Below the pieces are notes generated by a model. It saw only the letters and a list, made by a program, of their open reading frames with translations. It did no database searches and was not told where the DNA came from. A program made the translations under genes and the position numbers. This document shows, piece by piece, positions 1-64,000 of a stretch of DNA of 64,000 nucleotides. The DNA comes from Vitrella brassicaformis CCMP3155 (Eukaryota > Protista > Chromerida): NCBI GenBank assembly GCA_001179505.1, contig CDMY01000138.1, positions 62,001-126,000 of the forward strand, in the 5' to 3' direction. The first letter of the stretch is position 1. Each line of letters begins with the position of its first letter.

Positions 1-46
1 CCTGCCTGCCTGCCTGGCTGCGTGCGCTTGTGCGTCACGTTGCAGT

Positions 47-3000
47 CGTTGGATCTCCTGAGGAGGAGTGTGCTGTGCGAGGCCGCCGGGGCGCTGCAGA
101 TCTTCGCCAAAGAGGAGGTCGACAAGTACAGAAAGGCCCTGGAGGTGCGGTGGGCAGCTGACCGAACAAACACACCACAATGACAATGGACATCCTGCGC
201 TTGGGTCGACGATGTGTGGCTGGCTGGCTGGATGGATGGGTTTGTGTGTTCGTTCAGGCGATGGAGAAGAAGAAAAAGAACGTGTCCACCAAGCTCACCA
301 TCGGCAGGCCCGTCGAGAGATTCAGACAGTGCCTCAACTCAGTCGTCTACCAGGTGGGCACACGCACTCCCCCACTCACTCACACAGGTCCCCCTCTCTC
401 TCTATCTCTCTCTATCTGTCTTGTCTGTCTCTTGTTTGTGCCTGTGGTGTTTGGGTCGTCAGGATGCCGGCGGCAGGATGGACAAGTGCGACGAGTGTCT
501 TTTGGGTCAGCTGACGGCGGCATGTCTTATCGGCATGGCAGACAGCCTCGAAGACATACTCACCGTCAGAAATCAGGTCCGTTCCTCTGTGCGTGTGTGC
601 GTCTATCGGGTCAGCTTTGGTCTGCTTGGTGTGCTGTGGTGTGCTGGTTGATTGGGTGGGTGCAGGAGACGCGCAAGCCGAAGGTAGCCAAGGGAACGCA
701 GGACTACACACCCATACAGATGGCCATTCGAAAGCAGGTCCCTCCCTCCCTCCCTCCCTCCCTCCACAATTTCGCTCTCCACACCAATTGTATGTGTATG
801 GCTGTGTAGGTGATGCGCGCCATCGCCGATGTGTTTGAGCGCCACGGCGCCGTGCAGATCGACACGCCCGTCTTCGAACTCAAGGTGCGGCCGGGCGTCC
901 GTCAGACGGACACAGACAGACAGACGAAGAGAGAGCAACGCACCCACGCACCCCATCACTCACCTCACGTGTTGGGCTCGCCGCTTCGCTTCTGGCTCTT
1001 CAGGAGACTCTCATGGGCAAGTATGGCGAGGACCAGAAGCTCATCTACGACCTCAAAGACCAGGTAAAATACCCCCCCCCCCACACACACACAGACAGAC
1101 AACACAACCTCTTTCACCCCGTGGCTCATCAATCCAATCCAATCCTATCCTACACACACATTATGTTTGTTGCACCATACCACCAGGGTGGCGAGCAGCT
1201 GTCGCTGCGGTACGACCTGACTGTGCCCTTTGCGCGTTTCTGCGCGTTGGGCAACGTCGAAAAGATCAAGCGGTACCACATCGGCAAGGTGTACCGGCGC
1301 GACGAGCCGCAGCTGGCCAAGGGCCGCTTCCGCGAGTTCTACCAGTGCGACTTCGACATTGCGGGGACCTACGACACCATGCTGCCCGACGCTGAGGTCA
1401 TCACGGTGAGCGAGCGACTAAGTACTGACTGAGTGAGGAAGGGAGTGATGTGATGTGATGTGTGGACACATCGACGGGCAGGCAATATGTTGGGGGATGG
1501 GTGGCATGCAATGCAGGTGTTTTGTGAGATTTTGGACCAGTTCTTTCCCAACGGGGGCTTCCAAGTCAAGATCAACCACAGGTGCCTGGGGCCTCTCTGT
1601 GTGGGCGGATGGGATGCGTCTGAACGGAACGGACTAATGCGTGTGGGTGTGGTGTGCGCATGTGCGCGTCAGGAAGCTGTTGGATGCGATCATGGAGGTG
1701 TGTGGCGTGCCGCAGCAGAAGTTCCGCCCAATCTGTTCGGCCATCGACAAGCTCGACAAAGAGCCCTGGGACAACGTCAAACGCGAAATGATCGACGAAA
1801 AGGTCAGATCCATCCATCCATCCATCGGGGCAGTGCACTCGTCGTGTCTGAATCTCTCTCTCTCTCTCTCTCTCTCTTTGTCTCTTCGGTGTGTAGGGTT
1901 TGAGAGAGGAGGTGGCTGACCGCATAGGCGAGTACGTGGTGCTCAAGGGACGGCCAAAGGAGATGATCGAGCGCCTTGACACCATGACCAACCTGCTCAA
2001 GTCAACTTCAGCTCAGGTGAAAGGAAAGACGCACGCACATCAAACACGTCCCTCCGTCAGTCGCATTGATCATGTGTGCGCTTGGCCTGAGCAGACGGCT
2101 TTATCGGAAATGAAGCTGCTGGTCGACTACGTGACAGCCCTGGGCGTCATCGACCGCCTCTGTCTCGACCTGTCCCTTGCCCGTGGCCTCGAGTACTACA
2201 CTGGCGTCATCTACGAGGCCGTCACGCTGAGTGGCGAGAGCGGCATCGGGTCCGTGGGCGGGGGCGGCAGGTACGACCACCTCGTCGGCATGTTCGCCGG
2301 CAAAGACATCCCGGCCGTCGGCGTGTCCATCGGTATGCAGACAGACAGACAGACAGACAGGTATATCTGTGTGCGTTGGGCTGGGCAAATGTCAGGCATT
2401 GAGCGGGTGTTTGCGGCGATAGAGAGCAAGTTCGGTCTGAAGGGTGATGCCTCATCTGCTGCTGCGTCGGAGACGGCGACGGACAAGAAGAAGGGCGGCA
2501 AGAGCGGCGGCGCCACACGGGACGGCACGGGCTCACAGCAGCAGCAGCAATCGTCCGAGGTGCACAGTGTCGTTCGTGATGCGGCCACCGACGTGCTCAT
2601 CTGCACCATCGGCGACAACTTGCTGCTGTACGCCAGCCAGCCAGACAGACAGACAGACAGAGACACAACACACGATGGATGGATGGATGGATGGATGGTG
2701 TCCATGCGTGTGGTGCAGGGAGCGGTTGGCAATGGCTCGTGAGCTGTGGGATGCGGGCATCGCGTGCGAGTTCGTGTACGTCGAGAAGCCCAAGCTCAAC
2801 AAACAACTCAACCACGCTTCCGACAACAGTAGGGAAGGAACAGCACCACGACCGCCATCCATTCTCCCATCTCTCTGTCTGTCTGTCTGTCTCTCCACCT
2901 CTCCGTCTGTCCCTTCACCGATGGATGGATCCACCAGAGATCCCGTTGGCAGTGATCATGGGTGAAGACGAGCTCAGCAAGGGCGTCGTCAAGGTGCGCT

Positions 3001-3336
3001 TCCTCACCCACGGACCACCGGCACCACAGGAGGCACCTGCCGCCGACCCCACCAGCAGCAGCAATGGCGTCAACACGGCCACCACACAAGACCAACAGCA
3101 ACAGCAGCCACCGGAGAAGAAGGAGATCGAGGTGGGTGCGTGAGCTGACGGGTGGGAGGGCGGCTGTCTGTGGTATGTGTGTCCGGTGTGAATGTCAGGT
3201 GGAGCGTGGTGCGCTGGTGTCTCGTCTGCGTGGGATATTGGCCAAGACCAAGACCTCGTCGGAGCGCCTCTACGACCACATCATCAACAACACCAACACT
3301 AGCAGCAGCAGCAGCAGCAGCAGCAACGGCAACTGA
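47..3336 (+). CDS. HARS: Histidyl-tRNA synthetase (cytosolic type), multi-exon, 5' end lies outside the window
   Basis: Spliced exons give [72 protein letters not shown]...[56 protein letters not shown] and an anticodon-binding domain ([29 protein letters not shown]). Stop TGA at 3334-3336. Confidence 0.95.
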
Positions 3337-4415
3337 CCCACCCGCACATGCACACGGGTTGGTGACGGGCACACAAGTGCGGTGCGCGTCTCGGTCGGTT
3401 GCAGTAGCCTTCGTTCATTCTTGAGTGAGTTGTGTTGACGGATGGGCGATTTTGGGTCGTTGGCTGGCTGGTTGGCTGGCTGGTTGGTGAGGGTGCGTTT
3501 ATGAGAATGTGACGCATGCAAGGTGTGAACAGGCCGACACACGTACATGTGTGGTTGATTGGAAGACCACTGAATTAATGCTTTGTGTCGGCGGCAGTAA
3601 TGTGTTTTTTCTGTCTCCCGACAAGAATTCTGGCCAAGTTCGCAATATATCAGTGCTTTGTGCTGGTTGTGTCGGACATCGCGGAATGTTAGCATGATTG
3701 TCTGCCGGTGAAGCTGGTGAGTGTCATTTACTTCTGAGGTAGTCGGTGTGCACATCTGGGCCGACTGATCACACCGACGACAGACAGGCCGACTCTCTCT
3801 TCTCTTCTTATCACGCCCGAACACTTGTGCATTCGCAGCCACTCACTTCTGCTCCAAAAAGATGGACAGAGCCAATATACCACCCGTGTGTGTCACCACC
3901 CCAACGCTCGTGCACAGCCTGTCAGTCAGTCACTTCTCCTCCAAAAAGAAAAACAGAGCTATCCTCGCCATACACATGAGATGAGACAGCTACACACGAA
4001 GTCGCACATGTTGGCGCCACACAGACTATATTGGCATGGGCCGATGGACATGCGCTCATAGACACGCACCCATACGAATGATATCAACACCGCCAGCCAG
4101 CAAGCCAGCGAGCCAGCGAACAGCCAGCCAGTCGTCACGTCTGTAGGCTCGTGTCTCGATCGACTTGAGAGAGTGTCCTTCATGTACAAAGTCGGACTAT
4201 CTGTGGCCGGGAAGCCAACTCACATGAATCACCATATTTGTGTTGGTATCCTGCTCTTCTTCTGACAGCTGAAACAAATTGTGTGTGTGTGTGTGTGTGT
4301 CGCTGGTGTGGACTGCAATGAACAGGAGCGCGGAACAACTGACTATATATCAACACATTGATTTCAGACGGTCCGTACGTGTCTGTTGTCTGTCACTCCC
4401 CACCACGCAATGCAA

Positions 4416-7400
4416 TCAGGCCATCCTGTAAACGCTCATGAGCAGGTTTGAGAAGGCTCCTACGATCTGTGACACTCTCGCCCCTATCATCGACTGCCCC
4501 GGGGGCGGGAATGCCTCAAAATCATACCGATAGATCAGCACGGGGCGCGTCACCCACGTGTCGTTGGCTGCATTGCACCAAAGAAACAAACACAGAGAGA
4601 AACCGCACCAGACGTCCCCACGAGCTGCCTGAGCCATTGACTTGACCTCGACCTCACTGACTGACCTTTTCCCCTGTGCAGTGTTCGCGAGTCGTAGAGC
4701 AGCACGTCGCCCTCCTGCAGCTCACCCTCCACGGGACCTGCGTCAAGAAAGCGGCATCGTGCCGGATGTGGCTGCTCGTTCCTTCCTCTTTATAGCACTA
4801 GTCAGTCACCTCCGATGCTCTGCACTCTGCCATGGAACTGGAAGATCTCCCTTATCTGCTCGAACGCGCTCCGTTTCTGCAAAGCAATTGAGAGGGAGGG
4901 AAAGGGGAGCATCAACTACTACAGAGCACTCCATCCATATGTGCTGTGCTATGATGCTAACTAACGTCGCTCGGGAAGAGTCGGTGAGACGCCGGGAGGA
5001 CTTCGGTTGGCCCATTCTTGTGGCGAATGTTGCAGAGAGCGAGGACAACAGTGATGCCAGGCGACCTGAAGCGGCAAGAAGCAAGGAGGGCAACGAGAGA
5101 GAGAAGGTGTCACTGCTAAAAAATGGTACTAGCAGGTCGGTGGCTTCTCACCAGTTGTCGATGTGCCAGAACTGGTTCTCGGCCATGGGGTCTGACACTC
5201 AGAGCATACCCACTCTTTCGGCGTCAGTGTATGTGTGGCTGTGATCGTCTTACCTGCAATCAGCAGCTGTAGCTGCGACACCATCAACCTGTGCATGATC
5301 AATTGCACCACACAAAAGCTCTTGACGACTTCCAGGTTCCGCCACCTTCGTAGGTCGTTTACCTTTTCGCCCTCATCGATTCGGCCAGCGTCTGATCTGC
5401 GTCCTGCTCCACCGGCTCCGCCATGGCCTTGCTCGCCGCGCTGCGTGGCACCGGAGGCCCCTCCCTCGCTGCTTTCTCGCGGCTGGGTGTAGCCTGGCTG
5501 ACGGCGCCGGAATTCCCCTCGCTGCTCGAGGTGTTGCCCCACCGTCTGACGACATCAATCGCCTTTTTTGTGAAGGTTTCGCACGGGAGAGATGCGTAGA
5601 CGAGAGGCATCCAGGGAGCCTGGTAGTCGACGACTTTGCGCTCGAGGGTGGTGGCACGCACCAGCAGGTGCAGACGCCCTGAGGGACAAGCAGACGGAGA
5701 AAGTGTTCATGTTCGTGTCTGAACGCCCACGCCGTCCGTGTCTTGCTGACCTCTTGTCGGCCGCGAGCAGTAGACACACGGATCTTCCTTCAAAATCTTC
5801 TCGCCACACGCCGAAGCCTAGAGAATGGCGCCGGCGAACGGATCGACCGTACTGACCGACCTGTAGCACCCGAGCCTTCCTACCTACCGTTGCCTTGCTG
5901 ATGTAGAGCTCTCGGCGAAGGTGCTCCACCTCTTCGGGGGTCAACGCGCCCTTGATCTTCACCACACCTGTTGGTTGATCCATCCACGCACGGCAGGGAA
6001 CACCCAATGGACGACAAGACAAGCATCACAAGTTTCTCTGCCTGTACTCCCCACCCCATTTCCTGAGGTGTTTCAGTGCCGTCTCAAGCTCCTCTGTGCC
6101 GAGCGTTCTGAATGGCGGCGTCGGATCAGGCTCGATCCCCTCGCCTTGCTTCTTGGCCTCCTTAGTTTCTTCCAGCTTCTTGAGCTTTTCCGCCTCTTCG
6201 AGGCGCTTCTTGGTGTCGAAGTTCTTCAACGCCCATGCCCATGTCTTTTTGTTTTCCTTCTCGACGGCCTCTGAGGTCTTGCCCTGGTGCGCCTTCTCGA
6301 GCCTTCGCTTCTCGTCCAGCTGCTCCTTTCTCTTGATGTCCGAGTCGAGTGACGGCACGAGGTAGGATGCAGTGCGGGTACCCACGTTCACCGTCTCCGC
6401 CTCGTTGCTCATGCGGGGGCCGAAGAAACCCTCCTTGTACGTGTAAGGGTCGAAGTAGCCCGACAACTGATCACCCAGAATATATTCACCAAGCGAGCGT
6501 TGCCAGGGCGCACACCTCATTGTGCCTCTTCTGAGTCCATCCTCACCTTCCAGTTGGCAGTGAGGTAGGTGTAGAGGGTGTCTTCAAAGTGCCTTGACAT
6601 CTTCTCGCATGCCGTCGGCCCCAGGCTGACCTGCATGTCGTCGGGCTCGTGTCTTGCGCCCCCGGCCGATGAAGACGTTGGTACTGCTGCCGTGTTGGTT
6701 GGGAGAAGGTTGAGATCCACCCTTGTGAATTCAGATCGCAGCTCGCCTGCTCGGCCGACCGCGTCGTGGAGGAAGAGAATGGCCTTGCCCCAGTGATGCA
6801 GGAAGTCATCGACATGCTGCTCGATCAGCTGACGGAGACCCTGATTTGCAAGAAAAAAGTCAAAGCTGTCTATGGGCATTGCGCGTCTGCCTCCTTCCTG
6901 AGCTCATCACCCACCTTCACTGTGAGGTCCTGTTGCTCATGCGCCGCTCTCTCAATGGCCTGGGTCAGTCGGTTGATGAGCATCTGCGTCATCTGCACGT
7001 GGTAGTCGACAGGGTAGGCATGGTCGGCGGCGGCCTTGTACTCCTCCAACGTGAAGCCGTGACGACGACCGAGGCTGAACACAAAATGGACATCCACACA
7101 CAGGGTTCTGCCAGCTTGTGTGTATGCCTTCCGACCCACTCTTGGATGAAGCCTTGAGATGGGAGGTCTGCATCAAGCTTTTCGCGAGGGGGTATCTCCA
7201 CAGTGACTTGAGGAAGCAGCGGCTTCGGGGGGTTCGTAGTCTTCTTATAGTGATAGTAAACGCCAAGAGAAACTGACAAGGACAGCAGAGCAACCTCAGT
7301 CTTGGCCTGATCTCGTCCGCACTGTGTGATCTGCGTGCATCCCTACCCAGTCCAAGGCCGATGCAGCCGAGCAAGTTGAGCGACCACGAGACACCCTTCA

Positions 7401-7722
7401 TGAGCAGATGCGGCGCAGCGTCGTACTTCTCCATCTTCTTGATGAGCTTATATTGCCGCTCTGCGCGTTTCTCGCCGATCTCGTCCGCTGACGGTCCCTC
7501 TCGTCCCTGGTTGCGACTGGCACGCTGCGCCCCTCGGGTGATGCGAATCGCTTGCTCTTGCCGCTGCTCGCCCGGGGATGGCTTCGTTGCAGTTCGCTGG
7601 AACTGAGCTGTGCTCTGGTACAGGCGGATCCACACCAAAGACCTCTTGCTTCCATGCTGCCGAAGGTGGATGAGAGATCTTGTCAGAGTCGATAACATGA
7701 TGGATGAATGCGCAGCAGCCAT
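4416..7722 (-). CDS. PhyH-like Fe(II)/2-oxoglutarate dioxygenase with a long N-terminal extension (could be two genes)
   Basis: Manual splicing gives GVVKIKGALTPEEVEHLR, QFWHIDN (HxD), GITVVLALCNIRHKNGPTEVLPASH, GDVLLYDSRTLHRG (distal His) and RPVLIYRY. Upstream same-strand exons run to ATG 7722, which begins a Ser/Arg-rich, acid-poor leader. Confidence 0.75.
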
Positions 7723-9637
7723 CTCTATCCACCCATCCGACGGCTTTGGCGGCGCTGAAGGATGCAGTAGCGGTTTCAGGGAGCACCCTAAGCGCTGGAG
7801 GATGCCGACCTTGGAGGAGATCTGCAGGAGTGTGCGCGCAGCAGGGAGGCTCTAGCGCACAGGAAGACCACACGCGCAGCCAGAGGAGCTTTTCTCTGTC
7901 AAATGACCACTCCTGCAATATGTCGGTCTTGTCGGTCTCTTTTGTGCGTGTCAGAGATGCCTGTGACTCCGGTGTGTGACGGCGGTCTCGCGGGTGGTGC
8001 TACGAAGGCTCTTCGTTGGTCCTGCGGCATTATCAGCCAGCGCCTGCAAGGATTACGTCTGCACATGAGGGCTCTGCTTGCGCAGGTCTTTCTGGGGTAT
8101 CGGCCATGGGGTATCGGCGATTGATTGGTTGATTGAGTGAGGCTGCCGGCGAGCATGCGTCAATGGCGGACTTCGTCGCACGGGGGTGCGTTGGACAGAC
8201 TAGGGAGTGGCTGTTGAGTCCATTTAACAGCACAGGATGGATTGGGATGTGCAGGCGTCCTCGTTGCCACCCACGCGAGGGGTGGTCACTGACGCCCTCT
8301 CGGTTGCGACCCTGAATAGGCCATGTGCGTGAGTGAGTTGTCGGACTCTGTTACACACGATACCAGGCAGGCAGGCAGGCAGGCGGCGAAGAAGGAGCAC
8401 GCCATGCATCCAGTCCGTATCTCGTACCGCCCGAACAGTCAGGCAAGAACAGGGATGTATTCCGCAGCGACTGAGCTTCGATGCATGTCAGTCAATCAGG
8501 TCGTTTGTATTTCCAGGTTTCAAACCAATGAAGCACACGAATCACAGGCAATGGTAGATAATCTGTGTCACTGACTTATGTGTCCCCATATGTCCTTCGT
8601 GCGTCTCATCCATCCACCACCGTCATCATCCACCACTGCACAAGTACACGCAGAGAGAGAGAGATGATAGACAGCGAAGGCCAACATGGAAGGACGTCGT
8701 GTTTTTGTGATTGGTAAAGGACTCGCGATCGGCGGCCAATCCCATGCACTCACACACCGTACGATGCGATGTACTCTGTCTCTCAACCGAACAGACAAAA
8801 CAAAGCCCTATATATCGCATGTGCAACTACTAAATCGGCCTCGAGGCTGGAGCGAGTTGGCATGCCTGCCTTCCTGTCACAGGGCCTTGCTTCTCCTGTC
8901 ATGGAAGCCAACTGACGACATGACGTTGTGAGGCACTCAAGGACGCTTCGCATGCACTCAGTGACTGTGTGGCTTTGTGTCTCATTATGACTTTGGTCTG
9001 GGTCCGTCATTAATTGTTCTCGTTGCTCGCCAGTGCATCGTTGCAGCGAGACACGAGGCGTTTGTACGCAATGTACAAATGGAAGCGCTCAATTTGATGT
9101 GGTACGTATGTGGTCACGGCGGGTCAGCCAAGCGCCTGCCATCTGTCTGTTTATACCCTCCGACCGCCTCCTGTACGTTGGGGTCGGCAATTTTGAAATC
9201 GGCATTTCTGTGCACGGCACTCTTCTGACAGAAGAAAGAAAGAAAGTATATATATACATATATATATTCTTTTCTTTCTTGCTTTCTTAAAAGAATATGT
9301 ATACATATGTACTTTTTTCTTTCATACATCAATGTGTGTACGTATATTTGACACCGAACCATACCTGACACACACACGCTGACTGGTATGCGCTTCCTCT
9401 TGGTGTCCGTGGCGTGGAAGCAGACGAAGGTCCAAACTTCGGGTTGGACCTTCCTTCCTCCTGCGGGTCAATAATTGGTCTGTACATGCCTGTCTTGGTC
9501 CATTCATCCATCCATCTATCCGTCCATCGCCCCAAAGAGCATGTACGACACGACAATTGTCGTGTGCATTGAGAAAAGAGGATGTCGCGTGTTTCTGTCT
9601 CCATCCGCAAAGCAAACCAATCGTCCAAGCAGACATG

Positions 9638-11844
9638 TCATGGCAGCTCAAACATACTTGAATGAAAAGGACAAAACTCGTACGTGCTTACTGACTGATA
9701 CTTGTTCTCATCGGCAGTGGTCAAGAAAATCACCAAAACGACTGGCAGATTGCGAAACATGATAGCAGCGCCGCCGATGCCCAGTGCCAGCAAGTGCATC
9801 CTGATGACGCCCGGCTCGGTTATGCTCTTAATCAGGGGCAAGTTAGCAGAGCGCACGAGGCAGAGGTAGAGCGCACCCTCAAACAAGACTTCGATCAGCA
9901 CCATGAGTCCCAGACCTACTAGCCTCTCTAGCAGGTGACGGACGGATGGAAAGAGGATCTGGCCGACAGTGATGTTGAAGAGGTTGGTGAAGATGAGCAC
10001 TGTCAACTCGATCAAGCTGTAGGCATGCATTTGCTGCAGCAGTGGGGGCAAAAAAGTGTAGAATGGATGGATTTCCTTGTCTGTCGCTTTCCTTCCTTAC
10101 ATCGCTGAGACGCCGAAGGAATATCGGGTGATAGCCAAATTGAACAACCTGAGTGGGGACGTCCAGAAACGTGCTCAAAGACCTCATAGAGTAGCGACCG
10201 GCCGCCTCGAAAGTCATCATGGTCGTAGAAAGGCGGCTGAGTAGCATGACCGGCGTTTGCTTATCGCGCGTTTCCTGAGTATCTTCAGCAGTGACAGTGT
10301 TGAAGTGCCGATGTCGTACCGGCCTGCATAGGAATCGCACCAGGCTTCTTCTCGCGGCACCACCTATGAGAACGAAATACGGCATGGCTAGGTCGGTAAC
10401 GAAGTCGAATGATGCAAAGATCAAGCTCCACAGGAGCTGGTAAGGAGAGACATGTCCAGGAAAGACGAGGAATGGATCTGACGCGAGGACAGCGTCGATG
10501 TGCCCACCTACCTGAGAGGAGGTATGTTCCATCTCGGCCTGGACAACCCTTGGGAAGACTGCGAAGCCGAACGCTACAAACGTGATTGCAGGAGACGTTT
10601 GCAGGGCAGGGCCGTCCTTCAGAGAACGAACGATGCCTGTGACTGAGACACAGACCGAATACGCATGGAAACATGCGAATGTATCCATCGATCGAGTCGC
10701 ATTTCTTACGGGTCGCAACAAGGAGCCCCACCACGAGCAGCCAAGTTAAGATGACGCCTGTCTTCTCGCGATCTGTTGTTGCACTCCGGGCAAGTGGCAC
10801 AAAGTAGAGGGGTACGGCAAACGAAAAACACATGACCACTACAGAAATGACCCATGTCTTGAGAATATACGCCCGCTTCCTCACAACTATCGTCGATGTC
10901 AGAGCCACTTGGCGAAAGACCCTGATAGGACAGGCACAACGACAGAGAATATGTGCTTACTATCACAATTCTTCTCTCACATGAGGGGTATGAACACCTT
11001 AATGGGGAAATGCATGAACGGCGCATATTTGTGGCGTTTCCGCAGGGCCTCGACGTGGTGGAAAAGTGCAAATGCCACGTATGGGGCAAACCCAAGAAGG
11101 AAGAAATGCCAGGTCGTCCTGAAGCGGCGGACAGCCCCAATTCCGCTGCCCTCAGCCACAAGTAGTATCAAAGCCATATAGCATAGGGCAGCGATGATGC
11201 GGCGAGTTACATCAAGGACTATGCCTGCCGCTCTCGCGCTCATCTTCTCGCACGCCGACCAGTACGACAGCCACACCAGGGCCCAACAGACTGCAAAGCC
11301 GACGGCTGCAATTAGGTGGAATAAGAGTACCTGGAAAGTGACAGATCTGGAAGGACTGCGACATTGTGCGAATGATTACCTTCGTAACTCTTCTTGCAGT
11401 CGTCCAAAGCGGCTCAGGAGTGAAGACCGCACCAACAAATGAGCCTCCCTCATATCGCAAGTCAGTTTGGAACTCCTGAAAGGAGGCTGCACGTCCCGCG
11501 CATGCTCGGAGTTCATTCACCTTTTCTTCGAGCTCCATCTCCTCTCTGCGCAGCGCTCTCCCGCCTTCTTCTCCGTCCTCATGATAGACAACCCCCTCTT
11601 CTGAGTAGGTTTGTGTAGGCAGGCCGCAGGTCACGTCGTTGGTCCCAGTGGCGCCTGTGCTCTCCGGGTGATCAATGACATGCGCCTCGCGACCGCTGAG
11701 AAGAGCTGCTGGTTCATCGCTGACTTTCATGGCGTGTTCAACGTCGTGTTGCGGTTGAGCGGTGGTGAGCTCCGCGGTCAGCATCTTCAAAACAGGAACA
11801 ATTCCGAGCCGATCCTGGGGGCTCCCTGGGGGCTCAGTCCCCAC
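9638..11844 (-). CDS. Hypothetical multi-pass membrane protein
   Basis: Consecutive minus-strand ORFs (11212-11844, 10977-11276, 10285-10908, 9879-10721, 9638-10051) with many hydrophobic helices. One GT-AG intron (gtaagg...ctgcag, ~10030-10100) was verified by eye. The 5' end is uncertain. Confidence 0.6.
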
Positions 11845-13540
11845 GGCGGAGCAACTTCAAAGTTCAACTTGAACTCTCTGCTCACACGCAGGATGATGCA
11901 CCGGCTTCAGAGACCGTTACATTCAAATCCGATTCGGACTGAGGTCCCAAGGAACTGGTCCTCTGATGTGTACAGAACGGATGACGACAGCCCTCCGCGG
12001 CAAACAGCTGCGACCACTGCTGAGGGCTGGATGAACGGGGGTAAGACGCATGGGCACGCCAAAACTGCACGAGGATCTTGACTGGCTCATGCCTGTCTGC
12101 ATTGTTGTCTCTGTCCGCGTCTTTTCCCTCTGCAGCTGCTGCGCCAAATTGGAGCGGCGGTGTGGATGTTGATCTGGCGGTGCAGATGCTCGCGAAGCAG
12201 AAGGCCCCCGGCACGGCGAGGCTGTTCACAAAGGCATGCAGGATGAGCAGAGATCCATTCATCGGGGGTCTGTTGATGGAGATCGTGTGTTTGTGATTGG
12301 TAAAGGACTCGCGATCGGCGGCCGATTCCACCACCTACCGTACTGTAGTACAGAGCCAACACAACCAACACACGTACCGTAACGATGTGCAGTACTGCGA
12401 CATCTCCTCACAATCAATATATCCTAAGCACACAGCAGCACAACACACGGTCAGACACAAAAACATCGTCCAGGTCTCGTCGGTGGCCTCTCTCTCATGT
12501 GGCTGCCTCAGCTGACTTCCCAGCTTCCCTCTCTCAAGCGTGTCTGTGCCGTCGTTGCACGGCGTCTCTGCCTCCCTCACTTCTTTGGCAGTGCGACTGC
12601 TCTGGCGTCTCTGCTTCTCTGTCTGTCTGCCTGTCTCTGTCCCTCTCTCTCTCTCTCTCTCTCGTTCTCTCTGCCTCCCTGGTCCCTCCCACTCTTCCCT
12701 CCCTCCCTCCCTCTGCTGTCGCTTACCGGTTGGTGGTGTGGCGCACACGAAGGAAAGGGCGAAGAAACAGACCAAACAGCGCACAGAAGAGCTCGTCCAG
12801 CTTATTTCTCTCTTGCTGAGTCGCGTGTTCAACAACAGAATTTTTTCAAGCTTTTTGTGTATGTATGTGTGTGTGTGTGTTTGTGGATGTATGTGTGTGT
12901 GTGGCCAGACACCTAAGGGGAAAAATGATTGGATGGTGTCTCGTCACGCGTAATGCACCCAATGACAGCCAAACTGAGTGTGCACATCCGTCAGACACTG
13001 CGGCGGGCCCAAAGAGAAATATCTCCTCCTATTGGTGGTGTGTCTCGTCGGCTCAGCCCTCCAGACAACGACACACACACAGGTCCCACTGGGGCACAGT
13101 CCTCGTATTCGTGAATGCCCAAGGCTCCCAATGGCCGTCACAAGTTGGCCGTTTGTCGAGAGCGTGCTTGTCACGTCCATGGATCGAGAAGTCGTTTGTT
13201 TCTGCGTTAGTTCTGATCTTGAACGGCTTTTTGCCACTCAGCTTGCCTTTATATTTGCTCCTTGTGCACCATGTGTAGAAAGGCAAGTATGGAAGAGATA
13301 GGTCCAAGAGAGAAGCGCCGCTACACACGACCGCTACGTGCGCTCCACCCGGTCTCAAAGTTATCGTCAGCACAAAACATTTCTTTCTATGCCAAGATAA
13401 TTCGGTTCCTTGACAAATACAGATTGCATGAGGATGACAGGGTACAGAACCATACAAAGATACTAGGCGATAGGTATTAAGCCCTTGAACCGAAGATACA
13501 ATAAGGACCGTCCCAGCTCGTAGACGACGAGAGATATGAA

Positions 13541-15490
13541 TTAGTTGTTGACATCGCTAATGTCGGTCTCCATGCCCAAAGTGTACATCTGCGCAACAAA
13601 TCATGCGCCCACAGTTTTCGACACTCGATTTGATGGGCGCTCGGAATCGTCCTACCTGGAGATCTCCGCCCATTTTCGAGCTCCATGCCGCTCGAGCGCC
13701 ACCTGACACACAAGGGATTGTACAGCACTAAGACTCTGTGCCATCGAGACTCGTACCCACGAGATACACGACATTGTTCATCAGAGCGATACCTGAGGCA
13801 GAGAGGAAGATAGAGAAGAGCCATTGCTTTCACTCGATTGGTAGTGCCTACCAGCGCCGTGGATTTGCTGCGGCATGTCCGGCCCCATGATCCACTCTCC
13901 CTCCTCTTGGTTGCAGTCAGCCTCCGCCATCGCGCTAAGTGACACCGCAACGGGAGAGTCGCCGTCCACGTCAATCGAAGGCATCTTGTTCAGCTTCTTT
14001 AGCGTCTGTTGAGCCTTGGCCTTGCGCTTGGCACATAAATGGCTGGAAGGGAGAAACTCTATATTCTTGAGGGTATCCCTGTTGTTCTTCTCCCCTCCGC
14101 CCGCCATCAGATAGTCCCTATTGACGTTGATCAGGGCAAAACCAGCACGAGCATAGTTCATCGACGGTCCAGCCGACCACTCCCCGTTCTCTGGATCATA
14201 GATCTCCACGCTGTCCGTCTCGTCGATGGATCCGCCCCATCGCCCTCCCGCCACATAAATGACCTCATCCATCACAGCAGCTGCGACGTGCTCGCGGTGT
14301 TTCTTGGGCCCCTCTCTCTCCTCCCATGTGTCCGTCTTAGGGTCATAGACCATCATGCTCGGACGACGTAGCTCCAGGTTGTCGTCATTTCCGAAGGTCT
14401 CCTCCACACCACCAATCACATAGACCAGACCACCATGCGTCACGGCTGCACCGGCAGCTCTGGGCGACGGCATCGGTGCAACAGACTGAATCTCGTTGGT
14501 CTTGGAGCTGTACTTCCAAACGTCAGTCTCCGGCTGTCGGTCTCCCCATTCACCACTGTAGCCTACAAAGGAATCGGAAGAAAAGGAAATGCTTCCTGAC
14601 TGGCGATGTGGGTCGGTATCATTCTGCGGCCCACCTCCTAGGATGAGCATGCTGTCCGGCATCTCGGCTGCCGACTTGTCGGCATCAGGAAAGGCAGTAA
14701 CCATGAGGTGGTGTCTTGTCTCGGGGAGTTTTGCAACGGCTTCATCGTCGTCCCACTCGCCCTCTGCAGGGTCGTACCGCCGGATGGTATGACCCGAGCC
14801 CTTGAACCCACCCACAGAATAGATTTTGCCATCCGACAACGCTATCCCTTGGTGCTCTGCCTGATGGGGCGAGGGCATTGCGGGTCCGGTCTTCCACTTG
14901 CCCTGCGTGACGCTGCAGGGAACAAACGGCAGGCTGGCAAGTGGGATGGCTTCCGTCACTCCGTTGAGCGACACGTCTACACTGGATTCCGCGCCAACAG
15001 GGCACAGGTCGACGTGGGAGTGAGAGACTTCCTTTTTCTCGTCGCGAAGGATGCGAGGGGCAGTCGCCTGCTGCTCCAAGCAGGACGACGATGCGAGAGA
15101 GCCTGATTGCACAACAGCAACACGAACAAATGCGGACAAGACAAGTGGCACCAAAACACCGTGTTCATTGTACCGAGGAGAAGAAAAAGGAAGAACATCT
15201 TCTTCTGAGGCGTGGCTTTTTTTCGTGCGCGTTTCTAACGGCGACGATAGAATATAATGTGCTGGCGTCGATGTTTTGCCGCCGCGCTGTCGAAAGGCTC
15301 GCTGGAGTGCGGCTGTGGCGATGGCTCCGATGAGCGGGCGACAAATGCGGGAAAAACGCCCGTGAAAGACAAACTGTTGACTCTTTTCACTCCTCCCCCG
15401 AAGCGCCGTGGCGCCTTTGACATTCCTGGTGTGGAGAGAAAGGAAGGGGAGAGAGCGGGGGCTACAGCGGTGTCGGCTCATCCCCATCAT
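13541..15490 (-). CDS. Kelch-repeat beta-propeller protein
   Basis: Repeated Kelch motifs (IYSVGG...RYDP...W; VYVIGG...VYDPKTDTW; IYVAGG...EIYDPENGEWSAGPSMNYAR). Three small 3' exons (GIALMNNVVYLVG, GARAAWSSKMGGDLQ, MYTLGMETDISDVNN*) end at 13541. The start codon is uncertain. Confidence 0.85.
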
Positions 15491-15621
15491 CGCACCGTCT
15501 AGGCCCCTGTCCTCATTGCTCGTGCTCTACGTCGTGTTCGGCGCGCTCCGGGTGGAAAGGTCGGCACCCCTCTGCCATCCTTCCAGAAAAGGACTCGAGA
15601 TCATCCCCACTGTCTGTGAAG

Positions 15622-16649
15622 ATGGTGACGAGATGGGTAGATCTCACTGCGGGGAATAACCATTTGGGTTGTGATGTGGTGGCTCTCGACGACGTCAATG
15701 CGAATCTCTGCGACCTGAGGGCTGCCGTCTTCACCCGGCTGTCTGGAATCATCAGGTTTTACGTCCCCCTCGCTGGCGGTACGTGACACGTGGGGTGAGG
15801 GGACATCGAAAGACTGCGTTTGTGTTCCGTCAGCTTGCTCCCTCTATTTCCGAGGCACAAGCGGAGACTTGGGCAGACTCGACCAGCGTGTGGTGGACGA
15901 GTTTCCCGTTGAGGGCGACGCCAACCGGCACAAACGGCATGGACAGGACAGGGCACACGCCATACCGATGTGCATCCACACCAACAAACGAGAAGGGAAG
16001 GTGCGTACTCGTTGCTCGGGTGAAACAGCTCTCTCTCTCTCTCTCTCTGTATGTGTGAGTGTGTGTGTGTGTGTGTGATCCCGTCGATCAGGTGTGGGCG
16101 AGGGAGGTGGCCGTGGCCTTAGCGTGGGGCAGGCTGGTCTCACTGTGAGAGCGATTGGCGTCCCCGTTCCGACAGCATGAACGGGGCGCCCTGCTGCGCC
16201 GCGTTCCGTCGATTGGCCACACATACACCCGGCGCGGCAGCGGCACAGTGCCTCTCCTCCACGATCCAGCGACCGTCCTCACAGGCGACGGGGAGGAGAC
16301 CAGCACAGAGCCATCGACAAAGGCATTCCCCCAAATGGATTCCCCTTCCGAGCCGCAGAGACTCTGAGACGGGGCGAGCACCAACAATTTCTCGTCACTA
16401 CGGCTGACGGATGACATGTCTACTTCATGTTTGTGTGACGGATCAGTGGACGTACTGTGTGTCAATAATTGTGTCAGCATGAGGGTCTTCAAGGCAGCGG
16501 TGCAGATCATGCAGGACGCGGGATACCTCAACGAGCCGGATGAAGGTAGGGAGGAGCAGTGGAAGATGCCAGCATACCTCGACGACGACGAGATCGAGCC
16601 AATGGTTGATGCAAGGCTCATTCTGCCAGAGGACCCTTTCTTAGCCTGA
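15622..16649 (+). CDS. Hypothetical spliced gene, exon structure unresolved
   Basis: Protein-like exons MVTRWVDLTAG...DLRAAVFTRLSGIIRFYVPLAG, ACSLYFRGTSGDLGRLDQRVVDEF and RVFKAAVQIMQDAGYL...EDPFLA* are linked by plausible GT-AG introns. The overlapping minus ORF has the Ser-run signature of an antisense shadow. Confidence 0.4.
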
Positions 16650-16955
16650 CCACCGATCGTCGATGCGGTCTCTGGTTCCTGCAATTGGTGAACATGGCTG
16701 TGTCTGATCATGTGTCAGGGTTCTGGGGGCGTAGTAATAGTAGCTACGAAGGCGATTGTGTCCATTCCCCTTTTTGTCCTGCCGTGGTTGAGTGTCGTGT
16801 GAGCCTTGTGTTCATTGGTTGTGTGGAGACGTCTACTTGACTTGTACACATTATGCATGGGATGCGTGTCAATCAATGGGACGGACGGACACTCACTTCA
16901 TGACCTGTCTGTCTATTCGTACACACACTCACACTGACTACACCAACGCACCACG

Positions 16956-16986
<31 letters not shown>

Positions 16987-17897
16987 GACACCCCATCTAT
17001 CTTCAAAGCAGCGGACGTCTTTTGAGTGAGCCGGAGCTGTACAAATCGATGTGTGAGAGAGAGGATGATGTTGCGGATCGCTCGTGGTGTGAAGACGTTG
17101 ATGGCTAGCCACGATAACCGTGTTCACACCACTGCCTTTTCGCATGAGTGATAGATGGGGAGGGACCTTTGCATTTATTCACTCATGCGGTCCACCATCT
17201 ATCGCACCACATGCACACTGGACGCCATGAGCCCATGACAGCATCATCCTTTCGTCGCCGTCTACATATTATATTGTGGCTGTGTGTTGAGACCACTGAC
17301 GCGTCGTTCGATGTAATTTGACACCGAAACACAGGCATGCATGGAGGCAGCCATTAATCAGTCCACACGAATGCACAAGACACGCACAAACATGCACGAC
17401 GTCAAGTCTCTGTCCGACCAACCCACCCAGCTAAAAAGATGGGCGTGTGAGCGTGTGCATGCGTTGGCAGGTGGCCGGCCGATGTTGACGAAACTTGCCT
17501 GGGTGAACAAGGGGGAGGGCCCTGTGCATGCTTTTGTGTTTCCGCTGTTTGTCCCCCTCACACCCTCTCTCACATACTCACTCCCCCTGTGGGTGTGTCG
17601 ATGGACGGATGGCGTCTCCCTGTGGCTGAGTGGCTGGGGAGTGCTTTGAGTGCTTGTGAAAAGGAGTGCAGACATTGCATGTCAAAAAGGATGGCAGATA
17701 AGTACAGGTCCTACTATGATACAGATGCCTAGCTATGGTACAGATGACTCAGTCTGGTTTTCTTTCAGCTGCCACAGATACAAGACACGCCGACAGGCAG
17801 AGACGTGGTGGATGCCATGGATAAAGACCAAAGACTATCGATACACAAATATAGTAGAGGGTCGCTGACAGATACGTACTGGAAGGTCACTGTCTTG

Positions 17898-20133
17898 TCA
17901 CTCTGGTCTTGTCTCACACGAATGAACTGCTTTTTTGAAGTCTTGAGTCGTTGATGGAGTCAACGGGATCCTGTGAGACAGGTCGCAGTGTCGTATGTCT
18001 TCCACTTTTTCATTTGCCTTTGAAGGCCGCCGTCGCCGTCGCCTCGTGTTCTGTTCCCGCTGAAGCTGGCCCAGTCGTCTAACAAGGGCCACAAGGAACT
18101 GGCGAATGCCCTCACGGCTCAAGCAATCCCTGTGAAGAAGAACGCAACAGTAGTGAATGACTAGCATCCAGAGGGCAAAGGCTTGCACTAACCACGCGAA
18201 TCTGTGGCCGACCCAGGCTATTTGCCGCGCTACTGCATCGTTCTTTTGGAACCACTGCACTTGCCTCTGTAGATCACGTGCGCTCGAGAACGGAACCAGA
18301 AGCAGTCGCTTAAGCGGTGAATCGTAGAATTGAGACCCAAGGAAATTCAGCTGATCCTGGAACACGACAGCGCCACTCAGGAGAGAGAGGCGCAGCCGGT
18401 GAGACCACGGGCCAAACTGCGCCACAGAGAAATGGACAGAGAATAAGGTATTTTGCGTGTGTAAGACACATTGTTCACATCCTGACCCCTGATAGACGAT
18501 ACAGGACGCGTTGGCCATGGGGGAGAAAGAAAGATTGAGTGTCTTACCGACAAGGTCCAAGTGATATTTGTGTGTCAGTAGCTGCCTTTGCCACTCAGCC
18601 GATGACATCTCGGCAGCGCGACAGATATGAGACGCTTTGCAGCCCAGCTTGCTGCAGCCAACAACGAGAGAGAGGCATAGCAGTGTCAAGAAGGATGGCC
18701 TACGTCTGTCCTACCGCTGCAGCTCAAGAGCTTTGCCGGTGCAGTTCTTGCCGGGTGTTTTCGGATTGTCGCCGTCGGCGATATAGAAGGCATCGGACAG
18801 CGCTGGATCGAGAACACTCATCTCACAGGCCAGCCTCACACGCGACTCATCAGTCATCCTGGAACACCAGCAAGAAGTCGCAACTCACACAAGTCGAGTT
18901 CTACCTTCCGACGAAGAAGACGGCCTCACGCTTGCCGCCCCACATGCGCTTCCATATCTCCTGGGACATCCCATTGTCTGCCGATCCAGTCAGATTCGTC
19001 CGAATCCATGTCTCCTCATCGTTATTATACTGAAAGTAGGGTAGTGCAGGTATGTCCCACGTGTGGGCAGGATACGACGAGGTCGACAGCAGCAGTCCAT
19101 TCGGAATGCCACCATCGGGGCCTCCGACAGGGAGATCGGAGGCAAATTCCAGATCAAAGCCTCCTGTTCTGTTCCTGGTTGCAACAAGGTCTTGATCCTT
19201 TGATGCGCACAGGTTGAATGCGTTTTTCGACGCACTCGTTCGCCTGAAATCAAGAGGATAGTGAGAGACCACAGTGCCGAAACCAGCGAAAGGAAATACC
19301 ACACACTTTACCACATTCGTGGGCAATCTTCCATCTGTGTATGGTGAAGCACACGTGAAATGCCTTTAACGAATGGCGGTGTTTAGATAGGCCTTGCCTG
19401 TATCGTCAGATTTGCATTTGGCAGATGGATGCCCTGCGAAATCGCGTAATCGATCGCCTCAGCGAAGCGCCGCAAGACAAGATGGGGATAGCTGGGAGAT
19501 CGACTGAGCTTCCAATAATTGTGCGGGTGGCATTTCACTAACGGGTGACCTGCAGACATCACAACACACAATAGAACACGCCCACCGAAAGACACTATTG
19601 ACCATACAATAAAGTCGTCCGTCGACCAGACTTATTCGGAATGGCTGATAGCGCAGATACGGTATCTGCACGGCAGCGTCTGCAACGCGCTGCACGGCAG
19701 GTTTGCCCAACTCCGAGCTCAGCTTCTGAAGACCTTGCACAGCGGGGAAGAACAGGGACTTGTCTGTTTTGGGATGGCGCGTCCGAACCTTTCAGAGTGG
19801 GATTCTGGTCAAGCGCTTCCTCCCAATAGCGGTCGCTGCTCGAAGCGGATAGATATTCCAAGGACAGAATAAAATATTGTGACCCGGTTCCCACCAATGG
19901 TTTCTGAGCAGGTCATCAAGTCGGCCTGCGAACAATTTCAAGGCCGCAAGGTTGATCGGGGCTTCGTTGCTACCAGAAGCGTCGTGACTCGTAAGAGCTG
20001 TTTCCTCTTCGGACGGCCGCTCGACGTACAGAAGCGTGGCGGGAAGTCGAGACCGGTTGACAGCGATGATGATGACGATGGAAATGGCAACAAGAGCCAG
20101 CCCCAGCTGATGATATTGCAACCGCGGGTTCAT
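17898..20133 (-). CDS. Glycosyltransferase family 90 (CAP10/POGLUT-like), type II membrane protein
   Basis: N-terminal TM helix (LGLALVAISIVIIIAV), then FRISLVDGRLY, DIPALPYF, WGGKREAVFFVGR, HKYHLDLVG, WSHRLRLSLLSGAVVF and DLQRQVQWFQKNDAVARQIAWVGHRFA, matching the GT90 C-terminal pattern. Confidence 0.8.
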
Positions 20134-20382
20134 CTCTTAGATGATATCACGGGCTACGAGCCTGATGTGGAATAATCGCCTACGCTCCTCTATTCTGGAC
20201 TCGTCGTCAAGTACGAAATCAATCCTCTCTCTCTTGCTCTTGTTTCGTGCCGTGGCTCCCGTCCATGCTTGTTCTCGTCCCTGGCGTGCTCTCGTCTGGC
20301 CAAAAAAACCTGGTCACATCGACGTTTACGCTAACGCTCACTGCCCCCTTCAGAGCCAACCCGCACATATCTGTATTTCAGT

Positions 20383-23300
20383 ATGGTTGTCTGTGGCTGG
20401 CGTCTCCCTGCCGTCGCTTTGTTTCTCCTACACCTTTTGCCGCTCGCGCAGACGAATGCCTTGAAAAGAGGCCAGAGCCAGAGCCTCAGGCGAGTTCAAG
20501 TAGAGGGTCCGTTCACGTACGTCCACCCACCTCCAGGAGGCGTCCTTGTAGCATCCAAAGTGAGAAAGAGAAAACTCGGAACAACAGAAACTGTCTCTTG
20601 ATGTGGTGTATGGTCAGACGGCAATTATCGTGAGAGCCGCATCGAGGGTCACGGAGGACTCCATATCAGGCAAGATCTCAGCGACAGTCCAGGGTGCCCA
20701 AGTCGATGGCCGTACATCGCTGTCGCTAGATGGACAGACGATCGTTTTCGTGCCCTTTGTTCCATTCGAATGTACGCAATGTGTGTCACGAGCGGAACAA
20801 CGATTGAAGCACTGCTTGTGTGTGTTCGCGCAGCGGGGGCACATGTTGTCACGGAGGTCTTCCCGGGCATCGTGTCGGCTGATGGGGATGTGCTGAGTGG
20901 GAGCGCTGAGTGGGAGTTTCATGTCGCCACTGTCGATCCTGAAGGATTCATTGTGGGGGCGAAGGATCTAAGCGGCACCTTGTTTGCGAATCCCATGCGC
21001 CAGTACGACGACGGGCTGATAAGACCTATCGGTAGGTGTTGCTCCCAGTCAGCAGCGTATGCATAATCTGCGGCTATGCGCCAGGCAACGACACCCTCAC
21101 AAATGGCGTTCAACGATACGGACCGCTCTACGACAACGGCAAGGCGATGGCGATTTATGATGGGCCGCTCTCTCTTGATCCGCGAGCACGGTATCGAGGC
21201 TATCGGACAATACCTCCAACCTTCCCCAAGATTCGGTAGTATCCACAGATTACGGGAAACACTACATGAACGACTGCTGTGAATACAGGGTCAATGTGGC
21301 CCCGAAAGAGGGCGAGGTCGCAGAGGGTTACATCTTCATCGGCACGAACATTGCCTTTGTTGGAAACGACGCACTCGACTCGCAGTTCTACGCATACACA
21401 CTCGTATGCATCGTAGCTGCGAGCCGCCTTTCTGTCAATCGTCTAGCTACCTATGTGGTGGCTTTGCAGATTCTCGACAGTGGTGGTGACGTCGTCTGGT
21501 ACCATCAGCATGAGCCTCTCCCTCAGTTTGCACTGGTGGAGGGTGAGCATTTGACAGCGCACGCAGGTCGAGGCTGGACGTGGGCTTTGTACACCTCTGT
21601 GCCGAATGACGGCAGATAGAAGAGCCAAGGGAGAGCTCATGGCGAACGGAGAGGTATCTTTGTTGCTTGACGAAGGGGATTCGCGGCGCACCTACACATT
21701 CAACAATCACTATCAGCTCGTCAAAGGTAAAGACAAAGCGACTCACGCAAAGAAAAGACTCCTCCTGGCGTGACTCAATGCTGCTGTGGTCCGTCTGCTT
21801 TGTTTTCCAAGAATACAGCCCAGCCGCAGGATATGCACACATCCCCGCAGGTCGAGCACCTGCATCTGGTGTCTTCTGTTTGGCCACCCCTCTGATTGGT
21901 CTGTGTATGTCCATGTGTGAATAAAAATGCGCATGACTTTCAGGTTACTTTCAAGTGGTCACCAACACAAGAGACCAACAATCAAAGAGTGATGGGGTCG
22001 TGCAGGTCAATTCGGACGGCAGCTACCTTATTCTCCTGACCGTGCGGCACACACTGGACCTCACGGGCATGGTCGAGGGCGGGAAGGCGGACGATATCGT
22101 CCTTGACCATGTTGTCCAAGAATTTGATCTTTCAGGTGGGTGGATTTGCATCCGTGGGTGAATGACATTTTGTCTGTGGTCGAGTGCACATGTGCGCAGA
22201 CACGCTGGTATTCGAGTGGAGGTCTTGGGACCACTTCACGCACGAGCAGCTGCTCAAGTGGACAGACGTGGAGAAGGCCCACTTGAATGGCGACTGGGAC
22301 CTCATGCATCTTAACGCGTGAGTCGACTTACTTGCCAGAGGGCCATATCGATCGCACGTACAACTTGAAATGCTACGACTCTGTGCGACTTGTGCATCAA
22401 TCCATGCATGGCTATGCCGTGACGACATGATCAGTCTATCGTGTAAGTGCGCGCACCTACTCGACGACGGAGGTGAGTCCCTCTTGGTTGGTATGCGTGT
22501 TCGTCGGTATGGCATCAGGGACGCCAGATGGTCACCTGCTCTTCTCCTTGCCGTCATTATCCGGCGCGATCAAGGTACGCCAGACACGCTGACTCACGAC
22601 TGGAGGGAGAATGGCTTTTTGTGCTCAGGTCAATCGAGGTACAGGTTGCCGAAGAAGGTATGGCTCAAACTTTCCCTCCACTCCTGTGCGCGCGCAGAAA
22701 CTGGAGACGTGATGTGGCGCATCTTCGGCAACGAGGCATTCAATCAGTTCACCTTCGATCCCCCCTTCTATCCATCCATTTCCCACCAGCACGACGTCCG
22801 CTTCAGCGGCCCGAACACCATCACACGTAGATAGACTGAGTGAAGGAGAGAGCACCCTCATGAAGCATTCTGCCTGTGTGTCAGTGTTTGACAACGGAAA
22901 CAACAACAATCCTACAGTCTCAAGTGAGTGATACAGGGGAGGACTGCCGGAAAGGAACCTATCTGTTGCCTGTGCCTGTCTCTATGCATCAAAGGGGCTC
23001 TTGAGTTCGAGGTGAATGGATTGATGTCGGATGGCTATGCATCCATGCGCACATCCCGCCGAGATTCTCGCCCACCGACATCTCTCTCTCCTCCTCTCTC
23101 TCTCTCTCTCTCTGCCTGATAGATTGACGAAGAGAGCCGCACAGCCCGCCTGATCTTCAGCTTCTCTGACGAGAACCGCTTCTCTATGTGCCAAGGGTCT
23201 ACCCAGAGACTGAGTAATGGCAACATCGCCATCGGCTGGGGTGGGCTCAACCTGACTGACCCGCTTCCCTTCTACACGGAGGTCACTCGCACAGGAGAAA

Positions 23301-24070
23301 TCGTGTTGGAGCTCCAGGTAAATCAACCTGCACAAGGCTCCTCGTGCTTTTCAGCAGATGGAGAGCGATGCCCATGTTGTTTGTCACTAGATGGAGAGCG
23401 ATGCGAACGCCTATCGTGCGCGGAAGCATGACTGGGCGAAGGCCATACCTGTGTGGCCACCCGCCATTGTTCTCGATATGAACGAAGGAGAATGGAGTGA
23501 CGACAGACCACCAAGGCTGCACTACAGGCAAGGCGACAGGAGTGTGGCGTGGGCCCTAACCAGGACACAATGTTAAGGATGCGATGTCTTTGCGTGGGTT
23601 CAGCTGGAATGGTGCGACTGTCGTGTCTGGGTGGCGAGTGTACGCTGGCGTGGATCCCGATTTGTTGGAGCTTGTTGCTGAGCATCCGCGGGAGGCCTTC
23701 GAGCACTACCTCGACCTGGGCCACGGCAGCCCATTCTACCCGGTGGGCAATTGTGTTTACTATCAGGTCGAGCCAGTGGGTGTAGGTGGACAGGCCTTCA
23801 TGAGGTCCGCTCTTCTCTCATCGCCTTCGTGTGCCCAAGAAGATGTCTCTTAGTGGACAGAGGGCGACGTAGATCGAGAGAGGCAGGGGATCATGACAGC
23901 TCTAGTGGTGAGTGCATGGAGGGGAGTTTTGAACTTCTGATGTCCTCCCTCCACATGCAATTTATGTGAGGAGTGTGTGAAGTTTGTGTCCCATAGTTTC
24001 ATGCACTGACCGTCCTATCAGCAATGTCTGAATTTTGTACGAGGGGAGTGAGAACAAGGGGAGTTAGTTA
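20383..24070 (+). CDS. Secreted arylsulfotransferase (ASST)-like protein, multi-exon
   Basis: Signal peptide at ATG 20383. Motifs VFEWRSWDH, DLMHLN, GDVMWRIFG, ISHQHDVRF, CQGSTQRLSNGNIAIGWG, YRARKHDW and SWNGATVVSGWRVYAG...AFE match the arylsulfotransferase_2 (fungal/actinobacterial-type) pattern. The 3' end is uncertain (about 23850-24070). Confidence 0.8.
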
Positions 24071-25070
24071 GCGAAGGTTGTTCTGCAGCCATCCAGCTAT
24101 GCATTCTCTCTTCTGCTGAAATGCATGAGGAGTGTTGGTTTTGCAATGGCCAGCCACTGTCTGTTGAAGCAGTACGTGGGTCCCCCGTGAACTTGTTGTA
24201 CTGTAGGCACCGAAAGTAAGGTGAGAAGAAGACGGGCGAGACATGGCGGACCCAATTACGGGCACTCTTTTGTCGCGTTGGTGTGTCTGTGTTGACTGGT
24301 GTATGACAACTCAATTCATCTCGGACGATGGTGCATCGAATATGTCGTGGAATCGTCCTTCACTGCCCGCCACTTTTTTTGGCGCCGAATGCTTCTACGC
24401 ACTCGTCCAAAGTTTGCGTCTCCAATACACAACAACACACTGGCATTCACCAGTCTCACGTACGTCACTGAAGGCCAGCTCAAAGCGTGGCCCAAAAAGA
24501 AACATAAGAGAGGCACCATGCGTGCATGTGATATGGTTTGACTACTCTGGCTGATTCATTCGAGGCTCGATTTCAACATGCTTAACACGAACATCTGAGA
24601 AGAGCCGTCCGTGTTTATTGCATCATGTCTCTCCCTCAGAGGAGCCATGGATGTCTTTTGGCACACAAGGCTCAAGTCAGGAGCTCACGAGATCCCCCTC
24701 CCGTCCCCCTTGTGGCCTGTGACCACAGCACACGCACCGCCTACATAATGGACGGAAGTGCTGCCTCTGCAGCGTGGGAAGACAGAGAATAGCATGAGTC
24801 GACGACTGTCGATGCCATGTAGAAGGAAAAATGAATTGGTTACCATTGGCATGGTACAGGCATGATTAGCTCGTGCGACCAACAAAGGCCGAGCCAACGG
24901 CACAATGCAAAGACTAATACGTGTCAACGTGCACAAGAGAAAGCAAAAGCACCACCACCCCCAACGACCCAAAACATGCAGCGAAGTGGGCATGCAATCT
25001 ACATGTACTGCCTTGCTCGCGACGCATCGGCATGGACAAAGACACTGACCGACGAGCGGAGTAAAGGCAA

Positions 25071-26062
25071 TCAGCTGCCCGTCAGGATAGTCGCATCACT
25101 GGTGATTTTGGCGCCATCAGCACCCTTGATGCTTTCCCTGGGCTCACAACTGCCGTCGTGCGGCTGCTCGGTATAGCGCTGCACACATGCCAAGACACAC
25201 AATGAAGGGAAGACAGACTACGTGTCCTTTCCTCTTCAGATGCGCGCCGTACCACTCGGCATTTGCTGGGGGAACCTTCGCCTTTTGCACACCGTATCTG
25301 CACCGGCGAATGCCCACATGCGGACACGTACGTGTGTGGGTAATAGTCTATGCTCACCTCTACGGAGACCCCATTGAGGTCGTCGCCATCGGGAGGCGCG
25401 TCGCCCTCCAATGTCTCTATCTTCAACCAAATGGCGTCCTCAGAGACATTCGGGCTATCGCTGCCTGTCTCGCTTTCTTCGCAATCACTCGTTGCGGCTC
25501 TGACGGGCACACAGACGAGGGTGTGTGTAGGGGCAAAGGGATCAAAGCAAGGTACCCACCCATTCTTTCGAATGCAAGCTTTCAGGTCCGCATCTCCTTC
25601 TTCGCTGTCGAGGCCTGGCAGAGTCACAGAGAACCACCACAGTGGACGCTGAAGCTTGGCTGACATCAGTGCTTACCGACAGCCAGGTATTTCAAGGGGG
25701 AATCCTCCTCCCAGTTCACAACCACTTCTTCGGTTTTCCCCTCCGCGATGGAAAACGTCCGGTCGTTCCTGGTTTCTGATGAAATGAGTGCACACACACA
25801 TGTCAGGCTCTCCATGTTGTCTTTCTGAGCTTTTGCCCTGTGGACGCACCCGGGCACGCTGCAAGAGAGCGGAAGTGGCGCACACCTGACGCAGAGAGCG
25901 AGATGGGAATGGCGCACAAAGAAGAGAAGGCAAGCAGGCGGCAAGCGGCCATCGTGTTCTGGTGCGTCCCGTTGTCTGCCCTCGCTCACTTGGTCCGGCC
26001 AGCCCAGGAGAGGCAAAGAAGGACAGGCAGAAGAGAACGGCGAGGGTCGGGAGGGAGACCAT
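25071..26062 (-). CDS. Secreted Cys-containing orphan protein (paralog A)
   Basis: Signal peptide MVSLPTLAVLFCLSFFASPGLAG. Spliced exons give VNWEEDSPLKYLAVG, DSEEGDADLKAC, IWLKIETLEGD, IRCAKGEGSPSKCR and HDGSCEPRESIKGADGAKITSDATILTGS*. Homologous to 26572-27707. Confidence 0.75.
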
Positions 26063-26181
26063 GATGAGTGCGCACGCAGAGGAAGAAGCCTGGTGGAGTG
26101 GAAATCCAGCGGCCTTCCAGATCCAGATTTTTCCACCCGTTACTCCCGTTATTTGTACATCGTTGCCCCCCCCCCCCCCCT

Positions 26182-26481
26182 NNNNNNNNNNNNNNNNNNN
26201 NNNNNNNNNNNNNNNNNNNNNNNNNNNNNNNNNNNNNNNNNNNNNNNNNNNNNNNNNNNNNNNNNNNNNNNNNNNNNNNNNNNNNNNNNNNNNNNNNNNN
26301 NNNNNNNNNNNNNNNNNNNNNNNNNNNNNNNNNNNNNNNNNNNNNNNNNNNNNNNNNNNNNNNNNNNNNNNNNNNNNNNNNNNNNNNNNNNNNNNNNNNN
26401 NNNNNNNNNNNNNNNNNNNNNNNNNNNNNNNNNNNNNNNNNNNNNNNNNNNNNNNNNNNNNNNNNNNNNNNNNNNNNNNNN
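26182..26481. other. Assembly gap (300 N) flanked on both sides by poly-C
   Basis: 300 N characters, with a long C run to the left and a C9 run to the right. Confidence 1.
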
Positions 26482-26571
26482 CCCCCCCCCTTTTTTGGAC
26501 CGTAACGGTCAGAAAGGGGGATTTATGATTGCTGTACGTTGTGTGAAAAAGGCTCGCTCCCCCGCTCCCGC

Positions 26572-27707
26572 ATGGTCTCTCTCCTCCTCTTCGCCGTCTG
26601 CCTCGCGCCGGCCGTCGCCCAGCCCAATTATGTCATCCTTTCAGCCCTCTCCAACCCCGAGCACATCGAGCGCCGCCTCATGAGCCTGAAGCGGTCCAGG
26701 GGAAACAGCACATCTGAGGCGGCAGTCGAAGTGGAAGACGTTCGAAATGGCACCGGTGGCTAACTCACAGACTACGTTGCTCTGCCTTGCTTGCTCTGAT
26801 GACTTCAATTCTGTGTGCCTGGGTTCCCAGATAGCTTCAGGGAGGCCGAAGCTTGTCCACGTATGTCCACAAAAGGACAGAGAAACACGTCATTCGACCG
26901 TGTGTAAGGCCATGCATGACTGGCTCGACTCTTTTCTCGTTCGATCAGTCCCTTGGGTGGATTGCACGCGAGACATCGACGAGGAATACCCTTTTTTCGA
27001 CTATGTCAACTGGGACACATACACTCGATTCCCATACATCGTTGTCGGTAACGGCTGGACCACGCCATGATACACACCGGCTTGCCTCTTTCCATGAGTG
27101 TCTTGTGACTGTACCCTCAGCTGTCGACTCGCACGAAGGCGACGTTGATCTGAAGATATGCACCCGGAGGAACGAGTGGGTACATTCATCTGACTTCCAT
27201 ACTTCTGCTCTTTGCAAACTGTGTGGGTATCTGGGCCATTTCTGAGTCAGACAACCAACGGATCACTGTGTCCGGAGTGAAAGGAGCACCGATCTTGGGA
27301 GCAACTTTTTTGAGGAGTCGATCGTGTTGGATATCAAGAATCTAGAAGGCGACCAAGGTTCTGATGACCACAAAGGAGTGCACGTCACGGTATATGCATA
27401 CACACGCCCGTACACAACTATTCTCAAAGGACCACGCCTTTCGCCTTTTTGGTACAGGTGTCTTGCGTTAAACCCGAAGGACCTCGCAAGAGGCATTGCC
27501 GAGCGGTACGTGCGCGACATATGGATTCCTGAGAGGAAAGAGGAGGACATGCGGTCCATCTTTCTACCGATGTGTGTCTTTGTATGTGTGCAGCGCGTGA
27601 TCACGATGGCTCACGATGGCAATTGTGAGCCCACGGAACGCATTAGGGGTTGTGAAGGCGCCAAGTTCACTGATGAGGCGATAATTTTTGGAAGGGAGCA
27701 CCCGTGA
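26572..27707 (+). CDS. Secreted Cys-containing orphan protein (paralog B)
   Basis: Signal peptide MVSLLLFAVCLAPAVA. Exons give VNWDTYTRFPYIVVG, DSHEGDVDLKIC, IVLDIKNLEGD, VSCVKPEGPRKRHCR and HDGNCEPTERIRGCEGAKFTDEAIIFGREHP*. Confidence 0.75.
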
Positions 27708-28867
27708 ACGCGTGGCTGAAGATCACTAAGGCATACACAATTGATGGTCCATCTCTTCGCCCATGTACACGGACAGATCGCACTGGGCCGTGTCATGTTG
27801 TGTGAACCACTGCATCCATTGCATTCATGTCAGCTTTGCGTTGTACGTCACCATATGCAATTCAGGCAGCCAATCACGCCATGAATCGCTGTTGTCTTTG
27901 TGTTGACATCGTGGTTGCTGCCGGAAGCCGCCCATGTGCCGGCCGGCGAGCAACCTCGCCCCTTTTCTTTCGGTTGTTTTTCCCCGTTGAATCGATGGTT
28001 CTGTCAGTCATATGCATGGTCAGCCAGAAAAGAGTAGTTGCACGAGTCGGGGTGTTTGTCGCTAGTGTGGATTAATGTGATGCTTCTGTCTTGGTATCTT
28101 GGCGCCTGTGCATTGTCTTGGGGGCTATGTGCGATGACGTCGCATGTGAGACCTTAACATCGTGTTTGTTGACCGATTCGACCGAGCCAACTTCAAGCGC
28201 TCCGACCTTGAACTGTGCGTGCGTCGTGTGTCATGACACACATGGATCTCTCTTGGCTGATCGAATGTGCGTGTGATGGATGTCACGCATTATGTGTGAT
28301 AGTTGTCAATGACACTACTTGACAAGTACGATGCGTGTGTGGCTCTCTATCCATCCATCTGATCAACCGATACATGTGCACACATACATACACACACACA
28401 TACACACACACACATCCATGCGCACGCATACATACATACATACCAACCGACACACGGCTATATAGCATCATCCTCGAACTTCTTCACGCCGACACGCAAT
28501 TGGTCTCGTGGTCAGCTGTTCATGCAAACCTGCATGATGGCCTTGTGCCGCCAATGTTCATGCAAACCATGGCGGTTTCATTCGGCTGTCTTGTTTTGAT
28601 CCGCCAGTGACAGACGGAAAACGACATTATTAGCAACCGTTTTACGGAGATACCTCTGGTCTGATGAACACGATGATCAATGCTTGTGTAGGCTTCAGAT
28701 CAACAGCACGTAGGCCAATGTACGGCGTCGCCTCGCTGCGTGCGTTGTAGGGCTTGTTTCTTGCAGATCAAGCTTACATCCATCCGCGGCAATGCTGGGC
28801 GAATGGGATGACCAGATCAGCCACTTTCACAAGAGGCTGCCGTCATAAAGCAGTGAGGGCACTGCAG

Positions 28868-30792
28868 ATGACCACCCCGCCGTCAGCCGCCGAATTCGAT
28901 TACAGTGACCATCACTTGCTCCCCGAGTCGAGGTAGGCTGGGATTACAGTGAAGCAAGAAGCCCTTCCTGGTGCGCAGCGCACCAGTGCTTCTCGTTGTT
29001 TGGATCACTCAGGTATCAGTCAACCTATTGGCGATACACTCTCGAATCACTGCCGCGCAGTGTGGTAAGATCATCCTGTCTGCTACACGCACGTCATCCT
29101 TGCTTCGTCCTTTGTTCGCTCTTCACACGTTTCAGATGCTCGGACGGATCAGCCATCGACTCGTTCTCGTCATGTGCTCAGCCTTTCTGGCAGCGTGTCT
29201 GAACGTGGCGTATCCGTCCATTTTCGCTGGCGCCAGCACATCCGCACACTCAATCGCAGGTTGGTCGTTATGCATGCACAAATGTGCTGCCTTTGGTGGT
29301 GTACTTGTCGTGTGCTTTTGCAGGGACCGCGCTAGGTCTCCTACTGGTTTTCCGAACGAACACCGGGTATAGTAGGTTTTGGGAAGGGCGAACGCTTTGG
29401 ACAAGGGTGGTCACGGTCATTCGTAGGATTGGTGAGTGTAGAGGAGAAAGGGCGCACACGCAGGCATACACAGACACCCCCACAAGCAAACAAATCAAGG
29501 TGCAGGGTCGTCTATTGCTCTCTCGGTCCATTCAGCGTATTTTTCGTCCAATTACGTCCCACGTGAGTATCACGTTCGCCTGGCCAATCTCTTGTGCGCA
29601 TTCCCTTATGTGTTGAAGCAGCATCTGTACGTCCACGTACAACGAATAAGTGCATGCCCGAAATCAATCTTTGCTTTTCTCTTTGTCGCCAGGTACAGCG
29701 GCATGCGGGGCGTCCTGTGTGTGAAGGAGTTTCAAGGCTAGTCAGTTCAGGGCAAGCAGAGAGAACGGCGAGATCGACGGACCAGTGCATTGTGCTTGAT
29801 TCAGGCTTTCTGGAGGGAGACGATGTCCGCCTCCTTACGCGGACACAAGGTAGACAAACAGAAAGCGGCGCTCATGTTTTCACTGTTCCGTCCTTGCAGA
29901 GCCCCCCGTTCAGGTGTGTAAGCTCTTGTCAGCTTGTCTCAGACATGCCAAGGAGCAACATGGCGGTGAGGCGCCTAACGACAGGGAACGCCTCTACTTG
30001 GAGGGTCTCATAGGTGCGCCCATTGTACCAACTAGATATGAGGCTAGATCTGATGTAGGTCGTGTCGACGGGCAGGCCAATTGGTTGACTTGGCCGGCAA
30101 CTGTGGACGTATTGTGAAGGTCCCCGTCCCTTTGGCCTACTCAAGGCACACGTCGAGGTGAGTGAGTCTACAATCAGTCCCCATTAGCCAACCGAATCAT
30201 TTTTAATCAACTCAAGTCGATTGCGTTTCCTTGGCTGTGTGCAGGTTTCTGTCGCTGTTCACAATCACCTTGCCTTATGCATTGGTTGCAAACTGCGGGT
30301 CAGAAGTTGGAAGTAGCGAGGTAGCTGAAACACCGCTGTCTCGCTGCCTGTGCAGGTTCTGGGTCGTGCCAGTAGTGTCCGGAATCTCATGGGCCTTCTA
30401 CAGCATCGAGTCGATCGGCCAATATATCGTAAGATCATAAGCACACACCTGCCTGTCATCATTCCTGGTTGCGCGCGCTCTCTCTTTCTAGGAGAACCCT
30501 TTCGACGTTCATGCGTCACAGGTACTACACGCATAACATTACAAGCTGCGCTAGCGACCACACGGGATGTGTGCGACGGATGTATGCCATTCGTGTGGTT
30601 CATCAGATAGCGCTCAACCCGCTTTGCCAGTCGATTACGCGAGACGTGGCACAGATCTTGTCGCCCCCCTCAGGCTCGCCCTTCATTTCCACGGAAGCAC
30701 CTGTCGCTGCCAGAGTCAATGAAAGGGAAACCTTCAGCAAATTATCGGCTGAAGATGAAGATATGGAAGATAGAACGCCTGGACTGCCTTGA
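28868..30792 (+). CDS. Bestrophin-family (YneE/VCCN/UPF0187-type) anion channel
   Basis: Signature GTALGLLLVFRTNTGYSRFWEGRTLW, followed by RFLSLFTITLPYAL, ISWAFYSIESIGQY(I)E.PF and LCQSITRDVAQIL. The start is approximate. Confidence 0.85.
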
Positions 30793-31820
30793 CTGACACT
30801 CTTCCTTACGTGCGAGTGTGAGAGTGCATGGTTGAACTCAGTGCATGTCGTTTTGAGGTCTGTTTTGAGTTCGCATTGCGGTAAAGCAATAACAAAATAT
30901 TTGACTTGATATTGTCTATGTGTCACCGTTTGTACGTCCCCTTCTGATTGCGCCAAAATAAAAAAGGTGCGGCGAAAGGCGGGTGTAAAGTGTTGACAAA
31001 CGGAGAGCACAGGACAGCAAGATAGAGGGAGGTATGACGGAGAGAAGGAAAGGCTGGCTAAGTAACCATCACGCGATGAATGAGCACATCGAGATGTTGT
31101 TTGCCCTCCCCCGTCTTTCCATCAATCAGGTGCGATCCATCAATCAAGTGCGAATGGATCGGGGGCGGCTGGGGCGGCGGCATCACCATCTGCATCGGCA
31201 AACGAAAGTGACAATGTGTGTCACTGACATGCGCACCGTGTACTTAATTATGTGTGTCTCATGGCTGCTCGTGGCGGGCGCAAATATGTTAGGGGTGCCC
31301 ATGGGTGTTTGTGTGTCAGGTTCGTTGAGGCAGGCAGCTGGCAGGGACCTGAGTGACCCGGCTCCAAGCTAGGTCACCCACACCACAAACTGGAGAATGC
31401 TGGTCTTGTGTGTATGCCGGGAGGATGCCTCTGCGTCTGTGTGCAGCAAGTGTCTGGCTGAGGGAATCACAGCCCGCCACTGCCTGGAGAGGTCCCTACG
31501 TGCAACGATTGTTCTCCATCGACATAGCCCCGTGCGCCTGCTGTCTTTCAATCAGTTCCCCTCCGCCACCACTGCCTTATGTCTCCATTCCACGCAAATA
31601 CAAGAGTGTGATGCTGCCTGGATGTGTGAGCGGATGTGACACGTTACTGACGTATGCACATGTTAGTGGCCGCCTATGTGTTGCGACATGAACATCAACG
31701 ACAATGACATGAAAACGAGCATGTTAGTCCAACTGTTCCAGCTGTCCGCTCGTCATCAATTGCTCGTCATTTGACAGGAATTGCTATCTGTCGGCTGATT
31801 TAAAATATCTATATATATAT

Positions 31821-32024
31821 ACTGTCTTGTGAGTCCATCGAATGGATGTGTTCAACTTGGACTCGTCGAGTCGCGTTTTTTCCCGGAAGTACGCCAGTCG
31901 TTTGCCAAAAGCGAGCCCGAAAAACTCCCATACACAGATGGCGAGACACCATCGCGCAAAATTTTTCTGCCGGGTCAATGAAATGACCATCAACGGGGAG
32001 CGGTCTCGATGCCCAGTTCGTGCT
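31821..32024. repeat. Dispersed ~200-bp element, uninterrupted copy (inverted homolog of 38280-38374 + 39483-39660)
   Basis: 31821-31865 matches the reverse complement of 39616-39660 at 44/45 nt. 31967-32024 matches the reverse complement of 38280-38333 with few changes. An intermediate block (agtcgtttg..ccaaaag.cga.cccgaaaaa.tcc) is also shared. Confidence 0.85.
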
Positions 32025-32196
32025 CCATTCCTCCATTCCTCCATTGCCCCTCCCACCCCCCCTCACGCATCCCCCACATCATGATGTTTAGGGTCAGCCG
32101 GCGTGCAACACACTCGTTGCTAGCAGGGGAAAAGAAAAAAGGAGGAAAACAGGGCTCCCTCTCCATCTCCCCCAACTCTCCGTGTTATTCTGCGTT

Positions 32197-33226
32197 ATGC
32201 GTAGCGTTTCAGCGGCAGCACCATCAGCCGCATCGTCAGTACCGGGATCTGCCTTCCACGCCCGGAGATACGAGAGGCCGGGCCTCACAGTAGACGAAAT
32301 CGAAGAGATCAAAGAAGGTGGGCAACGCAAAACGAACCTGGATGCATGACGGGCTGTATACATCCATCCATCGAGTCTATGCTTCCCTATGTGGCTGCTG
32401 CGTGCAGCGTTTGACCTGTTCGACGTTCACCAGACCAACCAGATAGGTACCTGACTGAGTGACGGGCATGAATGGACGTTGTGTGTATGGCGGCTGTGGG
32501 CTGTGCATGTGCTGCAGATGCCAAGGACCTGAAGAAGGCCCTGCTCTCACTCGGACTCGACGCAAAGAACCAGACACTCTACCACGTGTGTGTGCCTAGA
32601 GAGGCAGGCAGGCGTGCTGCGTTGCTCTTTCGTGTTTATTGCTTCATTGGTTCGATGGTTCAGATGGTGAGTGACCTCGACGAGCAGACGTCCCACAGGC
32701 TGTCGTTTGAGGACTTCCTCGACATGATGACAGCGAAGACGTCAGAGCGGGACACCAAAGACGATATCATGAAGGTATGCATGCACACACCTGACCCGTT
32801 TTCTTCTCTCTCTCTGTGTGATGCATGCAGGTGTTTCATTTGTTTGATGAGGACCGCACGGGCAGCATCACCGTGCAGAACCTTCAGCGAATCGCACGGG
32901 AACTGGGTACGCAATGCGCTGCACTGCATGCATGTATGGACTGCACAACGACTAGGTGATGGCACCACATGGATGGATGGATGGATGGATGGATAGATGA
33001 ATTCAACGCCCCTGTCTGTTGTCTTTCAGGCGAGCTGATGACGCAGGAAGAGTTACAGGTCCGTCAGAACTCTGACCCGATCCACCCACCCCTGCACACG
33101 GGAGCGTATTTCTCGTCCCTGTGTTTGTTTATGCAGGACATGATATCCCGTGCGGATAGCAACGGCGATGGGGAGGTGTCCCCGGAGGACTTCTACGCCA
33201 TCATGACCAAGAAGACATTCCCTTAG
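32197..33226 (+). CDS. Centrin (caltractin), EF-hand protein, 7 exons
   Basis: Spliced protein: MRSVSAAAPS...RPGLTVDEIEEIKEAFDLFD...DAKDLKKALLSLGLDAKNQTLYHMVSDLD...[89 protein letters not shown]. Confidence 0.95.
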
Positions 33227-34242
33227 ATGCACGCGGACACTTAGATAGAGAGCCGAACGGGGGAATGCCTTGCTAGCTTAGGCGAGGGGTGCGTGAGTGT
33301 CTAAGCATGCGTGTTTGTCGTTTGTCCTTTATTTGTACATAGCTCTGCATGTATGTGTAGGGGACGGACGATCGGTGCTTCAAAACACCGGCGGAGATGG
33401 CACGCCCCGCTCACATGTAGCGATCATTCATGGAACACGTCATCGATGAATCAGAGACACGGCGAGCATTCCTGCACCGCGAACAAGACAGGCCGGAGAA
33501 AGTGGATACATTCACCACGACGAGAGACATCAGCGAGTGCCGTCCCTGATGCGCCGATATGTCACACAACACGCGTGGGGCAGACAGGCGAACAAACATG
33601 CAGCACAAATGTCGTGACGCCGGGGGGAGAATGGATAGCGAGACAAAAACGGTACGGTGGCACACGCAGACACGTATGCATGCATGCACTTTGCGACAGG
33701 CAGAGACCTCTCTCCATGTCCACCGACAGGCAGGATTATCATAAACAGTGTCACGTAGAGACAACCACAAAACAATTCATTACAGTAGCAGGCACATGCT
33801 CCAGCCTGCTGGCGACCCTCAGAGCGAGAGAAAGACAGTCGACGTCCGCGTCAGCGCCGACGCGCCTCACTGATACTGTGATTGACATCGTGTGCGTGTT
33901 GCTGTGGTCTCCAAACCGGGATCCATGACGGTCTTCTGATGCACCCTAGTGCTCGATGGACTTGGGTGCTGATGGTTGTGTGTGTGGGTTAAGCCGCAGG
34001 TGCTGTTGTGGGTGGGTGGGGATAGTCGGCCGATGAACGTGATGCATGCCGGCCGTTCGCGGCTTCCTATGCCGGCATATGGTTGAAGAATAGACCCATT
34101 CACAGAAAGGCCCCCCGGTCAATGCATTATTCAGCTGCTTCACTCATCGACAAACACACACACGACAGACGGGGAAGCATCGACACATCTATCTATCATC
34201 ACACGTACACGGCCGTCCATTCATCCGGGCTGCCACAGTGTT

Positions 34243-37200
34243 TCATTCCCTCAAAGCTCGAGGCGTCTTCTGTCCGGCAGTGTCCTCATGCTCATCGTGT
34301 CCATCGGATTGACCTCCGCCCCACGTCAGGTCCGTAAGGTCCTCCGGCTCGTCATAGTCCACCCACGTCTTGTCAACACCACCACCCGCACTCCTGTCCA
34401 CTGCGTCATAGTCCGTGTCATCGTATTCGCCCGTCGTGTCGGGTGCCGAGCCCTCTCCATCGCTCTCGGTACCTTGAGTGTCTCGACGGCTGCTGACGGT
34501 GATCCGCCGCGCGGCGGACTGATGGCGATTTTGCGGGCGCGTCCAATTGATGGCGAAACCTGAGTGTAAAGAGGCAATGATGGATGGACGGTTTGTGGTG
34601 GGAGCGAGTTGATGGCTTACCAACGTTCTCGGGCAGGTCCGCTTCTGCCTCTGACTGGGCCCCTGCACACGTATAGAGGATGTATGTATGTATCAGCCAT
34701 GCATGCACACGTCCACTCCTTTTGAAAATGTCCGAACTGACCTTCGTCGTCAGTGCTCTGATTGACACCATCACTCCAACCGCTGACTGACCGCTGGAGA
34801 AAGAACAGAGTGGACGCACCCACCGATCCAAGGTGTTACATCTCACCTCCCCGCCCACCTTGGTGTTGGTCGACGTGACTCGGCCCAGATCATCCACCTG
34901 GTCGCGTGCGCCCAACACATGCAGCTGGCGACCCACCGGGGCACCACCACCACCACCACCGCCACCAGCATCGTCAGTTGTTGTGCGCATCCCTGTGCGT
35001 GAGAGGGCGGCCGTCAAGTCGTGCGGGCCACCCGTGGCTGTGCTCGCAGCCACGTCAAGGGAGGGGGATATAGGGAGCTTCGTCAGTGACGGCAGGATGC
35101 CCTGATGGATGAAATCAATGACACCGAGAAGAAGACCAAATGCATCGACGAAGGATGCATACGTACATGTGTTATACAAACAGGGTGACGTACGTGTAGT
35201 GTGTCGTATAGCGCGTCCCTCCTCTCCGCGAGTGTGTTGAGTCTGAGCCACGGCTTGCGACGCATCCCCACCCAATGCCAACCCATCGAATGCAAGTGAC
35301 GCGCCTAACATCAAGCGGCACAGAGATGCATACCAGAAAAGGGAGCATTCCTCCCTGGCTGTCTGTCTAGCTTACCTTGAGTCTGATGGGCCCCAGCAGC
35401 TCTCCCGTGAGTGGACAGTAATCCCCCTCGCTCAACAGATCCAATGCGACCTTGCCCGGGCCGGCATCTGGTGGCCCACTTGGCAATATCCACACACCAG
35501 AAACACGGGCATTAGAAACATCCATTTGTACACTTTGCACAATTGGGTGTTTGCTTCCTCACGTGATTCGCGCGTCGCATCTGTAGGGCCCCTTTTGCTT
35601 GAGCAGCGTTACACATCCCTCCAGGCCAAGGCTCTCCAGACATAACAGCAGCTGCTCGTGATAGGACTTCACGGAGACACATAGACGAATATGTGCGTAT
35701 ACGCGCACTTGTAAGAGCCAGCGGACGAATGGATCGCTGTGCATGTGCATCCGTGAAGTGGCCAGGTAGGTAAGTTACTCACTCGTTGTGGTTTGTCCAT
35801 GAATGCCTCGTTGTATCTGCTAAGCAGCAGCTGGAGCGACTGGGGGGCGTGACACGCCAACTCGGGGAACTGCAATGAATTCCACCGCACTGTGCGTCCC
35901 TTGGATCTTCTTGCCTGCCTGCCTACGTGCTGACCTCCACTAGAATGGTGAATGTGAGGCGGTTCATCTGGGTGAAGCGCTTCACGGGCGTCCCCTCCAT
36001 CTGCACGAATGTCAGTCACCCACCAGGCAAAATGTCGTCGTGTGAGCGCGTCATGTGACAGTGCCGCTGTTGCTGACCGTCTCCGACTTGACGAAATAGG
36101 CAAGCAGGCGCCCGAATAGGTCCTGAAAACAACCGACCAACCAGGATGTGCATATGAGGCGTCACCCCTATCCACTTATCCACCCATCCATCCACTCATC
36201 CATCCATCCATCCATCCGTACCAGCCGGAAGTGTCCCGCCAGGATGAAGCCATCGAGGAGGTTGGCCACCTGTTGACACGTGAACCCGCTCTGGCGGCAC
36301 AACACAACACAACACGATACGACATATGCAAACCAACACCACCAATGGGCACGTGGATGCATGTCCTCACCTCGAGGTCCATGGCCTTGTCACCGATGGC
36401 GTCGAGTGTTGCCTCGTCGCGAAGGCCAACCTTGCCGTACGCGTGGGCCACGTTGGCCAGCTCCAGAGTGCCCGCATACTCCAACCGACTCTGACGTAGC
36501 ATGCACCACGAGCACAAAACAAGTATGATCGAAATGAGACCATAGATGGGGATGGGGGCGGTTTGGTGGTTCTCCATTTGTGTCCGTACCCTGAAGGTTC
36601 TGCCCAGGGCCTCCCACGCCTCCACGTCTCGGACACCCAGCCGACCTGCACATGCATATCACAGACACTCAGAGAAGATGAAGGGCATAATTCCCTCTCC
36701 TCCTCGCTGCCTCTCAACCGAGTGTGCATGCATACCAAGGGCCCATGCCGCCTGTGCAAGTGCAATCCTAGGGAACGCCTGTGGCGCCCTCCTCAGCCTG
36801 TCGGCCGCAGCCCTCAACAGGTCGTTCTGGCGAATGCTCAGCCGCCCGTAGGCATACAACAGGATCCCCAACCAATGGCTGTCCAGCCGCGCAAACCTCT
36901 CAGCACTGCCCCCCACCTCCTTGCCCAGGCGCTTGAGCAAGGCCTCGTTCGGCAACTGCCACTTGGCGAATGAGAGAGCTAGCAGAGCCACGGATTGGTC
37001 GTCGAGCGTGTGAAGCAGGCCGGACAGGTGCTGTGTGGCGCGTCTGACGGTGACGAGTGGCAGGTAGCCCAGGCAGGCGAACTGGAATAGGGTGGCGATG
37101 ACGCCTTTGGGTGAGGTGAAGTGGAGCTTGTCTCGCAGACGACGGGAGAGGGACCGTAGCACCTTGGAATACAGTACCTGCCGGCTCTCGATCTCGCTAA

Positions 37201-38200
37201 AGTTCCGCAGCAATCGATACTGCACCCATGGCGACAAATTCATCATGACAGAAACGTACAGTGGCCCTTTGGTGCCATCCTTCCCAACCTGTTCGTGTCT
37301 TTGTCTCTTCTGCATTCTGTCTCTGGTCCACTGGCTAGCCTTGTGCATGGCCTCTCGCGATGGCTTGAGGCCGTACTTGCGCATCGCGTAAGCCACACAC
37401 GCGATGTCGTGCTCGTTGAGCAGATGCCGCTCGGACAGCACGAAGCGCAGCAGCTCATTCAGGTGAATCTTGCGCACCTTGGCCCGGTGACGCGCCAACG
37501 CATGAAGGCTCAGACACACCTGCGAGAGACTGATGCCTGAAGACAGCCAGCGGCACAGCACAGCCACATATATACATACATGCTCATGTTCGTGTGGGAT
37601 GTGGTGCTTTTTTTACCTACCTGCAAGCGATGCACTGGGGCTCTTGCAGTGCCTTCTCAGGTGGTAGGCCACTTGTGTCCACAGGGATGGCCGTCGGATG
37701 TGCAGTTTGCGCGCCGAGAGCGCAAGGGCCAGCAGCTGTGCCGGAGACAAATTCGCTACGCCACTCTCGACGCTGCGCACGAGCTCGGTGAAGCGCTCAT
37801 CTTTGTGCAGCTGACTCGCCTGCATACTCAAGACACAGGCAAGAGAGATAGATCACTCATTGTGCTCGGTCTGTGTGCATATCCCGTCCATCCCTAGGTG
37901 GCGGCTGTCCTTGCCCACCTTGAATGTGGTCCTTGTGAGTTGCTGGAGGTGGTAGATCTTGAGTGAGAGCTTTGTTGTGGCGTCGTACTGGCCCACCTGA
38001 TGCAGCACCGTGCGGACTGTCTTCTCCTCGTCGCGACTGATGAATGGACGCGTGAAGGGCGGCACCACGCGAAGCAATGCTGGGGAAGAGGGCTGGCTCA
38101 CAGCAAGGGAGGTCGTGAGCCGTCGGAACTGCAGTGTTGACGCTCGGATCTTGCATGCCGGAGGCCGCTCGCCGCTCACACGCCATGATGGATGCCGCAT
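34243..38200 (-). CDS. Helical-repeat (FAST/HPR/OPR-like) protein with probable RAP domain; predicted organellar RNA-binding
   Basis: Repeating helices (LALLALSFAKW, LGILLYAYGRL, LANVAHAYGKVGLRD..LDAI, VANLLDGF) and a RAP-like segment (LESLGLEG...GPYRCD). Basic Ser/Arg leader from ATG 38200 and an acidic low-complexity tail. Confidence 0.7.
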
Positions 38201-38374
38201 GGGAATTCACTTGCCCTCGCTTAGCTCGCAGACGAACGGCAAGGAGAAAGGACAAACGAACGGAAATAGAAGGCTCTGAAGCACGAGCTGGGCATCGAGA
38301 CCGCTCCCTGTGGTCATTTCATTGGTCCGGCAGTCATTTCACTTGTTCCTGTGTCTCCCCTGTCGCCGCACTCG

Positions 38375-39482
38375 CACTACAAGCGGTACATTGCCAGAAA
38401 ACTGACCCGGGGGGGTGGGAAACTGTGTTCTGTGCGGAAAACCGGGGCCCCATGCGGAAAACTGAGCCAGGGGCCCGGAAAACTGGTGATCTGCAGTGAA
38501 AAACTGAGGCCCTGAGTGGGAAACTGGCCACCTGCACTGGAAAACTGGTGATCTGCAGTGGAAAACTGACCACCTGCGTGGAAAACTGGTGATCTGCAGT
38601 GGAAAACTGGCACTCCCACGTGGAAAACTGGTTTTCTGCCGCCTGTACCCAGTTTTCCATTGCCTGATGCCAGTTTTCCAGTCAATGTGCCAGTGTTCCA
38701 ATAGATATGCCAGTTTTCCAATGAATGTGCCAGTTTTCCGATGATTCCGATGAATGTGCCAGTTTTCCAGTAGATACACTCAAGATCTAACGCAGCACGC
38801 ACCAGTCAATGCTTTCTGAAGTCAGTGAGAGAGTTGGAGAGAGCGCGGGCGTGCAGCAGGAGGGAGAGAGACACAGGGCAAGGATGGCCGGCCGGCCGTC
38901 AATAAAAGACGGTGTCCGCTCGATGCACCCATCCACTCACTCAGTCATCGATCATCAGTACCTGCCATCATCATCCTCGCCCTCCCCGTGCACCTCCAAC
39001 AGAGGGCAGAGAGCCACCGCACTTCGGAAAAGTGGCACATTCATCGGAATCATCGGAAAACTGGCACATTCATTGGAAAACTGGCATATCTATTGGAAAA
39101 CTGGCACATTGACTGGAAAGCTGACATCAGGCAATGGAAAACTGGGTAGAGAGACTGGAAAACTGGGTAGAGACAGTGGAAAACTGGCATCAGGCAATGG
39201 AAAACTGGGTACAGGCGGCAGAGAACCAGTTTTCCACGTGGGAGTGCCAGTTTTCCACTGCAGATCACCAGTTTTCCACGCAGGTGGTCAGTTTTCCACT
39301 GCAGATCACCAGTTTTCCAGTGCAGGTGGCCAGTTTCCCACTCAGGGCCTCAGTTTTTCACTGCAGATCACCAGTTTTCCGGGCCCCTGGCTCAGTTTTC
39401 CGCATGGGGCCCCGGTTTTCCGCACAGAACACAGTTTCCCACCCCCCTGGGTCAGTTTTCTGGCAATGTACCGCTTGTAGTG
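38375..39482. mobile_element. Non-autonomous CACTA/EnSpm-like fold-back DNA transposon
   Basis: Termini 5'-CACTACAAGCGG...CCGCTTGTAGTG-3', with CG directly flanking both ends (candidate 2-bp TSD). Inverted arms 38375-38768 and 39026-39482 are built from GGAAAACTGG sub-repeats. 257-bp core, no transposase ORF. Confidence 0.8.
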
Positions 39483-40548
39483 CGCCCTGCTGGAATTTTT
39501 CGGGTTCGACTTTTGGTGTCAAACGACTCTCCTGCATGTGAGGATGCTGAGAGCATGATGTACTTTCAGGGGGGAAAAAAGGGACTCGCCGAAAAAGGGA
39601 GGGATAAAATAGGTTCGAGTCCAAGTTGAACACATCCATGCGATGGACTCACAAGACAGTGTATCGCATGGACGAGCGGATAGCTGGAACAGTTGGAGGC
39701 AGCCCGGCCCGTACCGTGGTGTGATGATTCTGCGCTGGATTCATTCAGTCATGGAGGCAGCCCGGCCCGTACATGAGCATGTCTGTCATGAGCAGAGCAA
39801 CGACTGGAACAACGCCGACTGTCTTTCAGTCGGCTGGCGACGTCACAGAGCCACGGGGAGAAGAGAGCAACAAGAAACAACAGGAGGCGGCCAGGAGAAT
39901 GACACCGAGAAAGATGAGTGACTTACTGATGAGTCCATCCTGAGAACGGGTTCTGTCTCCCCTTCACCTTCACAAAACCACACGCAGCCGCAGCCGCGAC
40001 ACAGGATCACCAGACATGTATGTCGCCACATTTGTGCGCATCCCTCGCGCGAAGACCGATTAAAGTCACGTGTGGTATATCTCTAAATTCGACATACTTA
40101 AAATGCGAACACTGTACCGTCCGGCACAGGCGACTGGTGATTCTAATTCTATTCAAAATGTCGGTGTGCTGGATGACAATGAAGTGGAAAATGAAGCATG
40201 GCCATCATGGTTGACCAGTAAGAATATCAGGCTTCTCAAACTTCATCCGCAGAAGACCACTCGGCGAAAGTCTCCAACTCGATGCCGTTGTCTAAACGCT
40301 GACGTGCGGTGATGTCATCAATAGGTCTTGACCCACCATTCTTAACCAGCTCCCCTCACCGTCCATGGACGCACCCAAAAATCGGTACATGACCCACGCA
40401 CACATGCATACTTACTGATAAATCGCGCTCTCTCTCTCATTTTCTCTTTCCCTCTCCCGTCGCTTGACCCACTCCATTCACAGGCCACTCTGTGTGAGTG
40501 TGCATGTAAACACGCGCTTGTCAACGGCCTCGTTTATGTGACATGACG

Positions 40549-43018
40549 CTATGCGGCTGTGGCCTCTCTCTCGGCCTCTCTCTCCATCTCGTCTTCTTCT
40601 GGCGTGAGCATCTTGTAGTCACGCCGCTTGCGCAATATGTCGTCAAGCTCACCCCTGCACACACACACACATATCGCCAAACATGGGGGCCGGGGATGCA
40701 TCATATTATTCTCATTGCCTCCCTGAGTGGGTGGGGGAGTGGGTAACCAACCGACTGACCTTGAGAAGTTTTTGAGCCATGGGTAGAATCGGGCTCGTCC
40801 TCTGGGCGGCTCCGTCATGTAGTCGGTGATGGCCAGATCGACCGCCACCAACTGCACGTCAGCATCGCTCCACTCCTGAACACAGACACGTATTAATACG
40901 GGGGCACAGGTATCTGTGTGTGGCGTGTGGCTTGCCTGGCATCTCTCCTTGACAAGGTCGATTGCGAGAGGGACGACGTCGATCATCTGCTTGACGTATG
41001 CGTCGTGTGTGGGCTCTCCCGTGAACTGCGGCACGATGTCGGCCAGCCATATCAGGCGGTCCTCCGCACTCACGTCATCGCTCAGCTGGCCAAGCTTCAG
41101 CCAGAAATCCTTGCTGGGGGGCTCCAGGCCAAGACCTTGCCTGTGTCCGTGCATCATTGAACCAAACAAAGCGAACACACAACATACAACATGCACGCTG
41201 TGTGTCTGTGGACGCATGGCTGGGTGCACTCATGCCATCCACTCACCTGAGTGCGCTTTGCTGTGCCTCGGTGTTTTTCCATTGAGGCGCGAGCAGGGAG
41301 GCCAACTTGGCGCGCAGGGGGGGCGGGAAAGTCACCGGATTCATTTCCTGCACACGCAGAGAGGCAGGCAGGCAGGCAGGCAACATGCCTTTGCACACCC
41401 ACCCATGCAGAACTGCGCCCTACCTACCTTGAGAACCCGGTAGATGGAGGGCACCCCCTGCAGACATAGCACACAGCCAATCATACGGGTATACTAGATT
41501 GATGGATGGATGGATGGCTGGATGGATGGCTGGATGGATGGCTGGATGGATGGCTCTGTCTATTTTACTCATTACCTTGACAGCATCGACAAAACTCTCC
41601 TGCTCGCTCTCGGTGTCGGCCCTGTTGAAGTCGCGTGTGAGTCGCGCCACGACCAGCTGCCTCTCTGCGTCCTCCAGCTCACGAGCCGTCCACAGCTGAC
41701 CCATCATAGCCTCATATGGGTCCTCTGTGTGGTGCGGAGGCAGCCTCTGAGTTACACAGGCGCGTACACAGAGAGGGAGATTGTGCTTCCTCGTTGGGCC
41801 TTGTTGTTTGACGGGCGTTATACGACTCGGTGAGGTGGGTGACCGACTGAAAGTTTACCTTTGTGGCTTGGACGGCATAGACGAATCGGTCGGGGCTGCC
41901 CGAGAACATATTCATCATGCTCTCTGCCTCCCCCTGTGGCGTGACGTCGAACCCCTTGAGGTCCGCCCAGCCGTCCGACGCCGAGAAGCGGAAGAAACTG
42001 CCCGTTATGTACATGTGCTGCGCGTCGTTCATCTGCTTCCACCACTCCATCTGTAGTACAATATTGATATATCACGCGCACACACGTGCATGCACCAGAT
42101 GAATGATCCGATCTTCGGTACCGACCGACCTTTTTGTTGACGGCTTCCTTGTTTGCATTTCCGCCGGTGAATGCCACGACGCAGAGGCCCCCCGGCTTGA
42201 GCACCCGCCAAGCCTCACGCAGCACCCGCCGCGGCTTGGTGAAGAACTCCATGGCGTTGCTGATAAGCACCACGTCGAAGCTCTCCCTCTGCAGGCCTCT
42301 CTCTCCAATGGCAATCCGGCGCTTGTGGTCGATCCACCCCTCCTCGGAGTTCAGATCCACCACGAACGACTCGGTCAGGGCGGGATTGGCGTCGAGCTCG
42401 TCCTGGTTAATGCCAATGCCCACCACTCTCGCGTACTGGCGGTCTCCTGGGAGGTAGCTGTAGCTGCCCGCACCAATGTCGAGCACCGAGATGGCGCCAC
42501 TTGGGAAGCATCGCGCGTAGTGGTTGGTGAGTGCGATGCGGGCCGGTTCGTCGAAGAAGGGTCGAATGTCAGCTGTGGAGAAGAATTCGATGTCGCTGGT
42601 GTTGTCAGTGCGCTTGAACTGGTCCTTGCGGAACGGCCAAGCTGGAGGCCACTTCCACATGTATGGCTCTACCTTCAAACCTGACAGAGACGTCACATCC
42701 CAGGCATAGCATACACACGGATATACGTGCACTGCAGTGACTGTCTGCCGCATCCATTGCACCCACAGCCACTCACTCACCAGGCTCGGTTTGGTTCTCT
42801 GGCGGGACATCTGGGAAGTTGCCCTTGCCTGAGAAGTTGTTGAGCGACTGCCGGATGTCGAAGGCCCTCAAAGCGGTTGCCTTGAGCCTTCGCAAGCCGC
42901 GGGAGGTGGGAGATCTTGGTGCAGAGAGGGCGGGAGAGCGAGGTGTGAGTGGCGAGGGTCTGAATGCACGGCTGACATGAGTGAGGAAGAGGACAGTGAT
43001 GGCTGCTGATGGAACCAT
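40549..43018 (-). CDS. Class I SAM-dependent methyltransferase-like protein (cyanobacterial/plant Methyltransf_11 type) with bipartite plastid-type leader and C-terminal extension
   Basis: Leader [29 protein letters not shown]. Core [57 protein letters not shown] and [13 protein letters not shown]. Confidence 0.85.
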
Positions 43019-43156
43019 GAGGGGGGAGCGCTGCTTTTGCGCGCTTAAAGCTCGCGTGAAACCGCTGCTGTGTTCGAAATCGCGACGACGCTTCAACGCC
43101 ATCAAACCGGTGCTGCCGGAATTCGCAGTCTGAAGTCTCTCATTTTCTGACAGATA

Positions 43157-43893
43157 ATGGGCTGGTGGAGCATTCTTCTGCTGGGGCTGCTGGGAGGCCA
43201 CCACGCGGCGTCAGCTGCCGAAGCGGCTTCATCGGTGTGTGACAGGGCAGCCCTCGTCCCCGCCTTCGGCGACGATTCAGAGGCATTCGATATCTGCTGC
43301 TACTCAGGTCAGGTGCATAGTGCAGCACCTGCTCACATCCGTCTACTGGACATCCAACGCCTTTCTGCCCTCTGTGCTGTGTCCAGGAACGTTTCTGGTA
43401 AAAATGCTGTCAGAGCTGAATGGCGGCGACAAGAAGACTGTAGATCACGTAAGGAATGGATGGATGTGAGCCGCATCGCTCTCCCCTCTCTCTCTCTGAG
43501 ACTCATTGATGCATTTCTCCCACTTACTGCGTGCAGGTGTACGAGAACCTGCAGCCCTACCTTGGTGGTGCTGCCGAGATTTCCAAGCTGCCAGACCCAG
43601 CGCAGCGCGCCGACCTCACCAACCTGCGCACGGAGGTGGGGGAGACCGATAAAGCGGCCCTTCAGGGGTACGACCAGCTGCTGGCGACTGGGCTGTGCTA
43701 CGGCAAGCTGACGAACTGGATCCTCGACCCATCCAAGGGCCTGCAGAGCAAGGATGGCGTCCTCCTGGCCGTGCCGTCCTACCGTGGAAGGGAGAAGGAG
43801 GAGGTGATCGACCTGCTCATGCGGCTGTATCACTCGGACGACTACGATGAGATCGTGCATTCGTGCGCGGGCGTCCTGCTTGACAAACGATAG
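43157..43893 (+). CDS. Secreted orphan protein (second family, paralog A)
   Basis: Signal peptide MGWWSILLLGLLGGHHAASA. Spliced CYSGTFLVKMLSELNGGDKKTVDHVYENLQPYLG...DLTNLRTEV...; TAG at 43891-43893. Confidence 0.75.
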
Positions 43894-44524
43894 GCGGGCA
43901 AATCGGGGGCTTAGCTGGTGTGGTGTGGTGAGATTAGTAGGCGCGAGTGCCTTGTGTGTTTTTCGTGTTTGTACGTGGTATGGTTCGTCTGTATGTACAT
44001 ATATAGCTCGGCATGTCTGACGCTCCAAGAGCTCTGGTGCACAATTTAATTACTCGTCGCTCTCTCATGAACCGAGTTCGACGCGCCAGAATTGTCCCTT
44101 TCCACCGTGATGAAGGCGCGAAACTTGTCGTGCATCCAAACAGGTGTGCTGCAAAAGACAGAGAAGCCGCACTGGCAAAATGCGCCGCTCCTCCCGACTG
44201 CCCCGCACTCACACTCACACGCCTACTCACCCACAGACACCAGCAGACAGGCAGACAGGCAGTCGCAGGGAAACACGAATTCAACACCATCGCGCTAGTC
44301 AGTTAAACATACACCACAGATAGGTAAGACGGGCGCACCATTCTGGTCACCACAGCACAACACACACGCGAGCCGCCAGCACCCGCCCAGCCGCCCGCCC
44401 ACCAGCTATGCATCTGATACGCATCTGATTCTCTTCTATATACAGGCAAAATCGCGCGTCGCGCGTACGGCAAAAACAACCACGCGCCCACCCACTCGTC
44501 TTGTCTTCCCCCCTCTCGTCTACA

Positions 44525-45336
44525 TCACAGCTCGTGCTTGACCAAAGCACAGGAGCGCTCGTCGTACGCTTTGTCCTGCATCAGCGTGTCGAATATGGAC
44601 ATGGTCTGCTGGAACGCGTTGCTGTGGTACTTGGGAGCCGGAATCAGCGTCATCTGTCCGTTGACCTCCTTCTGCGGGATGGCGTCGAGGATGCGGTCGG
44701 TCAGCTCGACATGGCACACCTTGAGCGAGTCGTAAGTCTTGACGACCTAAAGTAGACCAGGCGTTAAAAAATAGTCTTGAGGAGTGAGCGTCTGCCTGAA
44801 CGTTAATCCTATTACATCAGGCGGCACGGTGTTGCGCAGGTCCGTCAGACCCTTCTTCTGGTCCTTGTGCTCCAGCGCATTGAGGGCATCCGGACCCCTG
44901 CACGCAAATACGACAGCAACACAGGCCGGCATGCAGTGTGCGTGTTGGCGTGTATGGTGTGTCAGCGTACCCGAGGTAGGGCAGCAGGTTGGACTTGACA
45001 TGCTCCACTGTCTTGGACTCGCCACTGTTGAGCTCAGACAGCATCTGCAAGCGACAAGGGAGAGAGGGGAGAGCGTGTGGTGGATCCGAGCACGTATCGT
45101 ACTCCTGCCCGGCTGCATGCAAATCGCTCACCTTGACGAGGAATGTCCCGCCATAGCACCTGCACATGCATGCTATCTATCATGCAATGGCGTGTTGATG
45201 GCTGTGCTTACGTGATTGTAGTTTGCGGCGTGCCATCATAGTCCTTGCATATGTCTTGGGTCTGCTCCACACGACCGTGGCAGGTGCCGCAGAGGAACAA
45301 AGCGATGGCAACGATGCACGAAACACTTCTCGCCAT
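44525..45336 (-). CDS. Secreted orphan protein (second family, paralog B)
   Basis: Signal peptide MARSVSCIVAIALFLCGTCHG. Spliced CYGGTFLVKMLSELNSGESKTVEHVKSNLLPYLG...GLTDLRNTV...CALVKHEL*. Confidence 0.75.
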
Positions 45337-45442
45337 TGTAGCAACTCACGACGTAGTAGTGGCACGTGGTTAATGCGGTGTTCCGGCGAGATCCTCAAAC
45401 CCCAACCCTAGACCCACAAGCCCTGCTCTGTTTGGTTCTGCG

Positions 45443-46222
45443 ATGTTTGGCTTTCCTGAGGTCGACATAGGTGTGGGACTAGGGTCCTGTGACGCCACGC
45501 GGACAGTGTTTGTGGCCCGCAACGGGGGATCAGGGGATCCGGTCAAGGTCAACATCGCCCACCACGCCAAACTGGGGGACCTGTTGGAGGCTGCCGGCAG
45601 GAAACTGGGAATTGGTGGGCTGCACACTGCGGGAAGAATATACGCGCAAAAGGAGAATGCATGAGAACCCTCATTTCGTGTCTTTCTATGATGGTGTGCA
45701 TGTTCTATGTGTCAGCTCACCCGTCGCGTTGTTTTTATGAGAGTGGGGAGGAGGTCAAGGACATCGATAGCATCCTCGATGACGAGGTAAGCCGGGCGGC
45801 CCCTCAATCCTCTCCCCTGCGGACACACGAATGATTGTGTCCATTGATGGCCACGTCGGCGCGTCCGTCGGTCAGGTTCTGTTCATTTCTGAGGGCGGGG
45901 GGTTCCGAAAGAGCCTCAACAGAACCAACACGAGTAAGTTACCCTGGCTGAATATAACGGACGGACATGTACAAATTGGCTTCCTTTTCCGCTGGTTGGT
46001 CGGTCGCTTTGATTGCAGCGACAGAGGGCATCATGGCAGGGTACCTTCTGAAGGAGAAAATAGGGGAAGGGGGATTCGGCAAAGTCATGAAGGCAGTGCA
46101 CATGGAAACTAGTGAGCATGGCACGCCACCGAGGCACGCAGGAAGACTGACTGATCAATCACCATACGGCATTGCCGGTTGCCGGTTGCCGGTTGCCGGT
46201 TGCCGGTTGCCGGCTGTCTCTG

Positions 46223-46254
<32 letters not shown>

Positions 46255-48741
46255 TGTGGCGCAGACCAGTTGGCTGCGGTCAAGTTCATTTCCAAGAAGT
46301 CCTTCAGAGAGATTGCCGATGCCGATAGGGTCTTCGTCGAGATCCAGGTCTGACCGACGCCAACTGAGCCATGTCTCTCTGTTTGCACAATCATGTGCTT
46401 GGCTGCGCTGTGTGGGTGCAGGCATTGCGTGATTTGTCTCACAAGCACGTCATCCAGATGTACGATGTGGTTGACCACCCGTCCTACATCTGCTTCATCA
46501 TGGAGTTTGCCTCCAACGGCGAACTGAGGGAATACGTCGCCAACAGACAGCGGCTCACCGAAGACGGTCAGTCAGTCAGTCAGTCAGTGAGATGCAGACA
46601 GGGCCGGCTGCCGTGTGCGATTGGTGTATTGTGCGTCTTTTGTGTGTATAGAGGCGCGTCATTTCTTCCAGCAGATTGTCAAGGGCGTCCACTACTGCCA
46701 CAGCAGAAACATCGTACACAGGTATACATACGGGTGACCGACGCGACCGGGAGACACACGCCCCAACCAAACACTTTCGTGTCATGCAGGGACCTGAAGC
46801 TCGAGAACATCCTCCTGGATGACGGCTTGAAATGCAAAATCGTCGACTTCGGCCTCTCGGTGAGGAGTGAGACATGGATCGTGTCTGCCGGCCTTTCTGT
46901 CTGTCATATCAACTGTTCGTTTGACTGTGTCGATGCATGCAGGATTTTGTTGCTCCATCTGAGAGGGTGGTGACAGAAGGCGGCACCGAGGCATACCTCG
47001 CACCTGAGGTCAGGGGGATGCACACGTCCAGGCAGCCACAAGTGGTCGATGGTGCGTATCGGTTGCTTGCAACTCAGGTGTATCACGGAAGCTCCGCAGA
47101 TTCTGATCCCTTCAAAATCGACGTGTGGGCCCTCGGTGCGTCAGTGAGACATACGCAGACTCACTCATCCTCGCCGTATAAAAATTGGCTGGTTCAGGTG
47201 TGATTCTGTATGCGATGACCCACGGCAAACTGCCTTTCCACGCACCAGACCGAGTCACACTCGAGAAACTCGAAAGAGTGAGCGGAGAGGGAGAAACGGA
47301 AAGCGTTTGTTGCGAACCGGTTTGTTCATCGATGCAGGAGGGTTTGGACTTCAGGGGGGGCTGCAGTCAGGCGATGCAGGCGCTCATCCTGGCCATGCTC
47401 ACTGCAGACCCCAAGAAGAGACCGTCCACTAACGACGTACGTCTGTCTGTCTGTCTCTACGCGTGGACGGATGCAAGGACACACGGTAGTGCCTCCATGC
47501 TGCGTGCATGCAGGTGATGATGGACCCCTGGCTGCGTCAACAGCTGCTCTACGACAGGAGGAGCGACACCCTGCCCTCCTCTCACTCCACACCCTTCCTC
47601 CCGTCCGTGGCGTCCACAGACACACATGCACCGGGCCCTTTGGCCGCCACGGTTGGCCCGTTCTCAGCTCTGTCGTCGCAGGACGAGCACGACAGGAGTG
47701 GGGAGCCGCCCTGCCAGCCCACCTCCCCCCAGTCTATGACGCACCGTCCACCGCGTCTGAGCGTCATAGACTCCGGTGCCCTCAGTGTGCCTGCCTCGGC
47801 CCTCGCCACGCCCCAGCACGCGCCGCTGAGCAAATTCTCGTGGACCAGCAGCAGGGACGAGCAGGAGGAAGATGGGCTCGCATCGGCCTTTGCTGCCAGC
47901 GCAGCGGCATCACCATGTGGCGGTATGCACTCCCAGGACGCCACTGGAAGGCGCTCAAAGCGGGAGAGCGCGATCGCGGGTGAAAGGAAACGGGTCACGA
48001 TCGCGTCGGCTGGCGAGGACAGCCAGGACGCCTCGAAGCGGAGCGGCGCGTCGGATGCCCCCCCGTCACAGCTGCTGGCCATGGCTGAGTCGATCCTCAG
48101 AGACCGGTCGGCCAAGGAGGGGACACAACGGCAGCTGAGGCGCGAGAATGCCACTGTGGGGGCGAGAGAGAAGACCGTCGAGAGGCGGGCTCCGCAGTCG
48201 TCTGTGCGGCGGACGCCCACAGCTGCCAGTGCTACGGCTGCTGTAGCCGGTGGTGGAGCTGGTGCAGGTGGTGGGCGAGACACGGACAAGGAGGCGACCT
48301 TACCTCGCCCCGTCACCACACATAACTCTCGCAGTGCCTCCCCTGTTCCATCGCCAGCAGCTTCAACAGGCAAGGCGACCGATAAGACAGGCAGACACAT
48401 TGGGGGCCGTTCCAACTCCCTCTGTCCGTCACCATCTGTGCTTGCGTTCAGGTCGAGCTGGCCGTCGTCTTCAGCAGGTTGGGTCGTCCATTGTGACATC
48501 ATCGGGCGTGGCTTCCCCACCCACACCCAGCAGTCCGAAAATGTCGCCCCCCATGCACAGTAGCCACAGAGCAGCCACATCTCAGACACCGAGTAGCCAC
48601 AGAGCGGCCAATGCAGCAATGGCTGCGGTGCTCGGAGGGGGGCAGGCCAGCACGACGACCTCGACAGTGGGCACGGGGACGGAACTGTATGCGACAAGCC
48701 GGAGAAGAGACAAAAGCCTGCCGACGTCCTCTCGTGCTTGA
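45443..48741 (+). CDS. Ser/Thr protein kinase, CAMK group (AMPK/MARK-like), with N-terminal KHA/DCX-like ubiquitin-fold domain and low-complexity tail
   Basis: Kinase motifs IGEGGFGKV, AAVKFI, HRDLKLENILL, DFGLS, GTEAYLAPE, DVWALGVILY and DPKKRPS. The N-terminus reads VFVARNG...LGDLLEAAGRKLGI...IY...EVKDIDSILDDE.VLFISEGGGF. Confidence 0.92.
46172..46213. repeat. Intronic heptamer tandem repeat (TTGCCGG)6
   Basis: Six perfect units read directly from the sequence. Confidence 0.95.
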
Positions 48742-49351
48742 TTCTCTCTCTCTGCATGGAATGAGAAAGGAGGGGACCTATTTGTAAGTCCGGGTCTCAC
48801 TTGCGTACGTACAGGTGTGAGTCAAGGTCTAGGGGCAGGCGGGCAGGCAGGCAGGTAGGGACACTGAGGCTGCCGCGGTCACCTACACGCATCACGTGAC
48901 GGCAATTCCTTACTTGTCTGTCCACTTACCTTCTTGCGTGGGTACACGTGTGTGTCTACGCGCTCGTGTGCATGCGCGATGAAGCACTTCACACTGATTG
49001 TTTGTGTGCTTCTGGGTGAAGCGTGTGTGTGTGCCTGGTGCGCTGAGTGCCACATTGTTTGTTTACTGACGTGAATGACGTCCGTGCTAGCGCATCAGAA
49101 GGACGGCAGGTGAAAACTATGCCGGGTGCAACTGAATGGAGTGTTCTCTCTCCCTCTTCGCTTGGACGTCATTCCTGTTCTCGTGAGAGAATGTCCGTGC
49201 GATTAACTAATGCATTCATGTCCAAGCTGTCTGTCCAAATACTCATCTATCTCGAAGTGTTTGAGCACCGATATCTCTCCCAGCCAGCCAGCCAGCCAGC
49301 CAGCCACAACTAACTGCCCGTCTGCTATGCAGCACAGTACGCACACGTCTC

Positions 49352-50246
49352 TCATCGGTCACTGCTGTCCCTAATCTGCTCCGCCTCCAAAAAGGCCGCC
49401 ATGCTCTCGGCACTGAGGCGATGATAGATCCATTCACGCATCTGCTCAGCGCCGATCTTGTGCTGATAGAATGTCAGAGCAGGCTGATTCCAATCGAGCG
49501 CCTGCCAATCCAGCCTAGCACACCGTAGTCTTGCCGATAACTCTATCGCCGCCCGAAGCAACTGCGATGTCCACCATCCAACATAGCGCACACAGCAGGC
49601 AGGCAGCACAGAGAAAGAGCATTTACCTCTGCCTGTCCCTGTCCCTCTCTGTGTGCGTATGTCTTGCCATTTTGCCGATGCCGCTCTTCCGATGCTCCTC
49701 GTGTACATAAAGATCCTCCTGATCGATTGGCGCCACACACACACACATATTACAAGCACCCACCCATTGTGTATCCAAACGTGCGTGCACTGATTTAGAT
49801 GCTTACGTACAAGGAAGAGGTACTCCCCGCGCCACGTGCTGAAGGCAGCGTGAAGCAAGGCAAAACCGGCAGGTGCAGAGCCAGAGTAGGCCAAGAAGCA
49901 ATAAAACCTCGGCCGGTCGCCGAATCCCACATTGAGCAGATACTCCTGGTTGAACACATTGAGAAGCCAAGCAGGAAAACGGCACTCCATTCATTGCAGA
50001 ACACACACGAGAGAGAGTGCGGTGCATGCTGTGCACACCGTTGTGTGAGCGCACCTCGCTTGTCTTGACCTGATCTGACATTTGTTCAAACGCCGCTAAG
50101 GCACGAATAAACGCCATGATATCCTTGACGTGCTCCCTTCTAGCCAGACAGAGCTGGACCTCACTGCCTTTGGTTGCCCAGCCTGACGATTCGACACAGA
50201 TCTCCTCCATCGCACGCAGCACGTCGGAAGGCGCGAAGCTCGTCAT
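49352..50246 (-). CDS. GNAT acetyltransferase, spermidine/spermine (diamine) N-acetyltransferase-like
   Basis: IMAFIRALAAFEQMSDQVKTSE, GFALLHAAFSTWRGEYLFL-EDLYV..EHRKSGIG and RLDWQALDWNQPALTFYQHKIGA form the SSAT-family pattern. Confidence 0.88.
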
Positions 50247-50720
50247 GCGGGCGACAGAAGGGACAGAAGAAGCAGCACACTTGCAACAAATATCATTTAA
50301 AGGGGTGAGAGATGCCCTACCGTGAAACGGTTCGAGTGAGGCAAACGTCCGAAAAATTTTCAAAACAACGCAAAAAATACAATATCGAGGAGAAGTTTTA
50401 AAAGCCGCAAAAAAAGGGGGTCTGTGTGTGATGGACACGTCTGCCTGCTTGCCGCCCCTCTGTCCAGGCATACAGGCGAGACATGTCCACGGAGCATTCG
50501 ATGCACATGTATTTGTCCTTGCTTGTCCACATGAGCTTCTCGTGTACATGTACGCGTCACCACATCAGCTACTTGCGTTGGGGGAGTATGCATGCGCGGG
50601 CGGGCGTGGGGGCGTCTCCCTCCCAATGCATGACGGCCCCTCGATGCGGACATCGTCTAAGTAAGAGGCATGTAATCTCTTTGCAATGCCTTCTCTGGTT
50701 CATCCTGACGATCTAACAGT

Positions 50721-51529
50721 TTGTGTGCTCATCGGGATCTCGGTCGCGCACTGCAGCAGCCCTGCTCTCCGCATCGGGCAGCACTTGACGACATCCGCCG
50801 AGTCGTGGGACGAGATACTGAGGCACGACACAGAGGTAGCTGTTTGCAACGATTCTCCAGTCGACCCACGGTGCGCGTGACTCTCCATCCAGATGGCACA
50901 GCCGATGACCGGATGTATCAGCAGACCTACGCTCAAGCGGGACAGGACGCCTGGTTTGCCGATCCGGAGGGAGCAATTGCCCTTGGCTGGTTGACGCGAT
51001 ATCCATGCGCGGTCATTCACAGGAATGAGACGGACCACACTGTGAGTTTTCTTCTGTACCATCTACGGTCTCAAGCCAACAAGATCCCGCTTGTGGCCCA
51101 CGACGGCAGCGCCCAGGGCAAGGAAGAGATGATCAACGAACTCACTACGCTGCTGCGTCGTTCAGGGTGGGTGCTAGAGGCGTCTGATGCGTTGTCTTGG
51201 GTCTTCCGCAAGGCGGGCACCCCCTGCATCAACGATGAAGCGGTGATCCGTACGCTGCTGGATCTTAGCCAGGTGGACGAAGGGAAGGAAAGGCCAGCTG
51301 GCCTAACATACGAGGTCATCGCGTATGCATTTGTGAGTGCACGCAGCAAGAGGAGCCTCAAGACATCGAGATGAACCCGGCCTTCGACCGGAGCAGCAAG
51401 ACCTCCTACGCCTACTTTCATATCTACCATGGTGGCAAGTTCAAGAACAAAGAGACACTCTTTGGTGTGGCGGGGTGCAAGTTTGTCGACAAGGATCAAA
51501 GCAATTGTGGCAGAAAGTGTGTATCATGA
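50721..51529 (+). CDS. Hypothetical protein (globular, possibly GNAT-like fold); 5' end uncertain
   Basis: Long exon MYQQTYAQAGQDAWF...NKIPLVAHDGSAQGKEEMINELTTLLRRSGWVLEASDALSWVFRKAGTPCINDEAVIRTLL, spliced to DIEMNPAF...KETLFGVAGC...CVS*. Confidence 0.65.
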
Positions 51530-52066
51530 CGGAAAGAGACATGTTTGCCTTCTGACTGGTTCGCGTACGGCGAGAGATACGAAAGAACACAGACCGCTGC
51601 AACTACCGTTATAGCCCTATTCAAAACTCACAGAACGTATCTCTTCCGAATGGCTGCCCTCAACAGCAAGCAGCGAAGCATCCATCCTCGGATGGCCCGT
51701 CGCGCAGCGCGAGATCGACGGCATGGAACGGGCGACGGACACGCAATTTTTAAAATCCGCCAGGCACTCCAGGCATACATGGATGTGATGGCCATGCAGT
51801 ACATCATGAATGAATGGCAGACAGCAGGCAAACACACCAATCAATTACTCCATCTCAGTCCGTCCGTCAATTTTCTTAATTCTTTCCAAGTGTCTCGGTG
51901 CTGTCCCACCTACTGTATCTTTCACCCCAGAGCTCCTGCCACTGGGATGCCTCATTTCAGTATGTGTGTGCATCCATCATCGTCCGTGCATACCTTGAGG
52001 TAGGTCAGGCTGCTGTGCTATCCATCTTCAAGACACTTTTTATCTGATAGCTTAGCTTGTGCATTA

Positions 52067-52106
52067 GGCGTCAGTCAACTGGCGTCAGTCAACTGACGTC
52101 AGTCAT
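52067..52106. repeat. 14-bp tandem repeat GGCGTCAGTCAACT x2 plus a degenerate third unit
   Basis: ggcgtcagtcaact ggcgtcagtcaact gacgtcagtcat. Confidence 0.85.
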
Positions 52107-52319
52107 GATATCGATCGATTAATTGATTTGTTGCATCCGTCTCTGTGTAGTGTAGGCCATCCATCCATCACACACCACTTAATTGCAGCCGACAGACAGA
52201 CAGGCACAACACGCGCAGCCCAGCCCAAACATCGACTGACTGATGGACACCCACCCACCCACGAATACATACAGACAGACATGTCTCATCAATCGTCGCC
52301 GGCAGTCAACACAATTGAG

Positions 52320-54167
<1,848 letters not shown>

Positions 54168-54547
54168 GGTGACGGCAGCGACAAGCGGTCCCGCTCAGGG
54201 TCTCCGCCCACTGGGTTTCAGGCCTGCGATGGCAGATGGCTCCCTGCCCGCGGCGGGCAGGCGCCTGTCAGTGGTGCACACAAGACAAGACCATCACCCG
54301 GGACCACACATGGCAACGGATTCCCTTCTTACACTTCGTCAATTCTTGTTCTCTTCCTCTGGGCTCAACGAATTTCCGCTTGTCCTGCTTGTCATTCTTC
54401 CCTCACTGCTTCTTTCCTCCTCCCATTCCAAGCTCGCAGCTGCTCGGAAGCTTGCAGTGAAAACCAGAGGAAGTTTAGGCAACAAAGAGACCGACCTGCA
54501 GTAGGAAACGTCCATCGACAGTTCGCCGCAACCTTCCACCCCCATAC

Positions 54548-57534
54548 ATGGCAAAGCGATCATCGGATCTGATCAAGGCGGCCTTTCTAAGCATCTTCTC
54601 TCTCGCGTCAGCTTTCCGGATCCTGCCTCATCCTGCAAGAACGAGGGCACCACTGGACAGGCGGTGGCATGCGATGGCGATGAGTGCGCTGCCCATGTCT
54701 GATGACGCCTTGCACCTCGACCTCTTTGAGCGCACCTGGCAATCGTTGGACTGGCGTGTCGTCATGGCGAGCCTGGCCGAGGCCGCCTCCACTTCGCCCG
54801 GCAGACGGCTGGCTCGTAGCGCGTCCTTTGCAGGATCTCACGACGAGTGCCTGGTTCTATACGAGCAGGTCGGGGATGTACGGCGGCTATCGGAGCAGCT
54901 TCCCTTCGCCACCTCCCTTGATATAGGTACATGCACATGCAGGTCCACAGCATTGACATCATGGACGCTTTTTCGTGCTGTGCAGAGCATCTGGTGAATG
55001 TGAGTGACGAGGGAAGGGCGCGTTCATCTTTCAGCCTGCCTGATCTCTATCGGATTGGCACAGCCCTGGACGATGTGACGCATCTGAAGGGCTGGTTGAG
55101 CGCCGCGCATGACCGCTTGGTTGCCGCGGCCAAGAGAGAGAGTGACAGGGGCATCGGCTCGCTGCTGGAGTTAATGGAGCCCGTGCAGCTTGACAGCGAG
55201 CTGACAGATCTGTTCAATGGAGCCTTTGAGGGTGAAAAGCACATACAGTACTTCACCGTATGAGGATCATCCATTGTTCGATTGTCCCCCTCTGTTTCTT
55301 TCGCCAGGGAGTGAGGACAGTCCCGTGCTATCTGGCAACAGGTTTCCCGAGCTGCGCCGTCTGCGCGAATCAATCGCCCGGCTGGAGATGTCCTTGCAGG
55401 TGACAGATCTCGTCGATGCACTTCTGAGCTCTTCACAGGAGGGCCGTGTGATTGTGTCTGCAGGCGCGCATCGAACAGATTGCCCGGCGGCCGGAGTTGC
55501 AGCCGAAGCTTGCCGACGGCTCCGGGGGCAAATGGAGCCGAACAGATACTGGCCGCTTCGTGATTGCCGTCCAGCGACGCTACAGGAAAGGACTGGGGAT
55601 CTCCCATGACTTCTCCGGGAGCGGCAAGACAGTCTACCTCGAGCCCGCAGAGCTCGTGGAGCCCACCAATGAGCTGATGGAGGCACGAATGTCTCTGCGC
55701 AGCGAGGGGGCCCGGATTTGCTCAGATATGTCGTGGATGGTCACAAGACATGCCGTCGCCATCGCCAATGCAGTCGAGTGTGCTGGGAGGGTGGACCTTG
55801 CTCAGGCAAGGTATCTGCTGGGAGAGAAGATCGGCGGCACCATACCAACTGTCGGCACTGAGGGGAAGATCCACATCGATCAGTCCAGGCACCCAGTCCT
55901 GGCTCTGCGCGGCGTCGAACCCACAGCCAATGATATCTCGCTCGGCTTCGACTATGATGCTCTTGTGCTCACGGGGCCGAATGCGGGAGGGAAGACGGTC
56001 GTCCTCAAGACTCTGGGCCTGTTTGCGCTGTTTGTGCGGTATGGCCTTCCCGTGCCGGCAATGGATGGAGCACGGGTGGATTGGTTCAACCCCATCCTGG
56101 CTGACATTGGTACGCTCACATTCACGCACAACGTTGCGCACAGAGGCAGGCACATCACGAGATGACATTGTGATGTACGTATCATCTTCGCGTGTGTGCA
56201 TTCCAATGGCATGCAGGCGACCTTCAGACAGTCACCGGAGACGTCAGCACCTTCTCGGGCCACCTGCTCGTCTCTAAGGTGATGACGAGCAAGCAGGATC
56301 AATAATGTCAGTCGCACATCCCTGTCTGCATATGCTCGCTTGTACAGGCTGTGCTTGAGCGTGCGGGTCGTGGTGCGCTGGTGCTGATGGACGAGATGGG
56401 GACGGGCACAGACCCTTCCCAGGGAGCCGCACTCGCGCAGGCGCTGCTCGAGACCCTGGTCGACAGCGGCTGCAAAGTCGCCCTCACCACTCACTTCTCT
56501 CAGGCAAGCGCACCATATATACACAAGACCCACCGATGACATACGTCATTCCTAGTACGCCGTTGCTCTCTGTGTGCCCCCCTTCGCCTCATTCGATCGA
56601 TCAGCTCAAGGAGCTCGCAGCGAGTGATCGCCGGTTTCGCATTGGTGCGATGGAGTGGATGCAGGGGCGGCCCACCTACCGCCTCAAGCTGGGCATGGTT
56701 GGCGAGTCGTTGGCACTGGACGTCGCCGAGCGGCTGCGGCTGCCGAGCAGTGTGCTCGATCGTGCGCGGTTGCTCCTCGATGAGGACACGCGGCGGCTGA
56801 CTGAACTGGTCAAGGAGCTGGAGCACGAAAAAGAGAGTGTGAGGTCGCTCAAGCAGGAGCTTAAGAGGGAGACCAAGAGGACGGAAGCGCTGCAGAGGGA
56901 GCTGGAGGTCGCCAAGGAACAAGTGGAGCAATCGAAAGAGGAGGTCAGGAGACGGATATCCATAAATGCATACGCCAGCGATCTAAGTGATGTATTGTGA
57001 ATGTACCGACCCGTGGGTGCATATCGTGCATGTGTGCAGGTGTTGTTCGAGACGGCCAAGATCCGACTCGCTACTCTGGAGTCCGAGGAGGGCGAGCTGC
57101 GATCCCTTGTGTCGCGGCTGAAGGAGGAGGAGGACCTCAAGCTTGCCGAGGCTGCTCTGCGCGAGGCGGAACGGCTAAAGCTGATCGCCAAGGAGAAAGT
57201 GGACAAGGGCAGGAAACTGCCAACCGGATGGGTGAAGGCGGCAAAGGTGGACAAGGGCGATGAGGTGTATGTGCTCAAAGGCCCGCTAGCCGGCAATCGC
57301 GGCAAGGCAGTCAAGAGGGGGGGGCGCGGCGTGGTGACAGTGCGTGTGAATAAGGGCGGGGGGCGGGATGTCAATGTGGAGATGCCTCCGGACTACCTCG
57401 CCGTGAGGCGGACGGCCGCCAGTGGCGGCAAGGGCGGGGAAAAGGGGGCGAGGGGAGGCGCGAGTGCTCTGGATAAGCGAGTGCTGGAGATAGAGAGGAA
57501 GAAGGCACTGCTCTTCGGAGGGAACAAGAGATAG
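54548..57534 (+). CDS. mutS2: MutS2-family ATPase with plastid-type bipartite leader; no C-terminal Smr domain seen
   Basis: LDW..VMASLA, SGSGKTVYLEP.ELVEPTNEL, RHPVL, LTGPNAGGKTVVLKTLGL, ILADIGD.QTV...STFSGHL, LMDEMGTGTDPSQGAALAQALL, TTH, PTYRLKLGMVGES.AL.VAERL, then coiled coil and KOW-like KGDEVYV. Leader ...FSLASA-FRILP. Confidence 0.93.
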
Positions 57535-58044
57535 CTAGTCTCCATGCATCTTATACCGACGCTCTTTGTCCATCTCTTTCTGCCTACCACTATCACAAGG
57601 CAGACTTCCTGTCCTGCTCAAACTTTCGGTGGAGCTCCTTGCGCCTCACGGGGTGTGGCCGGTCAAATCTGCAGCGCCCCTCATCTCTCGTATGTCGTCG
57701 GCATTCTGCCTGTGTCGGGACCTGATTCCCCCCTCGTGCCCACTACGCCGGTGCGGGCGACCACCTCCACTTTGTGCTGCAGACAATACACATGGACACA
57801 TGCACACATAACACACATGGGACACATGCACACATGGACGTCGATGGCAGGAAACCGACTTTTTATCATTGAGACACGAGAGAACGGCCACTGAATGAAA
57901 GATTGAACGAGTGCTTTATTCTTTGGACATCTTTGCATGCTGGCGAAAAATTGCGATCCTGTCCGAAGCCGGCCTCCAACGCCTCCGAGTCTGTACGCAC
58001 ACTGTACCTCTCCCCCTCAGACATTGTTCGTCATTCCGTCCACC

Positions 58045-59732
58045 ATGACAATCCGACATAGTACGTGTCTGTTGATTCTCGGCGTCGGCACTCTGCTTCT
58101 CCTGGCGGTGAGAGGTGAGGTCGCGTTTGACTTCGAACAAAATGGGGCGGACTGGTTCACCCTTGATGACATCCCGAACAACCAGTGCGGCGCCACACTC
58201 AGATCGGTACGCACAGTGCCAAATATGTATGTGTGGGCATGGCAGCCGACACAAACAAACGTTGCTCACCTGTCTGTCTGTGTGTGCGTGTGTCTATGGC
58301 TTACATACGCATCTGCGTAGAGCCCTATCGACATCAGGAAGGACGAGGTGAAGAAGGGGGCGTCGGTGGTCAGCTTCTTTTACCCGCCACTGGAGGAGGA
58401 AATCACCATCTTCTGGTCAGCCTGCTGCCCTCTCGTTGTATACACGAAAATGCACTTTGTGTGTCTGTGTGTGTGCACAGGAACGATATATTCGTGGACG
58501 GAGAGCTGAGGGATCCGGACGGCACAGAGGACTTTGGGTATCTCCAGTACCAATCAAAGAAATTCGTCGCCGTGTCGTAAGCAAGCCAAGCCAGAACGCA
58601 CACCTGCCTGCCTGCCTGCCTTCCTGCCTTGATTGTGCCCTGCTCCTTGTCCAGCTTTCACTTCCACTCACGGTCGGAACACACGTTCGACGGCAAACAG
58701 TTCCCCCTGGAGATGCACATTGTGCACGTGCGAACCGACAATGATCAAACCCTGCGTGAGTGGCCCACAGAATGACTGCTTTACTGCCTTACTGCTGGTC
58801 TGTCTGTCTGTGTGTCGACTGACTGACAGCTGAGTTTGCGGTTCTCGGTTTTCTGTTCGCGGAAGGCCCAAAGACGAATACGTTCCTTCGGTCTCTCGGT
58901 AAGCACATTCACGTGCGGCTGCGGAACGATTTTCATAGAATGTGTGCACACGCGGGTGTCATTCGGTGCACATATATGCAGAAAACCCAGATGGCAGGCC
59001 CAGGATCCCTTCAGTCGATGCGCCAGACGTCATGTATACAGTCGACGCAGACCTCTCCGAGCTCGGCCAGTTCGCAGCGGATTCCAAGATCTTCCACTAC
59101 CCTGGTTCGCTCACAACGCCCCCCTGCACGCAGGCAAGCGACTATCACAGGGGAATTCGCCTCTTAATCGGTGGAGCTTGCGTCTTTCTTGCCCTGCTTG
59201 TCAGGCTGTGAATTGGTTTGTGGTTGCGGAGCCCTTGCTGGCAAAGGAAGAGCAGCTCGACTTGTGGGTGAATGCCAACCTCAACGGAAACAGCTTTAGA
59301 CTCACGCAAAACCCCGAAGTCATCGACGGACAGGTGAACGATTCACAGGGCACGTTGAGGAACGGCTCGCATGTTGCGCTGTGCGGTGGTGTGCCTGTTC
59401 AGACGACGCAGAGGAACGAGCTGGTGGACAGGTTTGGGGTCCTGAAAATCAATGCCGACTTTGTGCCGTCGCTGTTACCGGTTGAGGCAGGAGTGGTCCC
59501 AGACAGTCCCGTGTTCCCTGACGAGATGCGAGATGCAGTCATGATGGCATTAGCAAGAGCTGAGAAAAGGGCAAGCTTGTTCGGCCACTTGCAGACAGCA
59601 GAGAGAGAGCGACATGGCCCAGCAGAGGGAGAGAGCGACATGTGGCTCTCTGACATCCTCAATTCTCTGAAGGCAAAGCTGGATCAAAGACACACACAAG
59701 TGATGGGAGGGAGCCCGTACGGACTGAACTGA
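58045..59732 (+). CDS. Alpha-class carbonic anhydrase, secreted, with C-terminal extension
   Basis: Signal peptide, then SPIDI, FHFHSRSEH...FPLEMHIVH (three Zn-ligand His), LAVLGFLF and YPGSLTTPPCTQAVNWFV. Confidence 0.93.
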
Positions 59733-61992
59733 CACAGAGGGAGGGAGGGAGGCAGGGAGGGAGGGAGGGACGGACGGAGCGAGGGAGCGTGGTGTTTGCT
59801 GAGTGGGTGGGTGCCGGGGTAGCCGGCTAGTGGCCTGGCTGAGTGCGTTGGGTGCCGGGGTAGCCAGCATACATGGCTTGGCTTTCGTATGTTCACACGT
59901 TTGTGCCCTTTCATGCTGTGGTGCTTGCACGTGTTCCTGTTTCATGCACGTAGCTAAGTGCATCCGTGGCTGCCGGAGTTTCTGTTCAGGCTGGGTCGAT
60001 TCCGACTCTCGTCTTACATTCATACAGACATGCAGGCATACAAACATATAAACGTGTATATTCATTCATACGCTGATCTGGCGCTGTTTTTTGGCAGCTG
60101 CCGAAGCAACCCTGCGTACGGTGCATGCATGGGGTGTGTGGTTTGTGTGGTTTGTGTGGTGAATCCCTTTGTTTTCCATTTTGTGGGTATCTCTGTACGA
60201 CCTTTGCACTTTGCCTGCCAGATATCCATATTCCTTTGCTCTTGTGTGTCTCGTGTTGACACGTTCAGTGCGGGAGAGGTGTGGAAAGGGTGTGATTGGC
60301 GTGGCTGTGTCGGTCAGGGCTGCTGGGCTGGAGGGTGGTGTGTGTGGCGGACGCCTGTATTGGTGTGTACTTGTGGGGTGGATGGGATGGACCGCAAGCA
60401 AAGAGATCGATCGTAGTCCCGGATGATGTAGCCAGTGCCGGATGATGTAGCCTCTGTCTCTTCCTCCTGATGTGCGACAGAGGGTGCTTCATCGTCAAAC
60501 CAATTGGAGTTGCCTGAATTTTTGTCTTGCTAGTCTCTATGTGCATCTCTAAGGCCTCGAAAACGAGGCTTCGAGCAGCAAAAGCAGAGTTGGTTCCTGC
60601 CTGAAGTAGTGGCGGCAGGTGTACGCACCTTAAGGGTCACGTGTACGTCACCTGTAGGCTCGTCCAGCGTGTCCTGTGCTTTGTTCCGCGCTATATATAG
60701 GGCTTATGACAGTTGTTGGGCCCTATAGATATCAGCATGCACCCTTGACTATGCTGATGGAAGGAGCCTTGTGATGGAAGGTTTGTGTGTGTGCTTAAGG
60801 TCTACATGCACACAATGACTTGCGTATGATGTCTCCCATGACACTACCTCAGTCGAAGCTGGTTGTTGGGTTATGTTGTTGTGTGTGTGTGTGAGTGTGT
60901 GTGTGAGTGAGTGTGTGTGTGTGTGGTGTTGTGGTGAAACGGCGTGTGTCTGCTTTTGCGTCCTACATCCGAGTTTGCTATGTGTCGTTTTTCTCAATAT
61001 GCATGTCATCGAAAACATCCGCCCAAAAAGTCAGCTGTGGACACACGTGTGTGGGTGAATGACTAACTCACTACTCAGCATACCTATCTGGTTGGCAGAT
61101 GTAAGGTTGTCCTTTGATGGCATGCAATTTTGAGTGCGCGTGTGTCTCCCTCCGTATGGTCGGCTGCCTGGCTGGCTGAGTGTGTGTGGTCAGCAGTCAT
61201 GTGACGATGTGTGGCGTGTGTCTACATAAAGGGGGGCAGCGAAGGGGACGCAAAGGCGCCCTTCTCTGCACGTCTTGTGCGCTTTGTGCGCGTTTCATAC
61301 AGTTTCAAGTGAATGGACAGTCGAGCAGTATATGCCACACCATGTGCCTCGCAGACAGAGACTCCAAGGGGGAAAGATGAAGAGACACCGATCGACAAGA
61401 AACGTGATTCCTCACTGTGTGGATGGATGAATGGATATCGCAAAATTGCTGGTGTTTGGCATCGACTTCCGCGCCCCTAAACGATTACGGGATGGTACAG
61501 CCGTCAGCTTCACGGCCAGCACTCACGATCACGCACACATCGCAAGGGAGGAAAACATAGGAGCAGACTCTTCATTGGCGACTGTGTCCGTACAAATGCA
61601 TGGATGGGATAAGTGGCTGGCTGCATGAATGGACTAAGTCCTTCCCTCGTCAAAACTGCCGCAGACTACAACCACGTGTGCATTGACGTGTCTGCCTGTC
61701 CATCCATCCGTCCATATGTGTGAATGGTCTACATGAAAGCCTGTACAACCATTTGGCCATGAAATGTGTGAGCGTGTACAATGAAAAAGAGCGAAGAAGC
61801 CAAACGTATAATGAAACGCACGAAGGCAGCAGACAGTTCACGGCAGTGTTTAATGCCTCATGTGAGAGAGTGAGAGAGAGCGGGAGAGACGCGTAAGCAG
61901 GAAGGCAGGCAGGCTCTCTAGGTACTCAGTACATAAAAACACTCGCATCGCATTTAATGGCTTACAAAAGCATTCCATCTGGCTGGGCAAGA

Positions 61993-63748
61993 TCAATACC
62001 GATTATAGATAGCCTCGTATTCACGCTCCTCAATCCCTAGTAGCTCATGACAGGGACAGACACACACACAAATTGCACTCACAGGTACGTACGAAGGTAG
62101 GAAGGCAGAGGCAGCACTCTTCAGCTGTCCCTCATGCGCTATCCCTTTGAAATGCCAAAAGGAGGCCTTGCAATGGGCCACATTAGATCGTGAACACTGG
62201 AAAAATGTAAAGCGGAGGCGCTATTTACCGCCTCCTGTCTGGCCCTGCGAATCGTGTCACAGCCGCCCGTGTGTCATCGCCGAGGACGAATGATCCCTCC
62301 AGCTTAACAACGTCGTCAGCCGCCTCAAACAGACTGAACCCTGGGCCATTCGTCTGCCGATATATTTGTACACATCGAGAGCATCACATAAGCAAGCACC
62401 ATAGACAGATGCAAAGAGCGCTGTATGTATGTATGTATGCATGCAATCTTCGTCGACCGACTCGCCTACCAGTATTGTTGCCACTGCGTCCACAGTGCCC
62501 GCCCGCAACTCGTCGACGAGTTCAGTGATGGGAATCTCGACGAGTGTCACCTCCAGGCCCAGCTCCTGTGTGACCGCGACGAAGTCGTCGATAAAGAAAC
62601 ACCCGGGGCAGACGCCAACACTCTTGCTGCAGCCACAACAAATCCAGCCAAGCGTTACTTACATATACAATGCGCCCTCACTCTCCCCACCCGTCTAGAG
62701 AAGAGGGGTCCTCCGTCACGTCAACTGTCGCCAATTCAGAGTCTTCCTCGACCCACACACCGACCTCGTTAACGAAGCTGCACACACATACACGGACCGA
62801 CTTATTCAGTGAGCTGACCGACTCATTCAAAGAGCGTGTATACTTGACGATGGCGCAGCTCGTATAATCTACCGACTGCGAACGTTCCTCAGTAACCTGA
62901 TGAGAGAACAAGGCGACGAGCATCAAAGTCGTACGCTTCCACCCACTCTGACGTACAGAGAAGAAGGTAATGGCATCAACAGTCTCGTCATTCAAAGCCT
63001 CTCTAAACTGGAGGAAGAAATCTTCTGTGTTGTCAATAATCGTGTAATTGGCCTTGATGTCTACGCCATACTCCTAACGGCAAAACAAGCGAGGACCAGA
63101 GATGAGGCAACTTGGCCGATATACTTAAAGCGTCGTATGCTGCATGTACCCTTGATAGCTCGGGCAGAATCAGCTCATTGACGGCAACATAGTAAGCACC
63201 TACACTCCCCGGCTCGGTGGGATCGCTAATGATTGACAGGCCAATCTCGAGAATGCCTTCGTCCAGCACCTGCAAGACGCGGAGCCCTCGCATTGACTGA
63301 CTGGTCCCGTTCTCCTGCCTACCTTCTCAAAGGTTCCCTCGGCGTCTTCTTTGGCAGGGTAGGAAGCTTCGCAGTCGGGGAAATCAAAGGAGGCCAAAGG
63401 GAAGGTAGCATTCAACACGGACAAATGCTCATCCGACTCGCGGACCTGAAGCAGACAATGAAACATTTGCAATTGTTTCGGTTATGGATGTGGACCACCT
63501 ACGTTCTTAATGGCAGTGCTGAGGGCTGCGTTAAGCTGGACGTCTCCATCGTCACCCGTCACGTAGGGGTTTGCTGGCTCCTTGATCCTCAGGAACTCCA
63601 GCAGGTCATCGAGGAGCTCCTCTAGGTCTGCCTTGCTGACCTCCAGCTGCTTCTCACCCAGCTCCTCGGGGGCGGCCGCCGCCAACCACAACGAAAGAAG
63701 GAGGCCGCCGAGGAGAGAGAATACCGAGGGAACCGAGGGGCGTGACAT
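61993..63748 (-). CDS. Secreted protein resembling type-2 periplasmic/solute-binding proteins (SBP_bac_3-like); 3' end uncertain
   Basis: Signal peptide MSRPSVPSVFSLLGGLLLSLWLAAA. Segments EYGVDIKANYTII...EALNDETVDAITFFSVTEERSQSVDYT and LEVTLVEIPITELVDELRAGTVDAVATI match the two-lobe PBP2 pattern. Confidence 0.55.
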
Positions 63749-63811
63749 AAGGTTCCTGTTTGGAGTAGTTTCGGGGCCGCCCGTGTGCGAAGTGCCTCAT
63801 GCGCCGTTGGG

Positions 63812-64000
63812 ATGGCCAGATTTTCGATGCCAGCCAAATTGACTGACGCTGAGCGCAGTGATGACGTCACGGTGACGATGCTGGACGAGAAGAAGATTCG
63901 TCGAAGGATAAAGGGATGGACAGATAGAAAGGTACCCAGACAGAGATACACAGACCAGCTCCTTTGTTCAGGGTGTGCAGATGCACTCTGCCACATTTTC
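63812..64000 (+). CDS. First exon(s) of a gene running off the right edge
   Basis: ATG 63812 MARFSMPAKLTDAERSDDVTVTMLDEKKIRRRIKGWTDRK, followed by a gtaccc...ttcag intron. Confidence 0.35.
   Translation, partial: MARFSMPAKLTDAERSDDVTVTMLDEKKIRRRIKGWTDRKVPRQRYTDQLLCSGCADALCHIF

Follow-up and report, generated by a model that had tools for sequence, protein, structure and literature searches.

A probable non-autonomous CACTA/EnSpm-type transposon with foldback-type arms at the RAP-domain gene of Vitrella brassicaformis

Next to a RAP-domain gene of Vitrella brassicaformis CCMP3155 we found a 1108-bp unit that is very probably a non-autonomous cut-and-paste DNA transposon of the CACTA/EnSpm (CMC/CMCT) type with foldback-type arms. 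It is a true insertion that separates two blocks of a conserved module upstream of the gene, and its end belongs to the leader of the RAP mRNA. All positions given below refer to the window, i.e. the whole stretch of 64,000 nucleotides of contig CDMY01000138.1 that was analysed.

Anatomy and boundaries of the element

The unit starts with CACTACAAG, ends with CTTGTAGTG and is composed as follows:

38373–38374, no strand: left copy of the putative 2-bp target-site duplication, CG
38375–39482, no strand: whole non-autonomous CACTA/EnSpm-type element, 1108 bp
38375–38768, plus strand: left arm, 394 bp
38769–39025, plus strand: unique interior, 257 bp, without a transposase
39026–39482, minus strand: right arm, 457 bp, mirroring the left arm
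39120–39182, minus strand: 63-bp block of three 21-bp units present in the right arm only, position approximate within the repeat
39483–39484, no strand: right copy of the putative 2-bp target-site duplication, CG

The coordinates confirmed what an earlier note had claimed for the extent of the unit, its termini and the CG immediately outside both ends. Its description of the arms as inverted copies of 394 and 457 bp, with a few substitutions and three extra 21-bp units, also held: when the left arm is compared to the reverse complement of the right arm, the two differ by 4 substitutions (1.0%; 38409/39448, 38634/39223, 38695/39099 and 38762/39032) and one 63-bp gap.

Both arms are built from arrays of the 9-bp motif GGAAAACTG. 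In the left arm a 21-bp terminal segment is followed by 12 outer motif copies that point inward (38396–38630) and by 6 inner copies of reversed orientation (38650–38768), while the right arm contains 12 outer and 9 inner copies. The outer block of the element measures 256 bp. All 26 exact copies of the motif in the window fall within the element, where 0.39 copies in the window would be expected by chance, and allowing one mismatch raises the number in the element to 39, distributed over both orientations. The motifs are spaced by 19–21 bp with a mean of 20.5 bp, which corresponds to about two helical turns and places all of them on the same side of the double helix. Identity among the outer 21-bp units is only about 60%, indicating that the array is old and that its mirror symmetry either arose recently or has been maintained. 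Compared with their nearest sisters, the three extra units of the right arm show differences at 2–3 of 21 bases, far above the difference between the arms. A loss from the left arm would therefore be likelier than a recent gain in the right arm, and the 63-bp block was probably lost by slippage between two similar units. A single strand of the element can fold into a near-complete hairpin with a computed energy of -584 kcal/mol as DNA, so that, judged by sequence, extrusion of a hairpin is possible.

The interior contains an ATG at 38884 that is followed by 9 codons and then by GT and CA-rich sequence; judging from this arrangement, it is possibly a stub of the start of a parental gene or a captured piece. 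No recognisable coding match was detected in the element. An ORF of 223 aa over the right arm was rejected as spurious, having neither a Pfam family nor a homolog, and the ORFs of the element altogether were taken as spurious, none being present in the protein collection by exact sequence.

Testing the boundaries at offsets from -4 to +5 did not reveal a duplication longer than 2 bp at any of them. Since CG is palindromic, the flanking bases can represent either a 2-bp duplication or an extension of the inverted repeat by two bases. A 2-bp flank match has a chance rate of about 6% here and was seen at one copy; the CG duplication is thus consistent with a transposon but no proof of one. Shifting the boundary inward by one base also yields a 2-bp match, but with non-canonical ends, and we prefer the CACTA boundary because it combines CAC..GTG termini with a duplication. 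Immediately to the left of the element the target (38367–38378) reads CGCACT, which is at once repeated by the duplication and the terminus (CGCACT CGCACT). The repetition may be fortuitous, a footprint of older date or the result of a preferred target.

The insertion site and its element-free paralog

Both flanks of the element belong to a duplicated upstream module, the second copy of which lacks the element:

38277–38333, minus strand: conserved block D of the module, left flank of the element
39490–39695, minus strand: conserved blocks A–C of the module, right flank of the element
31728–32027, plus strand: diverged element-free paralog of both flanks with blocks A–D in the same order

The paralog is located about 6 kb away on the other strand and precedes a centrin-like gene with its ATG at 32197. 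The centrin-like and the RAP gene are convergent and share the module as a duplicated, inverted upstream region. Its four blocks (27 bp with 96% identity, 49 bp with 96%, about 35 bp, and 61 bp with 85%) are separated by diverged spacers. When the flanks were joined without the element, they aligned to the paralog across the insertion point with a score of 226, as compared to a mean of 33 and a maximum of 56.5 for shuffled sequences. The distance between blocks C and D is 36 bp in the paralog; at the RAP locus it is 46 bp without the element and 1156 bp with it. At the exact insertion site the paralog is too diverged to fix the length of the duplication.

The proposal that the unit represents a real insertion was thus borne out, the flanks being adjacent in the paralog and a spliced RNA contig crossing the left junction. 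The collinear element-free paralog and this contig together make an assembly artefact unlikely. Independent sequence support covers the left junction, and the right junction is given by the genome assembly alone. The insertion had also been called young. A 1% difference between the arms and an intact putative duplication fit a recent event, but arm identity is no insertion clock: identity between the ends dates LTR elements, not elements with terminal inverted repeats (TIRs). The insertion is probably recent.

The module itself may represent either a promoter that was duplicated or a repeat of older date. Its copy at the RAP gene carries a B-box-like sequence, GGTTCGAGTCC, near 39611; searches detected no tRNA genes in the window and no Rfam families in 31000–41000. 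An exact 21-bp direct repeat (39694–39714 and 39752–39772, 58 bp apart) begins at the outer edge of the module. For the centrin-like gene (32197–33227) the genome annotation gives 177 aa. An MMETSP protein of this gene, named calmodulin and 159 aa in length, runs into intron sequence after DIMK and therefore derives from an intron-retaining transcript; no contig is recorded for this protein.

Two further repeats were observed elsewhere in the window. A 56-bp direct repeat with 89% identity (8689–8744 and 12275–12330, both non-coding) is possibly another shared regulatory block. Furthermore, an inverted paralogous coding stretch with 73% identity occupies 25091–25236 and 27538–27681, its two copies being separated by a 300-bp N gap (about 26181–26481).

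The RAP transcript and splice-like sites in the termini

The gene next to the element encodes the 875-aa protein CEL93108.1 of V. brassicaformis CCMP3155 (contig CDMY01000138.1; the RAP exon is 100% identical). UniRef names it a RAP domain-containing protein. Since a Pfam scan of CEL93108.1 found no family at E 0.05, the RAP name is drawn from the UniRef annotation and from helical-repeat relatives. The features of the transcript and of the element termini in the sense of the gene are:

34243–38200, minus strand: RAP-domain gene CEL93108.1 with 16 introns of 61–116 nt in the RNA contig
38201–38401, minus strand: 5' leader of the RAP transcript, its first 27 nt being element sequence (RNA contig ERR558152_1487)
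38375–38384, minus strand: acceptor-like site GCTTGTAG|TG (TTGTAG|TG) in the left terminus, AG at 38378–38377
39466–39474, minus strand: donor-like site GCG|GTACAT in the right terminus, RAP sense, GT at 39471–39470

The Logan RNA contig ERR558152_1487 (run ERR558152) is spliced at all 16 introns and encodes the full protein with the 875-aa frame intact. Its first base is 38401, which lies 27 nt into the element, and from there it runs across the left junction with 100% identity. The RAP gene is therefore still expressed and intact, and the insertion is tolerated. With the ATG at 38200 on the minus strand, the distance of 175 bp between the RAP start codon and the left end of the element given in the earlier note is correct. 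Its placement of the element just upstream of the gene applies insofar as the two adjoin, but at least the terminal 27 nt lie within the RAP transcript. The contig ends 29 bases into the stretch common to both element ends, which we take to be the branch point expected of the Logan assembly graph with its 31-base words. Five upstream ATGs are found in the leader (38401–38201), one of them (MYRL) contributed by the element and four by host sequence; one of the host-derived ATGs is in frame but meets a stop ahead of the main ATG.

Transcription of the RAP gene may start in the left arm, at the displaced blocks A–C, or from the methyltransferase gene whose end lies 1066 bp to the right of the element. 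A search with the protein of this neighboring gene returned the genome contig as the only match. A leader reading through the complete element would contain 19 ATGs from the element as well as arms that fold strongly (z about -9 and -11), which should hamper translation.

We considered whether, in addition to being a CACTA insertion, the element is masked by splicing. Transcription would then start at the old promoter to the right of the element, the hairpin would bring the terminal GT and AG together, and 1095 nt would be removed while 15 nt stay, namely 13 nt of the element and the 2-nt duplication; the same would be left in either orientation of the element. The donor-like GCG|GTACAT resembles the donors of this gene itself (GTACGG, GTACGT, GTATGC), and the acceptor-like TTGTAG| is canonical. 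The gene is moreover expressed although an unspliced leader would bear 19 more ATGs and strong structure. A precedent exists in maize, where Menssen et al. in 1990 reportedly described a dSpm in A2 that is spliced out via sites in its termini (cited in PMC8195511). Against this stands the only RNA contig available, which reads through the acceptor unspliced and has no spliced junction, with the reservation that contigs show presence, not absence. In addition, all 16 introns of the gene measure only 61–116 nt, and any CACTA end automatically provides an AG ahead of its terminal TG. Splice masking is thus possible but unsupported, and we regard it as unlikely; it would add to a CACTA insertion as the best explanation, not replace it. 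Rather unlikely, too, is the broader scenario of a still-active chromerid CACTA family in which the element acts either as a hairpin-bridged 1.1-kb intron among introns of about 80 nt or as a new RAP start site under the control of a transposase. If this were true, a relative of the apicomplexans would harbor a controlling element of the McClintock type, and the promoter copy on the centrin side would serve as a built-in control.

Classification and significance

Two features characteristic of CMC elements are present: the terminal inverted repeats have CAC(TA)...(TA)GTG termini, and a short motif is repeated subterminally in both the direct and the inverted orientation. At the same time the TIRs are long and modular, with tandem units inside them and a short domain in the middle, which corresponds to a foldback architecture. 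The termini, the motif arrays, the lack of a coding match in the element and the modular arms agree with the proposal of the earlier note that the element is CACTA-like, non-autonomous and of the foldback kind. An autonomous CMC partner would encode a DDE transposase with CxxC and HxxxH motifs between such ends; no transposase family was detected in the element or in the 50 ORFs of the window that were scanned.

The first 9 bp, CACTACAAG, are identical to the termini of maize En1, Tpn1 and Tdc1 (PMC3193017 Table 2). As in plant CACTA elements (En/Spm, dSpm, Tpn1, Tdc1, Tgm), motifs are clustered subterminally in both orientations, and as in non-autonomous members the element has no coding capacity; the splice-like sites in its termini are shared with the maize En/Spm group. 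In contrast to plant elements, the putative duplication here comprises 2 bp instead of 3 bp, and 394–457 bp are mirrored where plant elements have TIRs of 13–27 bp and asymmetric subterminal regions (PMC3193017, PMC2613891). The motif is also unrelated, and the host is an alveolate. Outside plants, CACTA elements with CAC..GTG ends and 2-bp duplications are known (PMC6004678), and duplications of 2–5 bp have been assigned to the CMCT clade (PMC12730594). ENS1_Cis of Ciona and the CMC-NA_1 and CMC-NA_2 MITEs (PMC6004678) have CAC..GTG ends, a non-autonomous state and an inference of mobility from a paralogous empty site in common with our element, and their 2-bp duplications correspond to the putative one here. 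The arms described here are far longer and modular in comparison to these elements, the sequence comparison with them being limited to the termini. Drosophila FB, Galileo and Tetris (PMC4079207) in turn resemble the element in the succession of an outer segment, tandem units, an inner domain and a short middle, as well as in a number of units that differs between the arms. They differ from it with regard to the CACTA ends and the putative 2-bp duplication, Tetris having duplications of 8–10 bp (PMC4079207), and each arm of our element holds two opposed motif blocks.

The foldback design arises repeatedly when the transposase is lost and the TIRs become longer, mostly in Mutator-related elements (PMC4079207). 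The long symmetric arms with tandem units could therefore belong to a foldback of another superfamily (Mutator/FB-like or P/Galileo-like) or to a separate lineage, with CACTA-like ends by chance. We consider this very unlikely: the 8–10 bp target-site duplication of Mutator/Foldback (MULE) elements, which the Mutator-assigned Tetris also has, was found at none of the boundaries from -4 to +5, where no duplication exceeded 2 bp, and the 9-bp identity with the En1 ends fits CACTA. Least likely of all, in our judgement, is a non-mobile origin, either by local inverted duplication of a minisatellite-bearing segment or by mis-assembly of two repeat ends. Such an origin would be compatible with the single copy in the data searched: BLASTN and a motif scan found no second copy in the 64-kb window, and the 21-bp terminus had no match in viral contigs. 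Three hits of the 19-bp terminus in metagenomes were dismissed as chance matches, as they diverge right after the pattern and have no motif arrays. It would be compatible also with a short-read assembly that contains gaps, among them the N run mentioned above, and that is the sole source of the right junction. However, the flanks rejoin collinearly with the element-free paralog and the left junction is matched by independent RNA data. Four substitutions, 63 bp of length difference and a unique interior are not expected of a fold-back chimera, and canonical termini are present together with a putative duplication. Against the CACTA reading itself stand the single copy in the data searched, a duplication of just 2 bp that is palindromic, the failure to retrieve a transposase with these ends, and fully symmetric arms that are unlike those of plant CACTA elements.

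For the CACTA-type transposon that we favor, we propose that a DDE transposase from another locus of the Vitrella genome would recognise the CACTACAAG ends, and that this transposase or a TnpA-like helper would bind the 39 motifs, all on one face of the DNA. The complex would pair the ends, excise the element from a donor site and insert it at the present position, where a stagger of 2 nt would duplicate CG. The element may have originated through internal deletion of a larger copy or because one end was duplicated, the left arm having presumably lost three units later by slippage. RAP transcription would now start in the element or read through it. In maize and Arabidopsis TnpA binds clustered subterminal motifs (PMC2613891; bioRxiv 10.64898/2026.08.24.746577), and the units of Galileo are extra transposase-binding sites (PMC4079207). 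By analogy, the element would work like dSpm, and it is built like a foldback. A cluster of TnpA motifs placed in a host promoter renders the gene responsive to TnpA (bioRxiv 10.64898/2026.08.24.746577), and following this precedent a regulatory effect on the RAP gene is possible.

In the Vitrella genome paper class II elements account for only about 0.17 Mb, and CACTA/EnSpm is not named among them (PMC4501334), and our literature search found no paper linking Vitrella and CACTA. The element therefore appears to represent an undescribed family within a known superfamily. To a transposon specialist this will be unsurprising unless splicing or transposase-dependent regulation is shown. With one of two paralogous upstream modules interrupted and the other not, the locus nevertheless constitutes a natural experiment. 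The element suggests that cut-and-paste transposition has recently been active in a free-living relative of apicomplexans, and it could point to a native transposon tool if an autonomous partner is intact.
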